Positions 1 through 64,000 of a stretch of 64,000 nucleotides of DNA are shown here, piece after piece. The notes under the pieces were generated by a model. That model did not search any database. It was not told where the DNA came from and saw only the letters and a list, made by a program, of their open reading frames with translations. Both the position numbers and the translations under genes were made by a program. Every line of letters begins with the position of its first letter. Positions within the stretch are counted from its first letter, which is position 1. The stretch is from Thermoproteota archaeon (lineage in GTDB: Archaea; Thermoproteota; EX4484-205; JAAOZP01): contig JBNAVT010000008.1 in assembly GCA_049700215.1 (NCBI GenBank), positions 860 through 64,859 on the forward strand, given 5' to 3'.

Positions 1-1848
1 AGCTTCGAGGAGGAGCTTGTTAGGACGGTTCTGCTAAGCGGCCTAACCGACGCTCAGGCCTTAGACGTGGTCAACACCCTTGCTAGGAACGTTGAGTGGC
101 TCAAGACGTTGAGTAGCAGGAGCATGGTTGAAGCAATCAGAAAAATAACTGATTACGTTGAGAAGGGGGAAATTGCTGAAGAGGCAGTTGAGAGGGTTAA
201 GAGGGAGAGCGAGGAGTACGTTAAGAACGTTAAGCTTGAGATAACCGGGTTCTGCAACTCCATCTCCGACGCCATGCTTGCGAACGAGGTTAATGACCTT
301 CTCAAGCACATCCTAAACGCACTTGGGCCCGATGATGCGAAATGGCTCCTTGACCTCTTGAGGAACGTTTACTACGAGGCACTAACCCAATCCCATGGTA
401 ATAGAGAGTTTGCGAATGCTAAGCTTAGAAGCGTTGTTGAAAGGGTGTTCAAGTATCCCGAGAGCAAGCTGCACGGCTGCAGGCTGGCCTCCGTTAAGAC
501 GTTGCAGCTGAAGAGCCTTGAGGAAGCGATCCTGGGAAAGACGCTGGAAGAAGCCCTTAGCTCGGAGGGCGAAGAGATAGTCGTCGACGGGTTTGAGAAA
601 ACAATACCTGAGTCCGGTTATGTAAGAGGCAGGAGGAAGCTTGAAAAAGGCCTCTACCTGGTTAGGGCGACTAGGAAGGAGGATGGAAAGGTTTTCGAGT
701 GGTCGAGCAGGAAGGAGGAAGATGGCGAAACCTTCGACACTTCGGTTCCAAAGAGATTTTTAAAGGAGCTAGCCGGAAAAGAAGTGGAAATAGCCATCGT
801 CAAATACGATTACTCACTACACTTTAAATTCAAGGGCTCAAACCTCTACTTCAGTCCAAGGGACGGGTTAATGGTGGAAGGAAGGGAGATAGAGTTAGAG
901 AGAGTTGAGCCGCTGAGCTGGAGTGAGAGGCACGGAGCATCAATAAAGGCAAAGCTTAAGCAGAGGAGCATACGTGGAGCCGAAATATACTTCGTGTTCT
1001 TCGAGGACGGAGACTTCGGCATTCTTTTCACCGGAGAATCTACGGATAGAGGAGTATGCAAGGCTACGTTGAGTATTGAAGGAAATTTGCTGATAATAGA
1101 GTACGAAGGTCATAAGTCAATCGTCCCGATCATCGTTCAGGAGTGGAAGGAAGGAGAGAAGTATTACCTTAACATTCTATTGGAGGGGAGGGGAAGGATT
1201 GAACTGGTTGAGAAGCTGAGGGAATTATTCGGATACTACAATACTGAAGCTTTGAGGAAGAAGATTGAGGAAGGCGAGCTAAAGCTGATAGCTTACTTTG
1301 ACAACGGAAAACATGCTACCTGCAGTATTAGAACTCTTGAGATCAACGTGCCTGAGGGGGCTGAGGTGCTGGAGTATATTGTGATTAGATCCTGCTTCAC
1401 ATTCTCAGAAACGCTAAGTGACGAACAGATTGAAGAAATAAAGAAAGCTTCTGATGTAAGACTGGGAGGCTATGGAAGAGATTGGGCTAGGGAAGCGATA
1501 GAGGCTGGTAAGCTCAGTGAAATGGATAAAGTGAAATTCATAAAGAAGGAAGCCTCAATCAAAAACAGAAAGGAGAAAGTAGACCTGGTTTTCATGAGGG
1601 AAGATGGTCGCCTCATAATTGTGGAAGTTAAGACAACCAAGATTTCTGATTACCTTAAGAATTATCTTGAGGATGGCCTGAAAGATTTAGAGGATTACAA
1701 GGCGTTGATTAATGAATATGGTCTCGACCTAGAAGATGTTAATTTGGGCATAAAGAGAGGAGAGGATATCGAAGCCTATGTAAGCATCTCAGTTTATTTC
1801 GATATAGAAAACAAGAAAGTGGACATTATATATAGTGTATTACCTTAG
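1..1848 (+). CDS. hypothetical protein, 5'-partial (frame open to window edge); C-terminal PD-(D/E)xK nuclease-like motif
   Basis: Reading frame is open from nt 1 in phase with the listed 67..1848 ORF. The C-terminal segment VDLVFMREDGRLIIVEVKTTK resembles the core of the restriction-endonuclease-like fold. No other recognisable domain. Confidence 0.45.
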   Translation, partial: SFEEELVRTVLLSGLTDAQALDVVNTLARNVEWLKTLSSRSMVEAIRKITDYVEKGEIAEEAVERVKRESEEYVKNVKLEITGFCNSISDAMLANEVNDLLKHILNALGPDDAKWLLDLLRNVYYEALTQSHGNREFANAKLRSVVERVFKYPESKLHGCRLASVKTLQLKSLEEAILGKTLEEALSSEGEEIVVDGFEKTIPESGYVRGRRKLEKGLYLVRATRKEDGKVFEWSSRKEEDGETFDTSVPKRFLKELAGKEVEIAIVKYDYSLHFKFKGSNLYFSPRDGLMVEGREIELERVEPLSWSERHGASIKAKLKQRSIRGAEIYFVFFEDGDFGILFTGESTDRGVCKATLSIEGNLLIIEYEGHKSIVPIIVQEWKEGEKYYLNILLEGRGRIELVEKLRELFGYYNTEALRKKIEEGELKLIAYFDNGKHATCSIRTLEINVPEGAEVLEYIVIRSCFTFSETLSDEQIEEIKKASDVRLGGYGRDWAREAIEAGKLSEMDKVKFIKKEASIKNRKEKVDLVFMREDGRLIIVEVKTTKISDYLKNYLEDGLKDLEDYKALINEYGLDLEDVNLGIKRGEDIEAYVSISVYFDIENKKVDIIYSVLP

Positions 1849-2519
1849 AGTGGGATGTAAATCCAGCCTCTTTCTTTCTCTAGTTTCTTAGCTTCTTCCT
1901 CTGTCAGTACAACAATTATCATAGGATTGCTAGAGACTTCGTAATATTGATATCCAGTATCCTTAATGATTTCATTCAACTCCTCCAAACCTATATCCAT
2001 GATGTAGTCATATCGTAAGACCATTCGGATGCTACGCCTCTTACCCTTAAAATCAAAGCTTACCTCCTCTACCGCCCACTTATATTCTAAAGGGATTATC
2101 CATTTACCACTTATATTCGTTGGTTGGAAAATGCCCCTCGATATCCTAGCAAGCCTCTTCAGGATAGCCACTCCAATCTCATCATTCAGCCACGTCTCTA
2201 TAGCTTCTTCCACAACTCTCTTAGCATCGAAGACTATTAATGCCCTGTCTATCCTAGCATCGCTACTTTTTATCCAATCCTTTTCGTGTTCCATGAGGCT
2301 CTCTCTTAGGATAACTCCATGAGGTCTCCCGATTTTTGACTTCCTCTTCTCATCCCACCAACTAGAGGAGTGATCTATTTCCCCGTTGAAAATCTTCTTT
2401 AATATCTCCTCTGAAGAAAGGTCGGAGTAGTCTTTGAAGAAATCCATCCTTCTAAGGTATTCTACCGAATTTACAAATCGCTTCCTAAGTTCAGACCTCA
2501 CCGTCCTATTAATAATCAT
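1845..2519 (-). CDS. hypothetical protein
   Basis: 224-aa ORF convergent with the upstream gene, overlapping by 4 nt. No recognisable motif. Confidence 0.35.
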   Translation of the reverse strand: MIINRTVRSELRKRFVNSVEYLRRMDFFKDYSDLSSEEILKKIFNGEIDHSSSWWDEKRKSKIGRPHGVILRESLMEHEKDWIKSSDARIDRALIVFDAKRVVEEAIETWLNDEIGVAILKRLARISRGIFQPTNISGKWIIPLEYKWAVEEVSFDFKGKRRSIRMVLRYDYIMDIGLEELNEIIKDTGYQYYEVSSNPMIIVVLTEEEAKKLEKERGWIYIPL

Positions 2520-2696
2520 GAAGCTCGCTTTTAAGCGTAACCATTATTTCTAGCGCGTCTTTATTAAGCTCTAACTATTTTATTCGATTGGAATCTAAGT
2601 TCTAAATCTCATTCATCAATAACTTAACAAAACATAATTAATGGATTGTTTGATTGGAAAAGTGGCGAGGGCCGGATCTGCTCGCGCGCGCACGCG

Positions 2697-2758
2697 CTTT
2701 GAACCAGCGACACCCCGGTCTTCAGCCGGGCGCTCTCCCAGGCTGAGCTACTTGGCGC
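2697..2758 (-). tRNA. tRNA-Phe(GAA)-like 5' fragment (positions ~1-60); 3' T-stem/acceptor strand absent - possible split-tRNA half or integration-derived tRNA fragment
   Basis: Minus strand reads GCGCCAAG-TA-GCTCAGCCTGGGAGAGC-G-CCCGG-CTGAAGA-CCGGG-GTGTC-GCTGG-TTCAAAG. This gives acceptor 5' strand, D-arm, anticodon arm with GAA, variable loop, T-stem 5' strand and T-loop. No complementary CCAGC/TTGGCGC follows. The overlapping ORF 2641..2847 translates to ...RFEPATPRS..., the typical tRNA reverse-complement artefact. Confidence 0.45.
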
Positions 2759-3885
2759 TTTCTAGCCTCGCCTCCTCGCCACGAGTTATCTTTTCGAGTA
2801 TCCGTATTTTAAACCTTTCTTCAGGGATTGAGGGTATGTTTTCTTAATATATATGTTGAATCTAAGCTTTGGTTTGACACCTGCTAATCTCTAAGTTTAG
2901 GTTATATAATACAGTTCTGTAAGCTGGTAACCTGTTGCTTCATAGTTCCCAAGCTTTCTCTTTCTAGGGTTAGAGATGTTTTTTATTGTTCTTCTGGTTT
3001 TTAGGCTGATTAAACGGGCTTTCCATCATTTTAGAGCCTCAGTGTTCCCAGCTTATGAAGAGAGGAGTAAAACTTTTTTAATATTGGTTGTATTGTTGTG
3101 ACGATGTTCCTTAACTTAAATGGTTTGTAAATTCGATTGACTAACTTCGTAAGTGAAACTTCTTTATGCGTGCCTTTTAAACTCGTTCTATCTTAACGTA
3201 AGTTGATGCTGATGATCCTTGGTTGTATTGCTCAGGCTGGTTTGAGTTTCTTATTCCCTGAGAGAAGCGAACCTGATGCCTTCTATAAACATGCTTTCTG
3301 CGCGCGCGAATGTTGTACGAATTGAGGTTGTACACCATGTCAACCTGAGGGTTGTTGGACTGTACCCAAATGTTATGGTTGTCCCGTGTGTCCCTGAGAT
3401 GGAGCAAAATATTCCATGGAGGTGTAGAAATAATGATAAAGCGTAGATATATGTCTTCTCTCAGTTTAGTCAGGTTGCTTATGGCGCCTCTGCTCATAGT
3501 CCTGTTTTCTATATGTATCTACGTTTATCTGCCGACACCAGTCAGTATTTTGGAAATTGGAGCACTTGTACTGTTTGCTTTCTTCGACTTGTCTTTAAGC
3601 ATGACTCAACAACTGAAAAGACGTACAATCATGTTTTTCGGTCTCTTATCCCTATCACTATCATACTTGCTAAATGTTTTCTGGTAGTTACTTTTACCTC
3701 AACATTCAGAAGTCATTCTCTTTCGCATCGTTTATTGTGACTTCAATTGTCTCGGCTGCTTTCTACATATTGTTAGCTTATAGATTGCTTGGAGCATATA
3801 AAGGGTGATGCATCGATGATCAAGTTTTCTTCTGAAGGTTCCTACGTGCAAGAAGATGGCTAAAAATATAGGGGGGTGGTCATGA

Positions 3886-4323
3886 ATGTTGGAAGAAATA
3901 GAGGGTGTAAAAGAATGGATACAGAAACCGTTTTCTTTTCAGCCACTCTGGCCTCTGGCGTTTGCTGCAATCATACTGGTCGTCATGATTGAAGCACCCA
4001 GCTATCTGTATGGGATAAGCCTTGGAGACTGGAGGTTCAGCGCATCCATCTTATCGTTTGCAATCGCTCTTTTCGTCGGTGCTCTCATTGAGCGATTTGG
4101 CGTCAAGAGCAGGGGTCTAACACTCCTCTCGTTCTCTCTTATTCGCCTCAAACATATTCTACGTACTCGGATTAACATCCCTTCTACCGATGAAATCGCA
4201 AGTGGAACTTGTAATATTCTCGCCGTTCATAGTCGCATCGATAGCTCTATTGCTTACGTATTCTCTCAAGATAGGCTACAACATGCTGAGGATAGAGAAG
4301 AAAGCTTGGACTTAGGTGAATGA
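3886..4323 (+). CDS. hypothetical small membrane protein (within AT-rich low-coding region)
   Basis: 145-aa ORF with two hydrophobic segments; no homology recognised. The surrounding 2850-4480 is AT-rich with only short ORFs. Confidence 0.2.
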   Translation: MLEEIEGVKEWIQKPFSFQPLWPLAFAAIILVVMIEAPSYLYGISLGDWRFSASILSFAIALFVGALIERFGVKSRGLTLLSFSLIRLKHILRTRINIPSTDEIASGTCNILAVHSRIDSSIAYVFSQDRLQHAEDREESLDLGE

Positions 4324-4493
4324 GCCGAAAAAGTGGTTCCTATTGTTTTTACTCGGGTTCTGGCTATCCAGTTCCCTATTAATGGGGTTCTATTAGTGTT
4401 GATGAACAATAAAGCATACATGCTATTTTAATTAGGCGGTTCTGATAGGAAGACATAAATCATGCCCATATTCCCCTTTTTGGAGATTCAGGT

Positions 4494-7229
4494 ATGAAAC
4501 ATGATTTCGGCGAGGACGAGTATCGCCTTGAGTTCCTGAGTGGAGGCGGGTTCGCTAGAAAGAGGTGTGTTAAATGCGGCAGGTTCTTCTGGACTCTCGA
4601 CCCTTCTAGGGAAGACTGTGGAGAGTCTCCCTGCTCGCCCTATACTTTCATAGGCAGGAGGGTGGGCAGGAGCATGGATGATCTGAGCCAAGTTAGGAAC
4701 GCGTTCCTGGGCTTCTTCAGGAAGAGGGGGCATGAGGTTGTTTCACCCTATCCTGTCGTATGCAGGTGGAGGGATGATCTTTACCTTACTGACGCGAGCA
4801 TAGTTGATTTCCAGCCTTATGTTACGGATGGCATTATTCCTCCCCCGGCTAATCCCCTAGTGATTTCCCAGCCATGTATACGTCTGGTTGACATTGACCT
4901 GGTTGGAAAGACTCTCGGGAGGCATCTCACTATTTTCGAAATGGGTGGGCACCATGCTTTCAACAGCGAGGAAAAAGAGGTCTACTGGAAGGAGGATACT
5001 GTGAGATACGGTTTTGAATTCTTCACGGGGGAGATGGGGGTTAAGGGTGAGGATCTTACTTTTGTGGAAAGCTCTTGGAGCGGGGGTGGAAACGCTGGGC
5101 CGTGCTTCGAAGTTATTTCACACGGTCTTGAGGTTGCGACCCTAGTCTTCATGAGGTATAAGGTTTATCCTGATGGTTCTCTGAGGGAGCTACCTATTCG
5201 AACGGTTGACACTGGATACGGGATGGAGAGGATAAACTGGCTTTTAACCGGCGCTCCCACAGGCTTCCATGCTTTCTACAGTAGGCTTCTCCAAGAAGCT
5301 TCTAAACTGGTGGATATCGAAGTTCCCCCTGAGCTCCTCAGGGAGTATGGGGTTAGGGTTTCCCTTTCTGAGAGTAAGTTCCTCAGCCCGGTGGAGAGGA
5401 TTAGGCTTGTCAGGGATCTGGGGCTCCCTGATTACTTCTCAGCTAAGCTTGAAGCGATGGAGAATGTTTTCAAGGCTCTGGATCATGTTAAGAGCCTAGT
5501 GTTCATTCTCTCAGAGGGCGTTGTGCCTTCTAACACTGGCGTGGGCTATCTGGCTAGGCTGCTCGTAAGGAAGACGGCCAGGGTCTTAGATAGGCTTGGC
5601 GCTACCTCTCTCTTACTCGACATGGTTTCATGGGAGGTTGACTACTGGGGCAGGGATTTTCCGAGTCTCAAAGGGCTTAAAGACAGTATTCTGAGGCTCG
5701 TCGAAATAGAGCTTAAAAAATACAGGAGGAGTGTTGAAGAGGGTGTTAGACACGTGGAGTCTCTTGTTAAAGAATCCAAGTCTCTAAGTGTTGAAAAGCT
5801 TGTTGAACTCTATGATTCTCACGGTGTTACGCCTGAGCAGGTTGCAGACTTTTTCTCGAAGAAAGGCGTTGAAGTAAGGATTCCGGAGGACTTTTACAGC
5901 ATGATAGCCTCCAGGCATAAACAGCCTAAGGGTCTTGAAGAGGAGGCTGTTACACTAGGTTTCGACGAGAAGGCTTTCCCCGAAACTGTAAAACACTACT
6001 ATGAGGATCCTGATTTGCTGGAGCTCGAGGCCAGGGTGCTGGGAGTCTTCGACGACAAGGTTGTTCTCGACCGGACGATCTTCTATCCTGAGGGCGGCGG
6101 CCAGCCTGCAGACGCCGGTAGGCTAGTATTCAACGGGAAGGAGGCCCTGGTAAGAGATGTTAAGAACTTGAATAATCGGATAATCCACTTCATAGAGGGG
6201 CCTGCCCCCAGAGTAGGCAGCGTTGTCAAAACGGTTGTTGACGCTGAAAGGCGTCTCCAGCTTAGAAGGGCTCACACGGCGACACACATTATAAACGCTG
6301 CCGCCAGAATAGTTCTAGGGAACCATGTTTGGCAAGCAGGCGCTCAGAAAGACACTGTTGAGTCCAGGCTTGACATAACCCATCCTCTTCCGCTTACTGA
6401 TGAAGAGATTGAGAAGATAGAGCGTAAGGCTAATGAAATAGCCCTGTTAAACATCGATGTTAAAGTACAGGTTTTACCTAGGGTCATCGCTGAGAAGGAA
6501 TATGGGTTCAGAATATACCAGGGTGGCGCTGTGCCAGGTAGGGAGCTCCGGATCATTAAGATAGACGGGTTTGACGCGGAGGCCTGCGGCGGGCTCCATG
6601 TTAACAAGACGGGTGACGTAGGTCTGGTGAAGATAGTTAGGGTTGAGAGGATTCAGGACGGGGTTGAAAGAATAGTGTTCCGGGCAGGAGTGTCCTCTCT
6701 GGATTACGTGAGATCGCTGGAAAACAAGATGTCTAGCCTGGAGAGCATACTCGGCGTCCCTAAGGATAAGATAGTTCAGGAGGCTGAGAGAGTCAAGAGC
6801 GAGTTGAAAAACCTGAGTAAGAAGATTGAGAGAATATTAGAGAGCCAGTTTGACGTTTTAGCGGATCAGCTGCTTTCAAAGGCTGTTGAGGAGTCCGGCA
6901 TTAGAATAGTGCTCTACAGTTCTGAAGATCTTGAAATAAACCATCTTATAAGTCTCGGCGAGAAAATCTCTAAGAAGGAGCCGAGCTCCGTAACAGTAGT
7001 AATGTCACCTATCCCAACTATGCAGTTCGCCGTGTTCGCAGGTGAAAAGGCTCTGGAGAAAGGTGTTGACTGCTCTCTGCTTGCACGCCGCATTCTTAGC
7101 GAAATCGGGGTCGGCGGGGGAGCCGGGGGCAGGAGAAACTTCGCGAAAGGAGGCTTAGCGGCCAAGGTTGACCCCGAATCCTTCCAATCAAAGGCTTTAA
7201 AAGCCGTAGGCAGTGTATTAAGTGGCTAA
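4494..7229 (+). CDS. alaS: alanine--tRNA ligase (AlaRS)
   Basis: 911 aa. Class II AlaRS catalytic core, editing-domain motif HTATHIINAAARIVLG...HVW, C-terminal DHHA1-like GGGAGGRRNFAKGG. Confidence 0.9.
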   Translation: MKHDFGEDEYRLEFLSGGGFARKRCVKCGRFFWTLDPSREDCGESPCSPYTFIGRRVGRSMDDLSQVRNAFLGFFRKRGHEVVSPYPVVCRWRDDLYLTDASIVDFQPYVTDGIIPPPANPLVISQPCIRLVDIDLVGKTLGRHLTIFEMGGHHAFNSEEKEVYWKEDTVRYGFEFFTGEMGVKGEDLTFVESSWSGGGNAGPCFEVISHGLEVATLVFMRYKVYPDGSLRELPIRTVDTGYGMERINWLLTGAPTGFHAFYSRLLQEASKLVDIEVPPELLREYGVRVSLSESKFLSPVERIRLVRDLGLPDYFSAKLEAMENVFKALDHVKSLVFILSEGVVPSNTGVGYLARLLVRKTARVLDRLGATSLLLDMVSWEVDYWGRDFPSLKGLKDSILRLVEIELKKYRRSVEEGVRHVESLVKESKSLSVEKLVELYDSHGVTPEQVADFFSKKGVEVRIPEDFYSMIASRHKQPKGLEEEAVTLGFDEKAFPETVKHYYEDPDLLELEARVLGVFDDKVVLDRTIFYPEGGGQPADAGRLVFNGKEALVRDVKNLNNRIIHFIEGPAPRVGSVVKTVVDAERRLQLRRAHTATHIINAAARIVLGNHVWQAGAQKDTVESRLDITHPLPLTDEEIEKIERKANEIALLNIDVKVQVLPRVIAEKEYGFRIYQGGAVPGRELRIIKIDGFDAEACGGLHVNKTGDVGLVKIVRVERIQDGVERIVFRAGVSSLDYVRSLENKMSSLESILGVPKDKIVQEAERVKSELKNLSKKIERILESQFDVLADQLLSKAVEESGIRIVLYSSEDLEINHLISLGEKISKKEPSSVTVVMSPIPTMQFAVFAGEKALEKGVDCSLLARRILSEIGVGGGAGGRRNFAKGGLAAKVDPESFQSKALKAVGSVLSG

Positions 7230-7271
7230 AAATAGTTTCCCACTCTAAATCTTTAAGTATCTTCAAAATGC

Positions 7272-10178
7272 TTGTCAAGCAAAACCTTGGAAGAGTCCGA
7301 GTACTCTTTCTTAGAAATCGAGAAAAAGTGGCAGAAGATGTATGAGGAGGAGAAGGTTTTCGAGGCTGAGCCAGACCCCTCTAGGCCAAAGTTCTTCGTA
7401 ACCTTTCCCTTCCCATACATGTCAGGGCCAGTCCACCTTGGAACCGCATACACTTTAACCCGTCTAGACGTTGTGGCAAGGTATAAGCGTAAGAGAGGGT
7501 TCAATGTCCTTTTCCCGTTCGCGTTCCACTGGACTGGGACAACCATAACCGGGATCTCTGACAGGATAAGGCGGGGGGATGAGAAGACTATTGAAATACT
7601 TGAGAAGATGGATGGTGTTCCGAGAGAGGAGATAGAGCGTTTCAAAGACCCGGTCTACCTGGCTAAGTATTATACTGAGAAGAATCGGGCGGCCCTCAAG
7701 GATTACGGTCTGGCTGTAGACTGGCGTAGAGAGTTCCATACTTCCAGCCTAAACCCTGGCTTCAGCACTTTCGTCCAATGGCAATACTTGAAGCTTAAGG
7801 AGAAGGGCTACATTACAAAGGGAGTGCACCCAGTCGTATGGTGTCCGAGAGACAAGAGTTCTACTGGAGACCATGACAGGCTTAGCGGAGAGGGAGTTTT
7901 TCCGGAGAAATTCTATCTTGTCAAATTCAGACTCGGAGACTCTCATTTTGTCGCAGCGACCTTCAGGCCGGAGACGATTTTCGGAGTCACGAATGTTTGG
8001 GTAAATCCTGACGCTCTTTACGCGGAGGCGATGGTAGACGGTGAAAAATGGATTGTTAGTGTTGAGACTCTAGATAAGCTCGCCGACCAGATGAGAACGG
8101 TTCGCAAGATACGTGGGTTCAAGGGTAGGGAGCTCGTAGGCAAGATTGTTGAGGCTGTTTTCACAGGCGTTAGAGTCCCGGTCTTACCGGCTTCATTCGT
8201 GGATCCCTCTCTTGGAACAGGCGTGGTCTACAGTGTTCCAGCGCACGCTCCATATGACTACATGGCTCTCGAAGACTTGAAGAGAAACGAGGCTGTTCTC
8301 AGGGAGTATAGTCTCAATCCGGGTGAAATCCGCTCGATAAAACCAGTGTCAATGATAACAACCGAGAAGTATGGTTCAAACCCTTCTGAGAAGCTGGTGG
8401 AGGAGCTTAAGATAAAGAGCCAGACTGATCCTAAGCTGGAAGAAGCTACAAGCCTAGTTTACAGAGAGGAGTTTCACAAGGGTGTGACGCTCAGCAACTG
8501 CGGCGTGTTTTCAGGCCTCCCCGTCCAGAAGGCTAAAGAACTCGTAATAGAAGAGATGAAGAAAACAGGTGCGGGAGACGAGTTTCTAGAGCTGCCGTCG
8601 CCAGTGGTTTGCAGATGCGGCACCAGGTGCCACGTTAAAATCCTGGAGGACCAGTATCTCTTGAGATACTCTTGGCCTGAATGGAAGGCTAAAGCCTTGA
8701 AAGCGTTAGAAAGAATGGACATATACCCGAAGGAGGTTAGGGAGAACTTCACGTATTTCATAAACTGGTATGACGACTGGGCTTTCACAAGAACCTCTGG
8801 GCTGGGGACACCTGTTCCATGGCTTCCCGGCCATATCGTTGAAACACTGAGCGACTCCACCGTGTACATGGCTTACTACGTTATTTCAAAATACGTTAAC
8901 AACGGGGTGTTGAAGCCTGAAAACCTTACTGAAGAGTTCTACGACTACGTTTTGCTCGGCGTAGGCGCGCCGGAGGAGGTTGAGAAGAAAACAGGCGTAT
9001 CAACAGATTTTCTGAGGAGGCTTAGATACGAGTTTGACTACTGGTACCCGGTTGACCTTAGGAATTCAGGTAAGGATCTTGTCGCAAACCATTTAACATT
9101 CTACATCTTCCACCATGTCGCCATCTTCCCAGAGGGGAAGTGGCCCAGGCAAATATCGGTGAACGGCTTCCTAAGGATAGAGGGGCAGCCCATGCATAAG
9201 TCGAAAGGGGTCTTCATCTCTCTCAGGGACGCTGTTGAAAAATACGGTTCGGATGCGACGAGAATAACCCTACTTCTCTCCGCAGAAGGCTTGGAAGACC
9301 CTAACTGGGAGGGTGAGAAGGCTAGTAAAAACATCGAGCTATTGAGAAGCATCTACGGGTTCATCCTCTCGCTCGCAGGAGAACAAGGATTGGTTCAAAA
9401 CGGCCACATGGAGGATTGGCTGAGAAACTCGGTCAGGAAACGCGTTAAAAAAGTTACGGATGCTCTTGAAAACATGCAGATAAGAGAAGCCACTAGCGAA
9501 GCCCTCTACGGTTTAAGGAACGACCTAAGATGGTACCTGAGAAGGGTTAAGGAGCCTGACGCAGAAGCCTTGAGAGAAGCAGTTGAAACATGGCTAAACC
9601 TGCTATACCCGTTCACGCCGCATCTCGCTGAAGAGTTGTGGAGCAAGCTGGGCGAGAAGAGCCTACTCGCTAACCACCCGTGGCCCAGAGTTGTTGAAGC
9701 AGACGAGAAGCCCCTGCTCGCAGAGAAATACTTAGAGCAGCTCGTAGAGGACACGTATCAAATACTGAAGGCTGTGAAAAAGACTTCGCTGGCGAGGCTG
9801 AGGCTCATAACCGCTGCACAGTGGAAGAACAATGCTTTCAAAGAAATAATTGAAACAGCCGAGACGAATCCCGAGAAAATAAGAGGAATACTCACCCGGC
9901 ACGCAACCGGCGTCAGCAAGGAGGAGCTTGGAAAACTCATAGGCCAAGTGGTGAAGAATCTACCGGCGATGACGGAAGAATACAGGGCCATTATGAAACA
10001 AGTATTAGAGAAAGGCGAGCGGAACATACTGAAGGAGGCGCAACCATTCTTCGAGAAAGAGTTCAAGTGCAAAGTTGAAATACTCAGCGAAAACGAGGCT
10101 CCAAAAGAGGAGCTGGAGAAACTAGTCAGGAAAAAGCCTCCAGCACAGCCAGGCAGACCAATACTATTAATAGAATAA
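7272..10178 (+). CDS. leuS: leucine--tRNA ligase (LeuRS), probable TTG start
   Basis: 968 aa. Class I aaRS HIGH-like PYMSGPVHLGTAYT and KMSKS-like PMHKSKG; archaeal LeuRS size. The first codon at 7272 is TTG; an ATG at 7268 is out of frame. Confidence 0.9.
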   Translation: MSSKTLEESEYSFLEIEKKWQKMYEEEKVFEAEPDPSRPKFFVTFPFPYMSGPVHLGTAYTLTRLDVVARYKRKRGFNVLFPFAFHWTGTTITGISDRIRRGDEKTIEILEKMDGVPREEIERFKDPVYLAKYYTEKNRAALKDYGLAVDWRREFHTSSLNPGFSTFVQWQYLKLKEKGYITKGVHPVVWCPRDKSSTGDHDRLSGEGVFPEKFYLVKFRLGDSHFVAATFRPETIFGVTNVWVNPDALYAEAMVDGEKWIVSVETLDKLADQMRTVRKIRGFKGRELVGKIVEAVFTGVRVPVLPASFVDPSLGTGVVYSVPAHAPYDYMALEDLKRNEAVLREYSLNPGEIRSIKPVSMITTEKYGSNPSEKLVEELKIKSQTDPKLEEATSLVYREEFHKGVTLSNCGVFSGLPVQKAKELVIEEMKKTGAGDEFLELPSPVVCRCGTRCHVKILEDQYLLRYSWPEWKAKALKALERMDIYPKEVRENFTYFINWYDDWAFTRTSGLGTPVPWLPGHIVETLSDSTVYMAYYVISKYVNNGVLKPENLTEEFYDYVLLGVGAPEEVEKKTGVSTDFLRRLRYEFDYWYPVDLRNSGKDLVANHLTFYIFHHVAIFPEGKWPRQISVNGFLRIEGQPMHKSKGVFISLRDAVEKYGSDATRITLLLSAEGLEDPNWEGEKASKNIELLRSIYGFILSLAGEQGLVQNGHMEDWLRNSVRKRVKKVTDALENMQIREATSEALYGLRNDLRWYLRRVKEPDAEALREAVETWLNLLYPFTPHLAEELWSKLGEKSLLANHPWPRVVEADEKPLLAEKYLEQLVEDTYQILKAVKKTSLARLRLITAAQWKNNAFKEIIETAETNPEKIRGILTRHATGVSKEELGKLIGQVVKNLPAMTEEYRAIMKQVLEKGERNILKEAQPFFEKEFKCKVEILSENEAPKEELEKLVRKKPPAQPGRPILLIE

Positions 10179-10295
10179 CGCCAGGCCCTCGCAATCAGCA
10201 TCCAACAAATAGTAAACCAATAACCCTCAAGCTTAAGCTCATTAAAGCAACCGGCAACTGAAAAAACTTAATAACCTTCACGAAAAAACACAACC

Positions 10296-10415
10296 GGGCC
10301 CGTCGCCTAACCAGGAAATGGCGGCAGTTTAAAAAAAGAAAAGCCGAGCCCTCTATCACAATGGGAAGAATGTGGGAAAGCTGTAATGATCTGGGTTCAA
10401 ATCCCAGCGGGCCCG
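10296..10415 (+). tRNA. intron-containing tRNA (120 nt gene; exons identical to the tRNA at 49306..49417; anticodon not unambiguously assignable, Arg-like body)
   Basis: GGGCCCG acceptor, GCC/GGC D-stem, CTGGG-TTCAAAT-CCCAG T-arm, 3' CGGGCCC-G. About 50 nt of intervening sequence sits between the GCAG and GCTGT anticodon-stem strands. The antisense ORF 10195..10422 translates to GPLGFEPRS, the tRNA signature. Confidence 0.6.
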
Positions 10416-10601
10416 TTTTCACTTTAGCCTAATTTTCCAGCTTGCTTCGAAAACCTATCGACGCCCTCTGCGACGCTTGGGTTTTTCAACTCCTATTCCT
10501 CTGCTTGCCAGGAATTCGTTCATCATATCTTCGCTTTCAAGCATCATCCCTACTTCAATCATAGCATCCATCCTCCTTAAGACTTACTGATTAACTGCTC
10601 G

Positions 10602-11411
10602 TCACTCAGCAGCATGCTCAGCCTCACCCCTAGCTAGGAATTCGTTCGAACGGTTCTCGAAGGCCTCTGTCAGGGTAAGCATCTCCTCCCTAGCCTTGTC
10701 GGCTTCCGCAACGTCCAAGGCTACTTCGACAAGGTTCGACAGCACACCGAGGCCTAGGAGAAGGTAGTACGCCGGCCTAATATAGGCGTGGGGAATCAGG
10801 AAGCTGATGGCGATCATTACTCCAGCGGTAATCATTATCCCCGGAAGCTTTGTTGCTAAACCGTCCCAGAAGCCCTTCCAAAACATCGTTGCTTTAAGCG
10901 CTAGAGAGACCTTCACCCCAGCGACAACCCTGCCATCCTTAACGAGCTCGAGAACAGCATCTCCGACGGCAGGTTCCTGCTGGACGAGCAGCAGGGAGCT
11001 TGCAGAAGTTTTGTTTAGAGCGACGCTTCCATTCCCCTCTTCAACCTTCGAGAAGAGAAAGAAGAGGCTCATGGTTGTCCTAAGCCTCAGCGAGTAGCTT
11101 ACATTAGTGTTAGCATAGTTTCTCAGTGTTAAGCCGTGAACGAGTTCTCCCTTACTCACCTTCAGCGGATTGTAGAACAGCCTGATGGATTTACACTGAT
11201 CTACAGTTCTATTTGTTACAGCATACTCCCACTCGGTTTCACCGGAGTCGACGAAGATGTTTTTCCCCTTTCTCCATCCGAGTTTCGCAAGCTGCTCATG
11301 CTCCTCAGCTGTGACCCATACTGTTTCATTAGTAACCTTCTCGCCAACAAGCTTTATACTCAAGCTTCTCGGAGCCTTGGTTAGATTCAGCTTCTCGTAG
11401 CGCGCGCCCAT
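10602..11411 (-). CDS. hypothetical surface/membrane glycoprotein (C-terminal TM anchor, many N-x-S/T sequons)
   Basis: 269 aa with multiple NxS/T sequons and a C-terminal hydrophobic helix. Overlaps the upstream ORF by 25 nt in another frame, so the two may be one gene. Confidence 0.4.
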   Translation of the reverse strand: MGARYEKLNLTKAPRSLSIKLVGEKVTNETVWVTAEEHEQLAKLGWRKGKNIFVDSGETEWEYAVTNRTVDQCKSIRLFYNPLKVSKGELVHGLTLRNYANTNVSYSLRLRTTMSLFFLFSKVEEGNGSVALNKTSASSLLLVQQEPAVGDAVLELVKDGRVVAGVKVSLALKATMFWKGFWDGLATKLPGIMITAGVMIAISFLIPHAYIRPAYYLLLGLGVLSNLVEVALDVAEADKAREEMLTLTEAFENRSNEFLARGEAEHAAE

Positions 11412-12049
11412 CCGCCGCCGTGCCCGATGCGGAATAACGCTTGAAAAACATCCCTCTCAACCCTCAGAGTCGCATTGGCACGGATCCAGTGGCAGTCGAC
11501 CCTCATCCCACCTGAGCCTATGTCGTAGACCTTGCGCTCAAGGGTTCTAAGGCTCAGCGAAACACCGTAGGATGAAAGGTTGAAACGTATCTCTGAGAAA
11601 ACCGGCCCATCAAGACCTGGAAGGTAAACGTTGATAACGTTGTTCTTAAGGTCGCCGTTCAAGTCAAGTATTGCTTTATAAAACCCGCCTGGTTCCCTAC
11701 TGCTATAGGCTACGTCGTAAAGGTCTGAGGTTCTGATCGAGACATTGTAGTACTTTGTAGAAGTCACATTATAGAGTTTAACATGTTTCTTAACTCCTTT
11801 CAGCTCGTAGTAGACCGAGGAGAGGGATGAGTTGCATACCACGGGGATTTCGACATAAACCCCGCCGTCCTCAAGGCCGCGGGTAACACGAAGACTAGCA
11901 TAGTCTATTAAAATGGAAACGCCGTCAGCCTCAATCCTCCTTGGAAGACCTAATCCACCTATTGCTCTAACTATCTCCTTTTCGCCGTAGCCGAGGCTTA
12001 TTAATGGGGCTATCGCCATCCAGATCTCGTTGGCGAGGCTAATGTTCAC
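11387..12049 (-). CDS. hypothetical secreted/surface glycoprotein (possibly N-terminal part of the same gene as 10602..11411)
   Basis: 220 aa with many NxS/T sequons. The frame stays open upstream to about 12172 without an ATG. A signal-peptide-like mini-ORF MGVKRKITGVFLTLLILTT... (12269..12153) lies in another frame. Confidence 0.35.
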   Translation of the reverse strand: MNISLANEIWMAIAPLISLGYGEKEIVRAIGGLGLPRRIEADGVSILIDYASLRVTRGLEDGGVYVEIPVVCNSSLSSVYYELKGVKKHVKLYNVTSTKYYNVSIRTSDLYDVAYSSREPGGFYKAILDLNGDLKNNVINVYLPGLDGPVFSEIRFNLSSYGVSLSLRTLERKVYDIGSGGMRVDCHWIRANATLRVERDVFQALFRIGHGGGWARATRS

Positions 12050-12565
12050 TCCTTCCGGGATAACGTAGCTCCGCTCTAGAAGCGGGCCTTCGGGAGGAAC
12101 ACCGTTTTCAAGCTGTCTCCTGAGAACCTCAATATCGCCAGTATTCCAGCCATCAAACAGGTACTGGCCTGACTATTGGCTGAAGCAAGAGCCAAGACGG
12201 CTGTATGAAACTCGTGGTTAGTATGAGAAGAGTAAGAAACACCCCCGTAATCTTCCTCTTAACACCCATGGCTAGGAAACACAGTGGAAAAATGCCTATT
12301 TATAGCATGAAGTAAGCGAAAATTTCCGCTTGCCTTTGGTAAAAAATTTACCGACAGGCGTAAAGCTTCTTTACACAGGATTCCGGCAGAATAGAACTAT
12401 TGTCAACGCCTTGCCTAACCGTTTTAACTCGGCTTAGAAGCAGGTTAAGAACTTGAATGCAGGCTTCCCGCCGGTTTTTAGCGTTCTCAGGGGTTTTTCT
12501 AAGGCTGATAGTTAAGTTTTTTACATGAAAATGCTAAATACTGAGGCTTAGGGCATACCTCGGTC

Positions 12566-13321
12566 ATGAGCAGGTCGCGGATGGAGCAGGTCAAGAAGAA
12601 GATAAACGTGATTTACCTGCTTAAAGTGGTTAAAAGCAGGTATACTTATAATGAGCTGTCCCAGCTCACCGGACTGCCTATCACTGTTCTAGCTAGGTAT
12701 GCTAACGGGAGTGTTCTGCCCTCTGACGAGAGGGCTGACGATCTCTACCGGATTCTTACGGAGAAAATTCCGCTTGAAGAGCTTATTTCAAGCAGGCTTG
12801 CTTTCGACGAGTCTGGATACTTCGATTCTTCACGTGTAATATGGGACGTGAACCTTCTGAGGCTCATCAGCCATAAGGCTGTGATTCCCTTCATGGGGAG
12901 AAAGATAGACAAGGTTATGACGGCTGCTGTAGACGGTATTCCTCTCGCATCGTTTGTTGCTGAGGAGCTTGACGCTGACCTTGTAATAGCTAAAAGGTAT
13001 AAGGAGGTTGGGGTTAAGGATTTTCTTGAAGCCACGTATGTCATAGGCAGCTCCGCTGTTGTAAGCTCTCTGTATATTCCAAAGAATGCTTTGAAGAAGG
13101 ATGACAACGTCCTGATTGTTGATGATGCTATCAGGACTGGGGAGACGGATATTGCTTTAATAAGGCTCGTCGAGAAGGCTAAGGCTAATATAGTGGGCAT
13201 CTTCATACTTATTGCAACCGGTAGAGATTGGAGGGAAAAGCTTCAAAAGAGGACAAACGTGCCCATATACGTTTTCTCAGAGATAAATCCGAAGCCTTTG
13301 GAAGTGGAGCAAAGGAAGTAG
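12566..13321 (+). CDS. HTH transcriptional regulator with phosphoribosyltransferase (PRTase) domain (GfcR/PyrE-like regulator family)
   Basis: N-terminal HTH YNELSQLTGLPITVLARYANG. C-terminal type I PRTase motif VLIVDDAIRTGETDIA. Confidence 0.6.
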   Translation: MSRSRMEQVKKKINVIYLLKVVKSRYTYNELSQLTGLPITVLARYANGSVLPSDERADDLYRILTEKIPLEELISSRLAFDESGYFDSSRVIWDVNLLRLISHKAVIPFMGRKIDKVMTAAVDGIPLASFVAEELDADLVIAKRYKEVGVKDFLEATYVIGSSAVVSSLYIPKNALKKDDNVLIVDDAIRTGETDIALIRLVEKAKANIVGIFILIATGRDWREKLQKRTNVPIYVFSEINPKPLEVEQRK

Positions 13322-13325
13322 GAGG

Positions 13326-14402
13326 TTGATTCAGTCGAGCTCTCAGTCAACCCTTGAGGCTAAGCTTCTAACGCTTAAGAATAGGAGTATTGAGGAAGCC
13401 CTATCTGTTTTCGAAGCGCTCTCCAGCAAGACGCCTGAATCTCCTATCGTCATGCTGCATAGCAATAAGAGTAAGGTTATCAGTCTAGGGTGTTTTCAGG
13501 TTGCTGACGAGGATTTTCTAACAGGCTTCCTGCGTAAAAAGGGTTTGAAATACTTCTTCAGGCTTCACGGCGGAGACGTGATGCTTCACGATGAAAACCA
13601 GGTTGGAATAGCGTTGATACTGCCTAGGGATGAGAAGTATGGAGAGACCTATGTTTCCCTAGTGAGCCTCCTGATGAAGAGAAACGGCGTTTCAAATATT
13701 CATGTTACAAACGATTCTATCCTGTGTTTCAACAAGGTTCTCGGGGAAGTGATACACGTGGAGAAGAACGGGTTAGCAAGCTGGTTTACATTCATCTATT
13801 TGAAGAGGAATTTTGAGGAAATGGCTGGCTTAAAATTCCCTAAAGAACAGTTAATTAAAGAAAGGGTTAGCAAGCTTAAGGAGAACTACATAGGGTTAGA
13901 TCAGGTTTTAGAGAAACCGCTTTCTGCAGACGCGTTTTTAGAATCGGTTAAGACGGTTTTGACGGATGACTTGGGCTTCAGAGTAAAGGATTTTAGGCTG
14001 GGGCTTGGAGACAAGAAGCTTTTCTGGAAGAACAGGGACATGCTCAAGAAGAACAGTATTTCTGAGGCTGTTCAACTGAGGCATTCCGCGTTGCTGAAGG
14101 AGGAGGGTGTCCTTCTTCTTTCTAAAAGATTGATGAACGGTTTCCTGCGGATGCGGCTTAAAATCAAGGATAAGACGCTTGAGAAGATCAGCATCTCAGG
14201 GAGCTTTATGTTCGAGCCTCCTGGGAAACTTATAGATTTCGAGAAAATGCTGGAGGGCAAGGAGCTTGACGAGACAGTTTTAACCGAGAAGGTTACGGAA
14301 TTCTTTATTAACGAGAAGATTAAAGCCTCCTTCACCGCGTTCGAAATAGTTGAACTACTGTGTAGCGCAGCCGGTGGCTCTAATGAGCATGGAGAACAGT
14401 AG
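13326..14402 (+). CDS. BPL/LPL catalytic-domain protein (lipoate-protein ligase / octanoyltransferase-like)
   Basis: RLHGGDVMLHDENQVG matches the R-x-(S)GG-x-V-x-HD motif of the LplA/LipB/BirA catalytic family. Confidence 0.45.
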   Translation: MIQSSSQSTLEAKLLTLKNRSIEEALSVFEALSSKTPESPIVMLHSNKSKVISLGCFQVADEDFLTGFLRKKGLKYFFRLHGGDVMLHDENQVGIALILPRDEKYGETYVSLVSLLMKRNGVSNIHVTNDSILCFNKVLGEVIHVEKNGLASWFTFIYLKRNFEEMAGLKFPKEQLIKERVSKLKENYIGLDQVLEKPLSADAFLESVKTVLTDDLGFRVKDFRLGLGDKKLFWKNRDMLKKNSISEAVQLRHSALLKEEGVLLLSKRLMNGFLRMRLKIKDKTLEKISISGSFMFEPPGKLIDFEKMLEGKELDETVLTEKVTEFFINEKIKASFTAFEIVELLCSAAGGSNEHGEQ

Positions 14403-14952
14403 GGAACCCGGGTTTCCAATCGTGGCTGAGAAGAGCCGTGACGAAGTGCATGTTACTGACAGGGATGCTGTTGAGTGGCTTGATTCTAAAGGCTACGGCT
14501 TCAGGTTTAGGGAAGACCTATTAATACTCCGCCCTTTTGAAGCCCTCTACCTTATGAGCCAGAATAAGCTCGTATTATACCACAGGTCTAAACAATTAGT
14601 GTTCAACCAGTATCTTAAGATTCTTGAAAAGACTGATAGCAAGATATGGCTGAGATACTTAATCTATAAGGATCTGAGGGATAAAGGGTATGTTGTTAAA
14701 GACGGCTATGGCTTCGACATAGATTTCAAAGTTTACGAGGCTGGCGACTATGGTTCAAAGCCCGCGAAATACCTTGTATACGGGATTGCTGAGGGAACAC
14801 CCCTCCCTGTCACGAAGCTCTACAATATTCTGCGACACTCCTACTCCCTCCGGAAGACGCTGATAATCGCTACGGTCGACAGGAGGAGTGAAATAGTTTA
14901 TTACATGCTTTCATCCCTGCTTCTCGGGAAAGAGACTAGAGGAGAACAATGA
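14350..14952 (+). CDS. endA: tRNA-splicing endonuclease, catalytic subunit (EndA)
   Basis: C-terminal catalytic motif YLIYKDLRDKGYVVKDGYGFDIDFKVYE ... RHSYSLRKTLIIA with the Tyr/His/Lys triad context. Size about 190 aa; the true start is probably at the internal MSMENS. Confidence 0.8.
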   Translation: MNYCVAQPVALMSMENSREPGFPIVAEKSRDEVHVTDRDAVEWLDSKGYGFRFREDLLILRPFEALYLMSQNKLVLYHRSKQLVFNQYLKILEKTDSKIWLRYLIYKDLRDKGYVVKDGYGFDIDFKVYEAGDYGSKPAKYLVYGIAEGTPLPVTKLYNILRHSYSLRKTLIIATVDRRSEIVYYMLSSLLLGKETRGEQ

Positions 14953-16244
14953 GGGGAGATAGTCTTACGTTGAGAGGGATGCGGAACCTGCTGCCGGATG
15001 AGAAGGCAAAGCTGAACAGGATTGAAAGCGAGATAAGAAGGCTTTTCAAAATATATGGTTTCCAGGAGGTTGAAACACCTACAATAGAACCCCTTGAACT
15101 CTTTGAGCTGAAATCCGGAGAGGAGATTAGACACAGGATGTACAGGTTCACGGATCTAGGCGGCAGGGAGGTTGTGTTAAGGCCTGAGGCAACAGCCTCA
15201 ATAGTGAAGCTTGTAGTGCAGGAGATGCGTAGCGCACCGCTTCCGATAAAAATAGGCTACGTGTTGAACGCTTTCAGGTATGATGAGCCGCAGTACGGTA
15301 GATACAGAGAGTTTAAACAAGGTGGCTTCGAAATATTCGGAACCAAGAGCCCGCTGGCGGATGCGGAGATCCTTGAAATCTCTTCGAGGCTGATGGAGGG
15401 TCTTGGGATAAAAGACTACTACATAAAGATAGGGCATGAAGGCGTTTTAAGAGCAGCGTTAACCCATCTGAATGTTGAGGAGAGTGTTCAGGACAGGGTT
15501 TTAGGCTTGATAGACAAGGAGAGGCTCACTGAGGCCTTTGAAATACTCGGCCCTCTCCCAATGGGCGGGGAAGCCGTCAGCATCATTAGGAGCCTCTGGG
15601 AGATTAAAAGCAGGGACCCGGATGAGGCTGTTAGAAAAGCCGGCGAAGTCTTGAAGGATATTCCTGAGGCAGGCGACCAGTTGGAGAACTTGAGGGAGAT
15701 AATAGAGCTTGCTAAAGCAAGTGGGGTCGGCGGGTTTCTCGTCGACATGGGTTTCGCAAGAGGCCTCGACTACTACACTGGAATGATCTTCGAGGTTTAT
15801 GTTAAAAACCTCAAGATCGCGGTCAACGGTGGCGGGAGGTATGATAAGCTGGCGGGCCTTTTGGGCTGGGATATTCCAGCTGTCGGATGCGCACCCGGGA
15901 TAGATCGATTAAGCCTTGCAATGGATGAGGAGACTGTTCCACGGGACAACTTGGTATGCATGATTGTAAGCATGGTTAAGGAGGGCGATATTCTCGCGGC
16001 GAGTCTTGCAGGCATGCTGAGAATGAAGGGGGTTCCCACGCTGGTTGACTACACTAGGAGGGATGTTAGCAAAGCCCTCTCGTATGCTTCGAAGAGAAGC
16101 GTGAAGTATGTTGCGTTAATCGGCGGCAGAGAGGTTGAAGCTAACACTGTAGCGTTGAAAAACATGGAGACGGGGGGTCAGGAGGAGCTTAAAATCGAGC
16201 AGGTTATTGAAAAACTCTCGTCTCACAGCCTTCAGAAGCTTTAA
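14949..16244 (+). CDS. hisS: histidine--tRNA ligase (HisRS)
   Basis: Class II motif 2 AFRYDEPQYGRYREFKQGGFEIFG; C-terminal anticodon-binding domain; 431 aa. Confidence 0.9.
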   Translation: MRGDSLTLRGMRNLLPDEKAKLNRIESEIRRLFKIYGFQEVETPTIEPLELFELKSGEEIRHRMYRFTDLGGREVVLRPEATASIVKLVVQEMRSAPLPIKIGYVLNAFRYDEPQYGRYREFKQGGFEIFGTKSPLADAEILEISSRLMEGLGIKDYYIKIGHEGVLRAALTHLNVEESVQDRVLGLIDKERLTEAFEILGPLPMGGEAVSIIRSLWEIKSRDPDEAVRKAGEVLKDIPEAGDQLENLREIIELAKASGVGGFLVDMGFARGLDYYTGMIFEVYVKNLKIAVNGGGRYDKLAGLLGWDIPAVGCAPGIDRLSLAMDEETVPRDNLVCMIVSMVKEGDILAASLAGMLRMKGVPTLVDYTRRDVSKALSYASKRSVKYVALIGGREVEANTVALKNMETGGQEELKIEQVIEKLSSHSLQKL

Positions 16245-16247
16245 TTT

Positions 16248-17393
16248 TCACTCTCCAGAGAGGAGGTGGAGGTTCCCTATTCTAACTTTCTCCAAATGTT
16301 TTCTAGCTGCCTCGTAGCACTCGCGCGCCTGCCTCCGGCTGGTCGTAGGAAGGTCATTCATGATGTACTGAGGGTAAAAAGCTAGAAGCGTGTAGGGTAT
16401 CTTTGTGTTAACCCCCGCTATGAATCTCGCGATATTCTCAACCTCAGCCGCGTCCACATATCCTGGAATAAGGAGTGTGCTGGCTGTTAAAACAGGCACC
16501 TCAGGACGCTGCTTGAAAAACCTCTCACCTATTTCTCTAAAATTATCTAATGCGGCTTTATTAGAAACTCCGCATAGTACTTTACTCAGATTCTCATCCC
16601 AAACCTTAAGGTCGAACTTAACAACGCCCCCGCTCTTAAGAGAAAGCTCCGCCGCCTTCAGTGCGGAAGCCTTCGACATGTTTCCATTAGTCTCCCAGCA
16701 TATTCTAAGTATACGTTTCTCCTCCTCAGCTCTTTGAAGGGCAATCCGGCTGGTTTCAAGAGCATGCATCATCTGCGTGGAGGGATCTCCCCCGAAAAAG
16801 CAGATGCATGAAACATTCCGGTTAACCTTAGAAGCGAGCTCCTGGGAGCTTACGAGGGGCTTCAGGCTTTGAGACATCCGTCTGAAATGCCAGTTCTGGC
16901 AGAAAAGACAGTCAAAACTACAGCTGCCATAGAATACGGCGAGATTCGAATATCCTTCCTCGGCACTAGGCTTGTAGGCATACGTAGGGTAGCCTGCACC
17001 CGTGCAGCCTGGGCAGAACCACCATGCGACGCAGTTAGTTGGAAGAGGATCATAATACCATTCTAGCAGCCCCGTCTCCGGGGTTCCGCCGAGCCTGGTT
17101 AAACGGCCGTTGGAATTCAAAACTAGGCCACAGAACCCTTTCTCCCCCGGCTTGATTCTACAATCGTTGGCGCAGACGCCGCAGGGTGAACCGTCAGGAT
17201 CCCTAGGGGGAGCCGGCGGAAGCCCGAAGGCCCTCCTCGTGTCATCGTGGACACGTTTAGCTATTTCAACAGCCTCCTCCGGATTTCTCCTAACGCATTT
17301 TAAACAAACGCCCAGCTGACCAGCTATTAGAGGAGACTCGACTCCGCAAATCAAACACCTTCCCAACACCTTTCCCCTTAATATTTTCTGCAA
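16248..17393 (-). CDS. radical SAM protein (PflA-like / AmmeMemoRadiSam-system type)
   Basis: CSFDCLFCQNW contains the CX3CX2C radical-SAM cluster motif in the context typical of that subfamily. Additional N-terminal Cys-rich region. Confidence 0.6.
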   Translation of the reverse strand: MQKILRGKVLGRCLICGVESPLIAGQLGVCLKCVRRNPEEAVEIAKRVHDDTRRAFGLPPAPPRDPDGSPCGVCANDCRIKPGEKGFCGLVLNSNGRLTRLGGTPETGLLEWYYDPLPTNCVAWWFCPGCTGAGYPTYAYKPSAEEGYSNLAVFYGSCSFDCLFCQNWHFRRMSQSLKPLVSSQELASKVNRNVSCICFFGGDPSTQMMHALETSRIALQRAEEEKRILRICWETNGNMSKASALKAAELSLKSGGVVKFDLKVWDENLSKVLCGVSNKAALDNFREIGERFFKQRPEVPVLTASTLLIPGYVDAAEVENIARFIAGVNTKIPYTLLAFYPQYIMNDLPTTSRRQARECYEAARKHLEKVRIGNLHLLSGE

Positions 17394-18017
17394 GAGTATT
17401 TATTTTAAATTTAGGGAACAACCTGAGTTGCTAAGGAGTATTCACGCTTCCGCTTCAGCTTCGCCAACCATTCTTGTTATTACTGCAAACCCCTTAACCC
17501 CTTGGAAACTAGTTCCTAGGACAATGCTCACGGGGACAAACCCCATATTCGGAATCATGGCTGAAACCTCATCCTCCCTATCCCTAACTTTCTCCAGAAG
17601 CTCGCCGAACATGGGCAGGTTATCTTCAAAAGATCCTATGGGATAAGCTTCAGTAAGTTTTTCTCTTGCCTAAAGTAAATAAATACCGGTGGGCAATCTA
17701 GGATCATAATAGGGAGATTAAGCATTCCTCCATGCGGTGCTTACTGCGAAGCCTGTAAGAGCCATGGGAGAGAATGCGCCGGCTGCGTAGAGACAAATGG
17801 TAAACCCTTCTTCCTGAGGGGAACGGGGCTGAACGTCTGTCCGGTTTGGCAGTGTGCGGAGAAGCGTGGAGTAGAGCACTGTGACAACTGCGGAGGGTTT
17901 CCTTGTAGCGAATTTTTAAACTGGTATGACCCGGCTAGTGGTATAGTCACATCCCTAAGGAGGGCGGGCTTCTAGCCTTAAGGAGAAGAATAGGAGACGA
18001 AGCATGGGTTAAATGGG

Positions 18018-18368
18018 TTATGGAAAAGAAGATAGGGTTTGGAGACTGATATCAAAATAATATTTTTCGAAATCAACTATCCTGCCATTCTTAACTTTAA
18101 CCCCTTCCTTAGCCAGCATCCTGGCTTTCCTTCCTACTCCCTTCATGCCTCCGTAGCCGCCAAGCCTCCCATCGCTGTACACGACCCTGTGGCACGGTAC
18201 GGTCGGCGCATAGGGGTTGCTCCTCATTAATGCTCCAATAGCCCTTGCAGAATCAGGATGCCCAACAGCCTTAGCCAACGCCCCGTATGTAGTAACCCTC
18301 CCCTTTGGAACATGCTTAAGCAGCTCGTAAACAAGTCTCCGGTCAATAACCTTCTTTTTCACAAGCAT
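18018..18368 (-). CDS. methylated-DNA--protein-cysteine methyltransferase (MGMT/Ogt) DNA-binding-domain protein
   Basis: Active-site PCHRVV with helix-turn-wing TYGALAKAVGHPDSARAIG. Only 116 aa, so it is the C-terminal domain alone. Confidence 0.6.
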   Translation of the reverse strand: MLVKKKVIDRRLVYELLKHVPKGRVTTYGALAKAVGHPDSARAIGALMRSNPYAPTVPCHRVVYSDGRLGGYGGMKGVGRKARMLAKEGVKVKNGRIVDFEKYYFDISLQTLSSFP

Positions 18369-18446
18369 GTTAAGGCATGCGGGAATTTAACCCTTTAGGC
18401 AAGTCACTAGTGTTCTCGAATTATTCGAAAACTTTAACTGTTTTCC

Positions 18447-19769
18447 ATGGATTATCGATACATGTTAACGGTTAGCAGGAAGATGGATCTCCTGAGGTTC
18501 GAGCTTATTCAGGCGGCTGAAGAAGGAAAGGACGTGGAAAAATACAGGGAGAAGCTAGCTTTGCTCGACGAGTTGAAAGCTGGACACAGGGAACTGGATG
18601 AACTTTACGGAGGGATATTGTCCTCACCCACTGTAGCTGGTTGGCCGTATGCTGAACCAGACAGCCTAGAGGAAATAAGGAGGAGTGCGAACCCGCCTAA
18701 GGACGAGGAAGCGTGGATAAGCAGGCATGAGCTCCGAGACAGGATGCTGGGAGCCTGGTTTGGAAGAATAGCGGGAAACATGCTTGGGAAGCCTGTGGAA
18801 GGCTGGCCTAAGAATAGGATAGAAGAGTATCTTAAGAAGGCTGGGTGTTACCCGCTTGACTACTATATTCCAGAGCTTATTCCTCGTGTTAAGAGCCTTC
18901 AAGAATACTATAGGGTGGGCGGGCTCCGTGGAAGCTTGAACAAGGCTCTGAGGGATGATGATTTAGATTATACTATACTGGGTCTGCTCCTGTTAGAGAG
19001 AAAGGGCTTCAGCTTTACTACGGATGATGTTGCTGAAGAATGGTTGAACCGGCTGCCCTTCCACCTCACCTACACTGCTGAGAGGGAGGCTTACAGGAAC
19101 CTTACGCTCGGCCTTAAGCCTCCCGAGACAGCAACCTTCTGGAATCCTTTCAGAGAGTGGATAGGAGCCCAGATAAGGGCCGACCCATGGGGGTACGCAA
19201 ACCCTATGAGGCCTTGGAGCGCTGCGGAGATGGCTTACAGGGATGCTAAGCTCTCTCACGTTAAGAATGGGGTTTACGGCGAGATGCTGATGGCAGCCAT
19301 GGTCGCGTCAGCCTTCTCCGAGCCGGAGCCGCTGAAAATCGTGGAGAAAGGGCTCTCATGCATACCTTTTGAAAGCAGGCTGGCTGAGGCAGTCAGGCAC
19401 TGCGTAGACCTTTGGAGGAAGCACCGGGGCTTTGACGCAGCCTACGGGGAGGCGATGTTGAAATACGGGCATTATCACCCGGTTCACGCGATAAACAATG
19501 CTGCAATAGTTGTTCTCGCCCTGCTTTATGGCGAGGGTGATTTCGGGAAATCCGTGTGCCTAAGCGTGTCCGGCGGGCTTGACACGGATTGCAACGGCGC
19601 GACGGTAGGGTCCATAGTTGGCGCTATGGTTGGCTTCAGACGCATACCGGAAAAATGGTACTCGCCTTTGAACAATACGTTGGATTCAGCGTTATCAGGA
19701 TTGGGGGAGCTTAAGATATCTGAGTTGGCCGAGAGGATGGTGAAAGTTGTAGCTGAGAACTGGAGCTAA
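18447..19769 (+). CDS. ADP-ribosylglycohydrolase family protein
   Basis: DDDLDYTILGLLLLE and GGLDTDCNGATVGSIVGAMVG are characteristic of the ADP-ribosylglycohydrolase (DraG/ARH) family. Confidence 0.75.
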   Translation: MDYRYMLTVSRKMDLLRFELIQAAEEGKDVEKYREKLALLDELKAGHRELDELYGGILSSPTVAGWPYAEPDSLEEIRRSANPPKDEEAWISRHELRDRMLGAWFGRIAGNMLGKPVEGWPKNRIEEYLKKAGCYPLDYYIPELIPRVKSLQEYYRVGGLRGSLNKALRDDDLDYTILGLLLLERKGFSFTTDDVAEEWLNRLPFHLTYTAEREAYRNLTLGLKPPETATFWNPFREWIGAQIRADPWGYANPMRPWSAAEMAYRDAKLSHVKNGVYGEMLMAAMVASAFSEPEPLKIVEKGLSCIPFESRLAEAVRHCVDLWRKHRGFDAAYGEAMLKYGHYHPVHAINNAAIVVLALLYGEGDFGKSVCLSVSGGLDTDCNGATVGSIVGAMVGFRRIPEKWYSPLNNTLDSALSGLGELKISELAERMVKVVAENWS

Positions 19770-19847
19770 TTCTATACTGGAGACTTTTTCTTCATCTCAA
19801 TAATGCTGTTTCATCCCTGCTTTCCATTTTTTTTGAGAAACAGTTGC

Positions 19848-22800
19848 CTATGCTGCTTTACCCGTATCCTTTTCAACCTGCTTCTTCCATTCTACGTATC
19901 GCAACAGGTCTTCCCTAAGCGTCGTCAGCATTCCTCTGACGCAGAACTTGTGGTCGATCTCCCACTGGCCTGTGGCAGAGTAAGCTAGTGCTCTCAACGT
20001 TTTTCCAGGGTTCTCAGGTATGACTAAGCGTACCCTGAAAGCCGCCACCCTCTCCCCCCTATAGTTCAAAAGAATTTCAATGGCGTTAATCCTACCCTTC
20101 TCCATTAACGGTGTCGCCTCAGTATATACCGGTCCCAAAAGCAGTGGCGGCGGCCTCTTGGTTAGCGAGGAAACGTAATCGACGAAATAGTTCACGTCAT
20201 CAACTATTCTCAAGGGTATTACTGATTCAGCATGATCCTTGAACAGCTTAGCCTCCTCAATCTTCTTGAACATGAACCGGCTGGGCACAACTTTCAGAAT
20301 GACTTTCCTAGCCGGTATAAGGCCTCCCACCAAGGAGGATAATATTGCTACAAGGAAGCTGGCTAGCATTGAGCTGAACACATAGGGCTTCACCAGGCTC
20401 ACGGGGGTTGAGATGTATGCTTGGAGAAACTGGCTTAAAACATATCCTAGGGCTCCTCCTAAAAGACCATAGCTTAGGCCCTCGACGAGTAGCAGGAGGG
20501 AAACATGGCCAGGGCTGGCGCCGAGCGCACTCATGGTTGAGTATTCTCCGTGACGCTCATAAAGTGAGCCTAGTAGCGTTATTACAATCATTAGGGAAGC
20601 GAGCCCCATTAGAATAAGCAGCTCCGGAACGCTGGCGAACTGCTGGAACTCTCCAACTATAAGTAGGCAAGCCGTCTCTCCGCCTGAGCCTAAACCTATT
20701 CTGAAAGACCTGTATGTTTGCGTTGTTATCTGAGCACCCATCATGATTGTGAAGTTCGAGTCTTTCTCGTAACTTGTTTCTACAAGCTTCTTTGAAACAT
20801 CGCTTGGAAAATCACCCTCGAGCAACAGCCTGTAGACTGTTAATGACCCGGGAAAGAGCTCTAAACTAGTTACCACTAAGGGTCCTTCAACCTCATCCAG
20901 CGGGACTCCATCAGTAAGCTTTAAAGGCTCTTCAAGCACCGTGCTCACCCTGGTTTCTACAACATTCCTGCCCATGATGACTATTGAATCACCTTCTTCC
21001 ACGCCCAGTGTCTCGGCCAAATCGGCTGAAACCGCTGTGCCTCTTAGCGTGGAAGCATTAGTGGCCACTAAGAAAGCCCTAGTCCTCCTACCCTCCTTAG
21101 AGACAAGGACCTGAGAGGCTGCAACAATATACGTTTTTTCAACCCCCTCCATGGTGGAGAGCCACCTTACCTGCCAGTCCGGTATGGGCTGGAAAAACTC
21201 GTTGATTAAAACCTCGTTCTGCTGATCCATGCCCCTGAAAATAGATGTGACTGTAGTCACGTGAGAACTGATGCTTAGCCCACGGAATTCCGAGGGATAG
21301 GCTGCCTCCCTTACTGTTGTAAGCGTGCCGATCGCCAGGAGGCTTCCAGAGGCTGCGGAGACAACCGCTATCGTAACTATGGTGAGAATCGTCCGAAATA
21401 TTCTTCTACGCATACTTTTGACAGAATACCAGAAAAGGTCGCTGATAAGCGTCCCCTTGGCTTCCAGCACCATTATGCCCAATACCAGCAGCGTCATGAT
21501 GGCGGTTAACAATGACACGATTATTGATACTGAAGATAGTCGAGAAATAGCTTCAGGGTTAAGAACCGCAACCGCCATCTTGGCCTGCGGAATAAGAATT
21601 ATCTCCACAATAATGAGTATTGCGAACAATCCGATAATTATTAGCCTTCTTCTCTTCTCGATTAATACGCCCGCTATGGATGAAACGAAGAAGGTGAACG
21701 TAATTAGGAAGAGGAACATTGCAATACTGTCGCTCTTGGCTTGGCTTAAGGCGTCAAGCGCGTTCTCCGCCTTGATAATGCTTTTCTCGAGGAACCCGAA
21801 GCCTGTTTCAAAATCGCCTCTTGCTAAAGCAGCCTCACTCTCCCTCAGCAGCATCATGGCGTAGTCGATTTCTTTCAAATATTTTTCAGCGTCGAAACCT
21901 ACTTTAGACAGGAAGTCCCGCTCCTCGGAAGCGAAGGACTCGAGAAAATTCTTCAGATGTTCGACTTCTAAAAACACTATGCTGGTGTTGCTTGTTCTGC
22001 AAGAAATGTTCATCGGTATACCCACTCCTCTTGCTGAAGAGGATACGGTGCCGTACTTGCCCAAGAGTCCGGCTAGCCTACTTTCCGGGTTTAAGAAGGC
22101 AAACAGCATCACGGAGCCTTCTTGAGGAATCGGCACATAGTAATTTTCATCATCCTCCCAACCACCCATTCCCCAAATCCCCCACAGTTCGAAGCCGGCT
22201 GCTTCCCCGCTCGGCGCCTCTTTCCTTATAACGGTGAGACAACCATTACGCAGGTCCTCTCTCTCCGCCTCGGGTATGACGGCATCTCCCTCGGCAAATA
22301 TGGTTACACTACCACCAGATAACGTTAGCACACCGGTAGCGTTAATGAGGAGGCTGCGTCTCCCATAGCCGCGTGGTATTAGTATTGAGGTTGAACCCGG
22401 GTAAGCCTCTCCATATCCAAAGCTCATGTGAATCATGTTAGCGTCCACAGCGGTGTAGACTGCAGCCAGCCTCATTACATAGCTTTCCCCAAGGCTTATT
22501 GGCGTCGAGTAAAGCCTCCCCTGGCTTATCGTAACATAGTTTGAAGTTTCGTTGAACTCTTCCGGATTTTTTGAAACATGAAACACCGCGTTGCCGAGGA
22601 TCACAGTGCCTGAAGTTATGAGGATCGAGCCGTTCGCAACGCTCCCGGCTTTAAGCTCTCCTTCAAAACGAATCTTTACAGGGACTATTATTGAACCGGA
22701 GACAGTAACTACGCCTTTGAAAAAGGTTTCAGAGCTCAGAACAAGCATCACTGTAACTATGCTTAAAATGGTCTTGCAGTGGTCTGGAAGAGTTTTCTTT

Positions 22801-22901
22801 TCCACTCTAAAGCCCCACTTCGTAAGAAAAGGATATAAGCTTTTTATGAAGCATTGATGTTCGTCGGTGCTGCACATTGTTGTGTCCGGCGCAGCAGGCA
22901 T
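19848..22901 (-). CDS. large membrane protein with FtsX-like (MacB-type) ABC permease domain and long extracellular region
   Basis: The region near the protein C-terminus (GLGSGGETACLL...LMGLASLMIVITLLGSLYERHGEYSTMSALGASPGH...) matches the FtsX/MacB permease four-helix module. Multiple TM segments. The true start is possibly internal. Confidence 0.55.
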   Translation of the reverse strand: MPAAPDTTMCSTDEHQCFIKSLYPFLTKWGFRVEKKTLPDHCKTILSIVTVMLVLSSETFFKGVVTVSGSIIVPVKIRFEGELKAGSVANGSILITSGTVILGNAVFHVSKNPEEFNETSNYVTISQGRLYSTPISLGESYVMRLAAVYTAVDANMIHMSFGYGEAYPGSTSILIPRGYGRRSLLINATGVLTLSGGSVTIFAEGDAVIPEAEREDLRNGCLTVIRKEAPSGEAAGFELWGIWGMGGWEDDENYYVPIPQEGSVMLFAFLNPESRLAGLLGKYGTVSSSARGVGIPMNISCRTSNTSIVFLEVEHLKNFLESFASEERDFLSKVGFDAEKYLKEIDYAMMLLRESEAALARGDFETGFGFLEKSIIKAENALDALSQAKSDSIAMFLFLITFTFFVSSIAGVLIEKRRRLIIIGLFAILIIVEIILIPQAKMAVAVLNPEAISRLSSVSIIVSLLTAIMTLLVLGIMVLEAKGTLISDLFWYSVKSMRRRIFRTILTIVTIAVVSAASGSLLAIGTLTTVREAAYPSEFRGLSISSHVTTVTSIFRGMDQQNEVLINEFFQPIPDWQVRWLSTMEGVEKTYIVAASQVLVSKEGRRTRAFLVATNASTLRGTAVSADLAETLGVEEGDSIVIMGRNVVETRVSTVLEEPLKLTDGVPLDEVEGPLVVTSLELFPGSLTVYRLLLEGDFPSDVSKKLVETSYEKDSNFTIMMGAQITTQTYRSFRIGLGSGGETACLLIVGEFQQFASVPELLILMGLASLMIVITLLGSLYERHGEYSTMSALGASPGHVSLLLLVEGLSYGLLGGALGYVLSQFLQAYISTPVSLVKPYVFSSMLASFLVAILSSLVGGLIPARKVILKVVPSRFMFKKIEEAKLFKDHAESVIPLRIVDDVNYFVDYVSSLTKRPPPLLLGPVYTEATPLMEKGRINAIEILLNYRGERVAAFRVRLVIPENPGKTLRALAYSATGQWEIDHKFCVRGMLTTLREDLLRYVEWKKQVEKDTGKAA

Positions 22902-23045
22902 GATTGAAAAACTCTTCGCATTTCAAGCCAGCTCTCTAAGCAATAATTCTAGCATCGGCTAGCCGTGTTGCCGCTTAAGAGGAATGTTTAACATTTACGT
23001 GTAAAAAATGACGTTCTCAACCTCCTCCTTTTTGTAAAAATTTAA

Positions 23046-24362
23046 ATGCTCCCCCTCCTAATCGGCTTTCGAGCCAAGATGAGCCTGTCCAAGTTTGGCG
23101 GGACGACGATTCTTCTGCTAGCAATCTTCCTCATAATAGGACTGGCTGCAGGATACTTCGTGGGTGGTGCAGGTAAAGTTCCCGAGTCGCAGTACAAAGA
23201 GCTTCAGACATCGTACAACCAGCTTCAGACGCTGTACAACCAGCTTCAGCAAAACGTCAGCTCGCTCGCCAGGAAGCTTAAAGCAGGATTCATATATGTG
23301 GGTCCAGTGGAAGACTTCGGCTGGACTGCTGCACACCATCAGGCTAAGCTGTATGTTGAAAAACTCTTCCCGTGGCTTGAGACTGTTTACGTAGAGTCTG
23401 TCCCTGAGGCTGAGGCTGCGAGGTATATCGAGAGGCTTGTTACTGAGGAGAATGTTGACGTGGTTTTCACAACAAGCTTCGGATTCATGGATCCGACTAT
23501 AGAGGTTGCTCAGAAATATCCTAACAAAATGTTCTTCCACTGCAGTGGTTTCAAAAGAGCCCCTAACTCTGGAACATACTTTGCGGACTTCTATCAGGTT
23601 TATTATCTGAACGGGTTGATGGCTGGCGCCCTGACTAAGAGCAACAAGGTTGGCTACGTGGCAGCCTACCCGATACCGGAAGTCCTCAGACACATCAACG
23701 CGTTCGCACTGGGTGTTAAGGAGGCTAATCCTGAGGCAAAGGTCTACGTGAGATGGCTATTCGCATGGTATGATCCGACTCACGCTAGGGAGGCTGCTCA
23801 GGCACTTGTGAGCATTGGCGTCGATACAATCGCCTTCACAGAGGACTCCACAGCCATAGTTGAGTTCGCTCAGGAACAGTACCGGCAGGGGAAGACGCTT
23901 TATGTTTTCTCTCACTACAGCCCGATGCAGGATGTTGGTCCCGATGTCGTTGTAAGCGGTCAGATAGTCCACTGGGAGGTTATTTACGCCGACATACTTA
24001 TGAAGATCAGGCTGGGTATATACAATAATACTAACCTAGCTAATGTCGACTACCTTTGGCTGCTCAAGGAGGGTGCGGTGGAACTCGGGGGCAAGCCTGG
24101 AGTACCGATAAACCCGAAGTTCGTCAGCGAGTTGAAGAGTAAGTATCTGCCTGGTCAATCAGTAAGCGTGTACGACGCTGTTATGACTAGGCTTACGTTG
24201 ATGAAGGACGCTAACGTGCCTTTCGACCCGTTCACCGGTCCGATTAGAGACCAGGCTGGGAACGTTAAGATTCCAGCGGGCCAGAGGGCGACTATAGCTC
24301 AGCTCTTCACAGAAGAGATGAACTGGTTCCTGGACAACATAATAGGATCGCCGTCAGGATGA
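23046..24362 (+). CDS. BMP-family ABC transporter substrate-binding protein (nucleoside/purine-binding lipoprotein-like) with N-terminal TM helix and coiled-coil
   Basis: VGYVAAYPIPEVLRHINAFALGVKEANPEAKVYVRWL is typical of the Bmp/PnrA family. N-terminal anchor plus the QYKELQTSYNQLQTLYNQLQ repeat. Confidence 0.8.
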   Translation: MLPLLIGFRAKMSLSKFGGTTILLLAIFLIIGLAAGYFVGGAGKVPESQYKELQTSYNQLQTLYNQLQQNVSSLARKLKAGFIYVGPVEDFGWTAAHHQAKLYVEKLFPWLETVYVESVPEAEAARYIERLVTEENVDVVFTTSFGFMDPTIEVAQKYPNKMFFHCSGFKRAPNSGTYFADFYQVYYLNGLMAGALTKSNKVGYVAAYPIPEVLRHINAFALGVKEANPEAKVYVRWLFAWYDPTHAREAAQALVSIGVDTIAFTEDSTAIVEFAQEQYRQGKTLYVFSHYSPMQDVGPDVVVSGQIVHWEVIYADILMKIRLGIYNNTNLANVDYLWLLKEGAVELGGKPGVPINPKFVSELKSKYLPGQSVSVYDAVMTRLTLMKDANVPFDPFTGPIRDQAGNVKIPAGQRATIAQLFTEEMNWFLDNIIGSPSG

Positions 24363-24415
24363 TTCGAGAAACGTTTCTTCACCTGTTTTTTTTCTCCAAA
24401 GGATGTTGACAAGGC

Positions 24416-25930
24416 TTGGCGAATAATTCTAATTATCTTGTTGAAATGCGGGGGATTGTTAAACGGTTCCCCACGGTTGTCGCGCTGGATAATGTTGATT
24501 TCCGGGTTAGGCAGGGTGAAATACATGCTCTTCTAGGCGAGAACGGTGCTGGTAAAACAACCCTGATGAGAATACTCTACGGCATGTATAAGCCTGACGC
24601 TGGGGAGATAATTGTAGAGGGCCGTAGGGTAAGCATAGGTTCGCCAAGGGATGCGCTGAAAATGGGGATAGGAATGGTTCACCAGCATTTCATGCTTGTG
24701 GATAAGCTTACTGTTTTGGAGAACATTGCGCTGTTTGTCGAGGACAGCTTAAGAACGGGTTTTGACAGGATTAGGAGTGGAGTGGAGGAGCTTTCTAAGA
24801 CGTATGGTTTAAAGATTGATCTAGATGCGAAAATCTGGCAGCTTTCAGCAGGGGAGCAGCAGAAGGTTGAAATAGTGAAAACGCTCTACAGGAATGTTAA
24901 ACTCCTTATCCTGGACGAGCCTACTTCAGTCTTGACACCTGCCGAGTCAGAGGAGCTTTTCAAATCTTTAAGGAGGATGGTTGAGACAGGCAAGTCAATC
25001 ATCCTGATAACACATAGGCTTAACGAGGCGCTTACGGCCAGCGATTCTATAACTGTTCTGAGGAAGGGAAGAGTTGTGGCGGCTGAAGTTAAGCCACGTG
25101 AGGCGAGCAGGCTTGACCTAGTTAACATGATAGTCGGCAGGCCTTTGGAGTTCAGGCCTAGGGTTGGCGATTTTAAGAAAGGCGGCAAGCCTGTTTTAGA
25201 AGTTGAGAATCTAAGGGTTTTGGATGACAGGGGGCTCGTAGCAGTTAAGGATATCTCCTTCGTTCTGAAAGAAGGCGAGATCCTGGGTGTAGCGGGGGTT
25301 GCGGGGAATGGTCAGAGGGAGCTTGTCGAAGCCCTCACGGGTCTGAGGAGAGTTGAAAAAGGAATTGTGAAAATAATGGGGGTGGATGTTACGAATGCTT
25401 CTCCTAAGAATATTATCCGACTGGGTGTTGCCCACATCCCTGAGGACAGGTTTAGGTATGGTGTTGCACCTGATCTTAGTGTTGCGGAGAACATGGTTAT
25501 GAAGCTCTACGGGGAAAAGTTTTCAAGGAAATTATTTATGGATAGTGAGGCGATTCAAAGGGAGACGGAGAAGCTTGTTCAGGAGTTTGAGATAGTTGCG
25601 CCGGGCGTGAATGCTCCAGTAAGCCTCCTCTCAGGCGGGAACATTCAGAAGCTGATAGTGGCGAGAGAGCTTTCAATAAATCCCAAGATACTTGTCGCGA
25701 GCAACCCTACTTCAGGCCTGGATGTTGCTTCCACGAACTATGTGCACTGGGTTTTCCACAGGCTTAGGGAAGCTGGGGGCAGTGTCCTCCTTGTTTCCGA
25801 AGACCTGGATGAGGTTTTAGCTTTGAGCAACAGGATACTTGTGATGAAGGAGGGTAGAATAGTTAGAGAATTTGGGGAGGGGGCTTCGATCAGCGAAGTC
25901 GGGCTTGCGATGACGTTGGGAGCGGCGTAG
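24416..25930 (+). CDS. ABC transporter ATP-binding protein (duplicated ATPase domains)
   Basis: Two Walker A (GENGAGKTT; GVAGNGQRE-type) modules and ABC signature LSAGEQQKV / LSGGNIQKL. Confidence 0.85.
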   Translation: MANNSNYLVEMRGIVKRFPTVVALDNVDFRVRQGEIHALLGENGAGKTTLMRILYGMYKPDAGEIIVEGRRVSIGSPRDALKMGIGMVHQHFMLVDKLTVLENIALFVEDSLRTGFDRIRSGVEELSKTYGLKIDLDAKIWQLSAGEQQKVEIVKTLYRNVKLLILDEPTSVLTPAESEELFKSLRRMVETGKSIILITHRLNEALTASDSITVLRKGRVVAAEVKPREASRLDLVNMIVGRPLEFRPRVGDFKKGGKPVLEVENLRVLDDRGLVAVKDISFVLKEGEILGVAGVAGNGQRELVEALTGLRRVEKGIVKIMGVDVTNASPKNIIRLGVAHIPEDRFRYGVAPDLSVAENMVMKLYGEKFSRKLFMDSEAIQRETEKLVQEFEIVAPGVNAPVSLLSGGNIQKLIVARELSINPKILVASNPTSGLDVASTNYVHWVFHRLREAGGSVLLVSEDLDEVLALSNRILVMKEGRIVREFGEGASISEVGLAMTLGAA

Positions 25931-25982
25931 CCATGAACAGTGGAAGTATTAAAATACGCACGTTGAAGCGGCGGTGTGAAGA

Positions 25983-27059
25983 TTGGAGATAGGGCTGGAG
26001 AGAAGGCCAACCGTATCTAGGAGGATAAACATATTCGTCAGAATACTCGCCATCCTGCTTTCACTACCGTTTATAGGCCTCTTATTCGCTGCTTACGGTG
26101 TGAACCCGGTTGACGCCTATCTAAGGATCTTCACAGGAGGCTTTGGAAGCCCCTACGGTTTCTCAGAGACGATCGTGAAGACACTGCCAATAGGGTTATG
26201 CGCCGTCGGGCTCACCTTCGCCTATAGGGCGCGGGTGTCAAACATAGGCGCCGAGGGGCAGCTGATAATGGGCTCCATGGCTGCAACATGGGTCGCACTG
26301 TACTCCGGTCTTCCGCAGAGCGTAATCATTATTGCGATGCTGCTTACAGGCTTTACAGTCGGGGCTGCATGGGCATTGCTGCCGGCTGTGTTGAAATCAT
26401 GGCTCAACATTAATGAAGTCATAGTAACCCTCATGATGAACTACATATCGTTAAAGCTGCTGGACTACGTGGTGACTGGCCCATGGAGAGGGTTAACTCA
26501 ATGGGGTTTTCCCCAGACTGATCCTTTCCCCAGCTACGCTAGGTTCCCCACCATAGGGGGAACCAGGATACACTACTATACTCTTGCGTTGCTCTCTGCT
26601 TCAACACTTATCCTATACGTGTTGATGAAGAGGACGAAGATCGGATATGAGATCAGGGTCGTGGGGAGTAATCCGGAGGCAGCTAAGTATGCTGGGATAA
26701 GCGTGAGCAGGAATACTCTGCTAGTCATGCTGGTCAGCGGGGGGCTCGCTGGGATTGCTGGGGTCGGGGAAGTCGCCGGCATACATGGGCGCCTCATAAG
26801 GGGAATATCCCCTGGATACGGTTATACTGCTATAATCCCGGCTTGGCTCGGTGGGCTTGATCCTCTTGGAACCCTTGTAGCGTCATTCTTCATAAGCGGC
26901 TTGATGGTTGGGGGTGACGCGATACAGGTTTCCCTCAGGTTGCCGTCCAGCCTTGTATACGTGTTCAACGGTGTGATTCTCCTCTTCATCATCAGCAGCG
27001 AGATCCTGGCTAGGTACAGGATAGTGTTTAAAATAGGTGGTAGAAGAATATGGATATAG
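25983..27059 (+). CDS. ABC transporter permease (BMP-system)
   Basis: Polytopic membrane protein immediately downstream of the ATPase; BPD-transport-like. Confidence 0.75.
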   Translation: MEIGLERRPTVSRRINIFVRILAILLSLPFIGLLFAAYGVNPVDAYLRIFTGGFGSPYGFSETIVKTLPIGLCAVGLTFAYRARVSNIGAEGQLIMGSMAATWVALYSGLPQSVIIIAMLLTGFTVGAAWALLPAVLKSWLNINEVIVTLMMNYISLKLLDYVVTGPWRGLTQWGFPQTDPFPSYARFPTIGGTRIHYYTLALLSASTLILYVLMKRTKIGYEIRVVGSNPEAAKYAGISVSRNTLLVMLVSGGLAGIAGVGEVAGIHGRLIRGISPGYGYTAIIPAWLGGLDPLGTLVASFFISGLMVGGDAIQVSLRLPSSLVYVFNGVILLFIISSEILARYRIVFKIGGRRIWI

Positions 27060-27964
27060 CTGCCTCAATACTGGCTGAAGCCGTTAGAGCCGGGACGCCG
27101 CTAATGCTCGCGACCCTGGGAGAAATATATTGTGAAAGATCCGGAGTTTTAAACCTTGGGCTTGACGGTGTGATGACGATGGGAGCCCTAGCGGGCTTCG
27201 CCGCAACATGGCTCACAGGGTCAGTCTGGATTGGCCTGGCTGTGGCAATGCTTGTCGGAGGCCTATTCTCTCTAATACACGCGTTCACAAGCATAAGTCT
27301 CGGAGTCAACCAGACTGTTTCAGGCTTGGCTCTCGCAATGCTCGGCACAGGGGTCAGCAGCCTCTTGGGGGCAAAATACGTGGGGCAGCCCCTTAGAGAC
27401 AGTCTTCCAACCCTCCAAATACCAGTTTTGACGGAAATACCTTTGGCAGGCGGCCTCTTCTGCCATGACCCGGTTGTATACTTGGGAATAGTTCTTTCAA
27501 TATTAATGTGGCTTATCCTTTTTAAAACAAGGCTTGGAATAACAGTGAGAGCCGTGGGGGAGAAGCCTGAGGCTGCAGATGCTGCAGGAGTCAACGTATA
27601 CCTGGTAAGATACTTATGTGTTTTTCTAGGCGGGGTACTTGGGGGTCTCGGCGGCGCTTACGTAACCCTCTCCTATACTCCGGGCTGGAGAGAGGGCGTT
27701 ATGATGGGCAGAGGATGGATAGCCCTAGCACTCACGATATTCTCCCTGTGGAACCCTCTTGGAAGCTTGATCGGAGCATACCTTTTCGGAGGTGTTGAAG
27801 TCCTCCAGTTTCACCTTCAGGAATACGGGGTTCCGGCAAGCCTGCTCGGAACGCTCCCGTATGTTTCTACAATCATAGTGCTGGTCGCCAGCTCACTAGG
27901 CTTGTTGAGAAAAAGACTCGGCGCACCCGCGGCTCTGGGCACACCGTATAGAAGGGAAGGCTAA
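27050..27964 (+). CDS. ABC transporter permease (BMP-system, second subunit)
   Basis: Polytopic membrane protein overlapping the previous gene by 10 nt. Confidence 0.75.
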   Translation: MDIAASILAEAVRAGTPLMLATLGEIYCERSGVLNLGLDGVMTMGALAGFAATWLTGSVWIGLAVAMLVGGLFSLIHAFTSISLGVNQTVSGLALAMLGTGVSSLLGAKYVGQPLRDSLPTLQIPVLTEIPLAGGLFCHDPVVYLGIVLSILMWLILFKTRLGITVRAVGEKPEAADAAGVNVYLVRYLCVFLGGVLGGLGGAYVTLSYTPGWREGVMMGRGWIALALTIFSLWNPLGSLIGAYLFGGVEVLQFHLQEYGVPASLLGTLPYVSTIIVLVASSLGLLRKRLGAPAALGTPYRREG

Positions 27965-27993
27965 AGTCTCCACACCCTTTCTGAAAGCAGCAT

Positions 27994-29067
27994 GTGAAAG
28001 CAGGTTTACACTCAAAAGCTTTATTATGGTTCCGATACTGTTTTTTCTCCATGAGGAAGGTTAGAATAGGAATTGTTGGAGTCGGAATCCAGGGTGAGCA
28101 ACAGTTAAAATCGTTAAAAACAATAGAGCACGCCGAGGTTCTCGCAGTCGCAGACCTGAATGGGAAAAGGGCTAGGGAAATTGGGGAAAAATACGGTGTT
28201 CCAAGAATATACGCTGATTTTCAAGACCTTGCTAGGGATCCCGATATTGAAGCGGTTTCCGTCTGCACGCCAGACCACCTGCACACGGAGCCTGCGCTCA
28301 CAGCTCTCGAGAACAATAAGCATCTGCTCGTGGAGAAGCCTCTTGCGACAAACGTGGCTGACGCGCAGAAGATAGTTGAAGAAGCGGGTAGACGCAGCCT
28401 CAAGCTTATGGTTAACTTCAGCAACAGGTGGAGCCCTCCCTTCCGGCTGGCTAAGGACGCGATAGAGGCAGGTGAGATTGGTAGAATCGTCAATGCTTAC
28501 ACGCGTCTAAGCGACACAATATATGTTCCAACCGAAATGATAAAATGGTCGGATAGGACGAGTGTTCTCTGGTTTCTCGGAAGCCATGTTTTCGACCTGC
28601 TGAGATGGCTGTTCCAGAATGAGGCTAAAAGAGTCTTCGGAGTTTCAAGATCCGTCGTGCTGAACTCGAGGGGAATTCAGACCCCGGACTTCTACCAGGC
28701 TATAATCGAGTTTCAAAATGGAGTCACAGCCGTGATGGAGAACAGCTGGATTCTCCCCAGGGGCGAACCATTCATAGTGGATTTTAAAATGGAGATTTTC
28801 GGGGAAAAAGGGGCAATTAGAATAGATAGGACTCATCACGGCAGCGTAAGGATTGTGAACGAGCAGAGGATGAGTTTTCCCGACGTGTACGTCCTACCCA
28901 CTGAAAACGTCAGCGTGTTCCTGAGAGCCGGGTTAGAATGCTTCGTAGACTGCTTGATTCACGACTCGAAGCCACCTGTGACTGGAGAAGACGGTCTTAT
29001 CGTGACTAAAGTCATAAGCGCTATTATTAGGTCGAGCGAAACAGGCGTGCCTGTTGAAATCGGCTGA
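27994..29067 (+). CDS. Gfo/Idh/MocA family NAD(P)-dependent oxidoreductase
   Basis: N-terminal Rossmann VRIGIVGVGIQG and EKPLATN motif typical of the family. Confidence 0.75.
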   Translation: MKAGLHSKALLWFRYCFFSMRKVRIGIVGVGIQGEQQLKSLKTIEHAEVLAVADLNGKRAREIGEKYGVPRIYADFQDLARDPDIEAVSVCTPDHLHTEPALTALENNKHLLVEKPLATNVADAQKIVEEAGRRSLKLMVNFSNRWSPPFRLAKDAIEAGEIGRIVNAYTRLSDTIYVPTEMIKWSDRTSVLWFLGSHVFDLLRWLFQNEAKRVFGVSRSVVLNSRGIQTPDFYQAIIEFQNGVTAVMENSWILPRGEPFIVDFKMEIFGEKGAIRIDRTHHGSVRIVNEQRMSFPDVYVLPTENVSVFLRAGLECFVDCLIHDSKPPVTGEDGLIVTKVISAIIRSSETGVPVEIG

Positions 29068-29204
29068 ACAAGACTGAATGTTTTCCTCTTCCTTCTAAGT
29101 ATGGGAAGATTAGAATCCCAGATGGCTCAAACTTGGAAAGGTTTGCATCCCAGATTTAAACCCGTCTTAAAGATTAAATTCCAAGATGCTTATAAAAACT
29201 AAGG

Positions 29205-30290
29205 ATGAACCCGAGGGAAAGGTGTATTAAATCCATCGAGTTCGAGGAAATAGATCGGGTGCCCACCGTCTTTAGGGCGAGGCCGGAGGTAATTTCACTG
29301 CTTGAGAAACACCTTAACGTAGAGGGGTTCGACAGCATCTGCTCTAAACTCGACGTGGATGTTAGGTTTGCTCCAGCAATCGGCTTAACCGGTGGCTACG
29401 TTCCCGAGGGAGTAGAAGTCAAGGAGGGGCCGTATGAGGCTGCTTACACGATTGGGTGGAGTGGCGAGTATGAGCTTAGGAAAGACAGGTGGGGGATAAT
29501 AAGCAAGTGGTCGAGTAAAACCTATACTTATCAGTATGTTGATCATCCTCTTAGAACCATAGATGCTGAAGACTATGTCTTGCCTGAAGTTAATGAAGAA
29601 TGCTTCGGGCTTGTGAAAAAATACAGGGCGGGAAATGAAAATTTCTGCGTCTACGGCGGCGTGATACACCTTTTTGAAATCGCGTGGCAGCTGACAGGCT
29701 TCAACGAGCTCATGGTGATGATGAGGAGGAACGATCCTAGGGTGGGGAAAATTCTCGACATGCTTAACGATATACGTTTGAAACAGGCTAAAATGCTGCT
29801 GGAGGCTGATGTCGACGTTATTTACGATGGTGACGATGTGGGTGCGCAGAACACCATGATAATATCTCCAGCCCTGTGGCGAATATTTCTCAAGCCTAGG
29901 TACAAGCTCCTCTCAGACTTGATTCATTCTAAGGGTAAGTATTTCTTCTTTCACAGCGACGGCTGGATTGAGCCCATAATTCGCGACTTGATTGAAATAG
30001 GTGTTGACGTGCTCAACCCGGTTCAACCGGAAGCCATGGATCCTGTTAGGGTAAGAGAGCTATGCGGGAGCAGGATGGCTTTTGAAGGCACGCTTTCTAT
30101 TCAAAGAACGCTTCCGTTTGGGAGCGTTGAGGACGTGAGAAAAGAGGTTGGGAGAAGAATTAGGGAACTCGGGTCAACCGGGCTGATCATCGGCCCCTCG
30201 CACTCCCTGCAGCCGGACACTCCGTTAGAGAACATTCTTGCAATCTATGACGCTGTGAAACAAGAATCATTAAAGCGGCTCAACTGCTAA
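29205..30290 (+). CDS. uroporphyrinogen decarboxylase (URO-D)-family protein
   Basis: The N-terminal pattern CIKSIEFEEIDRVPTVF and overall length are typical of the URO-D/MtaA-like TIM-barrel family. Confidence 0.5.
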   Translation: MNPRERCIKSIEFEEIDRVPTVFRARPEVISLLEKHLNVEGFDSICSKLDVDVRFAPAIGLTGGYVPEGVEVKEGPYEAAYTIGWSGEYELRKDRWGIISKWSSKTYTYQYVDHPLRTIDAEDYVLPEVNEECFGLVKKYRAGNENFCVYGGVIHLFEIAWQLTGFNELMVMMRRNDPRVGKILDMLNDIRLKQAKMLLEADVDVIYDGDDVGAQNTMIISPALWRIFLKPRYKLLSDLIHSKGKYFFFHSDGWIEPIIRDLIEIGVDVLNPVQPEAMDPVRVRELCGSRMAFEGTLSIQRTLPFGSVEDVRKEVGRRIRELGSTGLIIGPSHSLQPDTPLENILAIYDAVKQESLKRLNC

Positions 30291-30369
30291 GGCTTTTGGC
30301 TAAACGTGTTCAACCACCCCCTTGTTTGAAGCAGCACCGGGTTTCAAAGTGATTACCGGTAAGCTTTAA

Positions 30370-31599
30370 ATGAATGGCTGGAAAAATACTTTCATGCTGG
30401 CGGTGAAAGGGGGGAAGCCTATTCGAACCAAGCCTTGGCCAGCGTGGCCGGTCTATGATGAAAGAGAGATGAAGGCTCTTGAAGAAACTTTGAAAAGCAG
30501 GTTTTGGGGAGGAGGCGTTGAGGAAAGCGGTCCCAAGGAAAAAGAGTTTGAAGAAAAATTCTCTAGGTTCCACGGCTGCAGCTACGGGGTTTGTGTTTCA
30601 AGCGGTACAGAAGCCTTACACTTAGCCCTCCTTTCAATAGGAATAGGCCCGGGGGATGAGGTTATTGTGCCCGCGCTCACGTTCTGGGCGACGGGTAGTG
30701 CCGTCTTAATGACTGGAGGAAGCCTAGTCATAGTGGATGTTGACCCCGAGTCGTATTGCATGAGCTTTGAAGAGGCTGAAAAAAGCGTTACGAGTAGAAC
30801 CAAGGCCATAATCCCTGTCTACAACTACGGTAACTCTCCGGATATGGATAAACTGTCAGAAATCGCGGAGAAGCATGGTCTCGCGTTAATAGAGGATTGC
30901 GCGAGAGCCCACGGCTTCATGTGGAGGAACAAGCCGGCGGGGTCGATTGGAGACATTGGCTGCTTCAGCTTTCAGCAGGGGAAGCTCATGACCGCTGGAG
31001 AAGGGGGAATAATAATAACTAACAATAGGCTTTACGCTGAAAGATGCAGGGCATTAAGAACATGCGGAAGAGTAAGAGGGGACGACGTGTACAGCGTGGG
31101 GATTGACTACTGGTGGAACTGGTGGAATTTCAGGATGACGCAGTTTCAAGCGGCAATACTGCTAGTCCAGTTGGAAAGGCTTGAGGAGCAGACGAAAACC
31201 AGGCAGGCTAACAGCGAGTACTTAAGCAGGAGGCTGATTGAAATCGAGGGAATCACCCCACTTAAGACCGATGAAAGGCTGACTAGGCATCAGCCTTGGC
31301 CATACTTGTTTAAATACGACTCGAAATGCTTCGGAAATATTCCGGTTGAAAGATTCGTGGAGGCTCTTAAAGCTGAAGGTGTTCCCTGCGGCAGAATAGA
31401 TCATCCGCCTCTCAGCATGACGCTGACAGCCCACGGCTCTCCGTCGCGAATAGTAAGAAAGCCGAAATACCCTGTGGCGGAGGGTGCTATCCGGGAAGCC
31501 GTTACACTGCCCCAGTCAATATTCCTAGGGGCTAGGGAAGACATGGATGATATAGTGGAGGCTATAGTTAAGATTAAAACTCATTCCGGCGAGCTTTAG
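30370..31599 (+). CDS. DegT/DnrJ/EryC1/StrS-family PLP-dependent sugar aminotransferase
   Basis: LIEDCARAHG and SFQQGKLMTAGEGG (PLP-Lys) motifs. Confidence 0.8.
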   Translation: MNGWKNTFMLAVKGGKPIRTKPWPAWPVYDEREMKALEETLKSRFWGGGVEESGPKEKEFEEKFSRFHGCSYGVCVSSGTEALHLALLSIGIGPGDEVIVPALTFWATGSAVLMTGGSLVIVDVDPESYCMSFEEAEKSVTSRTKAIIPVYNYGNSPDMDKLSEIAEKHGLALIEDCARAHGFMWRNKPAGSIGDIGCFSFQQGKLMTAGEGGIIITNNRLYAERCRALRTCGRVRGDDVYSVGIDYWWNWWNFRMTQFQAAILLVQLERLEEQTKTRQANSEYLSRRLIEIEGITPLKTDERLTRHQPWPYLFKYDSKCFGNIPVERFVEALKAEGVPCGRIDHPPLSMTLTAHGSPSRIVRKPKYPVAEGAIREAVTLPQSIFLGAREDMDDIVEAIVKIKTHSGEL

Positions 31600-31622
31600 T
31601 TTCTCAGTCAACATCCTTACGG

Positions 31623-32192
31623 TTAAAGGTTGCCGCGATAATACTCGGTAGCTGGGCATCCTACGCATTCTTCATACTTGTATCTGTTGCAGTAGTTGCA
31701 ATTCACGCCGCAAGGCGCCTCTTCCAAACCTCTATGCGTCAAGCGTATTCTTACTGGCATAAGCGGAGAGTAACCAGTGTCTTTTATCTGGTAGAACTCT
31801 GACCTACGTATTCCCCTCCCGCTTCTCAAAGAGCATTTCCCCATGGAGATGCTTTCCAGGGTCTTCTGGTTTTCAGCAGCTATTAGAGCCATCATGTTGT
31901 ATCCACCAATCAGCGTGAAAATATAGATTATCCGAGGGCATTCCTCGAAGCGTTTAAGAAGCCTCTCCATGGTCTCAGCCCCGTCTGTTTCAATTAGGAC
32001 CATGGCTAAACGCATGTTGAAATACTTCAGGTTCATTTGAGCCGACACCCTGATCGCCTCGTCTTCAAGGAGTTTTTCAAGCCGCTTCTTAATCCCCATA
32101 CTCGTGTAACCAGTTATCCTCCCCAGTTTCTCTAGGGTTGTACGGCCGTCGGCCTGCAGCTGAGATATTATTTTCCTATCTACCTTATCCAT
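31623..32192 (-). CDS. Lrp/AsnC-family transcriptional regulator with C-terminal Cys-rich extension
   Basis: Likely start is MDKVDRKIISQLQADGRTTLEKLGRITGYT (HTH_AsnC) at 32192; the 32426 upstream extension is unlikely. The C-terminus CGVNCNYCNRYKYEECVGC looks like a metal-binding tail. Confidence 0.7.
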   Translation of the reverse strand: MDKVDRKIISQLQADGRTTLEKLGRITGYTSMGIKKRLEKLLEDEAIRVSAQMNLKYFNMRLAMVLIETDGAETMERLLKRFEECPRIIYIFTLIGGYNMMALIAAENQKTLESISMGKCSLRSGRGIRRSEFYQIKDTGYSPLMPVRIRLTHRGLEEAPCGVNCNYCNRYKYEECVGCPATEYYRGNL

Positions 32193-32250
32193 TATTGTTT
32201 GAATTATAAACAGAAGATATAAATATTGTTTACGATTTAAACCACCAGTC

Positions 32251-33198
32251 ATGAATGGAGCGTCGCAGGCGCAGCACGCCGGGTTTAGAAGAGAAGAGCT
32301 AGGGGAGCAGGAGAAAAGGCTCAGGGAGAAAATGAGCAGGGTTAAGCATAAGGTTGCGGTGATCAGCGGCAAGGGTGGAGTAGGAAAAACGGTGGTGACG
32401 GTAAACCTAGCAGTAGCCTTCGCCAAGAAGTGTAGTCTTGGTAAAGTGGGTATTCTGGATGCAGATATTCATGGCCCATGCGTACCCCGGATGCTTGGCA
32501 TGAAGGGAGATATTCTAAGAGTGAGCCCGCTCGGAGCCTTCCCTGCAACAGGTCCCTTAGGAATTAAAGTTGTTTCAATCGATTTCCTTCTGCCTAGTCA
32601 GGAGACGCCGGTTATATGGCGCGGCCCCCTTAAGATGTCGGCGATCAGACAATTCTTATCCGACATTACTTGGGGCGAGCTCGACCTTCTTCTCATCGAC
32701 CTCCCTCCGGGCACTGGTGATGAGGCGCTCAGCGTCATGCAGCTACTGCCGGAGATGGATGGCGTGGTCATCGTCACAATACCTTCAGAGGTTTCTCAAG
32801 ACGTGGTTAGGAAGGCAGTAATGTTTGCGAAGGAGCTTAACATACCAGTCATAGGAGTGGTTGAGAACATGAGTGGCTTAATATGTCCAAACTGTGGGAC
32901 GAGGATAGACGTTTTTAAAGCAGGAGGGGGAGAGGAGATGGCGAGGGAGATGGGCGTTGATTTCCTAGGAAGTATCCCTTTGGACCCGCGTATATGCGAG
33001 GCGTCCGACGAGGGCGTACCGTTCATAATGAGCCAGGAGGATTCGCCTACAGCCAAATCCTTTGCTGAAATAGCTGAGAAAATATGGAGTTTCCTTGCTG
33101 AAAAAGGTAGTGTTGAAACGAAGACTCGTCCCGAGCATGTTCGGGATAAGGATAAAAACGCGTTAAGACAGGAGGATGATAAGGAGGTGGATTGTTAA
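32251..33198 (+). CDS. Mrp/NBP35 (ApbC)-family iron-sulfur cluster carrier ATPase
   Basis: Walker A VISGKGGVGKT and the conserved CPNCG cluster-binding motif. Confidence 0.85.
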   Translation: MNGASQAQHAGFRREELGEQEKRLREKMSRVKHKVAVISGKGGVGKTVVTVNLAVAFAKKCSLGKVGILDADIHGPCVPRMLGMKGDILRVSPLGAFPATGPLGIKVVSIDFLLPSQETPVIWRGPLKMSAIRQFLSDITWGELDLLLIDLPPGTGDEALSVMQLLPEMDGVVIVTIPSEVSQDVVRKAVMFAKELNIPVIGVVENMSGLICPNCGTRIDVFKAGGGEEMAREMGVDFLGSIPLDPRICEASDEGVPFIMSQEDSPTAKSFAEIAEKIWSFLAEKGSVETKTRPEHVRDKDKNALRQEDDKEVDC

Positions 33199-33605
33199 TG
33201 CCTAATGAGAAGGAGAGTGTTCAACCCAGGATTCTACACCCCTGCCACCAGATTGCTGAACAGGAGAACATGGCTTGGGTCTGCGACGGGGCTGCGAACG
33301 TTGGGCAAATAGGGCATGAGATAGGTGTTCTGCTTACAAACCTAGGTAAAGCCAGAATGTGCTGCACGACTGCAGTCGCAGCAGGCTCAAAGCCGCACCT
33401 AGACATAGCTGGAAGAGCTAAGAGAAACATAGTTATAAACGGGTGTGGCAACAGGTGCGCCTCCAAAGTCTTGGAGAACGCTGGGAAAAAGATCGACTAC
33501 GAGATCGATATATCTAAGTACCTGCGAAAAATACCGACTCTAGACATATATGAGGCGGATGTTCAGAAAATAGCGCAGATAATCATCGATGAAGCGAAGC
33601 TCTAA
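33192..33605 (+). CDS. putative metal-binding protein (DGC-domain-like)
   Basis: 137 aa with spaced Cys/His (VCDGAAN...MCCTT...INGCGNRC); overlaps the Mrp gene end. Confidence 0.35.
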   Translation: MLMPNEKESVQPRILHPCHQIAEQENMAWVCDGAANVGQIGHEIGVLLTNLGKARMCCTTAVAAGSKPHLDIAGRAKRNIVINGCGNRCASKVLENAGKKIDYEIDISKYLRKIPTLDIYEADVQKIAQIIIDEAKL

Positions 33606-33749
33606 AGCTCAAATACAGCGAATTAAAAATCTTAAAATCAACATTCAGTGTAATAGTAGTGTTTTCAACACTTATTTTAAGCGTATGGCCTACTGTCACT
33701 AGTTTAGAAAATAAACCCCTGGGGAAAGATTTAAAAACCTCACTGGAAA

Positions 33750-34148
33750 ATGGCGACTCTCAAGATGAAGAGCGCTAAAAACCGTCCCAGATTCATAATG
33801 TGCTTCTGCACCGGAGAATGCCCAGGATTCGCGAAACTAGAGCTCTGGAAACTTGTGAACTTCGTTAGAAACGAGCTTGATGTTGAGTACGCTGTTATCC
33901 ACCCGCAGCTCTGCGTCACGGATGGAGACAACTTCCTGAGAGACCTTTTGAAAGACGGGGATAAGGATAGGATCTATGTGATCGGCGGATGCGACCCGAG
34001 AATGCAGAGGAAAATGTTTAAGGATGTTTTCACTGAGAAAGGCCTCGACTTCGATAAGCAAGTTGTTTCACTCGACCTTAGAAACATGGAGACTCCGGAA
34101 GCCATGAAGAAAGTTGCTGAAACCATTGAAAAACTAACGGCTAGTTGA
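33750..34148 (+). CDS. MvhD/FlpD-like protein (methyl-viologen-reducing hydrogenase delta-subunit family)
   Basis: Cys pattern FIMCFCTGECPG ... IGGCDPRM with a size of 132 aa. Weak assignment. Confidence 0.3.
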   Translation: MATLKMKSAKNRPRFIMCFCTGECPGFAKLELWKLVNFVRNELDVEYAVIHPQLCVTDGDNFLRDLLKDGDKDRIYVIGGCDPRMQRKMFKDVFTEKGLDFDKQVVSLDLRNMETPEAMKKVAETIEKLTAS

Positions 34149-34450
34149 AACAATGGAGGTTTACGGGAATGAGTAAGGCAAACCTATGGCCGCCGAGAGA
34201 AGAAATAGAATGGTACCCAAGAATAAACCAGGATCTGTGCATTAAATGCGGGTCCTGCGTCGAGTTCTGCATGCATGGAGTATACTCAAGGCAGGGAGAC
34301 AAGGTCGTGGTTTCCAAACCATACGAGTGCGTCGTGGGCTGTGAAGCATGTAAACACAGGTGTCCAGCCGGAGCCATAAGCTTCCCCTCCAGGGAAGAAT
34401 TAAGACAGATGCTGAAGGCCTTGAGAGAGAAGTATAGTGATAATAAGTAG
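34145..34450 (+). CDS. 2x[4Fe-4S] ferredoxin
   Basis: Two CxxCxxCxxxCP-type motifs: CIKCGSCVEFC and CVVGCEACKHRCP. Confidence 0.7.
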   Translation: MKQWRFTGMSKANLWPPREEIEWYPRINQDLCIKCGSCVEFCMHGVYSRQGDKVVVSKPYECVVGCEACKHRCPAGAISFPSREELRQMLKALREKYSDNK

Positions 34451-34478
34451 CAGTAAGAAACCGGGATTAGAAGGGGAG

Positions 34479-35753
34479 TTAGCCAGGCTTCCCTACAAGT
34501 TTTAGAAATCCTTTCAACCCTTCCGTCTTGTCTGCAGTGCTCATGTGTTGAACAGCCCTTACCGCATAAACCACGGCTGTGACCGATGAATGCGTCAACA
34601 TCGCGTACATAGCGTATAAGGGTCTGTCTAACCATGAGAACAGTATCATATACAGAACGTACATGTTTCTCCTTCCATCCACCCTAGCAAACAGCCTGTC
34701 GAAATTTGTGTATGCTGTTAAAGCCCTTCCCAGGGTTTCCTTAAACTGCATGTAGCAATGCCTTACAAAGCTGTCTGCAAGAAGCATGCATAATCCTAAG
34801 ACCAGTGGCAGATAACTGTTTTCTAGGAAATGTAAGCTTAGTGCAAAACACACATACCATGCCTGCTCGTAAAGCATGTCAAACGTATGCTCAATATATC
34901 CAAGCTTTGTCAAAATCCCCCTTGCCCTAGCTAATTTCCCGTCAAGACCATCTAATATTCCAACCATGTAAGCTAGAATTGCTGCTATCTTCAAATGACC
35001 TAAGAGAAATAGTGCTGCAATGGTAAAAGCAAACAGGTTCATAAGTACTGTTATTCTGTTCGGAGTTATCCAAGGTATATCTGCTATATAGTAGATGATG
35101 TGATCTTCTATAGGCTTGTTTATGTAAGATGTGAAGTGGAGGCCTTTCTGAGTTCTGAAAATAAGCCTTCTTTTAGCATCCTCGATTGAACGCCTATCTT
35201 CTATTTTCACGCATATTGGATAAACGACACGTTTCAACCCTAAATGTTCAACTCGCATATTAGATACATCGAGTCTGGAGATTTGCAGCTCCTCTATTTT
35301 CTCAAACATTTCCCTGATTCTTTTTGAAAGAAGATACTCATATAATAACATAGAGTTCTCCTTACTCAACTTATATATTCCTACAGGTCTTCTGTTTAAA
35401 TAGCATGATACGTCTTTCTCTATTTTGATAAGTTCTTCTATAAACTCTTTATCTATTACAGTATCTACGCTTATTACAATAATATCGTCGTTTAGAAAAT
35501 CTTTAAGAAATCCATGTTCCCCTTTTGTTCCTAGATAGTACAGTTTTAAACCGATCTCCTCACCGTTTTTAAGCATGCTTCGTATTTCTTCTTCTCCAAA
35601 ACCTAGGACTATTAGTACTTCACTTATTCTCGAGGCTCTTAAAGAACTCAAGATTCTTGTTATCAAAGATACGCCACATACTTTGATTAGTGCGACGGGC
35701 TTTTTCCCGTCAAATATGAAATCCTTCTCAGTTGCCAGTATTACTGCCTTCAT
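34479..35753 (-). CDS. bifunctional CTP:inositol-1-phosphate cytidylyltransferase / di-myo-inositol-phosphate-phosphate synthase (IPCT/DIPPS)-like
   Basis: N-terminal NTP-transferase fold MKAVILATE...KVCGVSLI. C-terminal polytopic CDP-alcohol phosphatidyltransferase motif GILDGLDGKLARARG. Size 424 aa matches known fused IPCT/DIPPS. Confidence 0.6.
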   Translation of the reverse strand: MKAVILATEKDFIFDGKKPVALIKVCGVSLITRILSSLRASRISEVLIVLGFGEEEIRSMLKNGEEIGLKLYYLGTKGEHGFLKDFLNDDIIVISVDTVIDKEFIEELIKIEKDVSCYLNRRPVGIYKLSKENSMLLYEYLLSKRIREMFEKIEELQISRLDVSNMRVEHLGLKRVVYPICVKIEDRRSIEDAKRRLIFRTQKGLHFTSYINKPIEDHIIYYIADIPWITPNRITVLMNLFAFTIAALFLLGHLKIAAILAYMVGILDGLDGKLARARGILTKLGYIEHTFDMLYEQAWYVCFALSLHFLENSYLPLVLGLCMLLADSFVRHCYMQFKETLGRALTAYTNFDRLFARVDGRRNMYVLYMILFSWLDRPLYAMYAMLTHSSVTAVVYAVRAVQHMSTADKTEGLKGFLKLVGKPG

Positions 35754-35784
35754 CTACAGCACCAAGATTATATTCCAAATTTCT

Positions 35785-37671
35785 TTAAGCATTTTCAGAA
35801 CCGCCTCCATGAAGCTTCTTAGTGAGCTTTTCAACAATCTTCTTGTAAAGGTCTTCAAATGTCTTGTAAAGCAGCTTTACCGTATCGTAAAGTATTAATA
35901 TGAAAAAGACGAATATTGCTAGAGCCCCTATTCTTGAAACCGGCTCCCCGATGTAAGGAATGTTTCTAAGCTGGGGAGGGACATAAATCCAGAGTATTAT
36001 AGCTATTACAATATATAGTAAGTCGGCCAGCACGTGTCTGAGAGTGAATTCTGAAACCTTTATGACGAATACTAAGCGTTTGGTAGCAACATCTATGAGA
36101 AATTTTAAAGCCATCAGTATACGATAACCAAAATAGATAAACACTATTAGGGATAAGGCGGATAGCAAATGATCCGACTTTAAAACTAGGTCTTCAAAGG
36201 TTATTAAAGTAATGTCTTCGAAAACCGGCGTAATCATGTGAAGGAAAACAAGCGAGATAATAAGTTTCAGCGTATTGGAGAAAAGACTCTCAATTTTACT
36301 ACTTATTTCTCTCTTTTCTACTACGACTTCAGGCTTAGGTAGTTTAGCTTTCTTAGGCCTACTTCCCCCACCTTTACCCCTTACAGCTAATATGATAGAG
36401 CAGAATAGGAGAAAAATGGGGGCGAAAGATAAATAGTATAATCCGTAGAGAGGTAATGAAAATATAGTGGAAATGAAAACCACGAAAAGCAATACGTCTC
36501 TTGTTGCAGGTATGCTTTTCAAAATTCCAGTTTTAACGTTGCCGTTGAGAAACCGAGTTATGTAGCTTACCAGTGCAATATTAGCAGTTGCGAGAACGGT
36601 TAGGGGGAAAATAATATTGTTCCCAACTGATAATAACGGCATGAGGAATCCTAGCAATATGATAACATCTGAAAACCGGTCTAGTAGAAAGCCTACGTGA
36701 AGCCTCCACGTCTTCTCGCCACTCAGATTTATAAGCTCATTGCCTACTTCGCTTGTCAGTAATACCACTAAGGCTAGAAGTCCCCCTAACGAATATCCTC
36801 TTGCGAGAAGGAAACTGGTCAATATAGCAAATACTAACGAGACCAGGTGCAGCATTAGAGGCTCAATATTAGAGTTTCGATAAATAGAGACTGAGATGCA
36901 AGTCGACACGGGTTTAATAAGGAATCTGGAGAGTAATCCACCTTCATGTTCGTTCTCCCTCTTTAATATTTGCCAGTAGATCCTCCTACCTTTAACCAAA
37001 TCTTCCGGAGTATCTATATCCTTCCAGAGCTTTCCAGTAACATCTGCATAATCCACTTCATTATCAGCTGCCGCGAGCTTCAAAGCATCAGCTACCGTTG
37101 CCTTAGGTCCCTGCTTTTCTATCGCTTCCTCAATATACTTCTTCGCTTTTCCTCCGCAAAGTATTACGCCTGTATCTATTCCATGCCTAGGCAGGGTATT
37201 CTTATCCGCATAGGCTACGCCCTTACCATTCAGCACAATCTTCAAGCCTTCTTCAGCATCAGTCAAAGAGGGCTTCCTATCTAGACAAATCGTGAAAGCA
37301 ACTTCTCTGTTTGAAGATAAAACTTCCTCTATTATTGTCTTCTCGTAAATATGGTCTGACATTAAGAGTAGAAATCCTCCGGTGTTCAACCGTTTTAAAG
37401 CTAGGCTAACGCTGTAAAGATTGCCGAAATCTTCAACATCGGTCTCCACAATCTCCACCCTACTCCCTAACCTTTCTTCAAATACTCTTCTAAACCGAGG
37501 TCTTGTAACGATGAGAATTCGGCCGGGATTGAATTTTTCCATCCTACTCAGTATAAAATCCAATATTGTCTTACCTGGTTCCAGCTCCATTAAGCACTTG
37601 GGGATTTCTTCTGAATAAGGCCTTAGTCTAGAAGCAACTCCTGCAGCAATGATTACGACAGGGAGAGACAC
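35785..37671 (-). CDS. nucleotidyltransferase fused to polytopic membrane domain (paralogous CDP-alcohol-transferase-like?)
   Basis: N-terminal VVIIAAGVASRLRPYSEEIPKCLMEL (NTP_transferase). The C-terminal half has eight or more TM helices with the G-x3-D-x3-D element GFLLDRFSD. Confidence 0.45.
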   Translation of the reverse strand: MSLPVVIIAAGVASRLRPYSEEIPKCLMELEPGKTILDFILSRMEKFNPGRILIVTRPRFRRVFEERLGSRVEIVETDVEDFGNLYSVSLALKRLNTGGFLLLMSDHIYEKTIIEEVLSSNREVAFTICLDRKPSLTDAEEGLKIVLNGKGVAYADKNTLPRHGIDTGVILCGGKAKKYIEEAIEKQGPKATVADALKLAAADNEVDYADVTGKLWKDIDTPEDLVKGRRIYWQILKRENEHEGGLLSRFLIKPVSTCISVSIYRNSNIEPLMLHLVSLVFAILTSFLLARGYSLGGLLALVVLLTSEVGNELINLSGEKTWRLHVGFLLDRFSDVIILLGFLMPLLSVGNNIIFPLTVLATANIALVSYITRFLNGNVKTGILKSIPATRDVLLFVVFISTIFSLPLYGLYYLSFAPIFLLFCSIILAVRGKGGGSRPKKAKLPKPEVVVEKREISSKIESLFSNTLKLIISLVFLHMITPVFEDITLITFEDLVLKSDHLLSALSLIVFIYFGYRILMALKFLIDVATKRLVFVIKVSEFTLRHVLADLLYIVIAIILWIYVPPQLRNIPYIGEPVSRIGALAIFVFFILILYDTVKLLYKTFEDLYKKIVEKLTKKLHGGGSENA

Positions 37672-37813
37672 TGATTTTGATTCTAAATTTAGATATTAAA
37701 GTCTTTACTGAAGTTCCCCAATTTCGACAACTGTATGACCATAAAATTGGATATAGGAGACGCTATAAAATCTGCTCTGAGCAGGCATTACAATAAGTTT
37801 ATCCATTATATTT

Positions 37814-38656
37814 TCAGAAGGCGCGTAGTGTCCTCATTGCTTTAATAAAGCTTTCGAAACATGAGCTGTCAAACGGGCCGTCGACCGCGCCGTCGGGCTC
37901 CATAGTCAACAATCCTCCATATCCCCAGTCGTCCTTTATCCTTTTCAAAGCCTCATAGAAACCGATGTTTGGATGATCTAAGAACCATTCTCCCTGAAAA
38001 AGCTTTCCTCGTAAATGGACATTCACCACTTTATCGATAAGCGTCTCGAAACGATTCAGCTCATCGTAGAGGACTGCCCACCGGAGGTCAAGCGTCACGT
38101 AGTCGAAAAGCCTAACTAGAGAAAAAGGCGTGTAACCCTCCAAGTGTGTTGGAATGTTTTCTACCGAAGCCTTTACATTAGGAAATTGGCGTGAAATCTC
38201 GTTGAAAGTTTTTATTACGCGGCCTAAGTCGATGCTCGTTGCCCAAGTATCCCACAGGTGGAACACGCAGACACCTGCTCCCAGCCCGCTGGCAATAAGT
38301 AAAGCATCATACGCAACCCGTTTCCCTTTCTCCCAATCGCGCTCCCGGCTTGAACAAAGATAACTGCCAACGTCCCTGCTCGCATGTACAGATAATATGG
38401 GCAGCGCCTCCCTTTTCAAAACATCCAGTATTTCCCTAGCCGTATACTTAGGAGTCTTGGTCCAATCTGCAAGATCCCCGTCAGTCAAAGGAGGATTCTC
38501 ACTATCCCATTCCGGCTCAAGCTGCAGCTCAAAACCATCCACAACCGACTCGGATAGAATCTTCTTCATCACGCCTATAGTGCCGATTAAATCGTAATAC
38601 TTCTTATCTCCAAGCCTAGCGGCCGGAGCGCTGGAAACAGAGATCAAACACTTCAT
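37814..38656 (-). CDS. hypothetical protein (possibly TIM-barrel sugar-phosphate isomerase/epimerase-like)
   Basis: 280 aa with a weak resemblance only; no diagnostic motif. Confidence 0.25.
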   Translation of the reverse strand: MKCLISVSSAPAARLGDKKYYDLIGTIGVMKKILSESVVDGFELQLEPEWDSENPPLTDGDLADWTKTPKYTAREILDVLKREALPILSVHASRDVGSYLCSSRERDWEKGKRVAYDALLIASGLGAGVCVFHLWDTWATSIDLGRVIKTFNEISRQFPNVKASVENIPTHLEGYTPFSLVRLFDYVTLDLRWAVLYDELNRFETLIDKVVNVHLRGKLFQGEWFLDHPNIGFYEALKRIKDDWGYGGLLTMEPDGAVDGPFDSSCFESFIKAMRTLRAF

Positions 38657-39475
38657 GCGTTACGTCTATGCGAGGAAAATACGGTAAGACGTTAAAAACC
38701 TTACTAAAAACCACTTAGACGACGCGTTTTAAACCAAGCTTCTTGCAAGACCAGTTTATAGTAGAGATAGGCCAAGCCTCTAAAAAATGAGAAAAAACCA
38801 GCCTACTCATCTAGTTGACAGTAGCCCGCATCCACTTTCTCCTGTATTTCCTCCGCCCAGTTGTCGACTCACAGCTTTGATTCGTTTCAAGCCCTCTAAC
38901 GAGGTCCCTACGTTTTGCAGCTCTTTGCAACTGTTCGTTTCAGCGCATTCTGCACAGGTCACGTAGCCTTTTTGTCTATAACATTGACGAAGAACGCAAT
39001 AGCGCGCAATCCGGGTTCCCGCCTCCAGCGACACACCCCGGGCATTCTCCGAAAAGCCTAACGAAACCGTCTAGAACCTTTTAAAACTCCGCGTAATTAT
39101 TGAAGACAGGGTCCCATTTTACCAGCTCCGACGCAATCTTGTCGAAACCATAGGCACCTATGACTTTTCTCAGGTTCTCGATGCAGGCTTTGTCTGCCCC
39201 TAGTATATTCCACAGGCTCCACAGTAAGGGTCACAATAACCCACCAGTTCCCTAGGGCTTTTACGCAACACTAAACACACTCAACTTGCCGTTTGACACC
39301 TAATAAGCTTTTTCAGAAAATCCGGAATTAGCGCGTGTTGATAGGGGGCTACCGCCATATTAAAACATTATTGCGAATATACGTTACTGAAAACTTTTTC
39401 AATGCGCTTAACAGACCATTTCTTACCCGATAAGTTTATATTTAAGTTTGAACTTAATATTTCGGTGATGATTAA

Positions 39476-39688
39476 TTGGTTAAAACCATAACCATTAGAG
39501 AAGAAGTCTACAGAAGGTTGCTGGCTGTTAAGCGGGAGGGTGAAAGCTTCAGCGAGCTGCTTGAAAGGCTCATCGAGGAAGCGAACCCTGTTGATGTCCT
39601 AGTAAGGCTTAGAGGCTGTGTCGAGATTAAGGACAAGGAGAAGCTTCTCTCAGAAATGTACTCATTAAGGGCTGAACGTAGAACATGA
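39476..39688 (+). CDS. vapB: antitoxin (VapB-like)
   Basis: 70-aa protein overlapping the downstream PIN gene by 4 nt (ATGA). Confidence 0.55.
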   Translation: MVKTITIREEVYRRLLAVKREGESFSELLERLIEEANPVDVLVRLRGCVEIKDKEKLLSEMYSLRAERRT

Positions 39689-40065
39689 TTATTTTAGACA
39701 CTGATATTTTAATCGAGATTTTCGACAAGAAGTCTGCAAAAGGTGAAGAGGCATTGAAGAAAATTATCGAAAAAGATGAGCCAATATGCATAACTGTCGT
39801 CAATCTTCACGAAATCCTCTATGGGTTAAGCAAATACGCTAAGCCGGTGAAGGATGTTTTAAGGCTTCCGGTTTTAAACTATAGGAAGGAAGACGCGATC
39901 CTAGCGTCTGAATTAGAACTGAAAACAGAGCGGAAGGGAAAACCTGTTCGAAGGACAGATGCTATGATAGCTGCCATGACGATCAACAATAACGCGAAAC
40001 TTTACACGTTCAATATGAAGCACTTTAGACCATTAGAAGAACACGGGTTAAAACTTCTACAGTAG
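39685..40065 (+). CDS. vapC: PIN-domain toxin (VapC)
   Basis: N-terminal IILDTDILIE with conserved acidic residues of the PIN fold. Confidence 0.75.
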   Translation: MIILDTDILIEIFDKKSAKGEEALKKIIEKDEPICITVVNLHEILYGLSKYAKPVKDVLRLPVLNYRKEDAILASELELKTERKGKPVRRTDAMIAAMTINNNAKLYTFNMKHFRPLEEHGLKLLQ

Positions 40066-40504
40066 TTCTTTGATTGAGGGTTTATGACTAACCTTCTTTC
40101 TCAATTAAATCTAGAAGCGTTGAGGCCCACTTACTCATATCCTCCTGAATTCCACGCTTCGAAAACGAGTCTCACAGAATTACGCTGGAGAAGCTCTGAG
40201 CCTCCTGCACATAGGGAAGGGTAATAAGCTGTGACCGGGGATTTGTGTAGGGCATTTGTCACATGAATCATTAAACTCGGATTTTGAAGTGTCTTTTCGT
40301 TTTTTTGTCGCGCATTTTTACTCACGCCGCATCTTTCTCATGTAATACTTTCTTCCTTAGCGCGCGCTGGGATTAACAGTCCATGAACCGCGTTTATGAA
40401 TAAACTTCTCAGCATGTTTCACCTTTGAAAAAGAAAGGTGTTGGAAACACGCACTCCCTATGGACTAATATATTCGAACAGAATAGGAGAATAACGCGAG
40501 AGAC

Positions 40505-40765
40505 TTGTCCGGTTACCGTTGGGGCTGGCGGCGGAGAAAGGGCCCGGGAAGACCCATTAAGCCGAGAGTGATCAACGGTTTTCCGAGGGCTAACAGGTTT
40601 ATCCCAGCGTCTTTGGAGGGGACTTCCATTTCTAGCGAAGAGCGGGTTAAGATGACTATTGATGAGTATGAAGCACTGCGGCTAGTTGATTACGAGGGCT
40701 TACTGCAGGAGGAGGCGGCTCAGAGGATGGGTGTTTCATGGAGCACTGTGGCGGTGTTTAAGTAG
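40505..40765 (+). CDS. DUF134/UPF0251-family predicted DNA-binding protein, C-terminus apparently disrupted
   Basis: GRPIKPRVINGFPRANRFIP ... LLQEEAAQRMGVS matches the UPF0251 consensus. The expected C-terminal continuation (SARKKVATMLAEG / ELVIASND) is found in two other frames within 40750-40835. Confidence 0.5.
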   Translation: MSGYRWGWRRRKGPGRPIKPRVINGFPRANRFIPASLEGTSISSEERVKMTIDEYEALRLVDYEGLLQEEAAQRMGVSWSTVAVFK

Positions 40766-40875
40766 TGCGCGGAAAAAGGTGGCAACTATGCTTGCCGAGG
40801 GGCGGAGCTAGTTATCGCATCGAATGACACGTAGCCTCCTTGGGTGAGCTTTTTAGGGAATTTTGTGCAAAGGCA

Positions 40876-40887
40876 AAATTTATATAT
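40876..40887 (+). promoter_or_regulatory. putative archaeal TATA box (AAATTTATATAT) upstream of the small-protein operon
   Basis: AT-rich TATA-like element about 35-45 nt upstream of the ATG at 40920. Confidence 0.3.
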
Positions 40888-40919
40888 GTGCAATTGCACG
40901 AAATAATTGGTGATGGAAG

Positions 40920-41117
40920 ATGGGACGGAGGGGCCCATGGCCTGGAGGGGGGCCGTTCAGTTTCCTGCCACCGTGGCAGAGGCCTGGCTGGTGGTGGTTC
41001 GGCAGGGGTGCGTGCTGGTGGCTATTTAACCCGTATACCGCGGTCACACCGTACTATTATCCACCGTATAGCCCGTACTATGGAAGAGGATACTATTACC
41101 CGTATGCTTGGAGGTGA
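40920..41117 (+). CDS. small W/Y/P/G-rich protein (DUF5320-like N-terminal module, no coiled-coil tail)
   Basis: 65 aa: MGRRGPWPGGGPFSF...YYYPPYSPYYGRGYYYPYAWR. Composition matches the N-termini of the next two proteins. Two other frames are also open here (40840..41121 and 40913..). Confidence 0.4.
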   Translation: MGRRGPWPGGGPFSFLPPWQRPGWWWFGRGACWWLFNPYTAVTPYYYPPYSPYYGRGYYYPYAWR

Positions 41118-41123
41118 TTAAAA

Positions 41124-41609
41124 ATGGGGTATAGATGGAGGAGAATGTACTATCTGACGGGGCTGCCTGGCTGGATGAGGTTCGGCTATTCACCAGGATG
41201 GGTAGGCAGATCGCCTACAGGTCTTCCGCCGACAGCGGAATGGATTATTTCAAGCGGCCTAATGCCGCAATACAGGCAGTATCTCTCAGGCAAGCGTGCG
41301 TCGCAAATTCCGTTGTACACGCCTGGGGCTCCTGTAAGCAAGGAGGATGAGATCCGGATGCTGGAGGAGCAGGCTAAATCCATTGAAATACAACTTGAAG
41401 CAACGAGAAAGAGGCTGGAAGATTTGAAGAAGAGTCCTTCGGTTGAAGAGTCTCAAACTTATTACCCGCTGCCTTTCATGGGGCCGTCACCCCGGGAAGA
41501 ACTGGCTCAGCTCGAGGACTATAGAAGGCACTTGGATGAGGAGGTTAAAGGCGTTGAAACGAGGATCGAGGAGCTGAGGAAGCTCCTAGAAAAAGAACAA
41601 TCTAAGTAG
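41124..41609 (+). CDS. DUF5320-like protein (W/G-rich N-terminus + conserved C-terminal coiled-coil motif)
   Basis: SKEDEIRMLEEQAKSIEIQLEATRKRLEDLKK motif plus a second degenerate copy. GGTGA spacer before the ATG. Confidence 0.55.
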   Translation: MGYRWRRMYYLTGLPGWMRFGYSPGWVGRSPTGLPPTAEWIISSGLMPQYRQYLSGKRASQIPLYTPGAPVSKEDEIRMLEEQAKSIEIQLEATRKRLEDLKKSPSVEESQTYYPLPFMGPSPREELAQLEDYRRHLDEEVKGVETRIEELRKLLEKEQSK

Positions 41610-41622
41610 GAGGTGAACATGT

Positions 41623-41865
41623 TTGCCATACGGCATGGGACCGTGGGGTTGGTTCACATACCCGTATTGGGCTTGGTGGAGGTGCAGATGGTTCCCCTGG
41701 CTCCCGAGATGGTGGTGGATGGGAATATATGGTCCAATAACACCCTACTGGATGCCTCCGATGTCGAGGGAAGATGAAATAGCGATGCTACAGGAAGAGG
41801 CGAGGATACTCGAGCAGGAGCTGGACGCGATTAGGAAGAGGCTTGAAGAACTCGGGAAACAGTGA
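41623..41865 (+). CDS. DUF5320-like protein (Trp-rich N-terminus + coiled-coil motif)
   Basis: MPYGMGPWGWFTYPYWAWWRCRWFPWLPRWWW... followed by SREDEIAMLQEEARILEQELDAIRKRLEELGKQ. Confidence 0.55.
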   Translation: MPYGMGPWGWFTYPYWAWWRCRWFPWLPRWWWMGIYGPITPYWMPPMSREDEIAMLQEEARILEQELDAIRKRLEELGKQ

Positions 41866-41871
41866 CATGAG

Positions 41872-42468
41872 ATGAAGGTAGCAGTGTCCGCGGCCGGTGG
41901 AAGCCTGGATTCTCCGGTTGACCCCAGGTTTGGCCGATGCCAGTATTTTGTCATCGTTGACATGGAAACAATGTCGTTTGAAGCTATTCCAAATACGAGT
42001 ACGGGGTTGATGGGTGGTGCGGGGATTCAAGCAGCACAAGAGATAGCAGGCAGAGGTGTTGAGGCAGTGATAACTGGGAACGTTGGTCCGAACGCATATC
42101 AAGTACTTTCTTCCGCAGGGATCAGGATCTTGATAGGAGCATCCGGAACAGTAAGAGAGGCTGTTGAAATGTTCAAAAGAGGGCAACTCCAAGATGCTGC
42201 TGCATTAGGCCCTCCTGAGTTCGGAGCAGGCCCAGGTAGGGGCAGAGGGTTTGGAACCGGAATGGGTAGAGGCATGGGGCGCTTCTTCCCCCCACCTTAT
42301 CAACAAGCACCTGTGAGCCGACAGACGCAAGCTGCATCCATGTCTAGAGAAGAAGAGATACTGATGTTAGAGAGGCAAATGGATTCCTTGCAACAGCAAC
42401 TGAATCAAGTAAGGAAGAGGCTTAAAGAGCTGAAGGGTGCAGACCAAGAATCTTCAAAATCCGAGTGA
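41872..42468 (+). CDS. NifX/NifB-like (dinitrogenase FeMo-cofactor-biosynthesis family, COG1433) domain fused to Gly/Arg-rich linker and DUF5320-like coiled-coil tail
   Basis: N-terminus MKVAVSAAGGSLDSPVDPRFGRCQYFVIVD...AVITGNVGPNAYQVLSSAGIRIL. C-terminus GRGRGFGTGMGRGMGRFFPPPY...SREEEILMLERQMDSLQQQLNQVRKRLKELKG. Confidence 0.7.
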   Translation: MKVAVSAAGGSLDSPVDPRFGRCQYFVIVDMETMSFEAIPNTSTGLMGGAGIQAAQEIAGRGVEAVITGNVGPNAYQVLSSAGIRILIGASGTVREAVEMFKRGQLQDAAALGPPEFGAGPGRGRGFGTGMGRGMGRFFPPPYQQAPVSRQTQAASMSREEEILMLERQMDSLQQQLNQVRKRLKELKGADQESSKSE

Positions 42469-42824
42469 GGGATGAGGATATGAGTAGGCTTAGAATCGCG
42501 ATCTCAACGAAAGGGGAGAAGGGTTTAGAGGACGAGGTTTCAGAAGTGTTTGGTAGAACAAATACTGTCACAATCGTGGACATGGTAAACGGAGAAGTGA
42601 AGAACGTGCAGGTGCTTAAGAATCCGGCTGCATCCTTCAAGTTCGGCGCCGGCCCTATTCTGGTCAAGACCCTAATAGATATGGATGTAAATGTCGTGGT
42701 ATCAGGTGAACTTGGTCCAAGTGCTTCAGAGTTGATTGAAGACCATAAGATATCCAAAGTCATCGTAAAGCCAGGCACGCCAGTGAAAGAAGCCATTAAA
42801 ACTATTGAGTTACAGTTAAGCTGA
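42465..42824 (+). CDS. NifX/NifB-like (COG1433) domain protein
   Basis: LRIAISTKGEKGLEDEVSEVFGRTNTVTIVD...VVVSGELGPSASELI. Start overlaps the previous stop. Confidence 0.7.
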   Translation: MRDEDMSRLRIAISTKGEKGLEDEVSEVFGRTNTVTIVDMVNGEVKNVQVLKNPAASFKFGAGPILVKTLIDMDVNVVVSGELGPSASELIEDHKISKVIVKPGTPVKEAIKTIELQLS

Positions 42825-42857
42825 GATACATTAAATAATTCGCAAACTACACAAGGC

Positions 42858-43334
42858 TTGGCGTCAAAAACAGGATCTTCTTCGGTGCTCGAAACATTAA
42901 CTTTTGGTCCTGTTCCATCTCCTGTTCCATCAAGACGATTAGGTAGGAGTTTGGGAGTGAATAACATTCCACTGAAAAAATGCACGTATTCATGCGTCTA
43001 CTGCCAATTGGGGAAAACTAGGAATACAACCACCGAAAGGAGGATCTTTCATGAAACAGAGGAGATTTTCCAAGCTGTGAAAAGAAAAGTCGATGAAGCA
43101 ATGCTAAGGAACGAAAAGATCGATTATTTGTCTTTCGTCCCGGATGGGGAGCCAACGCTGGAGCTTGAATTGGGCGAGCAGATTTCAGTCCTTAGGGTGC
43201 TTAACATTCCGATAGCTATCTTGACCAATGCTTCACTGGTATGGAAGGAACCTGTTAGGAAAGATTTAAGCGCGCTCTCTAAAGAAGGTGAATGCAGATT
43301 GGCAAATCATCGAGAAACTCTTACAAAGAGGTAA
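42858..43334 (+). pseudogene. radical SAM enzyme, N-terminal fragment only
   Basis: GPVPSPVPSRRLGRSLGVN...CTYSCVYCQLG (CX3CX2C) and DGEPTLE SAM-binding motif. The ORF ends after 158 aa and is followed by about 300 nt of AT-rich non-coding DNA. Confidence 0.5.
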
Positions 43335-43630
43335 GCTTAGAGAGCTTGAATATGAAAATAATACATACTATATGAGAAGATTATCATTAGAATAAAAAGC
43401 AAGACGCTGAATATGCACAAAAGGGATTGTTCTATTGAGGTTTATGAGAAGATAAGTGATTAAGGTAAATGAATTTTTAAGCCTCATATTGGGCTTAGTC
43501 TTTCATTTGATTGTTCTTCAATGAATTCACAGTGTTTAGAGGTACGTGCTGTGGAGGCAGGAAAACTAAACTCTTTTTAGCTCATTTGCTCGAGCCTTTA
43601 CACGTTCGATCATTATGCAGACGTCATATA

Positions 43631-43984
43631 TTACATCAATACTGTTTTCTTCGCAAAATTTGATGCTTTTTTCGATCCCGAGCCTGGTTGCATCCAAACC
43701 TTCGTGATCCCGAGTTTTCTGCAGGTTTCAACTATCTTTTCTGTTACTTCTGGAGGAACTACAATATTAACAATGTCTGGTTTTACTGGTAGGCTCCCAA
43801 GATTTGGATAACATTTATTGCCTAAGTTCTCATCTGCATTCGGGTTTACGGCGTAAACTTCGTACCCAGCATTCTTCAAATCTTTATACACTTGATGACC
43901 ATATTTCTTGGGATCACGGCTCACACCGACAACAGCGAAAACGTTTTTCTTACTCAGAAACACCCTTATTAATTCTTCACTCAT
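43631..43984 (-). CDS. CoA-binding domain protein
   Basis: NVFAVVGVSRDPKKYGHQVYKDLKNAGYEVYAVNP is typical of the CoA_binding_2 fold. Confidence 0.7.
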   Translation of the reverse strand: MSEELIRVFLSKKNVFAVVGVSRDPKKYGHQVYKDLKNAGYEVYAVNPNADENLGNKCYPNLGSLPVKPDIVNIVVPPEVTEKIVETCRKLGITKVWMQPGSGSKKASNFAKKTVLM

Positions 43985-44039
43985 ATTCGTGCTCCTACTT
44001 ACTATTCGTTTTATGTATTTCTCTTTACAGTCAATCTCA

Positions 44040-44303
44040 TTAACCCTGAAGATAGCGTGTTATTCTTGGCTCCAACATTCGTCTAGGCATTGCGCCGACG
44101 ATCCTATCTACAAGTTTTCCGTTTTTAAACACCAACAGTGTCGGGATACTCACTATTTCATACTGTGCGCTAGCTTCTGGATTCTCATCCACGTTCAGCT
44201 TTCCAAATAGGATTTTCCCGGAATAATCTCGTGCTAGCCCCTCTATAATAGGTGCAATCATATGGCACGGGCCACACCAAGGCGCCCAACAATCAACAAC
44301 CAC
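44040..44303 (-). CDS. trxA: thioredoxin (possibly 44040..44348 if the in-frame TAG at 44316..44318 is read through or erroneous)
   Basis: WAPWCGPC active site with the C-terminal thioredoxin fold. GTG start at 44303. Upstream in frame: [23 protein letters not shown], a canonical thioredoxin N-terminus. Confidence 0.75.
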   Translation of the reverse strand: [87 protein letters not shown]

Positions 44304-44638
44304 CAGCGAATGATTCTAAATCGTTTCCTTAAAGTTTGCATCAGTCATCTTAACAGGTTCTTTCAAGGATGTTTCTTGGTTTTCAAGAGCCTCTTGGTTA
44401 TGCCTATTATAGGCTCTCTTCATAATTTCTCGCATTTTTGCTTGCTTGATTCTTTCAAGCTCTGCGTCTTCATTTTTCTCCATCTAGAATACTGCGGGTC
44501 ACACATAAAATACTAGTATAAAAATCTTAAGGAAAAATAAAACCCATACCATCTTCAATGCGGGCTAAATCGTCTATCTGCCTAATTGCTATAGATTGTA
44601 CCTTACGCAGCTCCCCATCATTTGACCAAAAGCCTCGT

Positions 44639-45268
44639 CTATCTCTTAATGGTCTTTACACACAGAAAACTTCCTTGATGCGGATCATTCTTCGGGTCTT
44701 CTACAACAGGGGTGGACGAAGGCGGATAGGTTAGAGTCGATTTATAATCTACAATTTTAAAACTATGCTTTTCGAGTAGTTCTTCAAGTTCCAGTAAACT
44801 ATAGAAACGTGCATAACGGTAGAAGCGATGACCCTGTTTAGCCTTCTCAACATAAAGCTGACCCCAAGATGAATCCCTGACGATGATACACACCGCTAGA
44901 ACGCCACTAGGTTTCAAAATCCTATAAATCTCTTTCAAGACTGTTTCCGGGTCATCGAGAAAACACAAAGTAACCGTCATCAAAACATAATCAAACATTT
45001 TGTCTGGAAACGGTAAAAACTCCGCTAAGGCTCTGATAACTTGTATGCCTCGTTTCACAGCGGTTCTTAGCATCTGATTGGAAACGTCTATTCCTATTTG
45101 CACTTTCGTTGAGGAAGCGAAAATACCGGTACCAACACCTATATCGAGCCCTAACCCTTTAAGATCAAGGGCCTTAATTGCCCGTATTTCTGACTCAAGA
45201 ACTTCGGAGTGCTGAGAATACCAAGAATCATAATCTTCTGAAAATTGCTCAAACACTCTATATGACAT
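44639..45268 (-). CDS. class I SAM-dependent methyltransferase
   Basis: Motif I LDIGVGTGIF; post-I acidic residue. Confidence 0.7.
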   Translation of the reverse strand: MSYRVFEQFSEDYDSWYSQHSEVLESEIRAIKALDLKGLGLDIGVGTGIFASSTKVQIGIDVSNQMLRTAVKRGIQVIRALAEFLPFPDKMFDYVLMTVTLCFLDDPETVLKEIYRILKPSGVLAVCIIVRDSSWGQLYVEKAKQGHRFYRYARFYSLLELEELLEKHSFKIVDYKSTLTYPPSSTPVVEDPKNDPHQGSFLCVKTIKR

Positions 45269-45508
45269 TCAACACTCTAAAATAAAGTGTCCAATATAAA
45301 GGTTTTGAACTTCTCTACCTTTTAACCTATGCTAGAAGGGCCATTGCAACCCCTCCTTTCAAATCATGTGAGGAAATCTCTGTCCGTTGTTTCCACCATG
45401 CTTAAGCTTTTCACAAGTCTCCGCGAGTTCAAGGTGAAAAATTAAAAATCTTGAGATGCTCTTGGTAAGAAAAAAACTTAAATATTACAAGCCTGATACT
45501 GGCGCGCT

Positions 45509-46864
45509 ATGAAAAATGAGAATAAGTATGACATAGTGATCATCGGTGGCAGCGCAAGTGGATTTACAGCGGCATATACAGCTAAAGTGATTTATAAAGA
45601 CAAGTCCATTCTTCTTATAAAGAACGAAAGTAAAACGCTTATACCATGTGCGATACCATACTTAGCTGCTACATTAGAAAGTTGTGATAAGGATTTAATG
45701 CCATATGCGCTTCTATCCAATCAAGGAGTAAAGGTTGTGATTGACGATGTTGTTGATGTTGATAGAAATAATAAAAAAGTTGTTACTGCTTCTGGGAATT
45801 CTTATGAGTATGATAAACTAATTTTGGCTACTGGATCTTTGCCCTTCGTTCCATCTTCAATAGAAGGTACGAGCCTAAAGAATGTATTTAAAGTTTCAAA
45901 GAGATATGAAGAAGTTGAAGCTTTGCAAAAAGCATTACGAGGTGCAAATAAGATTGTTATAATTGGTGGTGGTTTCATAGGAGTAGAGCTTGCTGATGAT
46001 CTATCAAACCTTAAGAAGGATGTTACCATAGTAGAGATGCTCCCGCATTGTTTACTCTTAAATTTTGATGAGGAATTTGCAATCAAAGCAGAAGACGAGT
46101 TGAAACGGAAAGGAATAAAAGTAATAACTGGTAGAACAGTTAAAAAGATTTATGGCAAAGAGGAAGCAGAATGGGTGGAGCTTGAGGGTGGAGAGAAGAT
46201 AGATGCAGACTTGGTTGTATTTTCAGTTGGTTATCGTCCAAATATTGAATTGGCTAAAAAAATTGGCTTGAAAATTGGATACTATGGTATTCTTGTTGAC
46301 GAGTTTATGAGAACGAGCGACCCTAATATATTCGCAATTGGGGACGTGACTGAAAAAAGACATTTCTTTTTGGGGAAAACTGTGTCGATCATGCTGGCTT
46401 CAATTGCCTGTCAAGAAGCGAGAGTTGCTGTTGTGAATTTATATGGTGTAAAAGTAAGTAAAAAGATGAGTGGCCAGGTTGGAGCTTTTTCAACGAAAGT
46501 TGGAGATTTAGCATTAGTGTGCATTGGCGTTACTGAAAGCCTAGCTAAAAAGGAGAATATCGAATACATTGTTGGAAGGTCGAAGGTTGTCAATAGACAT
46601 CCTGCTTACTTACCCGGTGCAAGCGAAACAGAACTAAAGCTAATGTTCCTAAAGGATGGGACTCTTATTGGAGCACAGGCTTCTTGTGTATGCGATGAAG
46701 TTGCAGAGCTTGTTAATGCCATTGCGATAGCAATTCAGAATAAGATGAAAATCGACGAAATCATTACAATGCAGTATGGGAGCCATCCAAGGTTATCAGC
46801 ATCTCCAGTAGTAAATCCAGTTATAATGGCAGCTCTAGATGCATATAGACAATTTCAACTTTAG
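45509..46864 (+). CDS. FAD-dependent pyridine nucleotide-disulfide oxidoreductase (CoA-disulfide reductase / NADH oxidase family)
   Basis: DIVIIGGSASG and KIVIIGGGFIGVELADDL dinucleotide motifs; single redox Cys in LIPCAIPYL near the N-terminus. Confidence 0.75.
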   Translation: MKNENKYDIVIIGGSASGFTAAYTAKVIYKDKSILLIKNESKTLIPCAIPYLAATLESCDKDLMPYALLSNQGVKVVIDDVVDVDRNNKKVVTASGNSYEYDKLILATGSLPFVPSSIEGTSLKNVFKVSKRYEEVEALQKALRGANKIVIIGGGFIGVELADDLSNLKKDVTIVEMLPHCLLLNFDEEFAIKAEDELKRKGIKVITGRTVKKIYGKEEAEWVELEGGEKIDADLVVFSVGYRPNIELAKKIGLKIGYYGILVDEFMRTSDPNIFAIGDVTEKRHFFLGKTVSIMLASIACQEARVAVVNLYGVKVSKKMSGQVGAFSTKVGDLALVCIGVTESLAKKENIEYIVGRSKVVNRHPAYLPGASETELKLMFLKDGTLIGAQASCVCDEVAELVNAIAIAIQNKMKIDEIITMQYGSHPRLSASPVVNPVIMAALDAYRQFQL

Positions 46865-46915
46865 TTTACTACCAATTATAGCGTGCACTAAGGAGGCTAG
46901 GGCAGATGAATACGT

Positions 46916-47442
46916 TTAACTATTTTCAAAATATGCTCTCCCAGCATTCGCGCTTCTTTTAAGGCTTCCTCGTTCTCTCAAAATATCGCCTTTTCGGAAC
47001 GCGTAACCTGAGCATCCAGGAACCTTTATTACTCTCAATCTGTCCAGATACTCATCCATCTCGTTTATAGCACCTCCGATATTTCTTCTTCCGATAACAA
47101 CCCAAGTCCCGATCTTATTTTCAAGCTGCCCTTTTCGTAAATACCATGTTCTTTCCATGAAAGCTCTCATGCGTGATGTTACGCCTCCCATATATGATGG
47201 GCTAGCCAAAATGATGACACTTGCTTCCTTAATCTTTGGGCACAGCTTTCGCATATCATCTTTAATTATGCATTCGTAACTCTCTTCGCAGAAACAGCAT
47301 CCTTCGCACGGCCTGATATCATAGTTTTTTAAGAAAATTATTTCTGTTTTCAATTCCTTCCTTAAAACTCTTAAATTGCTTCCAATAAATAAGCCGTGTT
47401 TCCATCTTCATGTGGAGAACCAAGAATCCCAATTGCTTTCAT
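46916..47442 (-). pseudogene. iron-sulfur flavoprotein / NADPH-dependent FMN reductase-family gene interrupted by a frameshift
   Basis: MKAIGILGSPHEDGNTAYLLEAI-stop (47442..47372) in one frame. It continues as ...NLRVLRKELKTEIIFLKNYDIRPCEGCCFCEE...ASPSYMGGVT in another frame (TTG-initiated ORF 46916..47353). Confidence 0.55.
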
Positions 47443-47489
47443 TTCCTTATGTTGAACATCTATATTGTTTTTGCAACACGTGCTCCCGC

Positions 47490-48350
47490 TTATCCTATAA
47501 CTTCCTCCATTATGTTCCAGATCTGCTTTATTGCCCTGCTAATGTCGCTATCCGTAGCATAGTCGATCACCGGCAATCCATTGACTATAGCATCTACTGC
47601 AGCCTTGTCAAACGGTATTAGCCCAGCAACATCAACAGCATTCCGTCTACAATAATTCAGGATTTCCTCAGTATTCTTCTCATTAACGTCATACATGTTT
47701 ACGATAACAATCGGTTTAATTCTAAAATGATTAATAACTCGTATTAACCTCTCCAAGTCGTGAATCCCCGACATAGTCGGCTCAGCCACAGCGATCGCGA
47801 TATCTATGCCTGTCATCGTTGCGAATAGCGGGCAGCCTAATCCAGGTGGGCCGTCGATTAGAATCAAGTCAGCATTTTCTTCTTCAGCAATTCGTTTTGC
47901 CTTATTCCTAACCATTGTCACGAGCTTTCCCGAGTTTGATTCAGTAGCATTCAGTTTTGCATGAACCATTGGGCCATACTTAGTCTTTGAAGTAAACATG
48001 TACCCAGATATCTTTTCATGCGTTTTTATCGCGTTTACGGGGCACACATGATAACATACAGCGCAGCCTTCACATAAGAACGGTTCAATTCGGAGATTCT
48101 TAATAGCATTAAACCTGCAATGAGACTCGCATAACCCACACCTTATACATTTGCTTTCATCGATCTCATATAGCTTGGAGCCGTGAAACTCTCTGCTCGA
48201 CATGATTTCCGGTTTCAACAGTAAGTGTAGCATAGCTGAATCGACATCGCAATCCGCGATTACTTTATTCTTTGCCAAGCATGAAAAGCTTGCAGCTATA
48301 GTGGTTTTGCCGGTTCCGCCTTTCCCGCTGACAATCGCAACCTGCTTCAT
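47490..48350 (-). CDS. MinD-superfamily P-loop ATPase with inserted 2x[4Fe-4S] ferredoxin domain (COG1149)
   Basis: Walker A VSGKGGTGKTT with the insert CIRCGLCESHC...CEGCAVCYHVCP. Confidence 0.8.
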   Translation of the reverse strand: MKQVAIVSGKGGTGKTTIAASFSCLAKNKVIADCDVDSAMLHLLLKPEIMSSREFHGSKLYEIDESKCIRCGLCESHCRFNAIKNLRIEPFLCEGCAVCYHVCPVNAIKTHEKISGYMFTSKTKYGPMVHAKLNATESNSGKLVTMVRNKAKRIAEEENADLILIDGPPGLGCPLFATMTGIDIAIAVAEPTMSGIHDLERLIRVINHFRIKPIVIVNMYDVNEKNTEEILNYCRRNAVDVAGLIPFDKAAVDAIVNGLPVIDYATDSDISRAIKQIWNIMEEVIG

Positions 48351-49186
48351 TTTTTAACTATCACCTTGATATTCTGAAATAGTTCCTGAAATTTAGGCTT
48401 CCACTCCTCCATCTTTAACGCAAAAGGTATTCCCATAGAGTAGAGCTCCGCAATCCTCCTATCGTATGGTATCTCAAGGAGAATAGGTATCTCTCGGGTC
48501 CTGCAGTATTCGTGAACACGCAGGTCTCCTATTCCCGCCTTGTTTACTACCACCCCGAAAGGTACTTTAATCTCTGTTAACATGTCAACCGTCAGCTTCA
48601 GACCGTGCAAACCAAATGGCGTGGGCTCCGTCACGAGGATGCAAAAATCACTTCCGTAGACTGATTCTATAACCGGGCATGACGTTCCAGGAGGACAGTC
48701 GATTATCACATCCCTATCTTCTTCAATCTCATCCTTGACCGCGCGGATTAACGGTCCCGCAACCGGTTCCTCCGTATTCAATACTCCATAAACAAGCCGG
48801 ATACTACCTAAATTCGCTTTCCGCATGACTCCTACTTCCCTACTCTCTTCATCAATCGCTTTTCTTGGACAGACTATGCTGCATAATCCACAACTATGGC
48901 AAAGCTGGTCGAATATTATGATTCTGTTAGGCAATACCGCGATCGCGTTAAACTGGCAAGCCTCCGCGCATTTACCACACCCATCGCAAAGCTCCATATT
49001 CACCCTAGGCGCGGACGAATACACCCTCTTTTCCTCGTAATCCTCTATCTTGAAGAACAGGTAGTCATTCGGCTCCTGAACATCACAATCTAACAGTTGA
49101 ACTCCATCCCTTAACGAGAGAGCCATGTTCACAGCCACAGTAGTCTTCCCCGTCCCACCCTTACCGCTTGCGACCGAGACTATCAC
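48347..49186 (-). CDS. MinD-superfamily P-loop ATPase with inserted ferredoxin domain (COG1149), second paralog
   Basis: Walker A ASGKGGTGKTT with CDGCGKCAEAC...CHSCGLCSIVCP. Overlaps the downstream paralog by 4 nt. Confidence 0.8.
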   Translation of the reverse strand: MIVSVASGKGGTGKTTVAVNMALSLRDGVQLLDCDVQEPNDYLFFKIEDYEEKRVYSSAPRVNMELCDGCGKCAEACQFNAIAVLPNRIIIFDQLCHSCGLCSIVCPRKAIDEESREVGVMRKANLGSIRLVYGVLNTEEPVAGPLIRAVKDEIEEDRDVIIDCPPGTSCPVIESVYGSDFCILVTEPTPFGLHGLKLTVDMLTEIKVPFGVVVNKAGIGDLRVHEYCRTREIPILLEIPYDRRIAELYSMGIPFALKMEEWKPKFQELFQNIKVIVKK

Positions 49187-49305
49187 AGCCGCCTCTATCC
49201 CCCTATCTAAAACATTAGTATAAAAATTTGCCTTCCCATTGAAAAATCAATTCGATACCTCTTCCATTAAACCGGACGCGCTAACAGTAACTTAGGAGAA
49301 GAAAA

Positions 49306-49417
49306 CGGGCCCGCTGGGATTTGAACCCAGATCATTACAGCTCTGCTTCCAGCTTCACACTGATAGGAGGCTGCCGCCATTTCTGGGCTTGTGTTGTCCA
49401 GGTTAGGCGACGGGCCC
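49306..49417 (-). tRNA. intron-containing tRNA, putative tRNA-Arg(CCU); D-loop insert + anticodon-region intron
   Basis: Exons are identical to the 10296..10415 gene. The D-loop has about 15 extra nt (TGGACAACACAAGCC). An anticodon stem-loop GCAGC-CTCCTAT-(intron ~21 nt)-GCTGT can form, giving CCU. The antisense reading again gives ...GPLGFEPR... Confidence 0.55.
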
Positions 49418-49835
49418 GTTTGTCTTTTCCTCTTTAGGTCTTTTTATGTTTTCTGCTGTTGTGTGCGTGGTTTTGAACAGCTGGGCTAGTGTCGCGTATT
49501 GTTGCTTTCCTTGTTTCTTGGAGTAGCCTGGTGAAGCGTCTGTGCTTTATGGGTTGGGCTGCGTATTCGTTGCTACTTTTATGCTGATTCTTCGTCACCT
49601 TGTTTTTCTGAAAATTTTGTTGCTTCTGCTGTTTTCACTGTTAACCTTTCCTCTAAGGCTTCTATTCGAGTGTCGACCCCGCGGGCTTCTTTGTTTTAAC
49701 TGGGCTGAAATAATAAGCGGGTAGAAATGCTTGTTGAATAGCCTCGTTAAGGGCTTTTTTAAGATCCATATAGGGGTTGTTTACAAGTCGTCCGGAAGGT
49801 TTAAGTATACATTCTTTATTTGTATACAATAGATA

Positions 49836-50063
49836 ATGTCTACAGAGGTTCTCTCAGTCAGAATAAGCGGGGAGCTAAAGAGAGAAGCTGAAAAATTAGG
49901 CATAGATGTGAAAAGCGTTGTCGAGAGGGCATTGGCCGATGCGGTGGAGCAGGCTAAAAGAAGAAAGCTTGAGGAAGCAATCAATATGCTGTTGAAGGAA
50001 ATGGGAGAAGTCTCTGACGACGAATGGGTAAGGGTAGTAAAGGAATGCCGCAGGGAAAGGTAG
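49836..50063 (+). CDS. antitoxin-like small protein (ribbon-helix-helix-type)
   Basis: 75-aa charged protein overlapping the downstream PIN gene. Confidence 0.45.
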   Translation: MSTEVLSVRISGELKREAEKLGIDVKSVVERALADAVEQAKRRKLEEAINMLLKEMGEVSDDEWVRVVKECRRER

Positions 50064-50461
50064 AGGCGGTTTTAGACACTTCAGCGCTATACCCCTTGCT
50101 TAAAAAACTAGGCGGGGGAGCTGCCTCATTATTGATGAGGCTTCTGATCCTTGATCTGACTAAGTATGAGTTGGGAAACATAGGTTGGAAAGAGTATAAA
50201 CTGGGGCACGTGAAAAATTGGGAGAGTCTGATGGAGCGATGGTCGAAAATAATAAGAGAGCTACCAGAGTATTCAATAGGCGTGGAGCATCTTAAAGAGG
50301 TGGGTGAGATCGCGGTTGAAAGGGGATTGTCGTTTTACGATGCTTCATATGTCTACGTGGCGGAGAAGCTGAACCTGAAGCTGATAACTGAAGACGAGGA
50401 AATGCTTAATAAATGTAAAAACTCAGTAGCTTTAGACAAGTTTCTAAAAACCAAGTCTTAG
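50024..50461 (+). CDS. PIN-domain toxin (VapC-like); true start probably internal Met (about 50045)
   Basis: AVLDTSAL...FYDASYVYVAEKLNLKLITEDEEM has the conserved PIN acidic residues. Confidence 0.7.
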   Translation: MGKGSKGMPQGKVEAVLDTSALYPLLKKLGGGAASLLMRLLILDLTKYELGNIGWKEYKLGHVKNWESLMERWSKIIRELPEYSIGVEHLKEVGEIAVERGLSFYDASYVYVAEKLNLKLITEDEEMLNKCKNSVALDKFLKTKS

Positions 50462-50604
50462 AATCAAGCTTCTGTAATTCTATTAATAAGGATTCAAACA
50501 GCTTTACAAACATCGTTGCAGCAAGCTTTCCTCAGGAAAAACGAATCAAGATACAATCAAAAATCTTAATAAGCAACGTATTCGGTAAATTCATTGAAGC
50601 CAAT

Positions 50605-50727
50605 GCGGAGGTAGCCAAGGCTGGTCAAACGGGACTAGACTAAAGGCGCTGGACTTAAGATCCAGTCCCGCAGACGCGGAATCACCGCGCGCGGAAGGGT
50701 TCGTGGGTTCAAATCCCACCCTCCGCA
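50605..50727 (+). tRNA. tRNA-Leu(UAA) with two non-canonical introns (D-loop and variable arm)
   Basis: GCGGAGG-TA-GCC...GCTGGTCAAA[insert]AAGGCGC-TGGAC-TTAAGAT-CCAG... long variable arm with insert ...GTGGG-TTCAAAT-CCCAC-CCTCCGC-A. Gene is 123 nt versus about 88 nt expected for the mature tRNA. Confidence 0.7.
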
Positions 50728-50745
50728 CTTATATTCACATTTTTT

Positions 50746-51306
50746 TCAAACAAGCCATACTGTAACTTCATCTTTCCACACTTCCACTTCTTCCACTTTA
50801 AGTTCATCTATGCTTCTCCCTAGCTTGTAGCCTAGGATGCGTTTTGCTAAACCCTTCTCAATAAGCTCCTCGCTCAGGTTGTTTAGCAGGTTCATAATCT
50901 TATCAAAATCTCCGTGAATGAGTTCTACTACTATCTTATCGCAGCTATCCGACTCCATTTCGCATAATAGGTTGATCTGTGGAATAAATGTTACCTTTCT
51001 CCCCTCTGCCACCTGCTTCACTCTGGGGTCGTTAATAAACTTCTCTATGATGATCTTTTCACGTTCTTCGAGTTCTCTTTTTATCGCTTCGATGGGATTG
51101 CGGTAAACCTCGGTACTGGAGAAAGCATCTTCAAATAACTGGATTGAAATCGAATATACTTTAGCGTTTCCGGCGAAGACTATTGAATAGAATAAGCGTT
51201 CAGCTAAATCTCCAACTTTTTCTCTGCTACTACATCTAGACCAATGCCTTCGTCCCTCTCCCTGCCTGAGAAGTATATGAGGCATTCCTTCATTGTTTCC
51301 TTCCAC
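50746..51306 (-). CDS. hypothetical protein (possibly frameshifted with overlapping ORF 51204..51416)
   Basis: 186-aa ORF. An overlapping 70-aa ORF in another frame (…VWWWGDRFEDVRENCEKYIG…) could be its N-terminal part. Confidence 0.25.
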   Translation of the reverse strand: MEGNNEGMPHILLRQGEGRRHWSRCSSREKVGDLAERLFYSIVFAGNAKVYSISIQLFEDAFSSTEVYRNPIEAIKRELEEREKIIIEKFINDPRVKQVAEGRKVTFIPQINLLCEMESDSCDKIVVELIHGDFDKIMNLLNNLSEELIEKGLAKRILGYKLGRSIDELKVEEVEVWKDEVTVWLV

Positions 51307-51432
51307 TTTTTGCCGATGTATTTTTCACAATTTTCTCTGACATCTTCAAACCTGTCGCCCCACCACCACACAGTAGCAACCTTAGTCGTCATTTCTTCCT
51401 TCTCCTTTTTCCTCATCCATTCGTTTTATTAA

Positions 51433-51909
51433 TTGAAACCTCCTTTTATGCTCCTCTTTTTCAGACCCTATTTCCTAGCGCGCGCATTCAAGACAACCAT
51501 ATTGATGTTCATCCTTATTGCAGCCAGTGCCATCTTCATCTATCCTTTTAAACGGCAAATAGCAAGCGTTTTTGCAAGCGACCCGGCCATACTTGACGAG
51601 ACGGAACGATTCCTGCAGTTAATATTACCAACGCTTCCTTTCTTCGGGCTCTGCGTGAACTCGATGTCAATTGCAAGAGGCTCAGGCCACACGGCTTTCC
51701 CAACAGCCATAGATATTGGAAGAATCTGGATAGTAAGAGTAGCTTTAGGGTATTTCTTAGCATTTATGTTTAACATGGGCTCCATGGGCATCTGGCTCTC
51801 GTTCTCGTTGAGCAATGTTGTAGGCGGGACAATTCTAATCCTGTGGGTGAAATACGGGAAATGGGATAAAGCCGTAATAAGGAAAAACAGCCTGAGACCA
51901 GGAGATTAG
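51433..51909 (+). pseudogene. MATE-family efflux transporter, C-terminal fragment
   Basis: The ARGSGHTAFPTAIDIGRIWIVRVALGYFLAFMF...GIWLS pattern corresponds to the last four TM helices of MATE/NorM. The N-terminal two-thirds are missing. Confidence 0.45.
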
Positions 51910-51934
51910 CGCGTGCAAAGCTGTTACGGGACGG

Positions 51935-52344
51935 TTATCTGATATTTTGTGCAAACAATAAGATGAATCCAAAAGGGTCTTGAATCGCGAACTCGCGAAC
52001 TGCGTACGGCTGGTCTACGGGCTCCATAAGGATCTTAGCCTTATCCTTAATCTTATTGTAAAGAATATTAACATCTGCGGCGTAGAAGTAGACAATAAAA
52101 TTGGCAGGGTCTTCAGAAACCGAACCCTATACCAATGTTGAGCTGACTTTTCCCGTGAAAGCATGAGTTCAATATCGCCGAGAAGAGGCGAAGCCCATTC
52201 GAAAGGAGGAGTCTTCGGCATACTGTATTGTAGTTTCGCCCCAAATACGTCCTGATACCACGCTACAGCTTCATCAACCTCGTCTACAAGAAGCATCAAA
52301 GCCATAGTTTGATACATGCGCAGTCGTCCTCTGTTTTTACTCAA
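51935..52344 (-). pseudogene. VOC-family (glyoxalase/bleomycin-resistance fold) gene split by a frameshift
   Basis: N-part LMLLVDEVDEAVAWYQDVFGAKL... lies in the frame of ORF 52015..52344. C-part ...DPANFIVYFYAADVNILYNKIKDKAKILMEPVDQPYAVREFAIQDPFGFIL-stop is in another frame ending at about 51935. Confidence 0.5.
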
Positions 52345-52486
52345 CTATTTACAACTTAAACTTTAAAGCTGCAAGACCTAAGCAAGTTTCCTGGTTCTAA
52401 ATCTGTGCCTAAACCTATCAGCCTAAAACCAGTTGAGTTGGAAAAAATTTAAAGCTATCAAACAGGTGGGGTTAAGGTGCTGAAAG

Positions 52487-53785
52487 ATGAGTAAAATAAC
52501 CATTTCTGAGACTCGAGACTATTTCTTAAAAGACGGTGAAAAATTCTTCTATCTCGCAGATACTTGTTGGAGTGCCTTCACCAACCCGACGTACGAAGAA
52601 TGGGAGTATTATCTTGAATATAGAAGAATGCAGGGGTTTAACGCTCTGCAAATAAACATTCTTCCTCAACACGATAGAAGTCCGTCGGAGAACTATATCG
52701 ACCCTTTCGAAACGCTTCCCGGTGGAGGATGGGACTTTAGCCGGAGGAATGAGAAATACTTCGATAGAGCGGAAAAGATGGTTGAGATAGCGGTTGAACA
52801 TGGCTTCACGCCAGCGCTCGTAGTATTGTGGTGTAACTATGTTAAGGGAACATGGGGTTCAAGGATAAGCCCATCCAGGATCATTCCGAGGGATAGACTG
52901 GAGGAGTATGTGCGCTATGTGGCGGAAAGATACGGAAAGTATAATCCTGTTTTCGTAATAAGCGGGGACACGAATTTCGAAGCCGAAGACTCCGTGGATT
53001 ACTATAATGCTGCGTTTGAAACAGTTAAGAAAATATCCCCCGGCTCTTTAACCACTATGCATCTGATGGGGGGACTATGGGAGATACCGGAGACACTTGT
53101 TAAATCGCCGTACTACGATTTCTACATGTACCAGTCGGGGCATGCGAGGGAGCACCAGCATCTTCCATACGAGCTTGCCCAAAGGTTTTACAATATGCCG
53201 GTTAAGAGACCCGTGGTGAATGGTGAACCCTGCTACGAGGGAATAGGTTCAATCGGATCCTATAGTAAGTATGGAAGGTTCAATAGTTTCGACGTTAGAA
53301 AAGCTGTATGGCAGAGTCTTCTTTCAGGAGCTAAGGCTGGGGTAGCTTATGGGGCACATGGCATATGGTCGTGGCAAAAAGAAGGTGGAAACCTAAAGTA
53401 TCCGGAAGAATATGCTTCGATTTACGGTGCACCTTATCACTGGCGTGCTGCGCTTAGGTTTCCAGGAGCATTCGACGTATCTCTTGCGAAATGGGTCTTT
53501 GAAGAATACGATCTGTTTGATATTGAACCTGCTAATGAGAGGCTTGTAAACAAGACTTTAGAAATAAGGGTCTCTGAAGGAAGAGACAAGATTCTTGTTT
53601 ACACACCCTTCAACACGGATATAAAGCTAAAGACCAGCGCGTCATATAATAAATGGGAAGGAATAGATCTTAGAGCGAGAAGAATCTTCAAGCCGGAAGT
53701 GGAGAGAGGGGAAAGCTACCTCACAATAAGAATGACCGAGTTCAACAGCGACCTCCTAATAGTTGGAAGCCAGAAACGGAAATGA
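52487..53785 (+). CDS. DUF4038-domain protein (GH140-like putative glycoside hydrolase)
   Basis: FYLADTCWSAFTNPTYEEWEYYLEYRRMQGFNALQINILPQH matches the DUF4038 N-terminal TIM-barrel signature. Confidence 0.55.
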   Translation: MSKITISETRDYFLKDGEKFFYLADTCWSAFTNPTYEEWEYYLEYRRMQGFNALQINILPQHDRSPSENYIDPFETLPGGGWDFSRRNEKYFDRAEKMVEIAVEHGFTPALVVLWCNYVKGTWGSRISPSRIIPRDRLEEYVRYVAERYGKYNPVFVISGDTNFEAEDSVDYYNAAFETVKKISPGSLTTMHLMGGLWEIPETLVKSPYYDFYMYQSGHAREHQHLPYELAQRFYNMPVKRPVVNGEPCYEGIGSIGSYSKYGRFNSFDVRKAVWQSLLSGAKAGVAYGAHGIWSWQKEGGNLKYPEEYASIYGAPYHWRAALRFPGAFDVSLAKWVFEEYDLFDIEPANERLVNKTLEIRVSEGRDKILVYTPFNTDIKLKTSASYNKWEGIDLRARRIFKPEVERGESYLTIRMTEFNSDLLIVGSQKRK

Positions 53786-54174
53786 GGCTCTACTCCAAGT
53801 GCTTACAAGGGCTTCAAGGAGTTTGAAGAGTAGTATTACCCGGGAAGGCTGTGCGGCTTTGACGGTTGCAGGGATTGCTGTAACTATACCTATGTCGACG
53901 ATCTACTATTCTTCTCATAGCACGCACTAGACCGTTTTCTCGGCTTAGTAAATAGAGGACTGGTAGAGAGAAACCTGGCGAAATGACTGTGGGCTATGAG
54001 TTGATTTGGGGAGAAATTGACGATTATTATGAAGACATAAGCGTGCAGAAGGATGAAGCCTTAATATGGTTTAGACGGAAGCCTCTAGAAGTAAAAACTT
54101 GAAGCTTATTATTTGACTGTTATTCAACAAGCTTCTATTGATATGCATAGTGTTAATTTATTTGAGGAAAAAGT

Positions 54175-54250
54175 AGCGGGGGGTCGATTTGAACGACCGA
54201 TCTCAGGGTTATGAGCCCTGCGGCATAGACCTGGCTAGCCCACCCCGCTA
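54175..54250 (-). tRNA. initiator tRNA-Met (CAU), intron-less
   Basis: AGCGGGG-TG-GGCT..., A1:U72, anticodon arm CAGGG-CTCATAA-CCCTG with three G:C pairs, T-arm GGTCG-TTCAAAT-CGACC, discriminator A. Total 76 nt. Confidence 0.8.
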
Positions 54251-54261
54251 TATTTTTCTAT

Positions 54262-54282
54262 ATTTATTTCTTTTTGCTTATT
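54262..54282 (-). promoter_or_regulatory. putative TATA box for tRNA-iMet (AAATAAATATA on minus strand, about -20 to -30)
   Basis: AT-rich element at the expected distance upstream of the tRNA 5' end (54250). Confidence 0.35.
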
Positions 54283-54645
54283 GGGCTGCTCCGAATAGGG
54301 TGTTTCGAGTTGCGGGTATATAAAGTTTTTGCTGCGGTTTAGGCTTTAAGTAGGTGGGCTTGTTGTTTCACCCTTGGGTTAAAGGACTGATCGATATCGA
54401 CTTTAAACTGTCACATGTATTTGGCCATGGGCGTGTAATCTAAGGGCGGGGAGGTATAGGTTTTTCGACCATGGTCGCTAGCCTTTATAGTTGCATGGTT
54501 GGGAGTTTTGGTTTAATTCTCGGCTTTTTACGTGTGCAACTTATGGCTGTATTAGGGTTTTCCTGTCTATCGGCCCTTTTTCAGTTGTTTAAAGCGGTTT
54601 CAGAAAAGTTTATAAGCTACGTTTACGTTAACGTAGTAGTAAACG

Positions 54646-55119
54646 TTGAAAGGGATTAGGGTGGTCTATAGGAAGGGTTCAAGCGAGGTTGAGATAACTG
54701 GAGACAATGTTAACGATGTTAAGGAGATGATTAAGTATATTCCAGAGATATACCTGGAGCTTGAGAAGACTGAGAACAGGCTGGCTGAGTTAAAGTCGAC
54801 ACTGAGCCTTATACCTGGCTTCGTTAAGTACGATGAAGCCGGTAAGCCAATACTGTCCGTTAGAGAGGAGTTTCTAACGAGTAGGGAAGCAATAATTCTC
54901 ATCCTGAAGTTTGCTGAGAACGGTCTTAAATCGAGCGAGATAGGGGAGCAGCTCAGTAAGAGTGGCATCGTCTCAGTGGGCTACCCGTCTAGGCTCTCAG
55001 AGATGCTTAGGGAGGGGATCGTGACTAGGAACGAGCTTGGCAACTATGTTCTTACGGAGAAGGGGAAGATAATTGCCGACGAGATAACAACCAGGCTTGA
55101 GGAGGTGTCTTTAAGATGA
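54646..55119 (+). CDS. wHTH DNA-binding protein, paralog A (N-terminal small beta-domain + C-terminal winged helix)
   Basis: N-terminal IRVVYRKGSSEVEITGDNVNDVKEMIKYI is paralogous to the next gene's N-terminus. C-terminal EAIILILKFAENGLKSSEIGEQLSKSG...YPSRLSEMLREGIVTRNELGNYVLTEKG is wHTH-like. Confidence 0.5.
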   Translation: MKGIRVVYRKGSSEVEITGDNVNDVKEMIKYIPEIYLELEKTENRLAELKSTLSLIPGFVKYDEAGKPILSVREEFLTSREAIILILKFAENGLKSSEIGEQLSKSGIVSVGYPSRLSEMLREGIVTRNELGNYVLTEKGKIIADEITTRLEEVSLR

Positions 55120-55634
55120 GTGGACCGTTAACAATCAGGCTTGAAATACCTGACAAGAATATTAGGGTGGAGTTCGCAGGCGACGAGAACACGGTAATGA
55201 GAGACCTTCTCAAGTTTCTTTCAAACGTTTATCCCCGTTTAACTATTGTCGACAAGATAGTTTACACACCTGACTTGGAGACTCTTCTTTCAGCGATATC
55301 TCCCCATATCAGGATAAGCAGCGGCGACATAATTCTTCTGGGGGAGGAGTCGAAGACGACCGAGAGTAAAATCCTCTACCTGCTTGCAGGCTGCTACGCT
55401 GCTTCAAGATTCGGTTTACGTGAGAAAAGCAGTATGAGCGTTGAGGAGATGGTCAGGATGGTTACGAATATTTCCAAGAAGACTATTCAAAACACCTTGG
55501 TAGACCTTGTTAAGAAGGGGCTTGTGCTTAGGCAGGCTAGGGGAATGTTCGAAATATCGGTTAAGGGCATAATGCTTCTTTCAGGGGGTTTTGAAGGTGA
55601 AAAACCAGTCGACAAGCCTAATCCCGCTGGCTGA
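55116..55634 (+). CDS. wHTH DNA-binding protein, paralog B
   Basis: N-terminal LTIRLEIPDKNIRVEFAGDENTVMRDLLKFL. C-terminal SVEEMVRMVTNISKKTIQNTLVDLVKKGLVLRQARGMFEISVKG is wHTH-like. Start overlaps the previous stop. Confidence 0.5.
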   Translation: MSGPLTIRLEIPDKNIRVEFAGDENTVMRDLLKFLSNVYPRLTIVDKIVYTPDLETLLSAISPHIRISSGDIILLGEESKTTESKILYLLAGCYAASRFGLREKSSMSVEEMVRMVTNISKKTIQNTLVDLVKKGLVLRQARGMFEISVKGIMLLSGGFEGEKPVDKPNPAG

Positions 55635-56448
55635 TCTAAAGCAGCGTCGAGAAGCTCATGTCTTAGAGGGGAAGGAGATAAGGATTAAAATAAGCCGGAC
55701 TAGTGAGTTTAAACTCGGCAGGACTATAAGCATTGATTTCGAGGAGGCTTCTTCTCTGGAAAGCATTGTCGCAGTGGATGTCTCAACCGTTAAGATAGGG
55801 ATAAGCAGGCTGGGCGAGGTTCATGCTATCAGGGGTTCAACCGTTTTGAAAAAGCGGGGAGCGGTGAAGATAAATAGAACTAGGCCGATGATAGTGCTAG
55901 GCGGCATTTCCGACAGCCAGGTTTCTTTTGAACTAGAGGAGCAGTTGAAGAGCATTAGTTCAATCAGGAATTCGTTGATGCTGCTCGACGGGGATTTGAA
56001 TGAGATGGTGAACGTTAGCGGGCCGCTCGGGCTCTCGCGTTTTCTCACATCCGCCTGTAACACTTTAATATCGGTTTCAAAAGGCTTCGTAGACCCGTTT
56101 ATACGTCTACCAGAGGATTTCGACGTTTCTCCGTTTGTAGGCGAGATTCTTAACGGGAGAAGCCCAAGGGAATACTTGGTTAGGCTTAAGCCTGGAAGCC
56201 CTCTGCTGAAGGTGGAAGCCTACCCGGAGGTCGAGCTAGAGGAGATTAGTAGCCTACTGGCCTCCCTCATTCTTATTGATGGTGTTGACTACGGTTATCC
56301 TGAAGCGTTGAGGATCGCCCACATATATTCTAAGATACTTCCAGTAGAGGTTTTAACGCTGAAATGCGTCTTGCAGAAGAAGTTTGGAATAGAGGTTTTG
56401 AGGGAGATAGACAATAGGAAGATGCTTCTAGGAGGCTTCTGGAGTTGA
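55591..56448 (+). CDS. hypothetical protein (candidate divergent NurA-like/RNase-H-fold partner of the HerA-like ATPase)
   Basis: 285 aa with conserved-looking acidic strands IVAVDVSTVKIG, MLLDGDLNEM and LILIDGVDYGY. No confident family match by eye. Translationally coupled to its neighbours. Confidence 0.4.
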   Translation: MKVKNQSTSLIPLADLKQRREAHVLEGKEIRIKISRTSEFKLGRTISIDFEEASSLESIVAVDVSTVKIGISRLGEVHAIRGSTVLKKRGAVKINRTRPMIVLGGISDSQVSFELEEQLKSISSIRNSLMLLDGDLNEMVNVSGPLGLSRFLTSACNTLISVSKGFVDPFIRLPEDFDVSPFVGEILNGRSPREYLVRLKPGSPLLKVEAYPEVELEEISSLLASLILIDGVDYGYPEALRIAHIYSKILPVEVLTLKCVLQKKFGIEVLREIDNRKMLLGGFWS

Positions 56449-57854
56449 TAACGATACTGCGGAAGAATAGGGTGACCTACGAGCTGCTGGAAACCCCTGG
56501 CAGGGACAGGATTGTCGGAAGCTACTTAATACTTCTCGACAGTATTACACGGAGAAAGCTTCTTCTCCAAATAATAGACGTCAACTATCTTAGCATTCCT
56601 GGCGAGGTAGAGGAGATAATACGGATAAGCAAGAGGGAGGAATCCTACCAGGTTTTCGAGGAGGATGAAAACCTTAAGGAGATACTTGACGAGCTGATGG
56701 ATTCTAGAATATTAATATGCAAGGTTCGGGCAGCCTTCTCGTTAGATGATGAGACCATAGATTTTCAGTGGGCTCCCTCAAGGTTGAAGTCGAGAATCTA
56801 TGAGCCGAGCGCGGAGGAGTTGAACGAGTTGATTACAAGCAAGTACGCGATACCGGTTAAGATCAGCGACGACACAGAGGTGGATCTGAACGCTTTAGAC
56901 GGCGGTTTAACCCTGGTGATCGGTAAGAAGGGTTCGGGCAAGTCGAATCTCTCTAAAACATTGATAGCAAGGCTCTTGGAACACGGTGGGCGCTGTATAG
57001 TCTTTGACATAAACGGGGAATATGAGCCGGCTGCGATGAAAAGCAGGTTCCTAGTCTTAAAACCTGGTGAAAACATGTTTCTCAGTATACCTGGACTCGG
57101 GAAAGAGCTTTTCATAAATCTCATGGAAACCATTATGGGGTTGCCTCCCTCGTCAGTCTGGGAGCTGAGACGAATACTTGACAGTCTTGAGAACAGGAAT
57201 ATGTTGAGCCTTAAGAACCTTTGGAATGAGATAGTCTGCGGAAGGATTAATGACCTCGTTAAGGAAGCGCTTATCAGGAGGATAACGGTTCTGAGGGAAA
57301 GCGGCTTATTCAAGGACTCTGACGCGACAGACTTAGACAGGGTTTTTAAAGAGGCATCGAGTAAGGCTCTTATAGTAAACCTGAAGGGTTTACCGAAATC
57401 CTTTAGGCAGCTGATAGTTGAGACGGTTCTCAATAAGACTGTTAGGATGCTTGAGAACGGTGAGATAAAGCCACTCTTCCTTTTCGCGGAGGAGGCTCAA
57501 TCATACTTGGATGAGAAAGCATGGGAGGACTATATAACGCGGATGAGGCACATAGGGTTGTCGGTTGTCTTCATAACTAACGAGCCGGATAGCCTCATGA
57601 GCTTCGTGTACAGGCAGGCTGACAACTGTTTCATATTCAACCTGTTGAACGAGAACGATTTAAACTATATTTCGAAGATGTCTAAAATAGATGCTGAATC
57701 ACTTATTAGCCTTGTGCCCACTCTGCCCGTTGGCAAGTGTCTTGCATTTGGAAACGTCACTGGGAACATTCCTGTTATTTTGAATATACGTAGGGAAAAC
57801 GTGTTTGGAACAGGAGAGACTAGGAAAGTGCTTTTAGCGGTTCCTAGAAGCTGA
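56445..57854 (+). CDS. HerA-like (HAS-barrel + RecA-like, DUF87/FtsK-HerA superfamily) ATPase
   Basis: Walker A LTLVIGKKGSGKSNLSKTL and HerA-type Walker B PLFLFAEEAQSYLD (hhhhEEAH-like). About 150-aa N-terminal domain before the P-loop, as in HerA. 469 aa. Confidence 0.6.
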   Translation: MITILRKNRVTYELLETPGRDRIVGSYLILLDSITRRKLLLQIIDVNYLSIPGEVEEIIRISKREESYQVFEEDENLKEILDELMDSRILICKVRAAFSLDDETIDFQWAPSRLKSRIYEPSAEELNELITSKYAIPVKISDDTEVDLNALDGGLTLVIGKKGSGKSNLSKTLIARLLEHGGRCIVFDINGEYEPAAMKSRFLVLKPGENMFLSIPGLGKELFINLMETIMGLPPSSVWELRRILDSLENRNMLSLKNLWNEIVCGRINDLVKEALIRRITVLRESGLFKDSDATDLDRVFKEASSKALIVNLKGLPKSFRQLIVETVLNKTVRMLENGEIKPLFLFAEEAQSYLDEKAWEDYITRMRHIGLSVVFITNEPDSLMSFVYRQADNCFIFNLLNENDLNYISKMSKIDAESLISLVPTLPVGKCLAFGNVTGNIPVILNIRRENVFGTGETRKVLLAVPRS

Positions 57855-59133
57855 AAACCCCCGCTCCCCCATACTTTGCCATGGAGCCCAGTTTTTCACA
57901 TATTCTTAGAATCCTATTGTACTTCGCAGTTCTCTCCCCCCTGCATGGGGCTCCTGTTTTTATCTGCCCAGCGTTGAAAGCGACAGCAACATCGGAAATA
58001 TAGGTGTCCTCAGTTTCTCCAGACCTGTGGCTTACGATAACTCTATAGTTGTTTTCCACAGCAGTGTTGAAAGTCTCCAGCGACTCAGTTAAGGATCCGC
58101 ATTGATTAAGCTTGAAGAGGAGAGCGTTTGCAGCGCCTCTCCTTATCCCTTGGAGAAGCCTCTCCCTGTTTGTAACGAAAACGTCGTCTCCAACTATCTG
58201 TACTCGGGAGCCTATTCTCCTAGTGATCTCGGCGAAGGATTCGAAATCGTTTTCCTCAAACGGGTCCTCTATCGATTTCAGCCTGAAGGTTGAGGCAAGC
58301 TCAACGTAGTATTCTAGAAGCTCGCTGCTCGCAAGCTCCCTACCATCTATCCTGTACTTGCTTGAAGAAGAATCGTAGAAAGAGGATGATGCTGCATCTA
58401 TTCCAAGTAATACTTGTGAAGAAGTGTAGCCTGTTTCCTCGATCGCTGCCGAAAGCAGTTCCAACGCTTGGTCGCTCCGGCTGAGAGGAGGCGCGAAGCC
58501 TCCTTCGTCGCCAACGTTTATAGAGGGTCTTCCGTATTTATTGACTATCACGCTTCTAAGCGTGTGGTAAACTTCAACACCGGCTCTTAAAGCACTCGGG
58601 AAATCGTTGAACCCTGCAGGTATTATCATGAACTCCTGTATGGAAAGGTTGTTTCCCGCATGCTTACCCCCGTTTATAACGTTCATAAGGGGGACGGGGA
58701 GCGTGACGCCTTTCCCTCCCCCTAAGTACTCGTAGAGCTCCATTCCGCTAGCGTTTGAAGCGGCTATAGCGTTGCCCAGCGAGACGGCTAGGATCGCGTT
58801 CGCCCCAAGCCTAGACTTGTTCAAAGTACCGTCTAATTCAAGCATTATTCTGTCAACCTCGCTTTGACGCCTAGCGTCTAAACCGGTTAAAGCCTGGCTG
58901 ATCGCCTCATTAATGTTCCTGACCGCCTTTAAAACACCTAAACCGTGGAATCTTTTTCCATCCCTATCTCTCAGCTCAACCGCCTCATACTTCCCCGTGG
59001 AGGCACCTGAGGGGACACCTGCTTGGCCTACGGCTCCCCCCTGCAGCTCGACGACTGCTTCAACCGTAGGATTCCCCCGAGAGTCCAGTATCTCTCTGCC
59101 TCGAACCCTTTTTATTTTAAACGCATCTTCCAT
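57844..59133 (-). CDS. eno: enolase (phosphopyruvate hydratase)
   Basis: SHRSGETEDTYISDVAVAFNAGQIKTGAPCRGERTAKYN is the enolase C-terminal signature. Confidence 0.9.
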   Translation of the reverse strand: MEDAFKIKRVRGREILDSRGNPTVEAVVELQGGAVGQAGVPSGASTGKYEAVELRDRDGKRFHGLGVLKAVRNINEAISQALTGLDARRQSEVDRIMLELDGTLNKSRLGANAILAVSLGNAIAASNASGMELYEYLGGGKGVTLPVPLMNVINGGKHAGNNLSIQEFMIIPAGFNDFPSALRAGVEVYHTLRSVIVNKYGRPSINVGDEGGFAPPLSRSDQALELLSAAIEETGYTSSQVLLGIDAASSSFYDSSSSKYRIDGRELASSELLEYYVELASTFRLKSIEDPFEENDFESFAEITRRIGSRVQIVGDDVFVTNRERLLQGIRRGAANALLFKLNQCGSLTESLETFNTAVENNYRVIVSHRSGETEDTYISDVAVAFNAGQIKTGAPCRGERTAKYNRILRICEKLGSMAKYGGAGVFSF

Positions 59134-59172
59134 TTTCCGTTTGGAATATTTAGAGCATGATTTAAGGTTTTG

Positions 59173-59499
59173 CTAAAGGAGCACTGGAAGTATGAATTCG
59201 CTGAAGAAGGCGAGTAGTAGTGCACCAAATATCAGGTCTCTTCCAAGATACTTGTTTACCTTGGTTACGTAGAGTATAACCCCGATTACAGCCATTGGAG
59301 CATAGATCATCGATAGGACGCGGAGAGATGCTTGCAGCACCATTTGCGAGAATGCTGCAACCGTTTTCTCCACGGAGTCCACGATGCTTTCAAGCAGTTT
59401 TGTAAACCACTCTGAGCCTGCCGACTGTTCCCCCTCCTCTCCTATAAGCGGGATTATCAGTCCCTCTGCAAGCCTTAATATTCTCATGCCCCGTCCCAT
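59173..59499 (-). CDS. hypothetical small membrane protein
   Basis: 108 aa with two C-terminal hydrophobic helices. Confidence 0.3.
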   Translation of the reverse strand: MGRGMRILRLAEGLIIPLIGEEGEQSAGSEWFTKLLESIVDSVEKTVAAFSQMVLQASLRVLSMIYAPMAVIGVILYVTKVNKYLGRDLIFGALLLAFFSEFILPVLL

Positions 59500-59546
59500 T
59501 TATAGAGAGGCTGAAACCCTATTTAACCACCCCTGAGTATTCGTTT

Positions 59547-61103
59547 TTAAGACGCCTCCTCGTGAAGAACCTGATACTTGTCCATTTGGCTTAAAAGCGC
59601 CTTAACACTGGACTCCCTGACCTTCACTTTCCCACCTGCAGCCTCCTCCGCGAACCTGATTATCAGAGGCAAATACTTGCGGTAAACGTCGAGCCTCCTT
59701 CTCTCCCTCTCCATGCTTTTCTTCCTCGAGAGGTAGAACGAGATTTCCCTGCTGACATTCCTAAGCCCGTTTAAAATCTCCCTCTCTATTTCAGGCCTAT
59801 CAGCCACATACTCTTTTCCAACAGTTTTGTAAGGTATTTTCGTCGAACATATGTGTACGATGATTCTAACAGGGTCTGTCCTAGGGTCTATCCTATACCG
59901 TTTCCAGTTCATCAGCTTGTTCACAACCTTGTAGGAAACATCGTTAGCCTCATCGTATAGAAGAGGTATTCTGTTAGCATACCTGTATATTATTGCATTG
60001 CCGTCTTCAGGAGGAGTTATCTTCCCACCGTAAGCTATTCCAACTTCAACTATGAAGGGGTGTCCTGAATATGCTTGGGGCTTTCTGCTCTCGACTGCAA
60101 GCACCTCAGGTTCAAGCTCCTTCTTAATCCCCTCTTTCAAAAGCGCCTCGCCTATCGGGGATAGGATGCTTGCATCCGGTGGAAGAAAGCCGTCATAATT
60201 CTTCAAAGTCTGAGTGAGCCTCACGATCTCATCCAAGCCGAGCTCTCCGACAAGCGTGTTCGGCGAAAGGTTCAGCTGCTCCAGTATCCTACTGGCCGTC
60301 TCCTTCCCAACCCTGTGGAAGCTTCGTGTGAGAAATGATACGAGTGTTCTCTTACGGTTCTCCTCCGCGAGCCTCTTAACCATTTCAACGTCAACGCCGT
60401 GAGGATGAGGTAGTGTTTCCTTAGGAGGATTGGGCATTTGTGCAGTACTCCTGGAAAACCTGATTAGCCTCCCGTAGGCGTCTACTAGGGTAATGTTCGC
60501 ATAGGGCGCGACAAGCGCGCTAAGCTTAATATACTCAAGTATCTTCGGGAAGGCTCTGAAGTAATCTCCCTCGAGAGTGAAGCTTACAATAGTGCCACTC
60601 CACTTTTTAGGGTTATTCTTCTCCTCCCTCTCTAAAACTATGGGCGCGTTCTTCTTAATGTCTATCATTATCTTGAAGAGGTATATTCTTTTACGGTAGC
60701 CGACAGTGATTTCAAGCGGGTTGTTAGTTGTTATCTGACCGTAGAGATACGCCATTTTCCCACCTAGCCCGAACGTGCCTCTGGATTGTATTAGGGTATA
60801 CTTTGAGCCGAAAAGTATCTTTCCAAAGGCGTTTGGAATGTGTTCAGGCGGGATCCCTCCACCGTTGTCAGCAATCCTTATCCTTACAATGTTTCTTTCG
60901 CTACTTGCCTGGCCTTCAATAGTTAGAAACAGAATTATGTCCGGCAGTATGCCTCTTGCTTCGCAGGCGTCTAGAGAGTTTTCAACCAGTTCCCTGACCG
61001 CCGTGTACAGTGCCCTGACGGGGTTTGAAAACCCTGCGATGTCTCTGTTCCTATAGAAGAAGTCCGCAGGACTGATCTCTTTGAATTTTTCCTCAGAACT
61101 CAT
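59547..61103 (-). CDS. top6B: DNA topoisomerase VI subunit B
   Basis: Bergerat-fold GHKL ATPase motifs: LYTAVRELVENSLDA, DNGGGIP, GTFGLGG; transducer domain. 518 aa. Confidence 0.9.
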   Translation of the reverse strand: MSSEEKFKEISPADFFYRNRDIAGFSNPVRALYTAVRELVENSLDACEARGILPDIILFLTIEGQASSERNIVRIRIADNGGGIPPEHIPNAFGKILFGSKYTLIQSRGTFGLGGKMAYLYGQITTNNPLEITVGYRKRIYLFKIMIDIKKNAPIVLEREEKNNPKKWSGTIVSFTLEGDYFRAFPKILEYIKLSALVAPYANITLVDAYGRLIRFSRSTAQMPNPPKETLPHPHGVDVEMVKRLAEENRKRTLVSFLTRSFHRVGKETASRILEQLNLSPNTLVGELGLDEIVRLTQTLKNYDGFLPPDASILSPIGEALLKEGIKKELEPEVLAVESRKPQAYSGHPFIVEVGIAYGGKITPPEDGNAIIYRYANRIPLLYDEANDVSYKVVNKLMNWKRYRIDPRTDPVRIIVHICSTKIPYKTVGKEYVADRPEIEREILNGLRNVSREISFYLSRKKSMERERRRLDVYRKYLPLIIRFAEEAAGGKVKVRESSVKALLSQMDKYQVLHEEAS

Positions 61104-61674
61104 CTCCCAGCTTCTCCTCTCTACTCATCCAAATCCCTTTCTCCAATGATTTTCTTTGACGCTCCAAATATTTAAACGCGGTGCTGAATTGAGCACCCTT
61201 CAGTATCTTTAGAATAGTCTTGAAAGCTATTTCGCAGCTTTCATCCTCCCCCATTATTCCGAGAGTATACTTGTGGAGTGCAAGCTTAGCGCCAGAGAGC
61301 TTCTCAATCTTCTTCCAGACCTTCCCGTCCTTCCCTATTATTCTACCCTTTATTATTTTTATTCGAGAGGAGGACTCGCCGGCGAAATCCCTTAAGTCAA
61401 TTATCTTGAGAACAAGATTATCATCCAGAAGCCTTAGAGCATCCTCGCCCGAGAACCCGCATGATATTGCATCCGCAATCCTCCTCAGCTTGAAGTATGA
61501 TTCAGGATCCTCAGCATTATACTCCACCTTAACCGTTCCATCCTGTTGAACTTGAATCTTAGCCTTGGTTTCCTCCTCTATTTTCTTCTTTATTTCACCG
61601 TTTTTCCCGATTAAAACTCCTACTCTTTCCTGCGGAATGTTTAGAAATATTACGTTAACCAATTTTGCTAACAA
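61093..61674 (-). CDS. KH-domain RNA-binding protein (Dim2/Pno1-like)
   Basis: Two KH modules (VGVLIGKNGEIKKKIEEETKAKI; GRIIGKDGKVWKKIEKLSGAKL), adjacent to the RIO kinase. Confidence 0.75.
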   Translation of the reverse strand: MLAKLVNVIFLNIPQERVGVLIGKNGEIKKKIEEETKAKIQVQQDGTVKVEYNAEDPESYFKLRRIADAISCGFSGEDALRLLDDNLVLKIIDLRDFAGESSSRIKIIKGRIIGKDGKVWKKIEKLSGAKLALHKYTLGIMGEDESCEIAFKTILKILKGAQFSTAFKYLERQRKSLEKGIWMSREEKLGDEF

Positions 61675-62443
61675 CCTCCTCCACGGCTATTGTTTCGTCA
61701 ACCCATCTCCTTTTCATGAAGAACCTGTTTATGTTTTCAACATCCCTCCTTAAAAATTCGCCTGCCAAGGGGTGGGTAATTGGGACTGCTTGAGACAAAT
61801 CTATGATGAAAGGCTTCTCATTCCAAATCATAACGTTATACTCGCTCAGGTCTGCATGGATCAAGCCTGCCTTATCGCGGCTCTTAACTATGAAGTCAAT
61901 TATCTCCATATAGGTTTCACTAGGCTTCTCAAGCTTGTGAACCTCCTTCAAAAGAGGAGCCCTCTGGCCATTCTCACCTATGAAACTCATCACTAAAATG
62001 TTTTTCTGGACGATTATGGGCTTCGGCACGGGAAGCCCAACCTCGTGCAGGGTGCTTAAATTAGCATACTCTTTTCTCGCCCAAGTGAACACTAGTGACC
62101 GGCTGTCGCTCTTGACTTTTTCAAAACGCTTGTCGCCAATGATATACTTCAACATCATGCGCCTTATCTCCGTGTTAATGGTCAAGTAGATTTTGACAGC
62201 GGCCTCAACATCGCCTTTCGCAATAGCGTGATACACTTTCGACTCTTTACCTGAAGATATTTCGCCGTTAAACTCTTTCAAAATCCCTTTCCTCAGTAAA
62301 TCATAAAGCTGCATTAAAACCTCAACGTTGAAAACCTCGCTGAAAACCTCGAAATCCTCGCTTCTCTTAACCTTCATTCTCTGAAGCTTCTCTATAAGCC
62401 TCTCCCTGAGCTCCAAGCTGTCGAAGACTTTTTCACGCCTCAT
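61655..62443 (-). CDS. RIO-type serine/threonine protein kinase
   Basis: GKESKVYHA, catalytic LIHADLSEYNVMI, IDLSQAV metal-binding loop. Confidence 0.85.
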   Translation of the reverse strand: MRREKVFDSLELRERLIEKLQRMKVKRSEDFEVFSEVFNVEVLMQLYDLLRKGILKEFNGEISSGKESKVYHAIAKGDVEAAVKIYLTINTEIRRMMLKYIIGDKRFEKVKSDSRSLVFTWARKEYANLSTLHEVGLPVPKPIIVQKNILVMSFIGENGQRAPLLKEVHKLEKPSETYMEIIDFIVKSRDKAGLIHADLSEYNVMIWNEKPFIIDLSQAVPITHPLAGEFLRRDVENINRFFMKRRWVDETIAVEEVVSKIG

Positions 62444-62493
62444 GTTGCTGCAACTACCTGAAGCACGTGGTGAGCCCGCATCTTTTTTAAAGA

Positions 62494-62844
62494 TTAACTA
62501 CTGGCCCCGCCTGCCTGCCCCTGTGTTTCCTTCACAAGCTCCTTGCTTAAAAGCCCGTTTTTAACCAGGTAGTCTATCTGACCAATAGTATACCTGTGTA
62601 AAATTTCACCTCGATCAGGCTGAAAGGACCATGGCTCAACCAGAACAATATCGTTCAGCTTAATCCATATTTTTCTCCTAAGCTTCCCCCTAAGCCTGCA
62701 CTGCCTGACCCTGCCGTCAGAGCAGAGCACCAGAGCCCAGTTGGAACCTGAAAGCCCCTCTACCCTCCCGAATAGTTGCCCCTCTCCAGGCGTTACTAAG
62801 GTTTCGGAAATATCTCTCTCACTATACACTTTTCTCTTTCCCAA
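62494..62844 (-). CDS. translation initiation factor aIF-1A
   Basis: S1/OB fold: GQLFGRVEGLSGSNWALVLCSDGRVRQCRLRGKLRRKIWIKLNDIVLVEPW. Confidence 0.85.
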   Translation of the reverse strand: MGKRKVYSERDISETLVTPGEGQLFGRVEGLSGSNWALVLCSDGRVRQCRLRGKLRRKIWIKLNDIVLVEPWSFQPDRGEILHRYTIGQIDYLVKNGLLSKELVKETQGQAGGASS

Positions 62845-62906
62845 GCTCTACAGAGCCCGGGTTCCTCCTCCCTAATAAACTATATGCTTCAAAAGACGCT
62901 TAAAAG

Positions 62907-63218
62907 CTAGATGCGAATTATCATCATAAACAATACTCCGCCTATTTTCCTGGCGTTATCCATCCTTCCTAAACCGCTTTCCAAAACGGTTTTCACAACC
63001 CTGTTCCCGATGAGGTTCACTGAGGAAGCGTCCCTGATGCTTCTTAAAAGCTCCTCCCCGTCTACAAGCCTGCCGCCGTAGAACTTTTCAACTACGTTCA
63101 CCTCTAAACCCGTCTCATCCTTAATGGTTTTTCCGAGAAGCTCCCTGTCGCATGCTCCTATTATCTTGGTCGGCCCAACCGAATGCTCCTTCATGTAAAA
63201 GTCTTTACTCATTTTCAA
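62907..63218 (-). CDS. conserved archaeal small protein co-located with aIF-2beta (DUF424-like)
   Basis: 103 aa, translationally coupled (4-nt overlap) to aIF-2beta upstream. Confidence 0.35.
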   Translation of the reverse strand: MKMSKDFYMKEHSVGPTKIIGACDRELLGKTIKDETGLEVNVVEKFYGGRLVDGEELLRSIRDASSVNLIGNRVVKTVLESGLGRMDNARKIGGVLFMMIIRI

Positions 63219-63643
63219 AGGCTTTTAACGGGCGAAACAGCGCCGCAGCTTAAGCATACGAGTTGAACTATGCCCCGCTTCTCCCTGCTCAGCTTCGTAT
63301 CCGGCCTTTTGCAAACAGGGCATTCCACGTACGCTTTTATGTAGTCCGCTATCACGGTATCCAGCTGCTTAGGGAGAATTCTACCCTTGAAAACATAGCG
63401 TCCCTCACCGCTTTCCGAGTATGGCGCGGCGAGTCTTAAAGTCATGTATTTCAGCAGGTGCTTAACATCCCTGTTTAACAGGTCTGCTATCTGGTTAAGG
63501 TTTTGAACTATAGTCTTGTTCTTCTCACTTATGCATTCGACACTTGGAATGGTCAACCTGTCTCTGCTCTCCGTCTTAGGCACTTTACTGAGCCCTCTAT
63601 CCAACCATTCTAAGTATTTTTCCTCACTACCTGTTTCCTTCAC
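63215..63643 (-). CDS. translation initiation factor aIF-2 beta subunit
   Basis: LLKYMTLRLAAPYSESGEGRYVFKGR with C-terminal zinc ribbon CPVCKRPDT...CLSCG. Confidence 0.85.
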   Translation of the reverse strand: MKETGSEEKYLEWLDRGLSKVPKTESRDRLTIPSVECISEKNKTIVQNLNQIADLLNRDVKHLLKYMTLRLAAPYSESGEGRYVFKGRILPKQLDTVIADYIKAYVECPVCKRPDTKLSREKRGIVQLVCLSCGAVSPVKSL

Positions 63644-63683
63644 TTTTCTTTCCTAAGTAGGGGGGAATAGAAACTCTTTAATA

Positions 63684-64000
63684 ATGCTTTCTATTGAGTT
63701 GTTTCGACCGTATATGAGCAGCATAATTGTTGTTGGAAGCTCTGGTAAGGATGAGCACTTTAAAATAGGCTCTTTCCACAGGCTGCCAAAGGTTTTTCAT
63801 CCTTTTCTGAAGAAGACTATCCCGGTCTCCAGGATAGGCGAGCTCCTTGGCCCAGAGTGGGATAGGGAGAAGGTTTACAGCTTGCTGGAGGCTAACAGCC
63901 TGTCTCCCGTTAAATATAGTTACGGTGGCAGGGCTCCCCATGTTGCCTACGGTGTTGCACGTCTGGGCGGCAGAGTAAGCCTGATCACCACCTTTGGCAG
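63684..64000 (+). CDS. PfkB-family carbohydrate kinase-like, 3'-partial
   Basis: ATG at 63684; ...YSYGGRAPHVAYGVARLGGRVSLITTFG resembles the PfkB N-terminal GG motif region. Runs off the window end. Preferred over the antisense 87-aa ORF 63678..63941. Confidence 0.4.
   Translation, partial: MLSIELFRPYMSSIIVVGSSGKDEHFKIGSFHRLPKVFHPFLKKTIPVSRIGELLGPEWDREKVYSLLEANSLSPVKYSYGGRAPHVAYGVARLGGRVSLITTFG

Follow-up and report, generated by a model that had tools for sequence, protein, structure and literature searches.

Two arginine tRNA genes with two short introns each, and a C33 anticodon loop, in a Brockarchaeota-like archaeon

The 64,000-nucleotide stretch of DNA analysed here (termed the window) contains two full-length tRNA genes, which lie 39 kb apart and in opposite orientation. 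Copy 1 spans 10296..10415 on the forward strand (120 nt), and copy 2 spans 49417..49306 on the reverse strand (112 nt). Judged from their sequences and those of their relatives, both loci are very probably functional genes, each transcribed on its own, which provide a Brockarchaeota-like archaeon with its two AGR-decoding arginine tRNAs. The primary transcript of each gene would carry two short introns, recognised through a bulge-helix-bulge (BHB) or a relaxed BHB. The archaeal splicing endonuclease would cleave every bulge between its nucleotides 2 and 3, the exons would be ligated, and CCA would be added after splicing. Copy 1 would lose one intron in the anticodon stem (intron A, at 30/31) and one at 37/38 (intron B) to yield tRNA-Arg(UCU) with the loop CCUCUAA and thus with C33, and removal of one intron from the D-loop (20a/21) and of another from 37/38 would turn the transcript of copy 2 into tRNA-Arg(CCU) with the loop CUCCUAA. 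Spliced in silico, each copy indeed forms a 76-nt cloverleaf with the respective 7-nt anticodon loop, and ARAGORN calls the products Arg(tct) (score 109.6, copy 1) and Arg(cct) (score 114.9, copy 2). The two products differ at only four positions (17a, 20a, 33 and 34). Both have the G27oU43 pair, and both contain C35, U36 and A20 (the D-loop GGA being G18 G19 A20), which are known arginine identity elements. The pair is a further case of the multi-intron tRNA genes already known from archaea.

The coordinates of all elements are listed in the table below. A first-pass annotation of this DNA had proposed that the two loci share identical exon blocks and are arginine isoacceptor genes of one family, distinguished mainly by their intron content. 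Our analysis confirms this: the coordinates are exact, and the blocks GGGCCCGTCGCCTAACC, AAATGGCGGCAG and AGCTGTAATGATCTGGGTTCAAATCCCAGCGGGCCCG are identical between the two copies. By the splice sites placed here, the first two A's of AAATGGCGGCAG belong to an intron in copy 2.

Table. Elements of the two arginine tRNA genes and the linked endonuclease gene (positions refer to the window)
Feature	Position	Strand	Remarks
Promoter-like box ctgaaaaaacttaataacc	10258..10276	+	BRE/TATA-like, about -38 to -20 of the UCU gene
Copy 1 exon 1 (tRNA 1-30)	10296..10327	+	invariant in orthologues except D-loop 17a, 20a
Copy 1 intron A, 21 nt, 30/31 (anticodon stem)	10328..10348	+	BHB in register
Copy 1 exon 2, CCCTCTA (tRNA 31-37: C31 C32 C33 U34 C35 U36 A37)	10349..10355	+	invariant in 26/26 UCU genes
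Copy 1 intron B, 23 nt, canonical 37/38	10356..10378	+	BHB central helix 3/4
Copy 1 exon 3 (tRNA 38-73)	10379..10415	+	CCA not encoded
Likely terminator TTTT	10416-10419	+	directly 3' of copy 1
EndA-family gene	14383..14952	+	PF02778 and PF01974; about 4 kb downstream of copy 1
Promoter-like box cagaaaacataaaaag	49440..49455	-	CCU gene; cagaaaatataaaaag-type
Copy 2 exon 1 (tRNA 1-20a)	49396..49417	-	intron-less D-loop GGACAUGG of L009 matches the predicted junction
Copy 2 D-loop intron, 15 nt, 20a/21	49381..49395	-	central helix 4/4
Copy 2 exon 2 (tRNA 21-37, including loop CUCCUA)	49364..49380	-	identical to intron-less CCU genes such as L017
Copy 2 intron B, 21 nt, canonical 37/38	49343..49363	-	poor BHB, 1/4 in strict register
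Copy 2 exon 3 (tRNA 38-73)	49306..49342	-	followed by TTTT

Orthologous genes and the placing of the introns

We scanned the GTDB species genomes with the shared 3' exon, which recovered 34 loci, and a scan of metagenomes with a gapped pattern added 11 further loci. Nearly all of the 34 GTDB loci are found in hot-spring or sediment genome bins labelled Brockarchaeota, Thermoproteota, 'Nitrososphaerota' or 'Thaumarchaeota'. In total 42 genes were parsed (26 UCU and 16 CCU), corresponding to 40 relatives and the two window copies. The LeuRS encoded in the window is 96.6% identical to that of a metagenome contig (L045), 92% to that of L021 and 89% to that of a Ca. Brockarchaeota bin (L004). We therefore consider the organism to be Brockarchaeota-like rather than a member of Thermofilum/Thermoproteales, the lineage suggested for comparison in the first-pass annotation.

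Seven relatives have intron-less CCU genes of 76 nt (GGGCCCGTCGCCTAACCTGGATATGGCGGCAGCCTCCTAAGCTGTAAT[A/G]ATCTGGGTTCAAATCCCAGCGGGCCCG, with the loop CUCCUAA), and the mature CCU sequence can thus be read directly; the intron-less gene of L017 scores 55 bits with the Rfam tRNA model RF00005. These orthologues, together with the ARAGORN call for the spliced product, corroborate the anticodon CCU proposed earlier for copy 2. They also correct the loop, which had been given as CUCCUAU and is CUCCUAA, since A38 is supplied by the 3' exon. Comparison of genes with and without the D-loop insert shows how it is removed, namely as CTGG[AC|A]...C(C/T)AG[AA|A]TGG, which means that the cuts fall between nucleotides 2 and 3 of each of the 3-nt bulges flanking a 4-bp helix. 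This rule leaves the D-loop GGAUAUGG or GGACAUGG, exactly the intron-less forms, and all four window introns were placed by it.

The 26 UCU genes all consist of an invariant GGCAG, a variable intron and an invariant CCCTCTA. Intron B at 37/38 is present in 14 of them and absent from the other 12, in which CCCTCTA runs straight into AGCTGT, so that they read GGCAG|CCCTCTAAGCTGT. These 12 orthologues fix the register of copy 1: a 5-bp stem with a 7-nt loop is obtained only from C31 followed by C32 C33 U34 C35 U36 A37 A38, and the anticodon is therefore UCU and position 33 a C. It had been thought that copy 1 could give UCU by way of two introns or, alternatively, of an unusual C33. The anticodon was correct, but two introns and C33 are both present. 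We also considered splice sites shifted by one nucleotide, which would turn copy 1 into an amber-suppressor-like tRNA (CUA). A cloverleaf can be folded from the shifted product, which ARAGORN calls 'Pyl(cta)' with a score of 117.2. However, the shifted cuts lie outside the BHB register and would leave a 6-nt loop in the 12 orthologues without intron B, whose sequence is given above. We rejected this reading, to which we give next to no credence.

With the splice sites in place, the earlier description of the intervening sequences as long and non-canonical holds for the sites but not for the length: the introns measure 15-23 nt, and one in each gene is at the canonical position 37/38. The approximately 50 nt regarded as intervening sequence in copy 1 resolve into a 21-nt intron, the 7-nt exon CCCTCTA and a 23-nt intron. 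In copy 2 the D-loop insert of about 15 nt had been recognised correctly, whereas the further 30 nt or so are made up of the 7-nt CCTCCTA and a 21-nt intron.

A tRNA fold for copy 1 is supported before as well as after removal of the introns. The unspliced gene already scores 37.4 bits with RF00005 (gathering score 29), 47 nt being read as an anticodon-loop insertion, and the high ARAGORN score of the spliced product is given above. Copy 2 is not matched by the Rfam tRNA model, either at the gathering score or at E<=1. With default settings, ARAGORN calls neither arginine copy in the window, and its sole call is an initiator-like tRNA-Met. If introns are allowed, it calls Pro(GGG) and Asp(AUC), which are artefacts with wrong stems.

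Splicing motifs, expression signals and integrity of the two copies

In a single 120-nt sequence a generic BHB-like pattern is not significant, as it is present in 36-42% of shuffles. Our argument rests, therefore, on the register and on the comparison with relatives. Only 0.25% of intron shuffles yield a 4/4 central helix in register, as found for intron A. In all 26 UCU genes (window included) the 30/31 intron has a 4/4 central helix, even though these introns vary from 12 to 23 nt and comprise 19 distinct sequences; their 3' strand is only ever GCCG, GTCG or GCTG, each of which can pair with the exonic CGGC. D-loop introns have a 4/4 central helix in 9/9 genes, and introns at 37/38 one of 3-4/4 in 21/22 genes (window included in both counts), the exception being window copy 2. 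Minimum-energy folding of whole precursors was discarded as a criterion, as it does not reliably reproduce the BHBs, even in relatives with good motifs.

The BHB of copy 1 intron A has the central helix CGGC/GCCG (4/4), the bulges AG|U and AG|C and an outer helix of G24-C32 and G23-C33, while inner A-U pairing is weak or absent. That of intron B uses the anticodon stem as its outer helix and has an inner helix of 2 bp. The D-loop intron of copy 2, CTGG[AC|A]acacaagcCCAG[AA|A]TGG, lacks a contiguous outer helix and is of a relaxed, BHL-like type. In these three introns the junctions lie in a bulge or loop flanking a 4-bp helix (BHB, hBH, HBh' or BHL), and in copy 2 intron B they do so in a relaxed form only. 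From the conserved boundaries and registers we infer that the transcripts of both copies are spliced.

Candidate expression signals are conserved as well. A ctgaaaaWtttaata box is found at the same upstream distance in 19 of the 26 UCU genes and a related ttaacaTTTTTAAcc in the other seven, and all 16 CCU genes have a box of the cagaaaatataaaaag type at the same upstream distance. The box of the UCU gene is presumably an archaeal TATA/BRE element. A T-run is found downstream of each gene type. Moreover, AGA and AGG make up 30% and 50%, together 80%, of the 782 arginine codons in 28 long ORFs of the window, which implies that both tRNAs are needed. No other UCU gene is present within the window.

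The UCU gene is part of a conserved alaS-leuS-tRNA-PRTase-LplA-EndA-HisRS block, and the order alaS-leuS-tRNA(UCU) is kept in about 25 loci, whose LeuRS are 74-97% identical. Between the 3' end of copy 1 and a point approximately 100 nt before the conserved PRTase gene lies a segment of about 2 kb (10420..12460) that is unique to the window. It has two minus-strand ORFs (10602..11411 and 11387..12049), which have no Pfam, PADLOC or PHROG matches and no counterpart in 45 related loci. We found no att-like repeat in this segment and, with respect to an att-type duplication, no tRNA-derived partial repeat bounding it.

The first-pass annotation had also suggested that one of the two copies may be decaying. 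For copy 1 we find no support for this; as far as its sequence tells, it shows no sign of decay. Its exons are invariant, its BHBs are intact, and its promoter-like box and neighbouring genes are conserved. A decaying pseudogene, in which the odd CCCTCTA and the long insert reflect lost function, might be suspected from C33, which is abnormal in an elongator tRNA (PMC5041475), from the failure of ARAGORN to call the gene and from the D-loop CCAGGAAAUGG, unique in our set at two variable positions, whose substitutions A17a and A20a are found in no other orthologue. However, the architecture, that is CCCTCTA with its C33 and a 30/31 intron with an intact BHB, recurs in 26/26 orthologues, down to a LeuRS identity of about 74%. 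Together with the conserved box, the score of the unspliced gene above the Rfam gathering threshold and the codon demand (AGA being 30% of arginine codons, with copy 1 as the only UCU gene within the window), this makes a pseudogene highly improbable. The odd D-loop of copy 1 could equally stem from imprecise deletion of a D-loop intron or from two point mutations, both routes requiring the same number of changes.

If either copy is a weakened gene, it is copy 2 and not copy 1. In the strict register its intron B forms just one of the four central base pairs, compared to 3-4/4 for the other 21 introns at 37/38, and it is thus the poorest BHB among these 22 introns. Its minimum-energy fold is a continuous rod without 3-nt bulges; the best BHB-like alternative is a relaxed form whose 3' bulge has 4 nt, and it lies 8 kcal/mol above this rod. 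Copy 2 might accordingly be an impaired gene whose 37/38 intron has drifted out of the BHB register and is spliced poorly or wrongly. We regard this as decidedly unlikely, since the exons, the BHB of the D-loop intron and the promoter-like box are all intact and AGG is the commonest arginine codon (50%). Furthermore, some relatives with good BHBs also give rod-like minimum-energy folds, which means that folding energies are not decisive, and one or two extra A's could be assembly errors. Finally, broad-specificity (alpha-beta)2 endonucleases reportedly tolerate bulges of 1-4 nt and motifs without one of the bulges (PMC3239211). For this reason intron B of copy 2, the weakest element of the pair, is treated here as probably relaxed rather than dead.

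C33 and the intron in the anticodon stem

Elongator tRNAs almost universally have U33, with rare exceptions (PMC5041475). Copy 2 conforms to this, but copy 1 does not. Within our set the identity of position 33 follows the anticodon-stem intron: 26/26 UCU genes have both the 30/31 intron and C33, whereas 16/16 CCU genes lack this intron and have U33. The intron-less UCU gene of L039, a single case from a distant lineage, likewise has no 30/31 intron and U33. We found no intron-less gene with C33, although the search pattern would have admitted one, and all ten distinct intron-less tRNAs in the loci examined have U33.

A possible reason for this association lies in the BHB itself. The sole outer helix of the 30/31 motif would consist of C32 paired with G24 and C33 paired with G23, and the intron would in this way hold position 33 as C. 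That splicing of the 30/31 intron selects for C33 is our leading guess, which is reasonable but unproven. The association could equally reflect a single ancestral event, and it is therefore no proof of a functional link. It is possible, though we put it forward only tentatively, that we are looking at a tRNA intron, independent of any spliceosome, that constrains the sequence of the mature tRNA. The 30/31 intron would need C32 and C33 and thereby fix a C in a heavily used elongator, and either the ribosome would tolerate C33 or the C would be edited to U. If this is true, a C33 loop is tolerated by an archaeal ribosome at a major codon, or there is a new editing site in archaeal tRNA. The combination of C33 with a fixed intron in the anticodon stem of a major tRNA is unusual and apparently undescribed.

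Editing can also be considered on its own. C33 might exist only in the genome and be deaminated to U after transcription or splicing, so that the mature tRNA has a normal U33. C-to-U editing is known in archaeal tRNA at position 8, and it may be the precursor alone that requires C33, as part of the outer helix in its 30/31 BHB. However, no deaminase candidate was seen in the window, and we know of no editing at tRNA position 33 in archaea. The near-universality of U33 in elongators (PMC5041475) is in favour of editing. On the other hand, the tRNA-Cys(GCA) of Sulfolobales also encodes C33, and editing of it is unreported (PMC7668247). On balance we think it rather unlikely that C33 is removed in this way.

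The Sulfolobales tRNA-Cys(GCA) resembles the UCU genes described here in that it is an archaeal elongator that encodes C33 together with G27oU43 (PMC7668247). It is, however, specific for another amino acid and belongs to another lineage, and a link to an intron is unreported there. Moreover, the CCU paralogue in the window differs from it in combining G27oU43 with U33. Other rare departures from U33, comparable to copy 1, are the initiator tRNA-Met of multicellular eukaryotes (C33) and the tRNA-Ser(CAG) of Candida (G33) (PMC5041475, PMC8887486). Initiator tRNA binds directly to the P site, whereas the tRNA encoded by copy 1 must serve as an elongator at AGA, which accounts for 18 per 1000 codons. 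C33 also blocks the formation of t6A37 by the yeast and E. coli enzymes (PMC8887486). The strict coupling of C33 to the fixed 30/31 intron, in what is the main decoder of AGA, poses a testable question: can the structure required for splicing of an intron override one of the most conserved nucleotides of tRNA, or is C33 edited?

Splicing endonuclease, related systems and intron turnover

The EndA homologue encoded downstream of copy 1 comprises the N-terminal and the catalytic domain and scores 79.9 bits with TIGR00324, which is above the cutoff. Its best match among solved structures is the alpha4 enzyme of M. jannaschii. In the alignment to 1a79 the catalytic Tyr and Lys are kept, but the catalytic His is replaced by Pro (KEHSVY in M. 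jannaschii versus SKPAKY). The same replacement is found in 20/21 close orthologues, the remaining one (L019) being unparsed as the motif search did not match it. A profile search over 1.84 billion representatives revealed a large His-less subfamily, and only 4 of the 101 single-unit EndA sequences examined (search matches and earlier homologues) have Tyr-His-Lys, the M. jannaschii reference among them. Neither the window nor 48 related loci (~420 kb) contain a second EndA paralogue or a catalytic partner. A group of EndA sequences with 45-48% identity was considered as paralogues but rejected, as its members are orthologues in the same gene neighbourhood.

Judging by the missing His, the protein, which is the sole EndA homologue encoded in the window, is probably a structural (beta-like) subunit of a heteromeric enzyme, for which a catalytic partner has to be postulated in another part of the genome. 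Such an assignment would agree with the known association of (alpha-beta)2 enzymes with disrupted tRNA genes (PMC4090602, PMC5829648). Both (alpha-beta)2 and epsilon2 enzymes are reported to cut relaxed BHBs that have bulges of 1-4 nt and lie at non-canonical sites (PMC3239211, PMC3241643, PMC5829648). A His-less EndA homologue 4 kb from its likely substrate provides an entry point to the endonuclease architecture of this lineage.

A third disrupted tRNA gene, Leu(UAA), is located at 50605..50727 on the forward strand. Its two introns, one of 15 nt in the D-loop (50629..50643) and one of 23 nt in the variable arm (50674..50696), each have a 4/4 BHB central helix, and ARAGORN scores the spliced 85-nt product at 119.4. 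Neither ARAGORN nor the Rfam tRNA model (gathering score or E<=1) detects the unspliced gene, for which Rfam gives only an 18-nt T-arm match to the tmRNA model. Two PIN-domain ORFs are encoded on the forward strand, at 39685..40065 and 50024..50461. The latter is flanked by the Arg(CCU) and Leu(UAA) tRNA genes, and in several relatives it is found beside the CCU gene too. The remaining tRNA, tRNA-Met at 54174..54249 on the reverse strand, is intron-less and scores 58.4 bits; it is presumably of the initiator type, as marked by A1-U72 and three G-C pairs at the base of the anticodon stem. It is the only undisrupted one of the four tRNA genes in the window, the other three having two introns each. 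ARAGORN missed all three two-intron tRNAs and the Rfam gathering scan two of them. The tRNA complements of Brockarchaeota-like bins, and completeness estimates based on tRNAs, are therefore probably understated.

According to Sugahara et al. 2008 and Fujishima et al. 2010, as quoted in PMC4033280 and PMC4090602, the multi-intron tRNA genes of Thermoproteales and other Crenarchaeota resemble the pair described here: they have up to three short introns at canonical and non-canonical sites, use strict or relaxed BHBs and are missed by standard tRNA finders. Similar introns are, in the same accounts, common to different tRNA genes of one genome, as is the case here. In contrast to these systems, the present pair belongs to a Brockarchaeota-like lineage, and none of the UCU genes of the clade lacks the 30/31 intron, which is coupled to C33. 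In the literature searched we found no description of tRNA introns in Brockarchaeota. Heavy disruption of tRNA genes, well described for Thermoproteales, thus extends to a Brockarchaeota-like lineage.

The tRNA-Thr isoacceptors of Aeropyrum pernix are comparable to the arginine pair in that intron positions differ between isoacceptors and include a D-loop intron (PMC3241643). There the introns, which have BHBs in the anticodon loop and the D-loop, are cut by a broad-specificity (alpha-beta)2 EndA. Splicing was demonstrated in vivo and in vitro in A. pernix (PMC3241643), whereas for the arginine pair it is predicted. The two enzymes also differ, as the A. pernix EndA has a Crenarchaea-specific loop (PMC3241643). 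The window homologue, which lacks the catalytic His, has no such insertion in the corresponding region; over the aligned stretch it is equal in length to the M. jannaschii enzyme, in which the loop is absent.

While the exons of the family are invariant, its introns diverge fast: the intron A sequences of the window and of L045 are clearly different, in spite of LeuRS that are 96.6% identical. UCU and CCU paralogues from the same genome were found in other cases as well. On one contig (L010 and L022) the two genes have identical D-loop introns, and on another (L018 and L025) only the CCU gene has a D-loop intron, as in the window. This suggests gene conversion or intron transfer between the paralogues, combined with intron loss; intron transfer between paralogues has been proposed for Thermoproteales (PMC4033280). 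L021 and L031, from one bin, are a further UCU/CCU pair. In L014 (Bathyarchaeia) the same 26-nt tRNA 3' end is found at ~1365..1390 on the reverse strand, with no recognisable 5' half within 200 nt upstream, and this locus could be a differently disrupted or split tRNA gene. Finally, a metagenomic UCU orthologue (L036, 3447..3570) has an extra T-loop intron of ~29 nt, GGGTTCAAA[AAGGCCCCTGGAAACAGGGATCTGGGAA]ATCCCAG, which brings the intron positions in this family to at least four.

Follow-up and report, generated by a model that had tools for sequence, protein, structure and literature searches.

[quoted passage not shown]

Main

A 64,000-nt stretch of a Thermoproteota archaeon contig (here called the window) carries an operon that encodes four DUF5320-type paralogs along with two NifX-like domains, in the order ORF65, ORF161, ORF80, a NifX-like::DUF5320 fusion and a tail-less NifX-like gene (Table 1). 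Conservation of the operon extends across anaerobic archaea and bacteria, where it is usually accompanied by a DUF134 gene and paired CbiA–ferredoxin ATPases, and the gene cluster as a whole, which also includes a radical-SAM gene, is restricted to anaerobes. A DUF5320 unit consists of a cationic region that lacks acidic residues and is rich in aromatic residues, Gly, Pro or Met, and of a 32-residue amphipathic C-terminal helix. We put at roughly 0.4 the probability that this helix joins the free tails to the NifX-like fusion, which would give a scaffold that holds iron–sulfur. The storage and traffic of iron and sulfur in strict anaerobes are poorly understood; IssA is, to our knowledge, the only Fe–S storage protein to have been characterised.

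Table 1 Features of the operon and its surroundings (positions in the window)
Feature	Position (nt)	Strand	Description
DUF134 gene	40505..40811	+	Putative HTH regulator; PF02001, 56.2 bits
Candidate archaeal TATA box	40879..40886	+	TTTATATA, ~35 nt upstream of the ORF65 start; read from the sequence
ORF65	40920..41117	+	65 aa, type A, Trp/Tyr/Pro/Gly-rich; no acidic residues, pI 9.8, one Cys (C32)
ORF161	41124..41609	+	161-aa DUF5320 protein, type B; PF17253, 35.4 bits
ORF161, helix motif	41337-41432	+	Residues 72-103
ORF161, second, diverged helix copy	41493-41606	+	Residues 124-161
ORF80	41623..41865	+	80-aa DUF5320 protein, type C, TTG start; PF17253, 37.5 bits
ORF80, Trp-rich core	41680-41748	+	Residues 20-42
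ORF80, helix motif	41764-41859	+	Residues 48-79
NifX-like::DUF5320 fusion	41872..42468	+	198 aa; PF02579, 88.5 bits; PF17253, 43.6 bits
Fusion, Nitro_FeMo-Co domain	41872-42201	+	Residues 1-110; PF02579
Fusion, Gly/Arg/Met/Pro-rich, acid-poor linker	42202-42342	+	Residues 111-157; pI 11.8, 23% Gly
Fusion, helix motif	42343-42438	+	Residues 158-189; PF17253
Tail-less NifX-like gene	42465..42824	+	119 aa, GTG start; PF02579, 52.7 bits
Degraded radical-SAM gene	42858..43395	+	PF04055, 33.5 bits
Two adjacent CbiA/MinD-type P-loop ATPase genes	47490-48350, 48347-49186	-	Pfam CbiA, Fer4, ParA

Results

The first-pass annotation of this DNA had described a C-terminal motif shared by three small proteins and a NifX-like protein, in three near-identical copies. 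The strings exist, but the copies are merely similar, with ungapped pairwise identities of 19/32, 17/32 and 16/32 (50–59%), and the carriers are two small proteins, ORF161 and ORF80, and the fusion; the first small ORF (ORF65) is without the motif. A motif HMM built from orthologs and run against every window ORF of 40 aa or more matches ORF161, ORF80 and the fusion only (E 5e-16, 7e-15 and 7e-13, respectively), and all three score above the gathering threshold of 27 bits for Pfam DUF5320 (PF17253). The motif is the C-terminal half of DUF5320 (profile positions ~60–99), a family of uncharacterised function that is already catalogued, so the motif is not new. The window proteins are new members of this known family, and their domain architecture was also known already. 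They match profile positions ~34–99 only, the Gly/Arg-rich N-terminal part not being covered; a canonical bacterial member from locus L069 (MPGFDGTGPRGMGPMTGGGRGFC, followed by the helix) matches positions 1–99. Here the profile thus takes in the helix and part of the linker, and the N-terminal cores of types A, B and C are not captured. ORF80 is identical to an NCBI entry named 'DUF5320 domain-containing protein [Thermoproteota archaeon]'. A full-text literature search turned up the name DUF5320 in just two papers, each time as a passing mention.

Across 167 motif copies the hydrophobic positions 6, 9, 13, 16, 20, 23, 27 and 30 are kept in a clean 3-4 heptad pattern, the surface residues E3, E5 and R26 of the helix are each conserved in at least 92%, and in 158 copies no more than 12 residues separate the motif from the C-terminus. 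The suggestion that the motif is a coiled coil fits the AlphaFold models, in which the C-terminal helix is confident (pLDDT ~80–92) and tails and linker score low (37–69). In ORF80 the helix spans residues 49–78 at pLDDT 84–92 and the N-terminal region scores 47–69; in the fusion the NifX-like domain exceeds 90, linker residues 113–157 stay below 50 and the helix (159–196) reaches ~80. On these models the DUF5320 N-terminal region is predicted not to fold alone. A structure search found no solved structure of the motif and gave generic coiled-coil matches only (E ≥0.025). Short coiled coils often match each other weakly.

The N-terminal parts had been singled out as extraordinarily rich in Trp, Tyr, Pro and Gly. 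Among window ORFs of 60 aa or more, ORF65 and ORF80 indeed rank highest in Trp+Tyr, with 12% Trp and 17% Tyr in ORF65 and 14% Trp in ORF80; the corresponding figures for the long ORFs are 1.2% Trp and 3.5% Tyr. In its 65 aa, ORF65 holds 23 aromatic residues, 12 Pro, 10 Gly, 6 Arg and 1 Cys. The aromatic regions are not mere low complexity, however: a separate conserved core marks each of the paralogs of types A, B and C. The tails in the window have a pI of 9.5–11.8 and 0–2% acidic residues. Stand-alone N-terminal regions of the family have medians of 72 aa, pI 9.8, 18% aromatic residues, 15% Pro and 13% Gly, and fusion linkers medians of 61 aa, pI 11.9, 31% Gly and 12% Met. A GRGxC-type Cys is found in ORF65 (GRGACWW) and, as RC, in ORF80, whereas neither ORF161 nor the fusion tail has one; Cys is missing from types B and D.

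ORF65, the source of the string YYYPPYSPYYGRGYYYPY quoted in the first-pass annotation, carries the type A core GPWPG(R)GPFSxLPPWQRPGWxFGRGACWW. A Pfam search of it returned no domain match, DUF5320 included, and NCBI names it 'hypothetical protein ACPL4E_03805'. It is kept as a separate ORF in at least 15 loci at 51–78% identity, and in three loci (L021, L025 and L070) the type A core carries the helix motif; ORF65 itself is an N-terminal region of DUF5320 type that has no C-terminal helix.

ORF161, with the type B core RRMYYLTGLPGWMRFGYSPGWVGRSPTGLPPTAEW, differs from the Pfam family in that its helix is duplicated, and the orthologs P0180 and P0182 also show two matched stretches. Orthologs occur in 60 of 80 loci, each locus from a different species; ANME and Methanosarcinales have single-helix forms of ~100 aa, and some type B relatives have a three-Cys module inserted in the tail. 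In ORF80 the Trp-rich core RCRWFPWLPRWWWxGIYGPITPY, which includes Cys21, is nearly invariant, and an alignment of 32 sequences has 6 invariant and 22 nearly invariant columns. The start position is shared by its orthologs, which have ATG, GTG or TTG there. The ATG at 41619 was discarded as a start codon for ORF80: it is out of frame and just 2 nt from the Shine–Dalgarno sequence, and the orthologs use the TTG-equivalent position.

Small Trp/Tyr-rich ORFs could be chance products of a G+C-rich repeat or of another frame, with a motif likeness that is coiled-coil noise. Two alternative frames are open over ORF65 in the window itself, and weak mutual matching is common among short coiled coils, but this reading is already refuted. 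Compared with ten orthologs, pN/pS is 0.15–0.36 for ORF65, 0.15–0.30 for ORF161 and 0.12–0.29 for ORF80 (0.12–0.36 in all), and in the other two frames 0.90–4.4, mostly above 1. Stops interrupt the frame of the alternative ORF at 40840–41121 in 8 of 12 orthologs and that at 40907–41029 in 11 of 12; with the pN/pS values this rules out both as real genes and leaves the Trp/Tyr-rich frame, as first proposed, as the translated one. Orthologs in dozens of species, Pfam matches above threshold and a motif HMM that matches three window ORFs only likewise speak against a chance origin.

The genes are tightly packed, with gaps of 6, 13 and 6 nt from ORF65 to the fusion and then a 4-nt overlap of the fusion stop with the GTG start of the second NifX-like gene. 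The candidate TATA box suggests that the operon may have its own promoter. A bacterial-type promoter scan also picked the same stretch, which carries no weight in an archaeon. The last sense codon and TGA stop of ORF65 fall inside GGAGGTGA, the Shine–Dalgarno sequence of ORF161, and the overlap (tggtggTGA or ggaggTGA) recurs with a gap of 3–6 nt in 14 of 15 loci. This overlap accounts for the in-frame spacing of the two genes, which share a frame here and in 11 of the 15 loci, better than a single read-through gene does. We rejected the latter; type B proteins found elsewhere as complete single genes also count against it.

The third motif copy does sit on a NifX-like domain, as had been noticed; both NifX-like genes score above the PF02579 cut-off of 26.3 bits. 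The best solved relatives of the fusion domain are the orange protein ORP (2WFB, E 5e-22) and MTH1175 (1EO1), and with 1RDU the PDB relatives range from E 1e-20 to 1e-22. The linker, described as Gly/Arg-rich, is so, and is Met-rich and free of Trp as well. An exact look-up of the 198-aa fusion found no record, since the database copy is called 4 residues shorter (194 aa). The best 120 of 7890 fusion homologs all carry PF02579 and PF17253; the NifX–DUF5320 fusion is a common, widespread architecture. A NifX-like gene lies within 5 kb of the DUF5320 gene in 70 of the 80 loci, 40 of the 80 have the fusion itself, and in most Bathyarchaeia loci the tail-less gene directly follows the fusion. Joint action of the small proteins and the NifX-like domain, as first proposed, is thus well supported by the widespread fusion, the nearness of a NifX-like gene and the tight gene packing. 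A motif-only profile gave 1031 matches at E ≤1e-3 against 1.84 billion representatives. NifX is the sole Pfam partner among ten of the longest top matches, and no other fusion partner was found among these or among 167 motif ORFs in 81 loci; the variants seen are NifX fusions, tandem or duplicated DUF5320 units and the inserted three-Cys module.

Upstream, the DUF134 gene is broken by a 2-bp deletion at ~40746/40747, leaving overlapping ORF pieces at 40505–40765 and 40686–40811; in a DNA alignment TG is missing, and the near-identical contig L001 has an intact gene of 102 aa. In 36 of the 80 related loci a DUF134 gene is found no more than 5 kb away; a literature search for DUF134 returned mostly unrelated DUF134x families. 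Downstream, the radical-SAM gene is represented by an N-terminal piece (ORF 42858–43334, 158 aa) with a CxxxCxxC motif and a C-terminal remnant (ORF 43288–43395). Homology ends at residue 137, most full-length orthologs have 320–350 aa, and many of them end in ...YY-type sequences that resemble the remnant. Because these two genes are damaged in the window, the cluster may be decaying in this genome. In each of the two CbiA/MinD-type ATPases a 2x[4Fe-4S] ferredoxin module is inserted, and the two are likely the ATPase partners of the cluster. Of the 80 loci, 46 have genes of this kind no more than 5 kb from a DUF5320 gene, usually right behind the NifX genes.

Discussion

The first-pass annotation had speculated that the tails form a condensate or act as a metal-cluster chaperone, and by analogy this would agree with the published behaviour of the tail of IssA, the iron–sulfur storage protein of Pyrococcus furiosus (PF2025; Vaccaro et al. 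2017, PMC5524996). A member of the IssA clade is expected to bind thioferrate and to form Fe–S particles of 20–300 nm (Vaccaro et al. 2017). The IssA tail (70 aa, pI 10.7, 20% aromatic residues, 21% Gly, 16% Pro, one Cys) sits after an IPR003731 domain, is predicted to be unstructured with no helix and has been proposed to bind thioferrate electrostatically (PMC5524996). IssA and the fusion have the N-terminal IPR003731/NifX-like domain in common, and the DUF5320 N-terminal regions are close to the tail in length, pI and composition, a likeness of composition only; by description, ORF65 is almost a free-standing copy of it. Unlike the IssA tail, DUF5320 tails end in a conserved helix and also exist as separate proteins.

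Published rules (Vaccaro et al. 2017, Suppl. Fig. 7) define the IssA clade by an N-terminal IPR003731 domain, a whole-protein pI ≥9, Gly making up ≥20% of the final 40 residues and fewer than five Cys; for IssX the limits are pI ≥8 and ≥10% Gly over that stretch. The fusion has the N-terminal domain (residues 1–110) and one Cys (family range 1–3), but by these rules its pI of 7.85 and terminal Gly of 2.5% place it in neither clade. Terminal Gly is low since the helix takes up this final stretch; the linker that precedes it has 23% Gly here and a family median of 31%. Among 39 fusions the median pI is 8.5, with 14 reaching 9 and 21 reaching 8.

The fusion domain is closest to the solved ORP structure, and the CbiA + 2x[4Fe-4S] ATPase pair of the window has the same make-up as Orp3/Orp4 of the Desulfovibrio ORP complex (PMC6345978). 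The window, like that complex with its NifX-like Orp8, combines a NifX-like protein with such an ATPase pair; in Desulfovibrio, Orp3/Orp4 co-purify with Orp8 and receive Fe–S clusters (PMC6345978). Both systems are restricted to anaerobes. The ORP complex uses a sigma-54 regulator, whereas the cluster in the window has a DUF134 gene instead, and neither the sigma-54 activator OrpR nor MrpORP is among the called genes of L001. Full MrpORP (Orp9, Mrp/NBP35–NifX) is absent here, as the NCBIfam MrpORP model reaches just 32–34 bits where 450 are required and matches nothing but the NifX part. The ORP literature examined describes no DUF5320 component, and the physiological role of the complex is unsettled, cell division having been proposed (PMC6345978). 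Sulfur globule proteins (SGP, PF17228), Gly/aromatic-rich structural proteins on an inorganic sulfur inclusion, are similar in composition only, and the canonical DUF5320 N-terminal region matches them weakly (E 0.0028, 18.9 bits, below the cut-off of 26.7). In contrast to DUF5320 proteins, they are secreted envelope proteins without the C-terminal helix motif.

We infer from these comparisons an oligomerisation through the helix, an orientation for that helix, a ligand and a role in storage or trafficking. The common helix, as the shared motif suggests, would be an oligomerisation handle by which the tail proteins bind each other and the NifX::DUF5320 fusion and so build a multivalent assembly. 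Its NifX-like domains may bind or nucleate anionic inorganic iron–sulfur species or a related thiometallate, which the cationic–aromatic tails would wrap and stabilise by charge and aromatic contacts, as proposed for the IssA tail; the CbiA–ferredoxin ATPases could load or unload clusters. It is a good deal more doubtful that the whole picture holds in its most specific form, with DUF5320 proteins as free-standing, modular IssA-type tails that dock through a shared, possibly antiparallel helix onto a NifX::DUF5320 nucleator to build an Fe–S or thiometallate storage particle or condensate. The conserved cores (for example RCRWFPWLPRWWW) and the helix surface residues point to a specific protein partner and fit loose mineral wrapping less well.

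The same conserved cores and surface residues would suit a protein–protein interface with the ATPases. DUF5320 proteins could then serve the CbiA/MinD-type ferredoxin ATPases (Orp3/Orp4-like) as partner or regulatory subunits, with NifX as cargo. A flexible, Arg-rich peptide at the N-terminus of a dimerising helix protein would stimulate the ATPase or determine where it localises, in the manner of ParB, MinE or ParG with ATPases of the ParA/MinD family. ParA/MinD ATPases commonly work with small partners that have basic N-terminal peptides, and the paired CbiA–Fer4 genes found near DUF5320 genes are usually in the same gene string and are present in the window. The link to NifX is stronger than that to the ATPases, however; the ATPase genes of the window stand 5 kb off on the other strand with unrelated redox genes between, and no DUF5320–CbiA fusion was found among the 167 motif ORFs or ten of the longest top library matches. 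We regard such a role as unlikely on present evidence. The type C core (R)CRWFPWLPRWWW resembles the Trp-rich membrane-active peptides tritrpticin (VRRFPWWWPFLRR) and indolicidin, a likeness of composition, and Trp/Arg/Pro-rich cores might be interfacial membrane anchors that tether a NifX/ATPase complex. That would fit the localisation of MrpORP to the cell pole and the link of ORP proteins to septum positioning (PMC6345978), but the fusion tail and many family members are Gly/Met/Arg-rich without Trp, and there are no transmembrane segments or signal peptides, which makes membrane anchoring quite improbable.

Little probability likewise falls to a role in nucleic-acid binding, in which the tails would be RGG/aromatic binders and DUF5320 proteins, with the DUF134 HTH protein, dimeric DNA or RNA regulators of the cluster. 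The tails are cationic with GRG/RGG-like repeats, a DUF134 gene adjoins in 36 of the 80 loci, and an archaeal survey flagged Methanosarcina mazei DUF134 and DUF5320 proteins for an RG-type quadruplex-binding motif (PMC7565180), although that match comes from a motif scan and not from an experiment. In types A to C it is Trp, Tyr and Pro that prevail, not RGG, the segment directly ahead of the helix is Pro-rich and not basic, which excludes a bZIP-like basic region and zipper, and three to four paralogs per operon together with a cofactor-domain fusion would be unusual for a regulator.

For this window, the analysis rediscovered an existing Pfam family and a known domain architecture. The family itself is widespread, the helix-only profile leading to about a thousand 50%-identity clusters, nearly always beside or fused to NifX-like domains. 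The link between DUF5320 and the IssA tail offers a concrete, testable role for this common uncharacterised family and explains methanogen 'IssA homologs' that often end in a helix. If the storage-particle reading is true, the cluster would be a widespread, ferritin-like Fe–S store of strict anaerobes, unrecognised because its parts are annotated as DUF and 'NifX family' proteins.

Family identity and reading frame

Judged by profile scores, the 32-residue C-terminal helix motif corresponds to the C-terminal half of Pfam DUF5320 (PF17253), a 'family of unknown function': ORF161, ORF80 (small proteins are named by their length in residues) and the 198-aa fusion of a NifX-like protein to DUF5320 reach 35.4, 37.5 and 43.6 bits, above the cut-off of 27. 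ORF80 is identical to the NCBI entry 'DUF5320 domain-containing protein [Thermoproteota archaeon]', and ORF65 appears there as a 'hypothetical protein' and has no Pfam domain. The observation made in the first-pass annotation is genuine, but it rediscovers an existing family whose name ORF80 already bears. The three motif strings quoted there exist (ORF161 residues 72–103, ORF80 residues 48–79, fusion residues 158–189); described as near-identical, they share approximately 50–59% identity (16–19 of 32 residues, ungapped), a similarity far above chance. The motif had been placed on three small proteins as well as the fusion; it is carried by two of them, and ORF65, the origin of the quoted YYYPPYSPYYGRGYYYPY, is without it. 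Run over every ORF of 40 aa or more in the 64-kb window, a motif HMM built from orthologs matches just ORF161, ORF80 and the fusion (E 5e-16 to 7e-13), and ORF161 holds a second, diverged helix copy at residues 124–161. The reported Trp/Tyr richness stands: ORF65 and ORF80 contain 12–14% Trp, compared with 1.2% in the long ORFs of the window, and are the top two by Trp+Tyr content among ORFs of at least 60 aa.

The first-pass annotation had allowed that the Trp/Tyr-rich frame might not be the translated one. In a codon-by-codon comparison of ten orthologous loci (51–88% protein identity), pN/pS is 0.12–0.36 in the Trp/Tyr frames of all three small genes and 0.90–4.4, mostly above 1, in the other two frames, and the Trp/Tyr frame is open in every ortholog compared (n = 12). 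The frames of the alternative ORFs at 40840–41121 and 40907–41029 have stops in 8 and 11 of the 12 orthologs, respectively. ORF80 orthologs start at the equivalent position with ATG, GTG or TTG, and this coincidence supports the TTG start of ORF80. The small Trp/Tyr-rich ORFs are real genes under selection, and the reading that they are not genes is refuted.

A search for fusion partners, as the first-pass annotation had proposed, returned a single one. A 39-column helix-only profile retrieved 1,031 proteins (E ≤ 1e-3) from 1.84 billion cluster representatives; nearly all of the best 150 listed are short proteins that carry the motif right at the C-terminus, and the NifX-like domain is the sole Pfam partner in ten of the longest among these 150. 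PF02579 and PF17253 are both present in all 120 of the best of 7,890 fusion homologs. The NifX-like::DUF5320 pairing is a common, precomputed domain architecture that was already known, and a full-text literature search on DUF5320 turned up just two papers, each with a passing mention.

Operon structure

The genes form a compact run on the + strand from 40505 to 43395, in which the five central genes, from ORF65 to the second NifX-like gene, are separated by gaps of 6, 13 and 6 nt and then a 4-nt overlap, with a TTTATATA box approximately 35 nt 5' of ORF65. From this spacing the layout reads as a single, translationally coupled operon. The final codons and stop of ORF65 (..W-R/W-W + TGA, written ggaggTGA or tggtggTGA; 41106–41126) form the Shine-Dalgarno sequence of ORF161, 3–6 nt 5' of its ATG, and this overlap is kept in 14 of 15 loci (the same junction in L002–L036). 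Because the stop doubles as the Shine-Dalgarno sequence, ORF65 and ORF161 share a frame in 11 of the 15.

Features of the operon and its surroundings in the window
Feature	Position	Strand	Remarks
VapB antitoxin (PF02697, 60 bits) and PIN-domain VapC (PF01850, 50 bits)	39476–40065		~440 nt upstream of DUF134 gene
DUF134 gene	40505–40811	+	Frameshifted in window
ORF65	40920–41117	+
ORF161	41124–41609	+
ORF80	41623–41865	+	TTG start
NifX-like protein with long tail (fusion)	41872–42468	+	198 aa
Second NifX-like gene	42465–42824	+	Tail-less
Radical-SAM gene, remains	42858–43395	+	Includes 35-aa ORF at 43288–43395
Redox genes	43631–47353		Between operon and ATPases
Two CbiA-ferredoxin ATPase genes	47490–49186	−

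The DUF134 frameshift stems from a 2-bp deletion (TG out of a TGTGTG run, 40740–40750) when compared with contig L001, which is otherwise identical and has the gene intact (102 aa); an assembly error, variation between strains and a pseudogene are all conceivable. The radical-SAM gene is degraded in both contigs: homology in the 158-aa N-terminal remnant stops at residue 137, and the 35-aa ORF looks like the C-terminal end of the orthologs, most of which have 320–350 aa. The redox genes, named from the Pfam labels of L001 and two direct window scans, encode a CoA-binding protein, a thioredoxin, a SAM methyltransferase, a pyridine-nucleotide disulfide oxidoreductase and an FMN reductase.

Conserved tails and a common helix

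Across 80 loci from different species' genomes there are 167 motif-bearing ORFs, 1–4 per locus, whose tails fall into recurrent classes. Type A has the core GPWPGRGPFSxLPPWQRPGWxFGRGxCWW, type B (ORF161-like) RxMYYxTGLPGWMRFGYSPGWxGRSPTGLPPTA, type C (ORF80-like) RCRWFPWLPRWWWTGxYGPITPY and the canonical bacterial forms MPGFDGTGPRGMGPMTGGGRGFC..., and in the NifX fusions the linker runs from a (G-M-G-R-G)n repeat into a Pro-rich stretch. Type A proteins, including ORF65, are mostly without the helix; because the helix follows a type A core in L021, L025 and L070, ORF65 is a helix-less DUF5320 paralog. The ORF80 alignment has 6 invariant columns and 22 more that are at least 90% conserved, mostly within the Trp-rich core, and by this measure the aromatic regions are conserved sequence cores, beyond mere low complexity.

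Hydrophobic residues at motif positions 6, 9, 13, 16, 20, 23, 27 and 30 give a 3-4-3-4 pattern, and the surface residues E3, E5, K25, R26, E29 and K32 are nearly invariant. With E, E, K, K at the flanking e positions and Q, Q, R at the g positions, simple charge pairing would favour an antiparallel association of helices. AlphaFold models predict a helix-plus-disorder pattern, with a confident helix at pLDDT 84–92 in ORF80 (residues 49–78) and approximately 80 in the fusion (residues 159–196), a confident NifX domain above 90, and tails and linker at a low 37–69. A search for the motif in solved structures found none.

Some type B proteins (Hadesarchaea and others) contain an inserted module with three conserved Cys, C-x6-8-C-x13-15-C(P)xF (for example NCANYRDGFCTLYGIPIDPNTPVCPNF), a possible site of metal or cluster ligation; carriers are L022 4507–4995, L046 4530–5000, L050 6379–6855 and the library-search proteins P0237, P0272 and P0278, and no Pfam match covers the module in L022, P0237, P0272 or P0278. 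Another library protein, P0179 (226 aa), has a two-helix type B unit and a helix-bearing type C unit (RFHWLPWW...) in one chain; equivalents of ORF161 and ORF80 have either fused naturally here or been run together by gene calling. In the MAFFT alignment A3 (columns ~48–58), which includes the NifX-like domain and the tails, the invariant NifX-like PRFGRCQYF loop lines up with type C WWRCRWFPW and type A FGRGACWW, all three centred on a conserved (G)R-x0-2-C; this may be chance.

Genomic context and a possible role

Within 5 kb of the DUF5320 match, a NifX-like gene is found in 70 of the 80 loci, a CbiA/MinD-type ATPase with a 2x[4Fe-4S] insert in 46, a NifX::DUF5320 fusion ORF in 40, a DUF134 gene in 36 and a radical-SAM gene in 17. 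Every host lineage is known only from anoxic settings, among them Bathyarchaeia, Hadesarchaea, Brockarchaeota, Methanocellales, Methanosarcinales, ANME-1/2, Aminicenantes, Dehalococcoidia and Clostridia-type bacteria. To judge by what its closest relatives are called, the window itself comes from a Bathyarchaeia-type archaeon. Among solved structures, the Desulfovibrio orange protein ORP (2WFB, E 5e-22) comes closest to the NifX domain of the fusion, ahead of MTH1175. In the Desulfovibrio ORP complex, MrpORP delivers Fe-S clusters to Orp3/Orp4 (CbiA + 2x[4Fe-4S]) and the NifX-like Orp8, and the physiological role of the complex is unsettled (PMC6345978); a NifX-like protein and CbiA + 2x[4Fe-4S] ATPases are the parts it has in common with DUF5320 loci.

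Pyrococcus furiosus IssA consists of an IPR003731 (NifX-like) domain and a 70-residue tail (pI 10.7, 20% aromatic, 21% Gly, one Cys) that is cationic, rich in Pro and predicted to be unstructured; in the proposed model the tail wraps around chains of anionic thioferrate within particles of 20–300 nm (PMC5524996). The DUF5320 tails match this description quantitatively, as a likeness of composition: those of the window have a pI of 9.5–11.8 and 0–2% acidic residues, the stand-alone N-regions of 121 family members have medians of 72 aa, pI 9.8, 18% aromatic, 15% Pro and 13% Gly, and the linkers of 39 fusions 61 aa, pI 11.9, 31% Gly and 12% Met. ORF65 (65 aa; 12 Pro, 6 Arg, 23 aromatic, 10 Gly, 1 Cys) resembles in composition an IssA tail standing free. 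The fusion falls outside the published IssA clade rules in two respects, its pI (7.85) and its Gly content over the last 40 residues (2.5%), the latter because those residues are the helix; our claim, drawn by analogy, is that the fusion may work like IssA, not that it is one.

The Gly/Pro/aromatic N-region of a canonical bacterial DUF5320 protein (L069 3688–3951) weakly matches PF17228 sulfur globule protein, below threshold (E 0.0028, 18.9 bits; cut-off 26.7); these proteins are another class coating an inorganic sulfur inclusion, and the likeness is probably compositional. In L030, L038, L049–L057 and the ANME/Methanosarcinales loci, the fusion linkers are extended (G-M-G-R-G)n arrays in which Met reaches 23%. 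Such Met-rich repeats are reminiscent of the 'Mets' motifs that bind Cu(I)/Ag(I), and ORP binds a Mo-Cu-S cluster, so a thiometallate ligand other than Fe-S is conceivable for NifX::DUF5320.

The cores and the surface residues of the helix are very strongly conserved, which suits a protein interface more than a loose electrostatic wrap and speaks for the main rival to an IssA-like role. In that rival reading, which we consider unlikely overall, the CbiA-ferredoxin ATPases would have DUF5320 proteins as partner subunits. Weaker still are nucleic-acid binding jointly with DUF134 (compare PMC7565180), which we regard as improbable, and a role of the Trp/Arg cores as membrane anchors, to which we give equally little credence.

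The IssA-like reading, to which we assign a probability of roughly 40% as a whole, is that the common helix would act as an assembly handle linking the paralogous tails with the NifX fusion through oligomerisation, that NifX-like domains would hold or nucleate anionic Fe-S or thiometallate species, that the tails would stabilise these, and that the ATPases would load or unload them. What is modestly new is three conserved tail cores outside the Pfam model, a helix-less paralog in ORF65, and a quantitative match to the IssA tail that suggests a testable role.

Follow-up and report, generated by a model that had tools for sequence, protein, structure and literature searches.

Operon organization

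The locus raises the question of what a HerA-type ATPase does when its gene lies apart from mre11 and rad50 and follows genes for two small proteins and a third protein of uncertain family. The first-pass annotation of the window (the whole 64,000-nucleotide stretch of archaeal DNA analyzed here) proposed a stand-alone HerA joined to a novel effector in antiviral defense or DNA end-processing. We found instead a chromosomal nurA-herA operon that is inherited vertically, in the version carried by Candidatus Brockarchaeota. Its genes and the tRNA gene upstream are arranged as follows.

54173..54249, minus strand, tRNA-Met(CAT), initiator-like, inside the 860-bp gap 53786-54645
54646..55119, plus strand, wHTH-A gene, 157 aa, TTG start
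55116..55634, plus strand, wHTH-B gene, 172 aa
55591..56448, plus strand, predicted divergent NurA nuclease gene, 285 aa
56445..57854, plus strand, HerA-type ATPase gene, 469 aa

The four co-directional ORFs, whose coordinates and translational coupling had been described correctly, overlap successively by 4, 44 and 4 nt, and all four are real genes. The 3′ end of the HerA gene overlaps a convergent enolase gene by 11 nt, and the TTG start of wHTH-A is backed by homologues that start two to three residues ahead of the conserved first strand. The tRNA in the intergenic gap, also recognized at first pass, reads as having the A1:U72 pair and GGG:CCC anticodon stem expected of an archaeal initiator tRNA, and 12 of the 15 Brockarchaeota loci scanned have it in the corresponding place. 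It is a conserved upstream neighbor that lies outside the module. GC content and skew revealed no break across the operon.

The ATPase belongs to a distinct HerA clade

The assignment of the last gene to the HerA-type ATPases holds: the 469-aa protein scores 53.3 bits against PF01935 (DUF87/HerA; cut-off 23.2, E 5.3e-14) and carries both Walker motifs.

56922-56945, plus strand, HerA Walker A (G160-KKGSGKS167), invariant in the clade
57477-57494, plus strand, HerA Walker B (F345-LFAEE350), invariant in the clade

Residues G160, K162, G165, K166 and S167, as well as F345, F347, A348, E349 and E350, are invariant in 18 clade members, and the Walker motifs of the clade align with those of Sulfolobus solfataricus HerA (4D2I). 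The same structure is the best PDB match of the clade profile (E 1.9e-16), with profile columns 70-471 pairing with chain positions 53-465 and the first ~70 residues falling outside the alignment. NCBIfam equivalog cut-offs for HerA are not reached (NF040937, 46 versus 800 bits; NF040819, 15 versus 970). Judged by these comparisons, the ATPase represents a distinct HerA clade and is no equivalog of the characterized HerA.

Because HerA-nuclease pairs recur in defense, the operon could also be read as an anti-virus or anti-plasmid system (like Sir2-HerA, DUF4297-HerA, TdpAB and MADS) acquired beside the tRNA gene, which lies 400 nt upstream. The ATPase indeed matches PADLOC mad8 (3.4e-22) and several defense HerA models, and NCBIfam HerA_antiphage partially. 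However, canonical HerA (4D2I) outranks every anti-phage HerA in the clade-profile PDB search, making a repair HerA, and no defense HerA, the closest structural relative. Moreover, the nuclease has no PADLOC match, and the small proteins yield only weak wHTH matches.

The 285-aa protein is a predicted divergent NurA

NurA had been listed among the missing partners, with the 285-aa protein guessed to be a divergent NurA/RNase-H-like nuclease. The guess proved sound, and the partner regarded as novel is itself the NurA. Against Pfam NurA (PF09376), the protein scores 15.1 bits, which is below the threshold of 21 and covers the C-terminal part only, and sub-threshold matches occur in 13 of 19 close homologues of the family. 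An exhaustive profile search connects the family with proteins scoring above that threshold (P0060, 28.8 bits; P0072, 22.7 bits), and Bathyarchaeia genes in the orthologous position have precomputed PF09376 matches. The sole PDB match of the family is the NurA structure 2YGK, on the DGS and GYP..AH motifs. The predicted catalytic or essential residues, all of them invariant, are encoded at the following positions.

55777-55779, plus strand, NurA codon D63
55930-55932, plus strand, NurA codon E114
55987-55989, plus strand, NurA codon D133
56080-56082, plus strand, NurA codon K164
56296-56298, plus strand, NurA codon Y236
56320-56322, plus strand, NurA codon H244

These six residues and P237 are invariant in 39 diverse relatives at 21-82% identity. 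In the order listed, the six correspond to published residues D58, E116 and D133 (the triad), K202 and Y298 of SsoNurA and H411 of PfNurA. The two D133 residues align in the DGS motif and GYPetLRlAH aligns with Sso GYPFPLLKAH, with the register of the glutamate being approximate. An AF2 model of the protein (pLDDT 41) was too poor for a fold search; its secondary structure runs four strands, helix, strand, helices, strand, an order compatible with an RNase-H/PIWI-like fold. The profile links, the 2YGK match and the full catalytic set identify the protein, at the level of sequence, as a divergent NurA nuclease.

The published hydrophobic HerA-binding patch of SsoNurA includes I295 and F300. In the register given by the GYP..AH alignment, the equivalent positions in the window NurA are acidic (D/E233 and E238, the latter invariant), and therefore the HerA-NurA interface may differ here.

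The operon is syntenic and vertically inherited

The gene order tRNA-operon-enolase-TopoVIB-KH-RIO1-eIF1A is kept throughout Brockarchaeota, even where NurA identity has fallen to 60%, with the operon remaining in place. Compared with locus L004, the identities of the operon proteins (wHTH-A, 91%; ATPase, 82%; wHTH-B, 73.5%; NurA, 61%) resemble those of housekeeping proteins (TopoVI-B, 89%; enolase, 82%; RIO1, 79%; KH, 69%), such that the four proteins diverge at the rates of neighboring housekeeping genes. The most conserved operon protein, wHTH-A, even exceeds TopoVI-B in this respect. What differs between Brockarchaeota relatives is the DNA past the tRNA, and the tRNA-operon junction itself is kept.

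We also examined 80 loci out of 363 matching GTDB species genomes (Bathyarchaeia and Nitrososphaeraceae), and the module recurs in all 80. NurA and HerA genes are adjacent wherever the contig extends past NurA, and small paralogues lie upstream in nearly all loci; reciprocal look-ups starting from the small proteins likewise land beside Pfam-NurA and DUF87 genes. Bathyarchaeia, Brockarchaeota and Nitrososphaeraceae share a distinct HerA-NurA clade, of which the operon is a member. As originally claimed, Mre11 and Rad50 are absent from the 64-kb window, large ORFs included, and a motif scan of 86 loci found no Mre11/Rad50-like ORFs.

The neighbors of the module are housekeeping genes in all lineages examined, which is not the setting of a defense island. 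No relative of the module was found on viral contigs and no meaningful relative on plasmids. Given the phylum-wide synteny, the housekeeping divergence rates, the conserved tRNA-operon junction and the lack of a compositional anomaly, we consider a role as a defense system very improbable. Synteny, housekeeping rates and neighbors, and the lack of mobile-element relatives largely refute the defense-module reading, and the proposed acquisition at the tRNA site falls on the same grounds. What emerges is a conserved, syntenic operon with a known housekeeping role, namely HerA-NurA end resection.

The small proteins are paralogues with a C-terminal winged helix

Comparison of wHTH-A with wHTH-B by hhalign gave 99.5% probability (E 1.5e-22, 144 columns), and BLASTP gave nothing meaningful (E 43). 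The profile alignment indicates that the two are true paralogues over their full length, and structure comparison confirms the C-terminal winged helix, as had been proposed together with a shared N-terminal domain. In wHTH-A, a predicted N-terminal beta-beta-alpha module and a middle beta-hairpin precede the winged helix. In wHTH-B, residues 1-75 have the predicted order b-b-a-a-a-b-b, residues 82-156 form the winged helix, and a disordered tail overlaps the start of NurA. The N-terminal half has no assigned fold in either protein; that of wHTH-B (residues 1-75) found no fold match, including among transcription-factor structures. Against generic wHTH families, the small proteins produced only scattered weak matches, with HVO_A0261_N appearing in 14 of 41 members.

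The number of small paralogues per locus ranges from one to four. Brockarchaeota loci have exactly two, both co-directional with the operon. Divergent transcription is seen in Nitrososphaeraceae and many Bathyarchaeia for the paralogue that lies closest to nurA.

An operator-like element abuts the start codon

Inspection of the region upstream of wHTH-A revealed a predicted archaeal promoter followed by a repetitive element.

54602..54615, plus strand, predicted archaeal promoter: BRE AGAAAAG (54602-54608) and TATA box TTTATAA (54609-54615)
54617..54647, plus strand, operator-like element CTACGTTTACGTTAACGTAGTAGTAAACGTT, ACGT every 6 nt
54624-54635, plus strand, perfect palindrome TACGTTAACGTA within the operator-like element
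54619-54626 / 54639-54646, plus strand, inverted arms ACGTTTAC / GTAAACGT, which enclose the palindrome

The purine-rich BRE and the TATA box are nearly invariant in 14 Brockarchaeota loci, and the sequence further upstream is unalignable. The TATA center lies ~34 nt from the start codon, and therefore the mRNA is predicted to be leaderless or to have a very short leader. The element follows the TATA box and runs up to the first base of the TTG start codon, and a 28-mer of it is identical in 13 Brockarchaeota loci, abutting the start codon in each. The window has a single copy of the 12-nt palindrome, where 0.02 would be expected. TACGT/ACGTA is found 59 times in Brockarchaeota promoters versus 2.2 expected (27-fold), and the ACGT cluster is essentially confined to the operon promoter within the 323 kb scanned.

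Similar elements are present in other lineages. The nearest co-directional operons outside Brockarchaeota are preceded by TACGT repeats (34 versus 2.9 expected). For the divergently transcribed paralogue subfamily, 24 of 26 loci have a palindrome of the form TTG[CT]GCA..TGC[GA]CAA directly against the TATA box of nurA-herA (46 palindromes of this type versus 0.7 expected). Because the two wHTH subfamilies carry different promoter palindromes, each co-occurs with its own operator-like motif, and the small proteins are thus most likely dedicated regulators acting at the putative operator. The element could instead be bound by an unrelated factor.

We also considered that positions 54617-54647 might work as an RNA 5′ hairpin controlling translation or mRNA stability rather than as a DNA operator. 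An 8-bp hairpin that includes the first start-codon base is possible (-11.6 kcal/mol, z = -2.4 versus shuffles), and the invariance runs on into the first codons. However, usual archaeal TATA-TSS spacing would place the transcription start site inside or after the element, and most of it is therefore predicted to be untranscribed. The element has no Rfam match, and since it is invariant, covariation is impossible to see. In related lineages the ACGT repeats precede the TATA box, where an RNA role is impossible. An RNA function is accordingly improbable.

Proposed function of the operon

The best explanation for the whole, to which we assign a probability of roughly 60%, is a vertically inherited nurA-herA operon autoregulated by wHTH-A and wHTH-B at the predicted ACGT-repeat operator. 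Observed here are what the genes encode, the paralogy of the small proteins, vertical descent, the co-occurrence of the genes and the conserved subfamily-specific promoter motifs; the binding protein, the direction of regulation and the signal are inferred. By analogy with the characterized enzymes of Sulfolobus and Pyrococcus, HerA would act as a hexamer that, in a presumed complex, translocates DNA with ATP and feeds it to a NurA dimer, and the dimer would degrade one or both strands, resecting DNA ends for homologous recombination. Most likely the two wHTH proteins work jointly, possibly as a hetero-oligomer, and bind sequence-specifically to the ACGT-hexamer-repeat palindrome between TATA box and start codon, which would autoregulate the whole operon. 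A dangerous helicase-nuclease could plausibly be kept repressed in this manner until the N-terminal half senses a signal.

Note that two to four paralogous regulators would be unusual for a two-enzyme operon, and that the conservation of wHTH-A and the translational coupling are also expected of subunits of a stoichiometric complex.

The small proteins are possibly subunits as well as regulators. One alternative holds that wHTH-A and wHTH-B are parts of the HerA-NurA machine itself, two of its four components with a structural or targeting task. Their heterodimer would bind duplex DNA or DNA ends and bring in or gate the helicase-nuclease, taking over the function of Mre11-Rad50 in these lineages; binding at the promoter, if any, would be a side activity or the work of another factor. 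The 4-44 nt gene overlaps, the presence of several paralogues per locus, the 91% identity of wHTH-A where NurA has 61%, and the absence of adjacent Mre11/Rad50 (0 of 86 loci) all fit such a machine. So do the N-terminal half, which is unmatched among transcription-factor structures, and the acidic residues replacing the hydrophobic HerA-binding patch of NurA, which would allow a bridged or altered interface. Nevertheless, subfamily-specific palindromes at the operon promoters, essentially nowhere else in 323 kb, are predicted by dedicated regulators and needed by no general DNA-end factor, and the divergently transcribed paralogue near nurA in Nitrososphaeraceae and many Bathyarchaeia is a classic regulator arrangement. 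A role as subunits alone is therefore one that we view as rather unlikely.

Autoregulation by the small proteins could also be combined with a direct role in processing. We tentatively raise the idea, which we likewise hold to be doubtful, that in Bathyarchaeia, Brockarchaeota and soil ammonia-oxidizing archaea the wHTH proteins are obligatory partners of a Mre11-Rad50-independent HerA-NurA machine, serving both as operon switch and, via the N-terminal half, as a sequence- or signal-directed loader or gate. Such a loader would conceptually resemble the FtsK gamma winged helix reading KOPS. If true, the machine would be a DNA-end-processing system of a new kind with four components, and the wHTH proteins would be the first regulators dedicated to recombinational repair in these lineages.

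Comparison with known systems

To our knowledge, work on HerA-NurA has dealt almost exclusively with hyperthermophiles, in which the pair is located with Mre11-Rad50. Our findings show that a distinct HerA-NurA clade is common to abundant lineages of mesophilic and moderately thermophilic character, that the Brockarchaeota NurA at least escapes standard annotation, and that an undescribed small wHTH family always accompanies the clade, with each subfamily having its own promoter palindrome. These findings give directly testable hypotheses on the control of a potentially genome-destroying helicase-nuclease. They also remove a false lead, as the operon is no new defense system. The module is carried by the family of Nitrososphaera viennensis, one of the soil ammonia oxidizers that can be cultivated.

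Anti-phage HerA systems (Sir2-HerA, DUF4297-HerA, TdpAB and MADS mad8) also pair an ATPase with a nuclease or NADase effector and share partial ATPase-core similarity with the window HerA, but their effectors are other than NurA and they are patchy and located in defense islands, whereas the window operon is syntenic. Bacterial stand-alone HerA-NurA pairs (Deinococcus radiodurans; Thermus HepA) are also unlinked to Mre11-Rad50 and belong to a different clade; we know of no wHTH partner family reported for them. Compared with ArsR/MarR-type autoregulators, the window has two paralogues, each with an extra N-terminal half of ~75 residues, and a 6-nt ACGT periodicity unlike the usual ~10-bp-spaced half-sites.

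The canonical archaeal HerA-NurA systems of S. solfataricus and Pyrococcus furiosus (4D2I, 2YGK, 3TAI) likewise have adjacent, coupled nuclease and ATPase genes. Apart from its first ~70 residues, the window ATPase aligns over nearly its full length with 4D2I, including both Walker motifs and the 'EE' glutamates of Walker B, and the window NurA retains the D-E-D triad, the K/Y pair and the GYP..AH histidine. The operon differs from the canonical system in lacking mre11-rad50-herA-nurA linkage, in having a short NurA (285 aa) that falls below the Pfam threshold and is acidic at the I295/F300 equivalents, and in adding the wHTH paralogues and a putative dedicated operator.

The closest counterpart is the Bathyarchaeia/Nitrososphaeraceae module, presumably the same clade that AOA genome papers label simply as a 'HerA-NurA pair' (PMC5797428, PMC7554672). 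Its NurA is longer (340-385 aa) and Pfam-recognized, and it has one to four paralogues, often of the divergent subfamily with the TTGCGCA-type palindrome, where Brockarchaeota have ACGT repeats. Both have an orthologous NurA with the GYP[ED]xL[RK][LI]AH signature and members of one small wHTH family upstream, and their ATPases are orthologous, with 35-41% identity. What is new here is the pair of uncharacterized, predicted DNA-binding partner proteins and the conserved operator-like promoter element.

Gene organization and genomic surroundings

The locus consists of four co-directional, overlapping ORFs, and the coordinates called for them in the window are exactly those reported in the first-pass annotation. 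Successive ORFs overlap by 4, 44, and 4 nt. An initiator tRNA gene had likewise been placed in the 860-bp gap, and a tRNA-Met(CAT) gene is indeed found there, following an apiosidase-like gene. Its A1:U72 pair and GGG:CCC anticodon stem, as read from the gene, fit archaeal initiator tRNA.

Features of the locus in the window
54173-54249, minus strand, tRNA-Met(CAT)
54602-54615, plus strand, BRE/TATA (AGAAAAG-TTTATAA)
54646-55119, plus strand, wHTH-A ORF, 157 aa
55116-55634, plus strand, wHTH-B ORF, 172 aa
55591-56448, plus strand, NurA-like ORF, 285 aa
56445-57854, plus strand, HerA-type ATPase ORF, 469 aa

Neither GC content nor GC skew shows a discontinuity at the operon within the window, and the remaining genes are those of an ordinary archaeal chromosome (AlaRS, LeuRS, HisRS, ABC transporters, enolase, TopoVI-B, and RIO1). 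An overlapping gene pair at 49836-50461 (plus strand) looks like VapBC, a type II toxin-antitoxin arrangement, judging from a weak CcdA match (E 0.003) of the first, 75-aa antitoxin-like protein and an above-threshold PIN-domain match (PF01850, 35.1 bits) of the second, 145-aa protein. Two apparent gene remnants were also noted. The 158-aa ORF at 51433-51909 (plus strand) aligns with no more than the final portion of a MatE repeat, where the syntenic gene of the related locus L001 encodes 471 aa, and in the 109-aa ORF at 52015-52344 (minus strand) about 28 residues match Glyoxalase, for which an intact 127-aa gene exists in locus L002. Gene decay could account for these remnants, as could frameshifts in the MAG assembly.

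A HerA-family ATPase and a putative divergent NurA

The 469-aa protein scores 53.3 bits against Pfam DUF87/HerA (threshold 23.2), and its Walker A (G160-KKGSGKS167) and Walker B (LFAEE350) motifs are invariant in its clade. When a clade profile built from 18 members was searched against the PDB, the top match was canonical Sulfolobus solfataricus HerA (4D2I, E 1.9e-16), aligned over nearly its full length (profile 70-471 with chain 53-465), and every anti-phage HerA ranked below it. The score, the motifs, and the 4D2I match bear out the original assignment to HerA. Because the protein falls far under the NCBIfam equivalog cut-offs, we place it in a separate clade of this family.

The first-pass annotation regarded NurA as absent and the partner as unknown, while guessing that the 285-aa protein might be a divergent NurA. 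The protein matches Pfam NurA at its C terminus only and below threshold (15.1 bits, cut-off 21), as do 13 of its 19 close homologues. A word-indexed search returned only 29 homologue clusters; the named ones all belong to MAGs of Brockarchaeota or Thermoproteota, and NCBI gives one of them the name NurA. An exhaustive profile search with the family yielded 157 relatives, whose scores show a gap between 517 bits and ≤108 bits, and some distant relatives (proteins P0060 and P0072) pass the Pfam NurA threshold. Searches of the PDB with phmmer and with a narrow profile gave nothing relevant, and the only match of a broadened profile was S. solfataricus NurA (SsoNurA; 2YGK), a weak one (E 0.023) in which the DGS and GYP..AH motifs are paired with those of the 285-aa family. 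An AF2 model built from the 19 close homologues was poor (pLDDT 41).

Nine residues are invariant in an alignment of 39 sequences (21-82% identity): D63, P99, E114, D133, G134, K164, Y236, P237, and H244. The published catalytic residues of SsoNurA are D58/E116/D133, K202/Y298 are its essential pair, and H411 is important in PfNurA; counterparts of all of these are present in the 285-aa protein. From the profile links to relatives that pass Pfam, the retained catalytic set, and the weak 2YGK match, we conclude that the 285-aa protein is a predicted divergent NurA, so that the guess holds and the "unknown partner" does not. The other part of that description, the lack of Mre11 and Rad50 beside the operon, stands, since no Mre11- or Rad50-like ORF was present in any locus examined.

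Paralogy of the small wHTH proteins

BLASTP detects no similarity between wHTH-A and wHTH-B (E 43). With family profiles gathered from related loci, the proposed paralogy becomes visible: iterated profiles of each protein converge on the other, and an independent profile-profile comparison relates them over their full length (99.5% probability, E 1.5e-22, 144 columns). By these profile criteria, the two are paralogues. Their family comprises four subgroups, namely the wB type (86 members), the wA type (54), a type (29) whose genes always lie on the strand opposite to nurA and are transcribed away from it, and a fourth type (14). Fold searches with a wHTH-B model recovered only generic winged helices and no match for the N-terminal half, and a Pfam scan of 41 family members recovered only scattered wHTH families.

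A conserved operator-like element at the core promoter

In an alignment of the 230 nt that precede wHTH-A in 14 Brockarchaeota loci, about 75 nt were nearly invariant, but the distal part could not be aligned. Downstream of the TATA box lies CTACGTTTACGTTAACGTAGTAGTAAACGT, whose last base is the T of the TTG start codon. Within this operator-like element (54617-54647), ACGT recurs every 6 nt, and TACGTTAACGTA (54624-54635) is a perfect palindrome nested in the arms ACGTTTAC and GTAAACGT. The palindromic 12-mer occurs once in the window (0.02 expected), and a 28-mer of the element is exact in 13 loci. Across 323 kb of Brockarchaeota sequence, the motif clusters are essentially exclusive to the wHTH-A promoter; the palindromic element is dedicated to the operon's core promoter.

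Motif counts by promoter class
Brockarchaeota, upstream of wHTH-A: TACGT/ACGTA, 59 observed, 2.2 expected, match in 19/19 regions
Non-Brockarchaeota co-directional operons: TACGT/ACGTA, 34 observed, 2.9 expected, match in 13/31 regions
Divergent paralogue-nurA intergenic regions: TTG[CT]GCA / TGC[GA]CAA, 46 observed, 0.7 expected, match in 24/26 regions

Thus, a separate promoter palindrome accompanies each wHTH subfamily. Where the paralogue is divergent, as also in Nitrososphaeraceae, the intergenic palindrome is directly adjacent to the TATA box. TTTACG is present four times in locus L042. Note that the ACGT repeats lie downstream of the TATA box in Brockarchaeota and in loci L019, L023, and L042 (~6790-6824 in L042) and upstream of or overlapping the BRE in L020, L022, L025, L051, and L070; therefore, the regulatory logic (repression or activation) may differ between lineages.

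The element could instead act as RNA, as it is able to form a hairpin of -11.6 kcal/mol (z -2.4). However, the position of the TATA box makes this role less likely. An Rfam scan of the leader region found the tRNA only and no family for the element. A scan for sigma-70 promoters and intrinsic terminators gave chance-level results, and these models are irrelevant for an archaeon.

Vertical inheritance and distribution

On the 3′ side of the operon, Brockarchaeota contigs always carry enolase, a small ORF, TopoVI-B, a KH protein, RIO1, and eIF1A, an order kept even where NurA identity is only 60%. Identities between the window and the related locus L004 are 91% for wHTH-A, 82% for the ATPase, 73.5% for wHTH-B, and 61% for NurA, as compared with 89% for TopoVI-B, 82% for enolase, 79% for RIO1, and 69% for the KH protein. 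By these values, the operon evolves in the same way as the housekeeping genes around it. The small ORF between enolase and TopoVI-B (59173-59499, minus strand, 108 aa) has no Pfam match, keeps its position across Brockarchaeota at 65-87% identity, and has a hydrophobic C-terminal half that suggests a small membrane protein.

The location of tRNA-Met relative to the operon is shared by 12 of 15 Brockarchaeota loci. ARAGORN does not detect a tRNA-Met gene 5′ of the operon in L001, L006, or L011, and the upstream regions are not alignable with that of the window, although the L006 NurA is 96% identical to the window's; the tRNA may have been relocated or lost in some lineages. Variation among relatives lies beyond the tRNA, where some carry apiosidase and MatE genes and others a LAGLIDADG gene along with unknown ones. 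In loci L003, L004, and L005, which represent more divergent Brockarchaeota, co-directional genes without Pfam match and a LAGLIDADG_3 protein gene (~900-6610) replace the apiosidase/MatE block; this run stops 16 nt short of the tRNA-Met 3′ end (6626-6702, minus strand) and may be an integrated element.

The operon had been taken for a module acquired at the tRNA. This reading is rejected because the tRNA-operon junction is itself conserved and the operon is syntenic across Brockarchaeota. The locus comparison that the first-pass annotation proposed revealed presence/absence polymorphism beyond the tRNA, on the side of the L003/L004/L005 run, and none at the operon, which is vertically inherited.

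In a GTDB scan that counted relatives by the signature GYP[ED]xL[RK][LI]AH, 363 species genomes encode one. The best 80 of these 363 include 13 Brockarchaeota genomes, followed mostly by Bathyarchaeia, plus Nitrososphaeraceae and Hecatellales; in every one of these 80 loci whose contig extends beyond NurA, the ATPase lies next to it, and nearly all have one to four small paralogues upstream. Reciprocally, each of three independently found small-protein homologues is followed directly by genes for a DUF87 ATPase and a NurA that Pfam recognises. An archaeal-type module also appears on contigs under bacterial MAG names (Acidiferrales, Acidoferrum, and Methylomirabilota; L039, L059, and P0293), which are probably mis-binned Bathyarchaeia contigs rather than real bacterial occurrences. 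Other genes that recur in the neighbourhood have housekeeping functions (GatE, NUDIX, and a DHOD Fe-S subunit), and we found no relative on viral contigs and no meaningful one on plasmids.

A role in antiviral defence had also been suggested. PADLOC does report matches, because the HerA ATPase core is common to defence HerAs. We rejected this role on the basis of synteny, housekeeping-like evolutionary rates, the neighbouring genes, and the lack of viral or plasmid copies.

Proposed function and relation to known systems

The operon encodes an ATPase of the HerA family together with a nuclease of the NurA family that has intact catalytic residues; their genes are predicted to be co-transcribed and translationally coupled, and the paralogous wHTH pair is encoded first. 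By analogy with the characterised enzymes of Sulfolobus and Pyrococcus, HerA as a hexamer would combine with NurA as a dimer into a translocase-nuclease, and this complex would resect DNA ends for recombination. For wHTH-A and wHTH-B, the fold, the order of the genes, and the co-occurrence of motifs suggest binding to the ACGT-repeat operator and autoregulation of the operon; their N-terminal half may serve in oligomerisation or signal sensing. In the main rival to autoregulation, the two proteins would be stoichiometric subunits with a role in targeting or gating the enzyme, a view favoured by their very high conservation, the multiplicity of small paralogues, and the coupling of their genes with those of the enzyme. 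The regulator and subunit roles are mutually compatible.

As the host's own repair operon, the locus is ordinary. It is useful in exposing an unannotated NurA clade and an undescribed partner or regulator family, together with candidate operators of that family. Genome papers on ammonia-oxidising archaea give a "HerA-NurA pair" and leave the partners unmentioned (PMC5797428, PMC7554672), and DNA repair is not a topic of the Brockarchaeota genome paper. In the searchable literature, we came across neither the small-protein family nor its promoter motifs, which does not prove that no description exists.

The operon does not have the mre11-rad50-herA-nurA arrangement, and it is not among the anti-phage HerA systems. 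Compared with Pfam NurA, the 285-aa protein carries the defining catalytic residues but scores below the threshold. It also differs from SsoNurA in having no equivalent of the published HerA-binding hydrophobic patch: in the register of the GYP..AH alignment, I295 and F300 correspond to acidic residues (D/E233 and the invariant E238), and this divergent NurA possibly has an altered interface to HerA. The ATPase is a HerA family member, and the system would be expected to work like canonical HerA-NurA.
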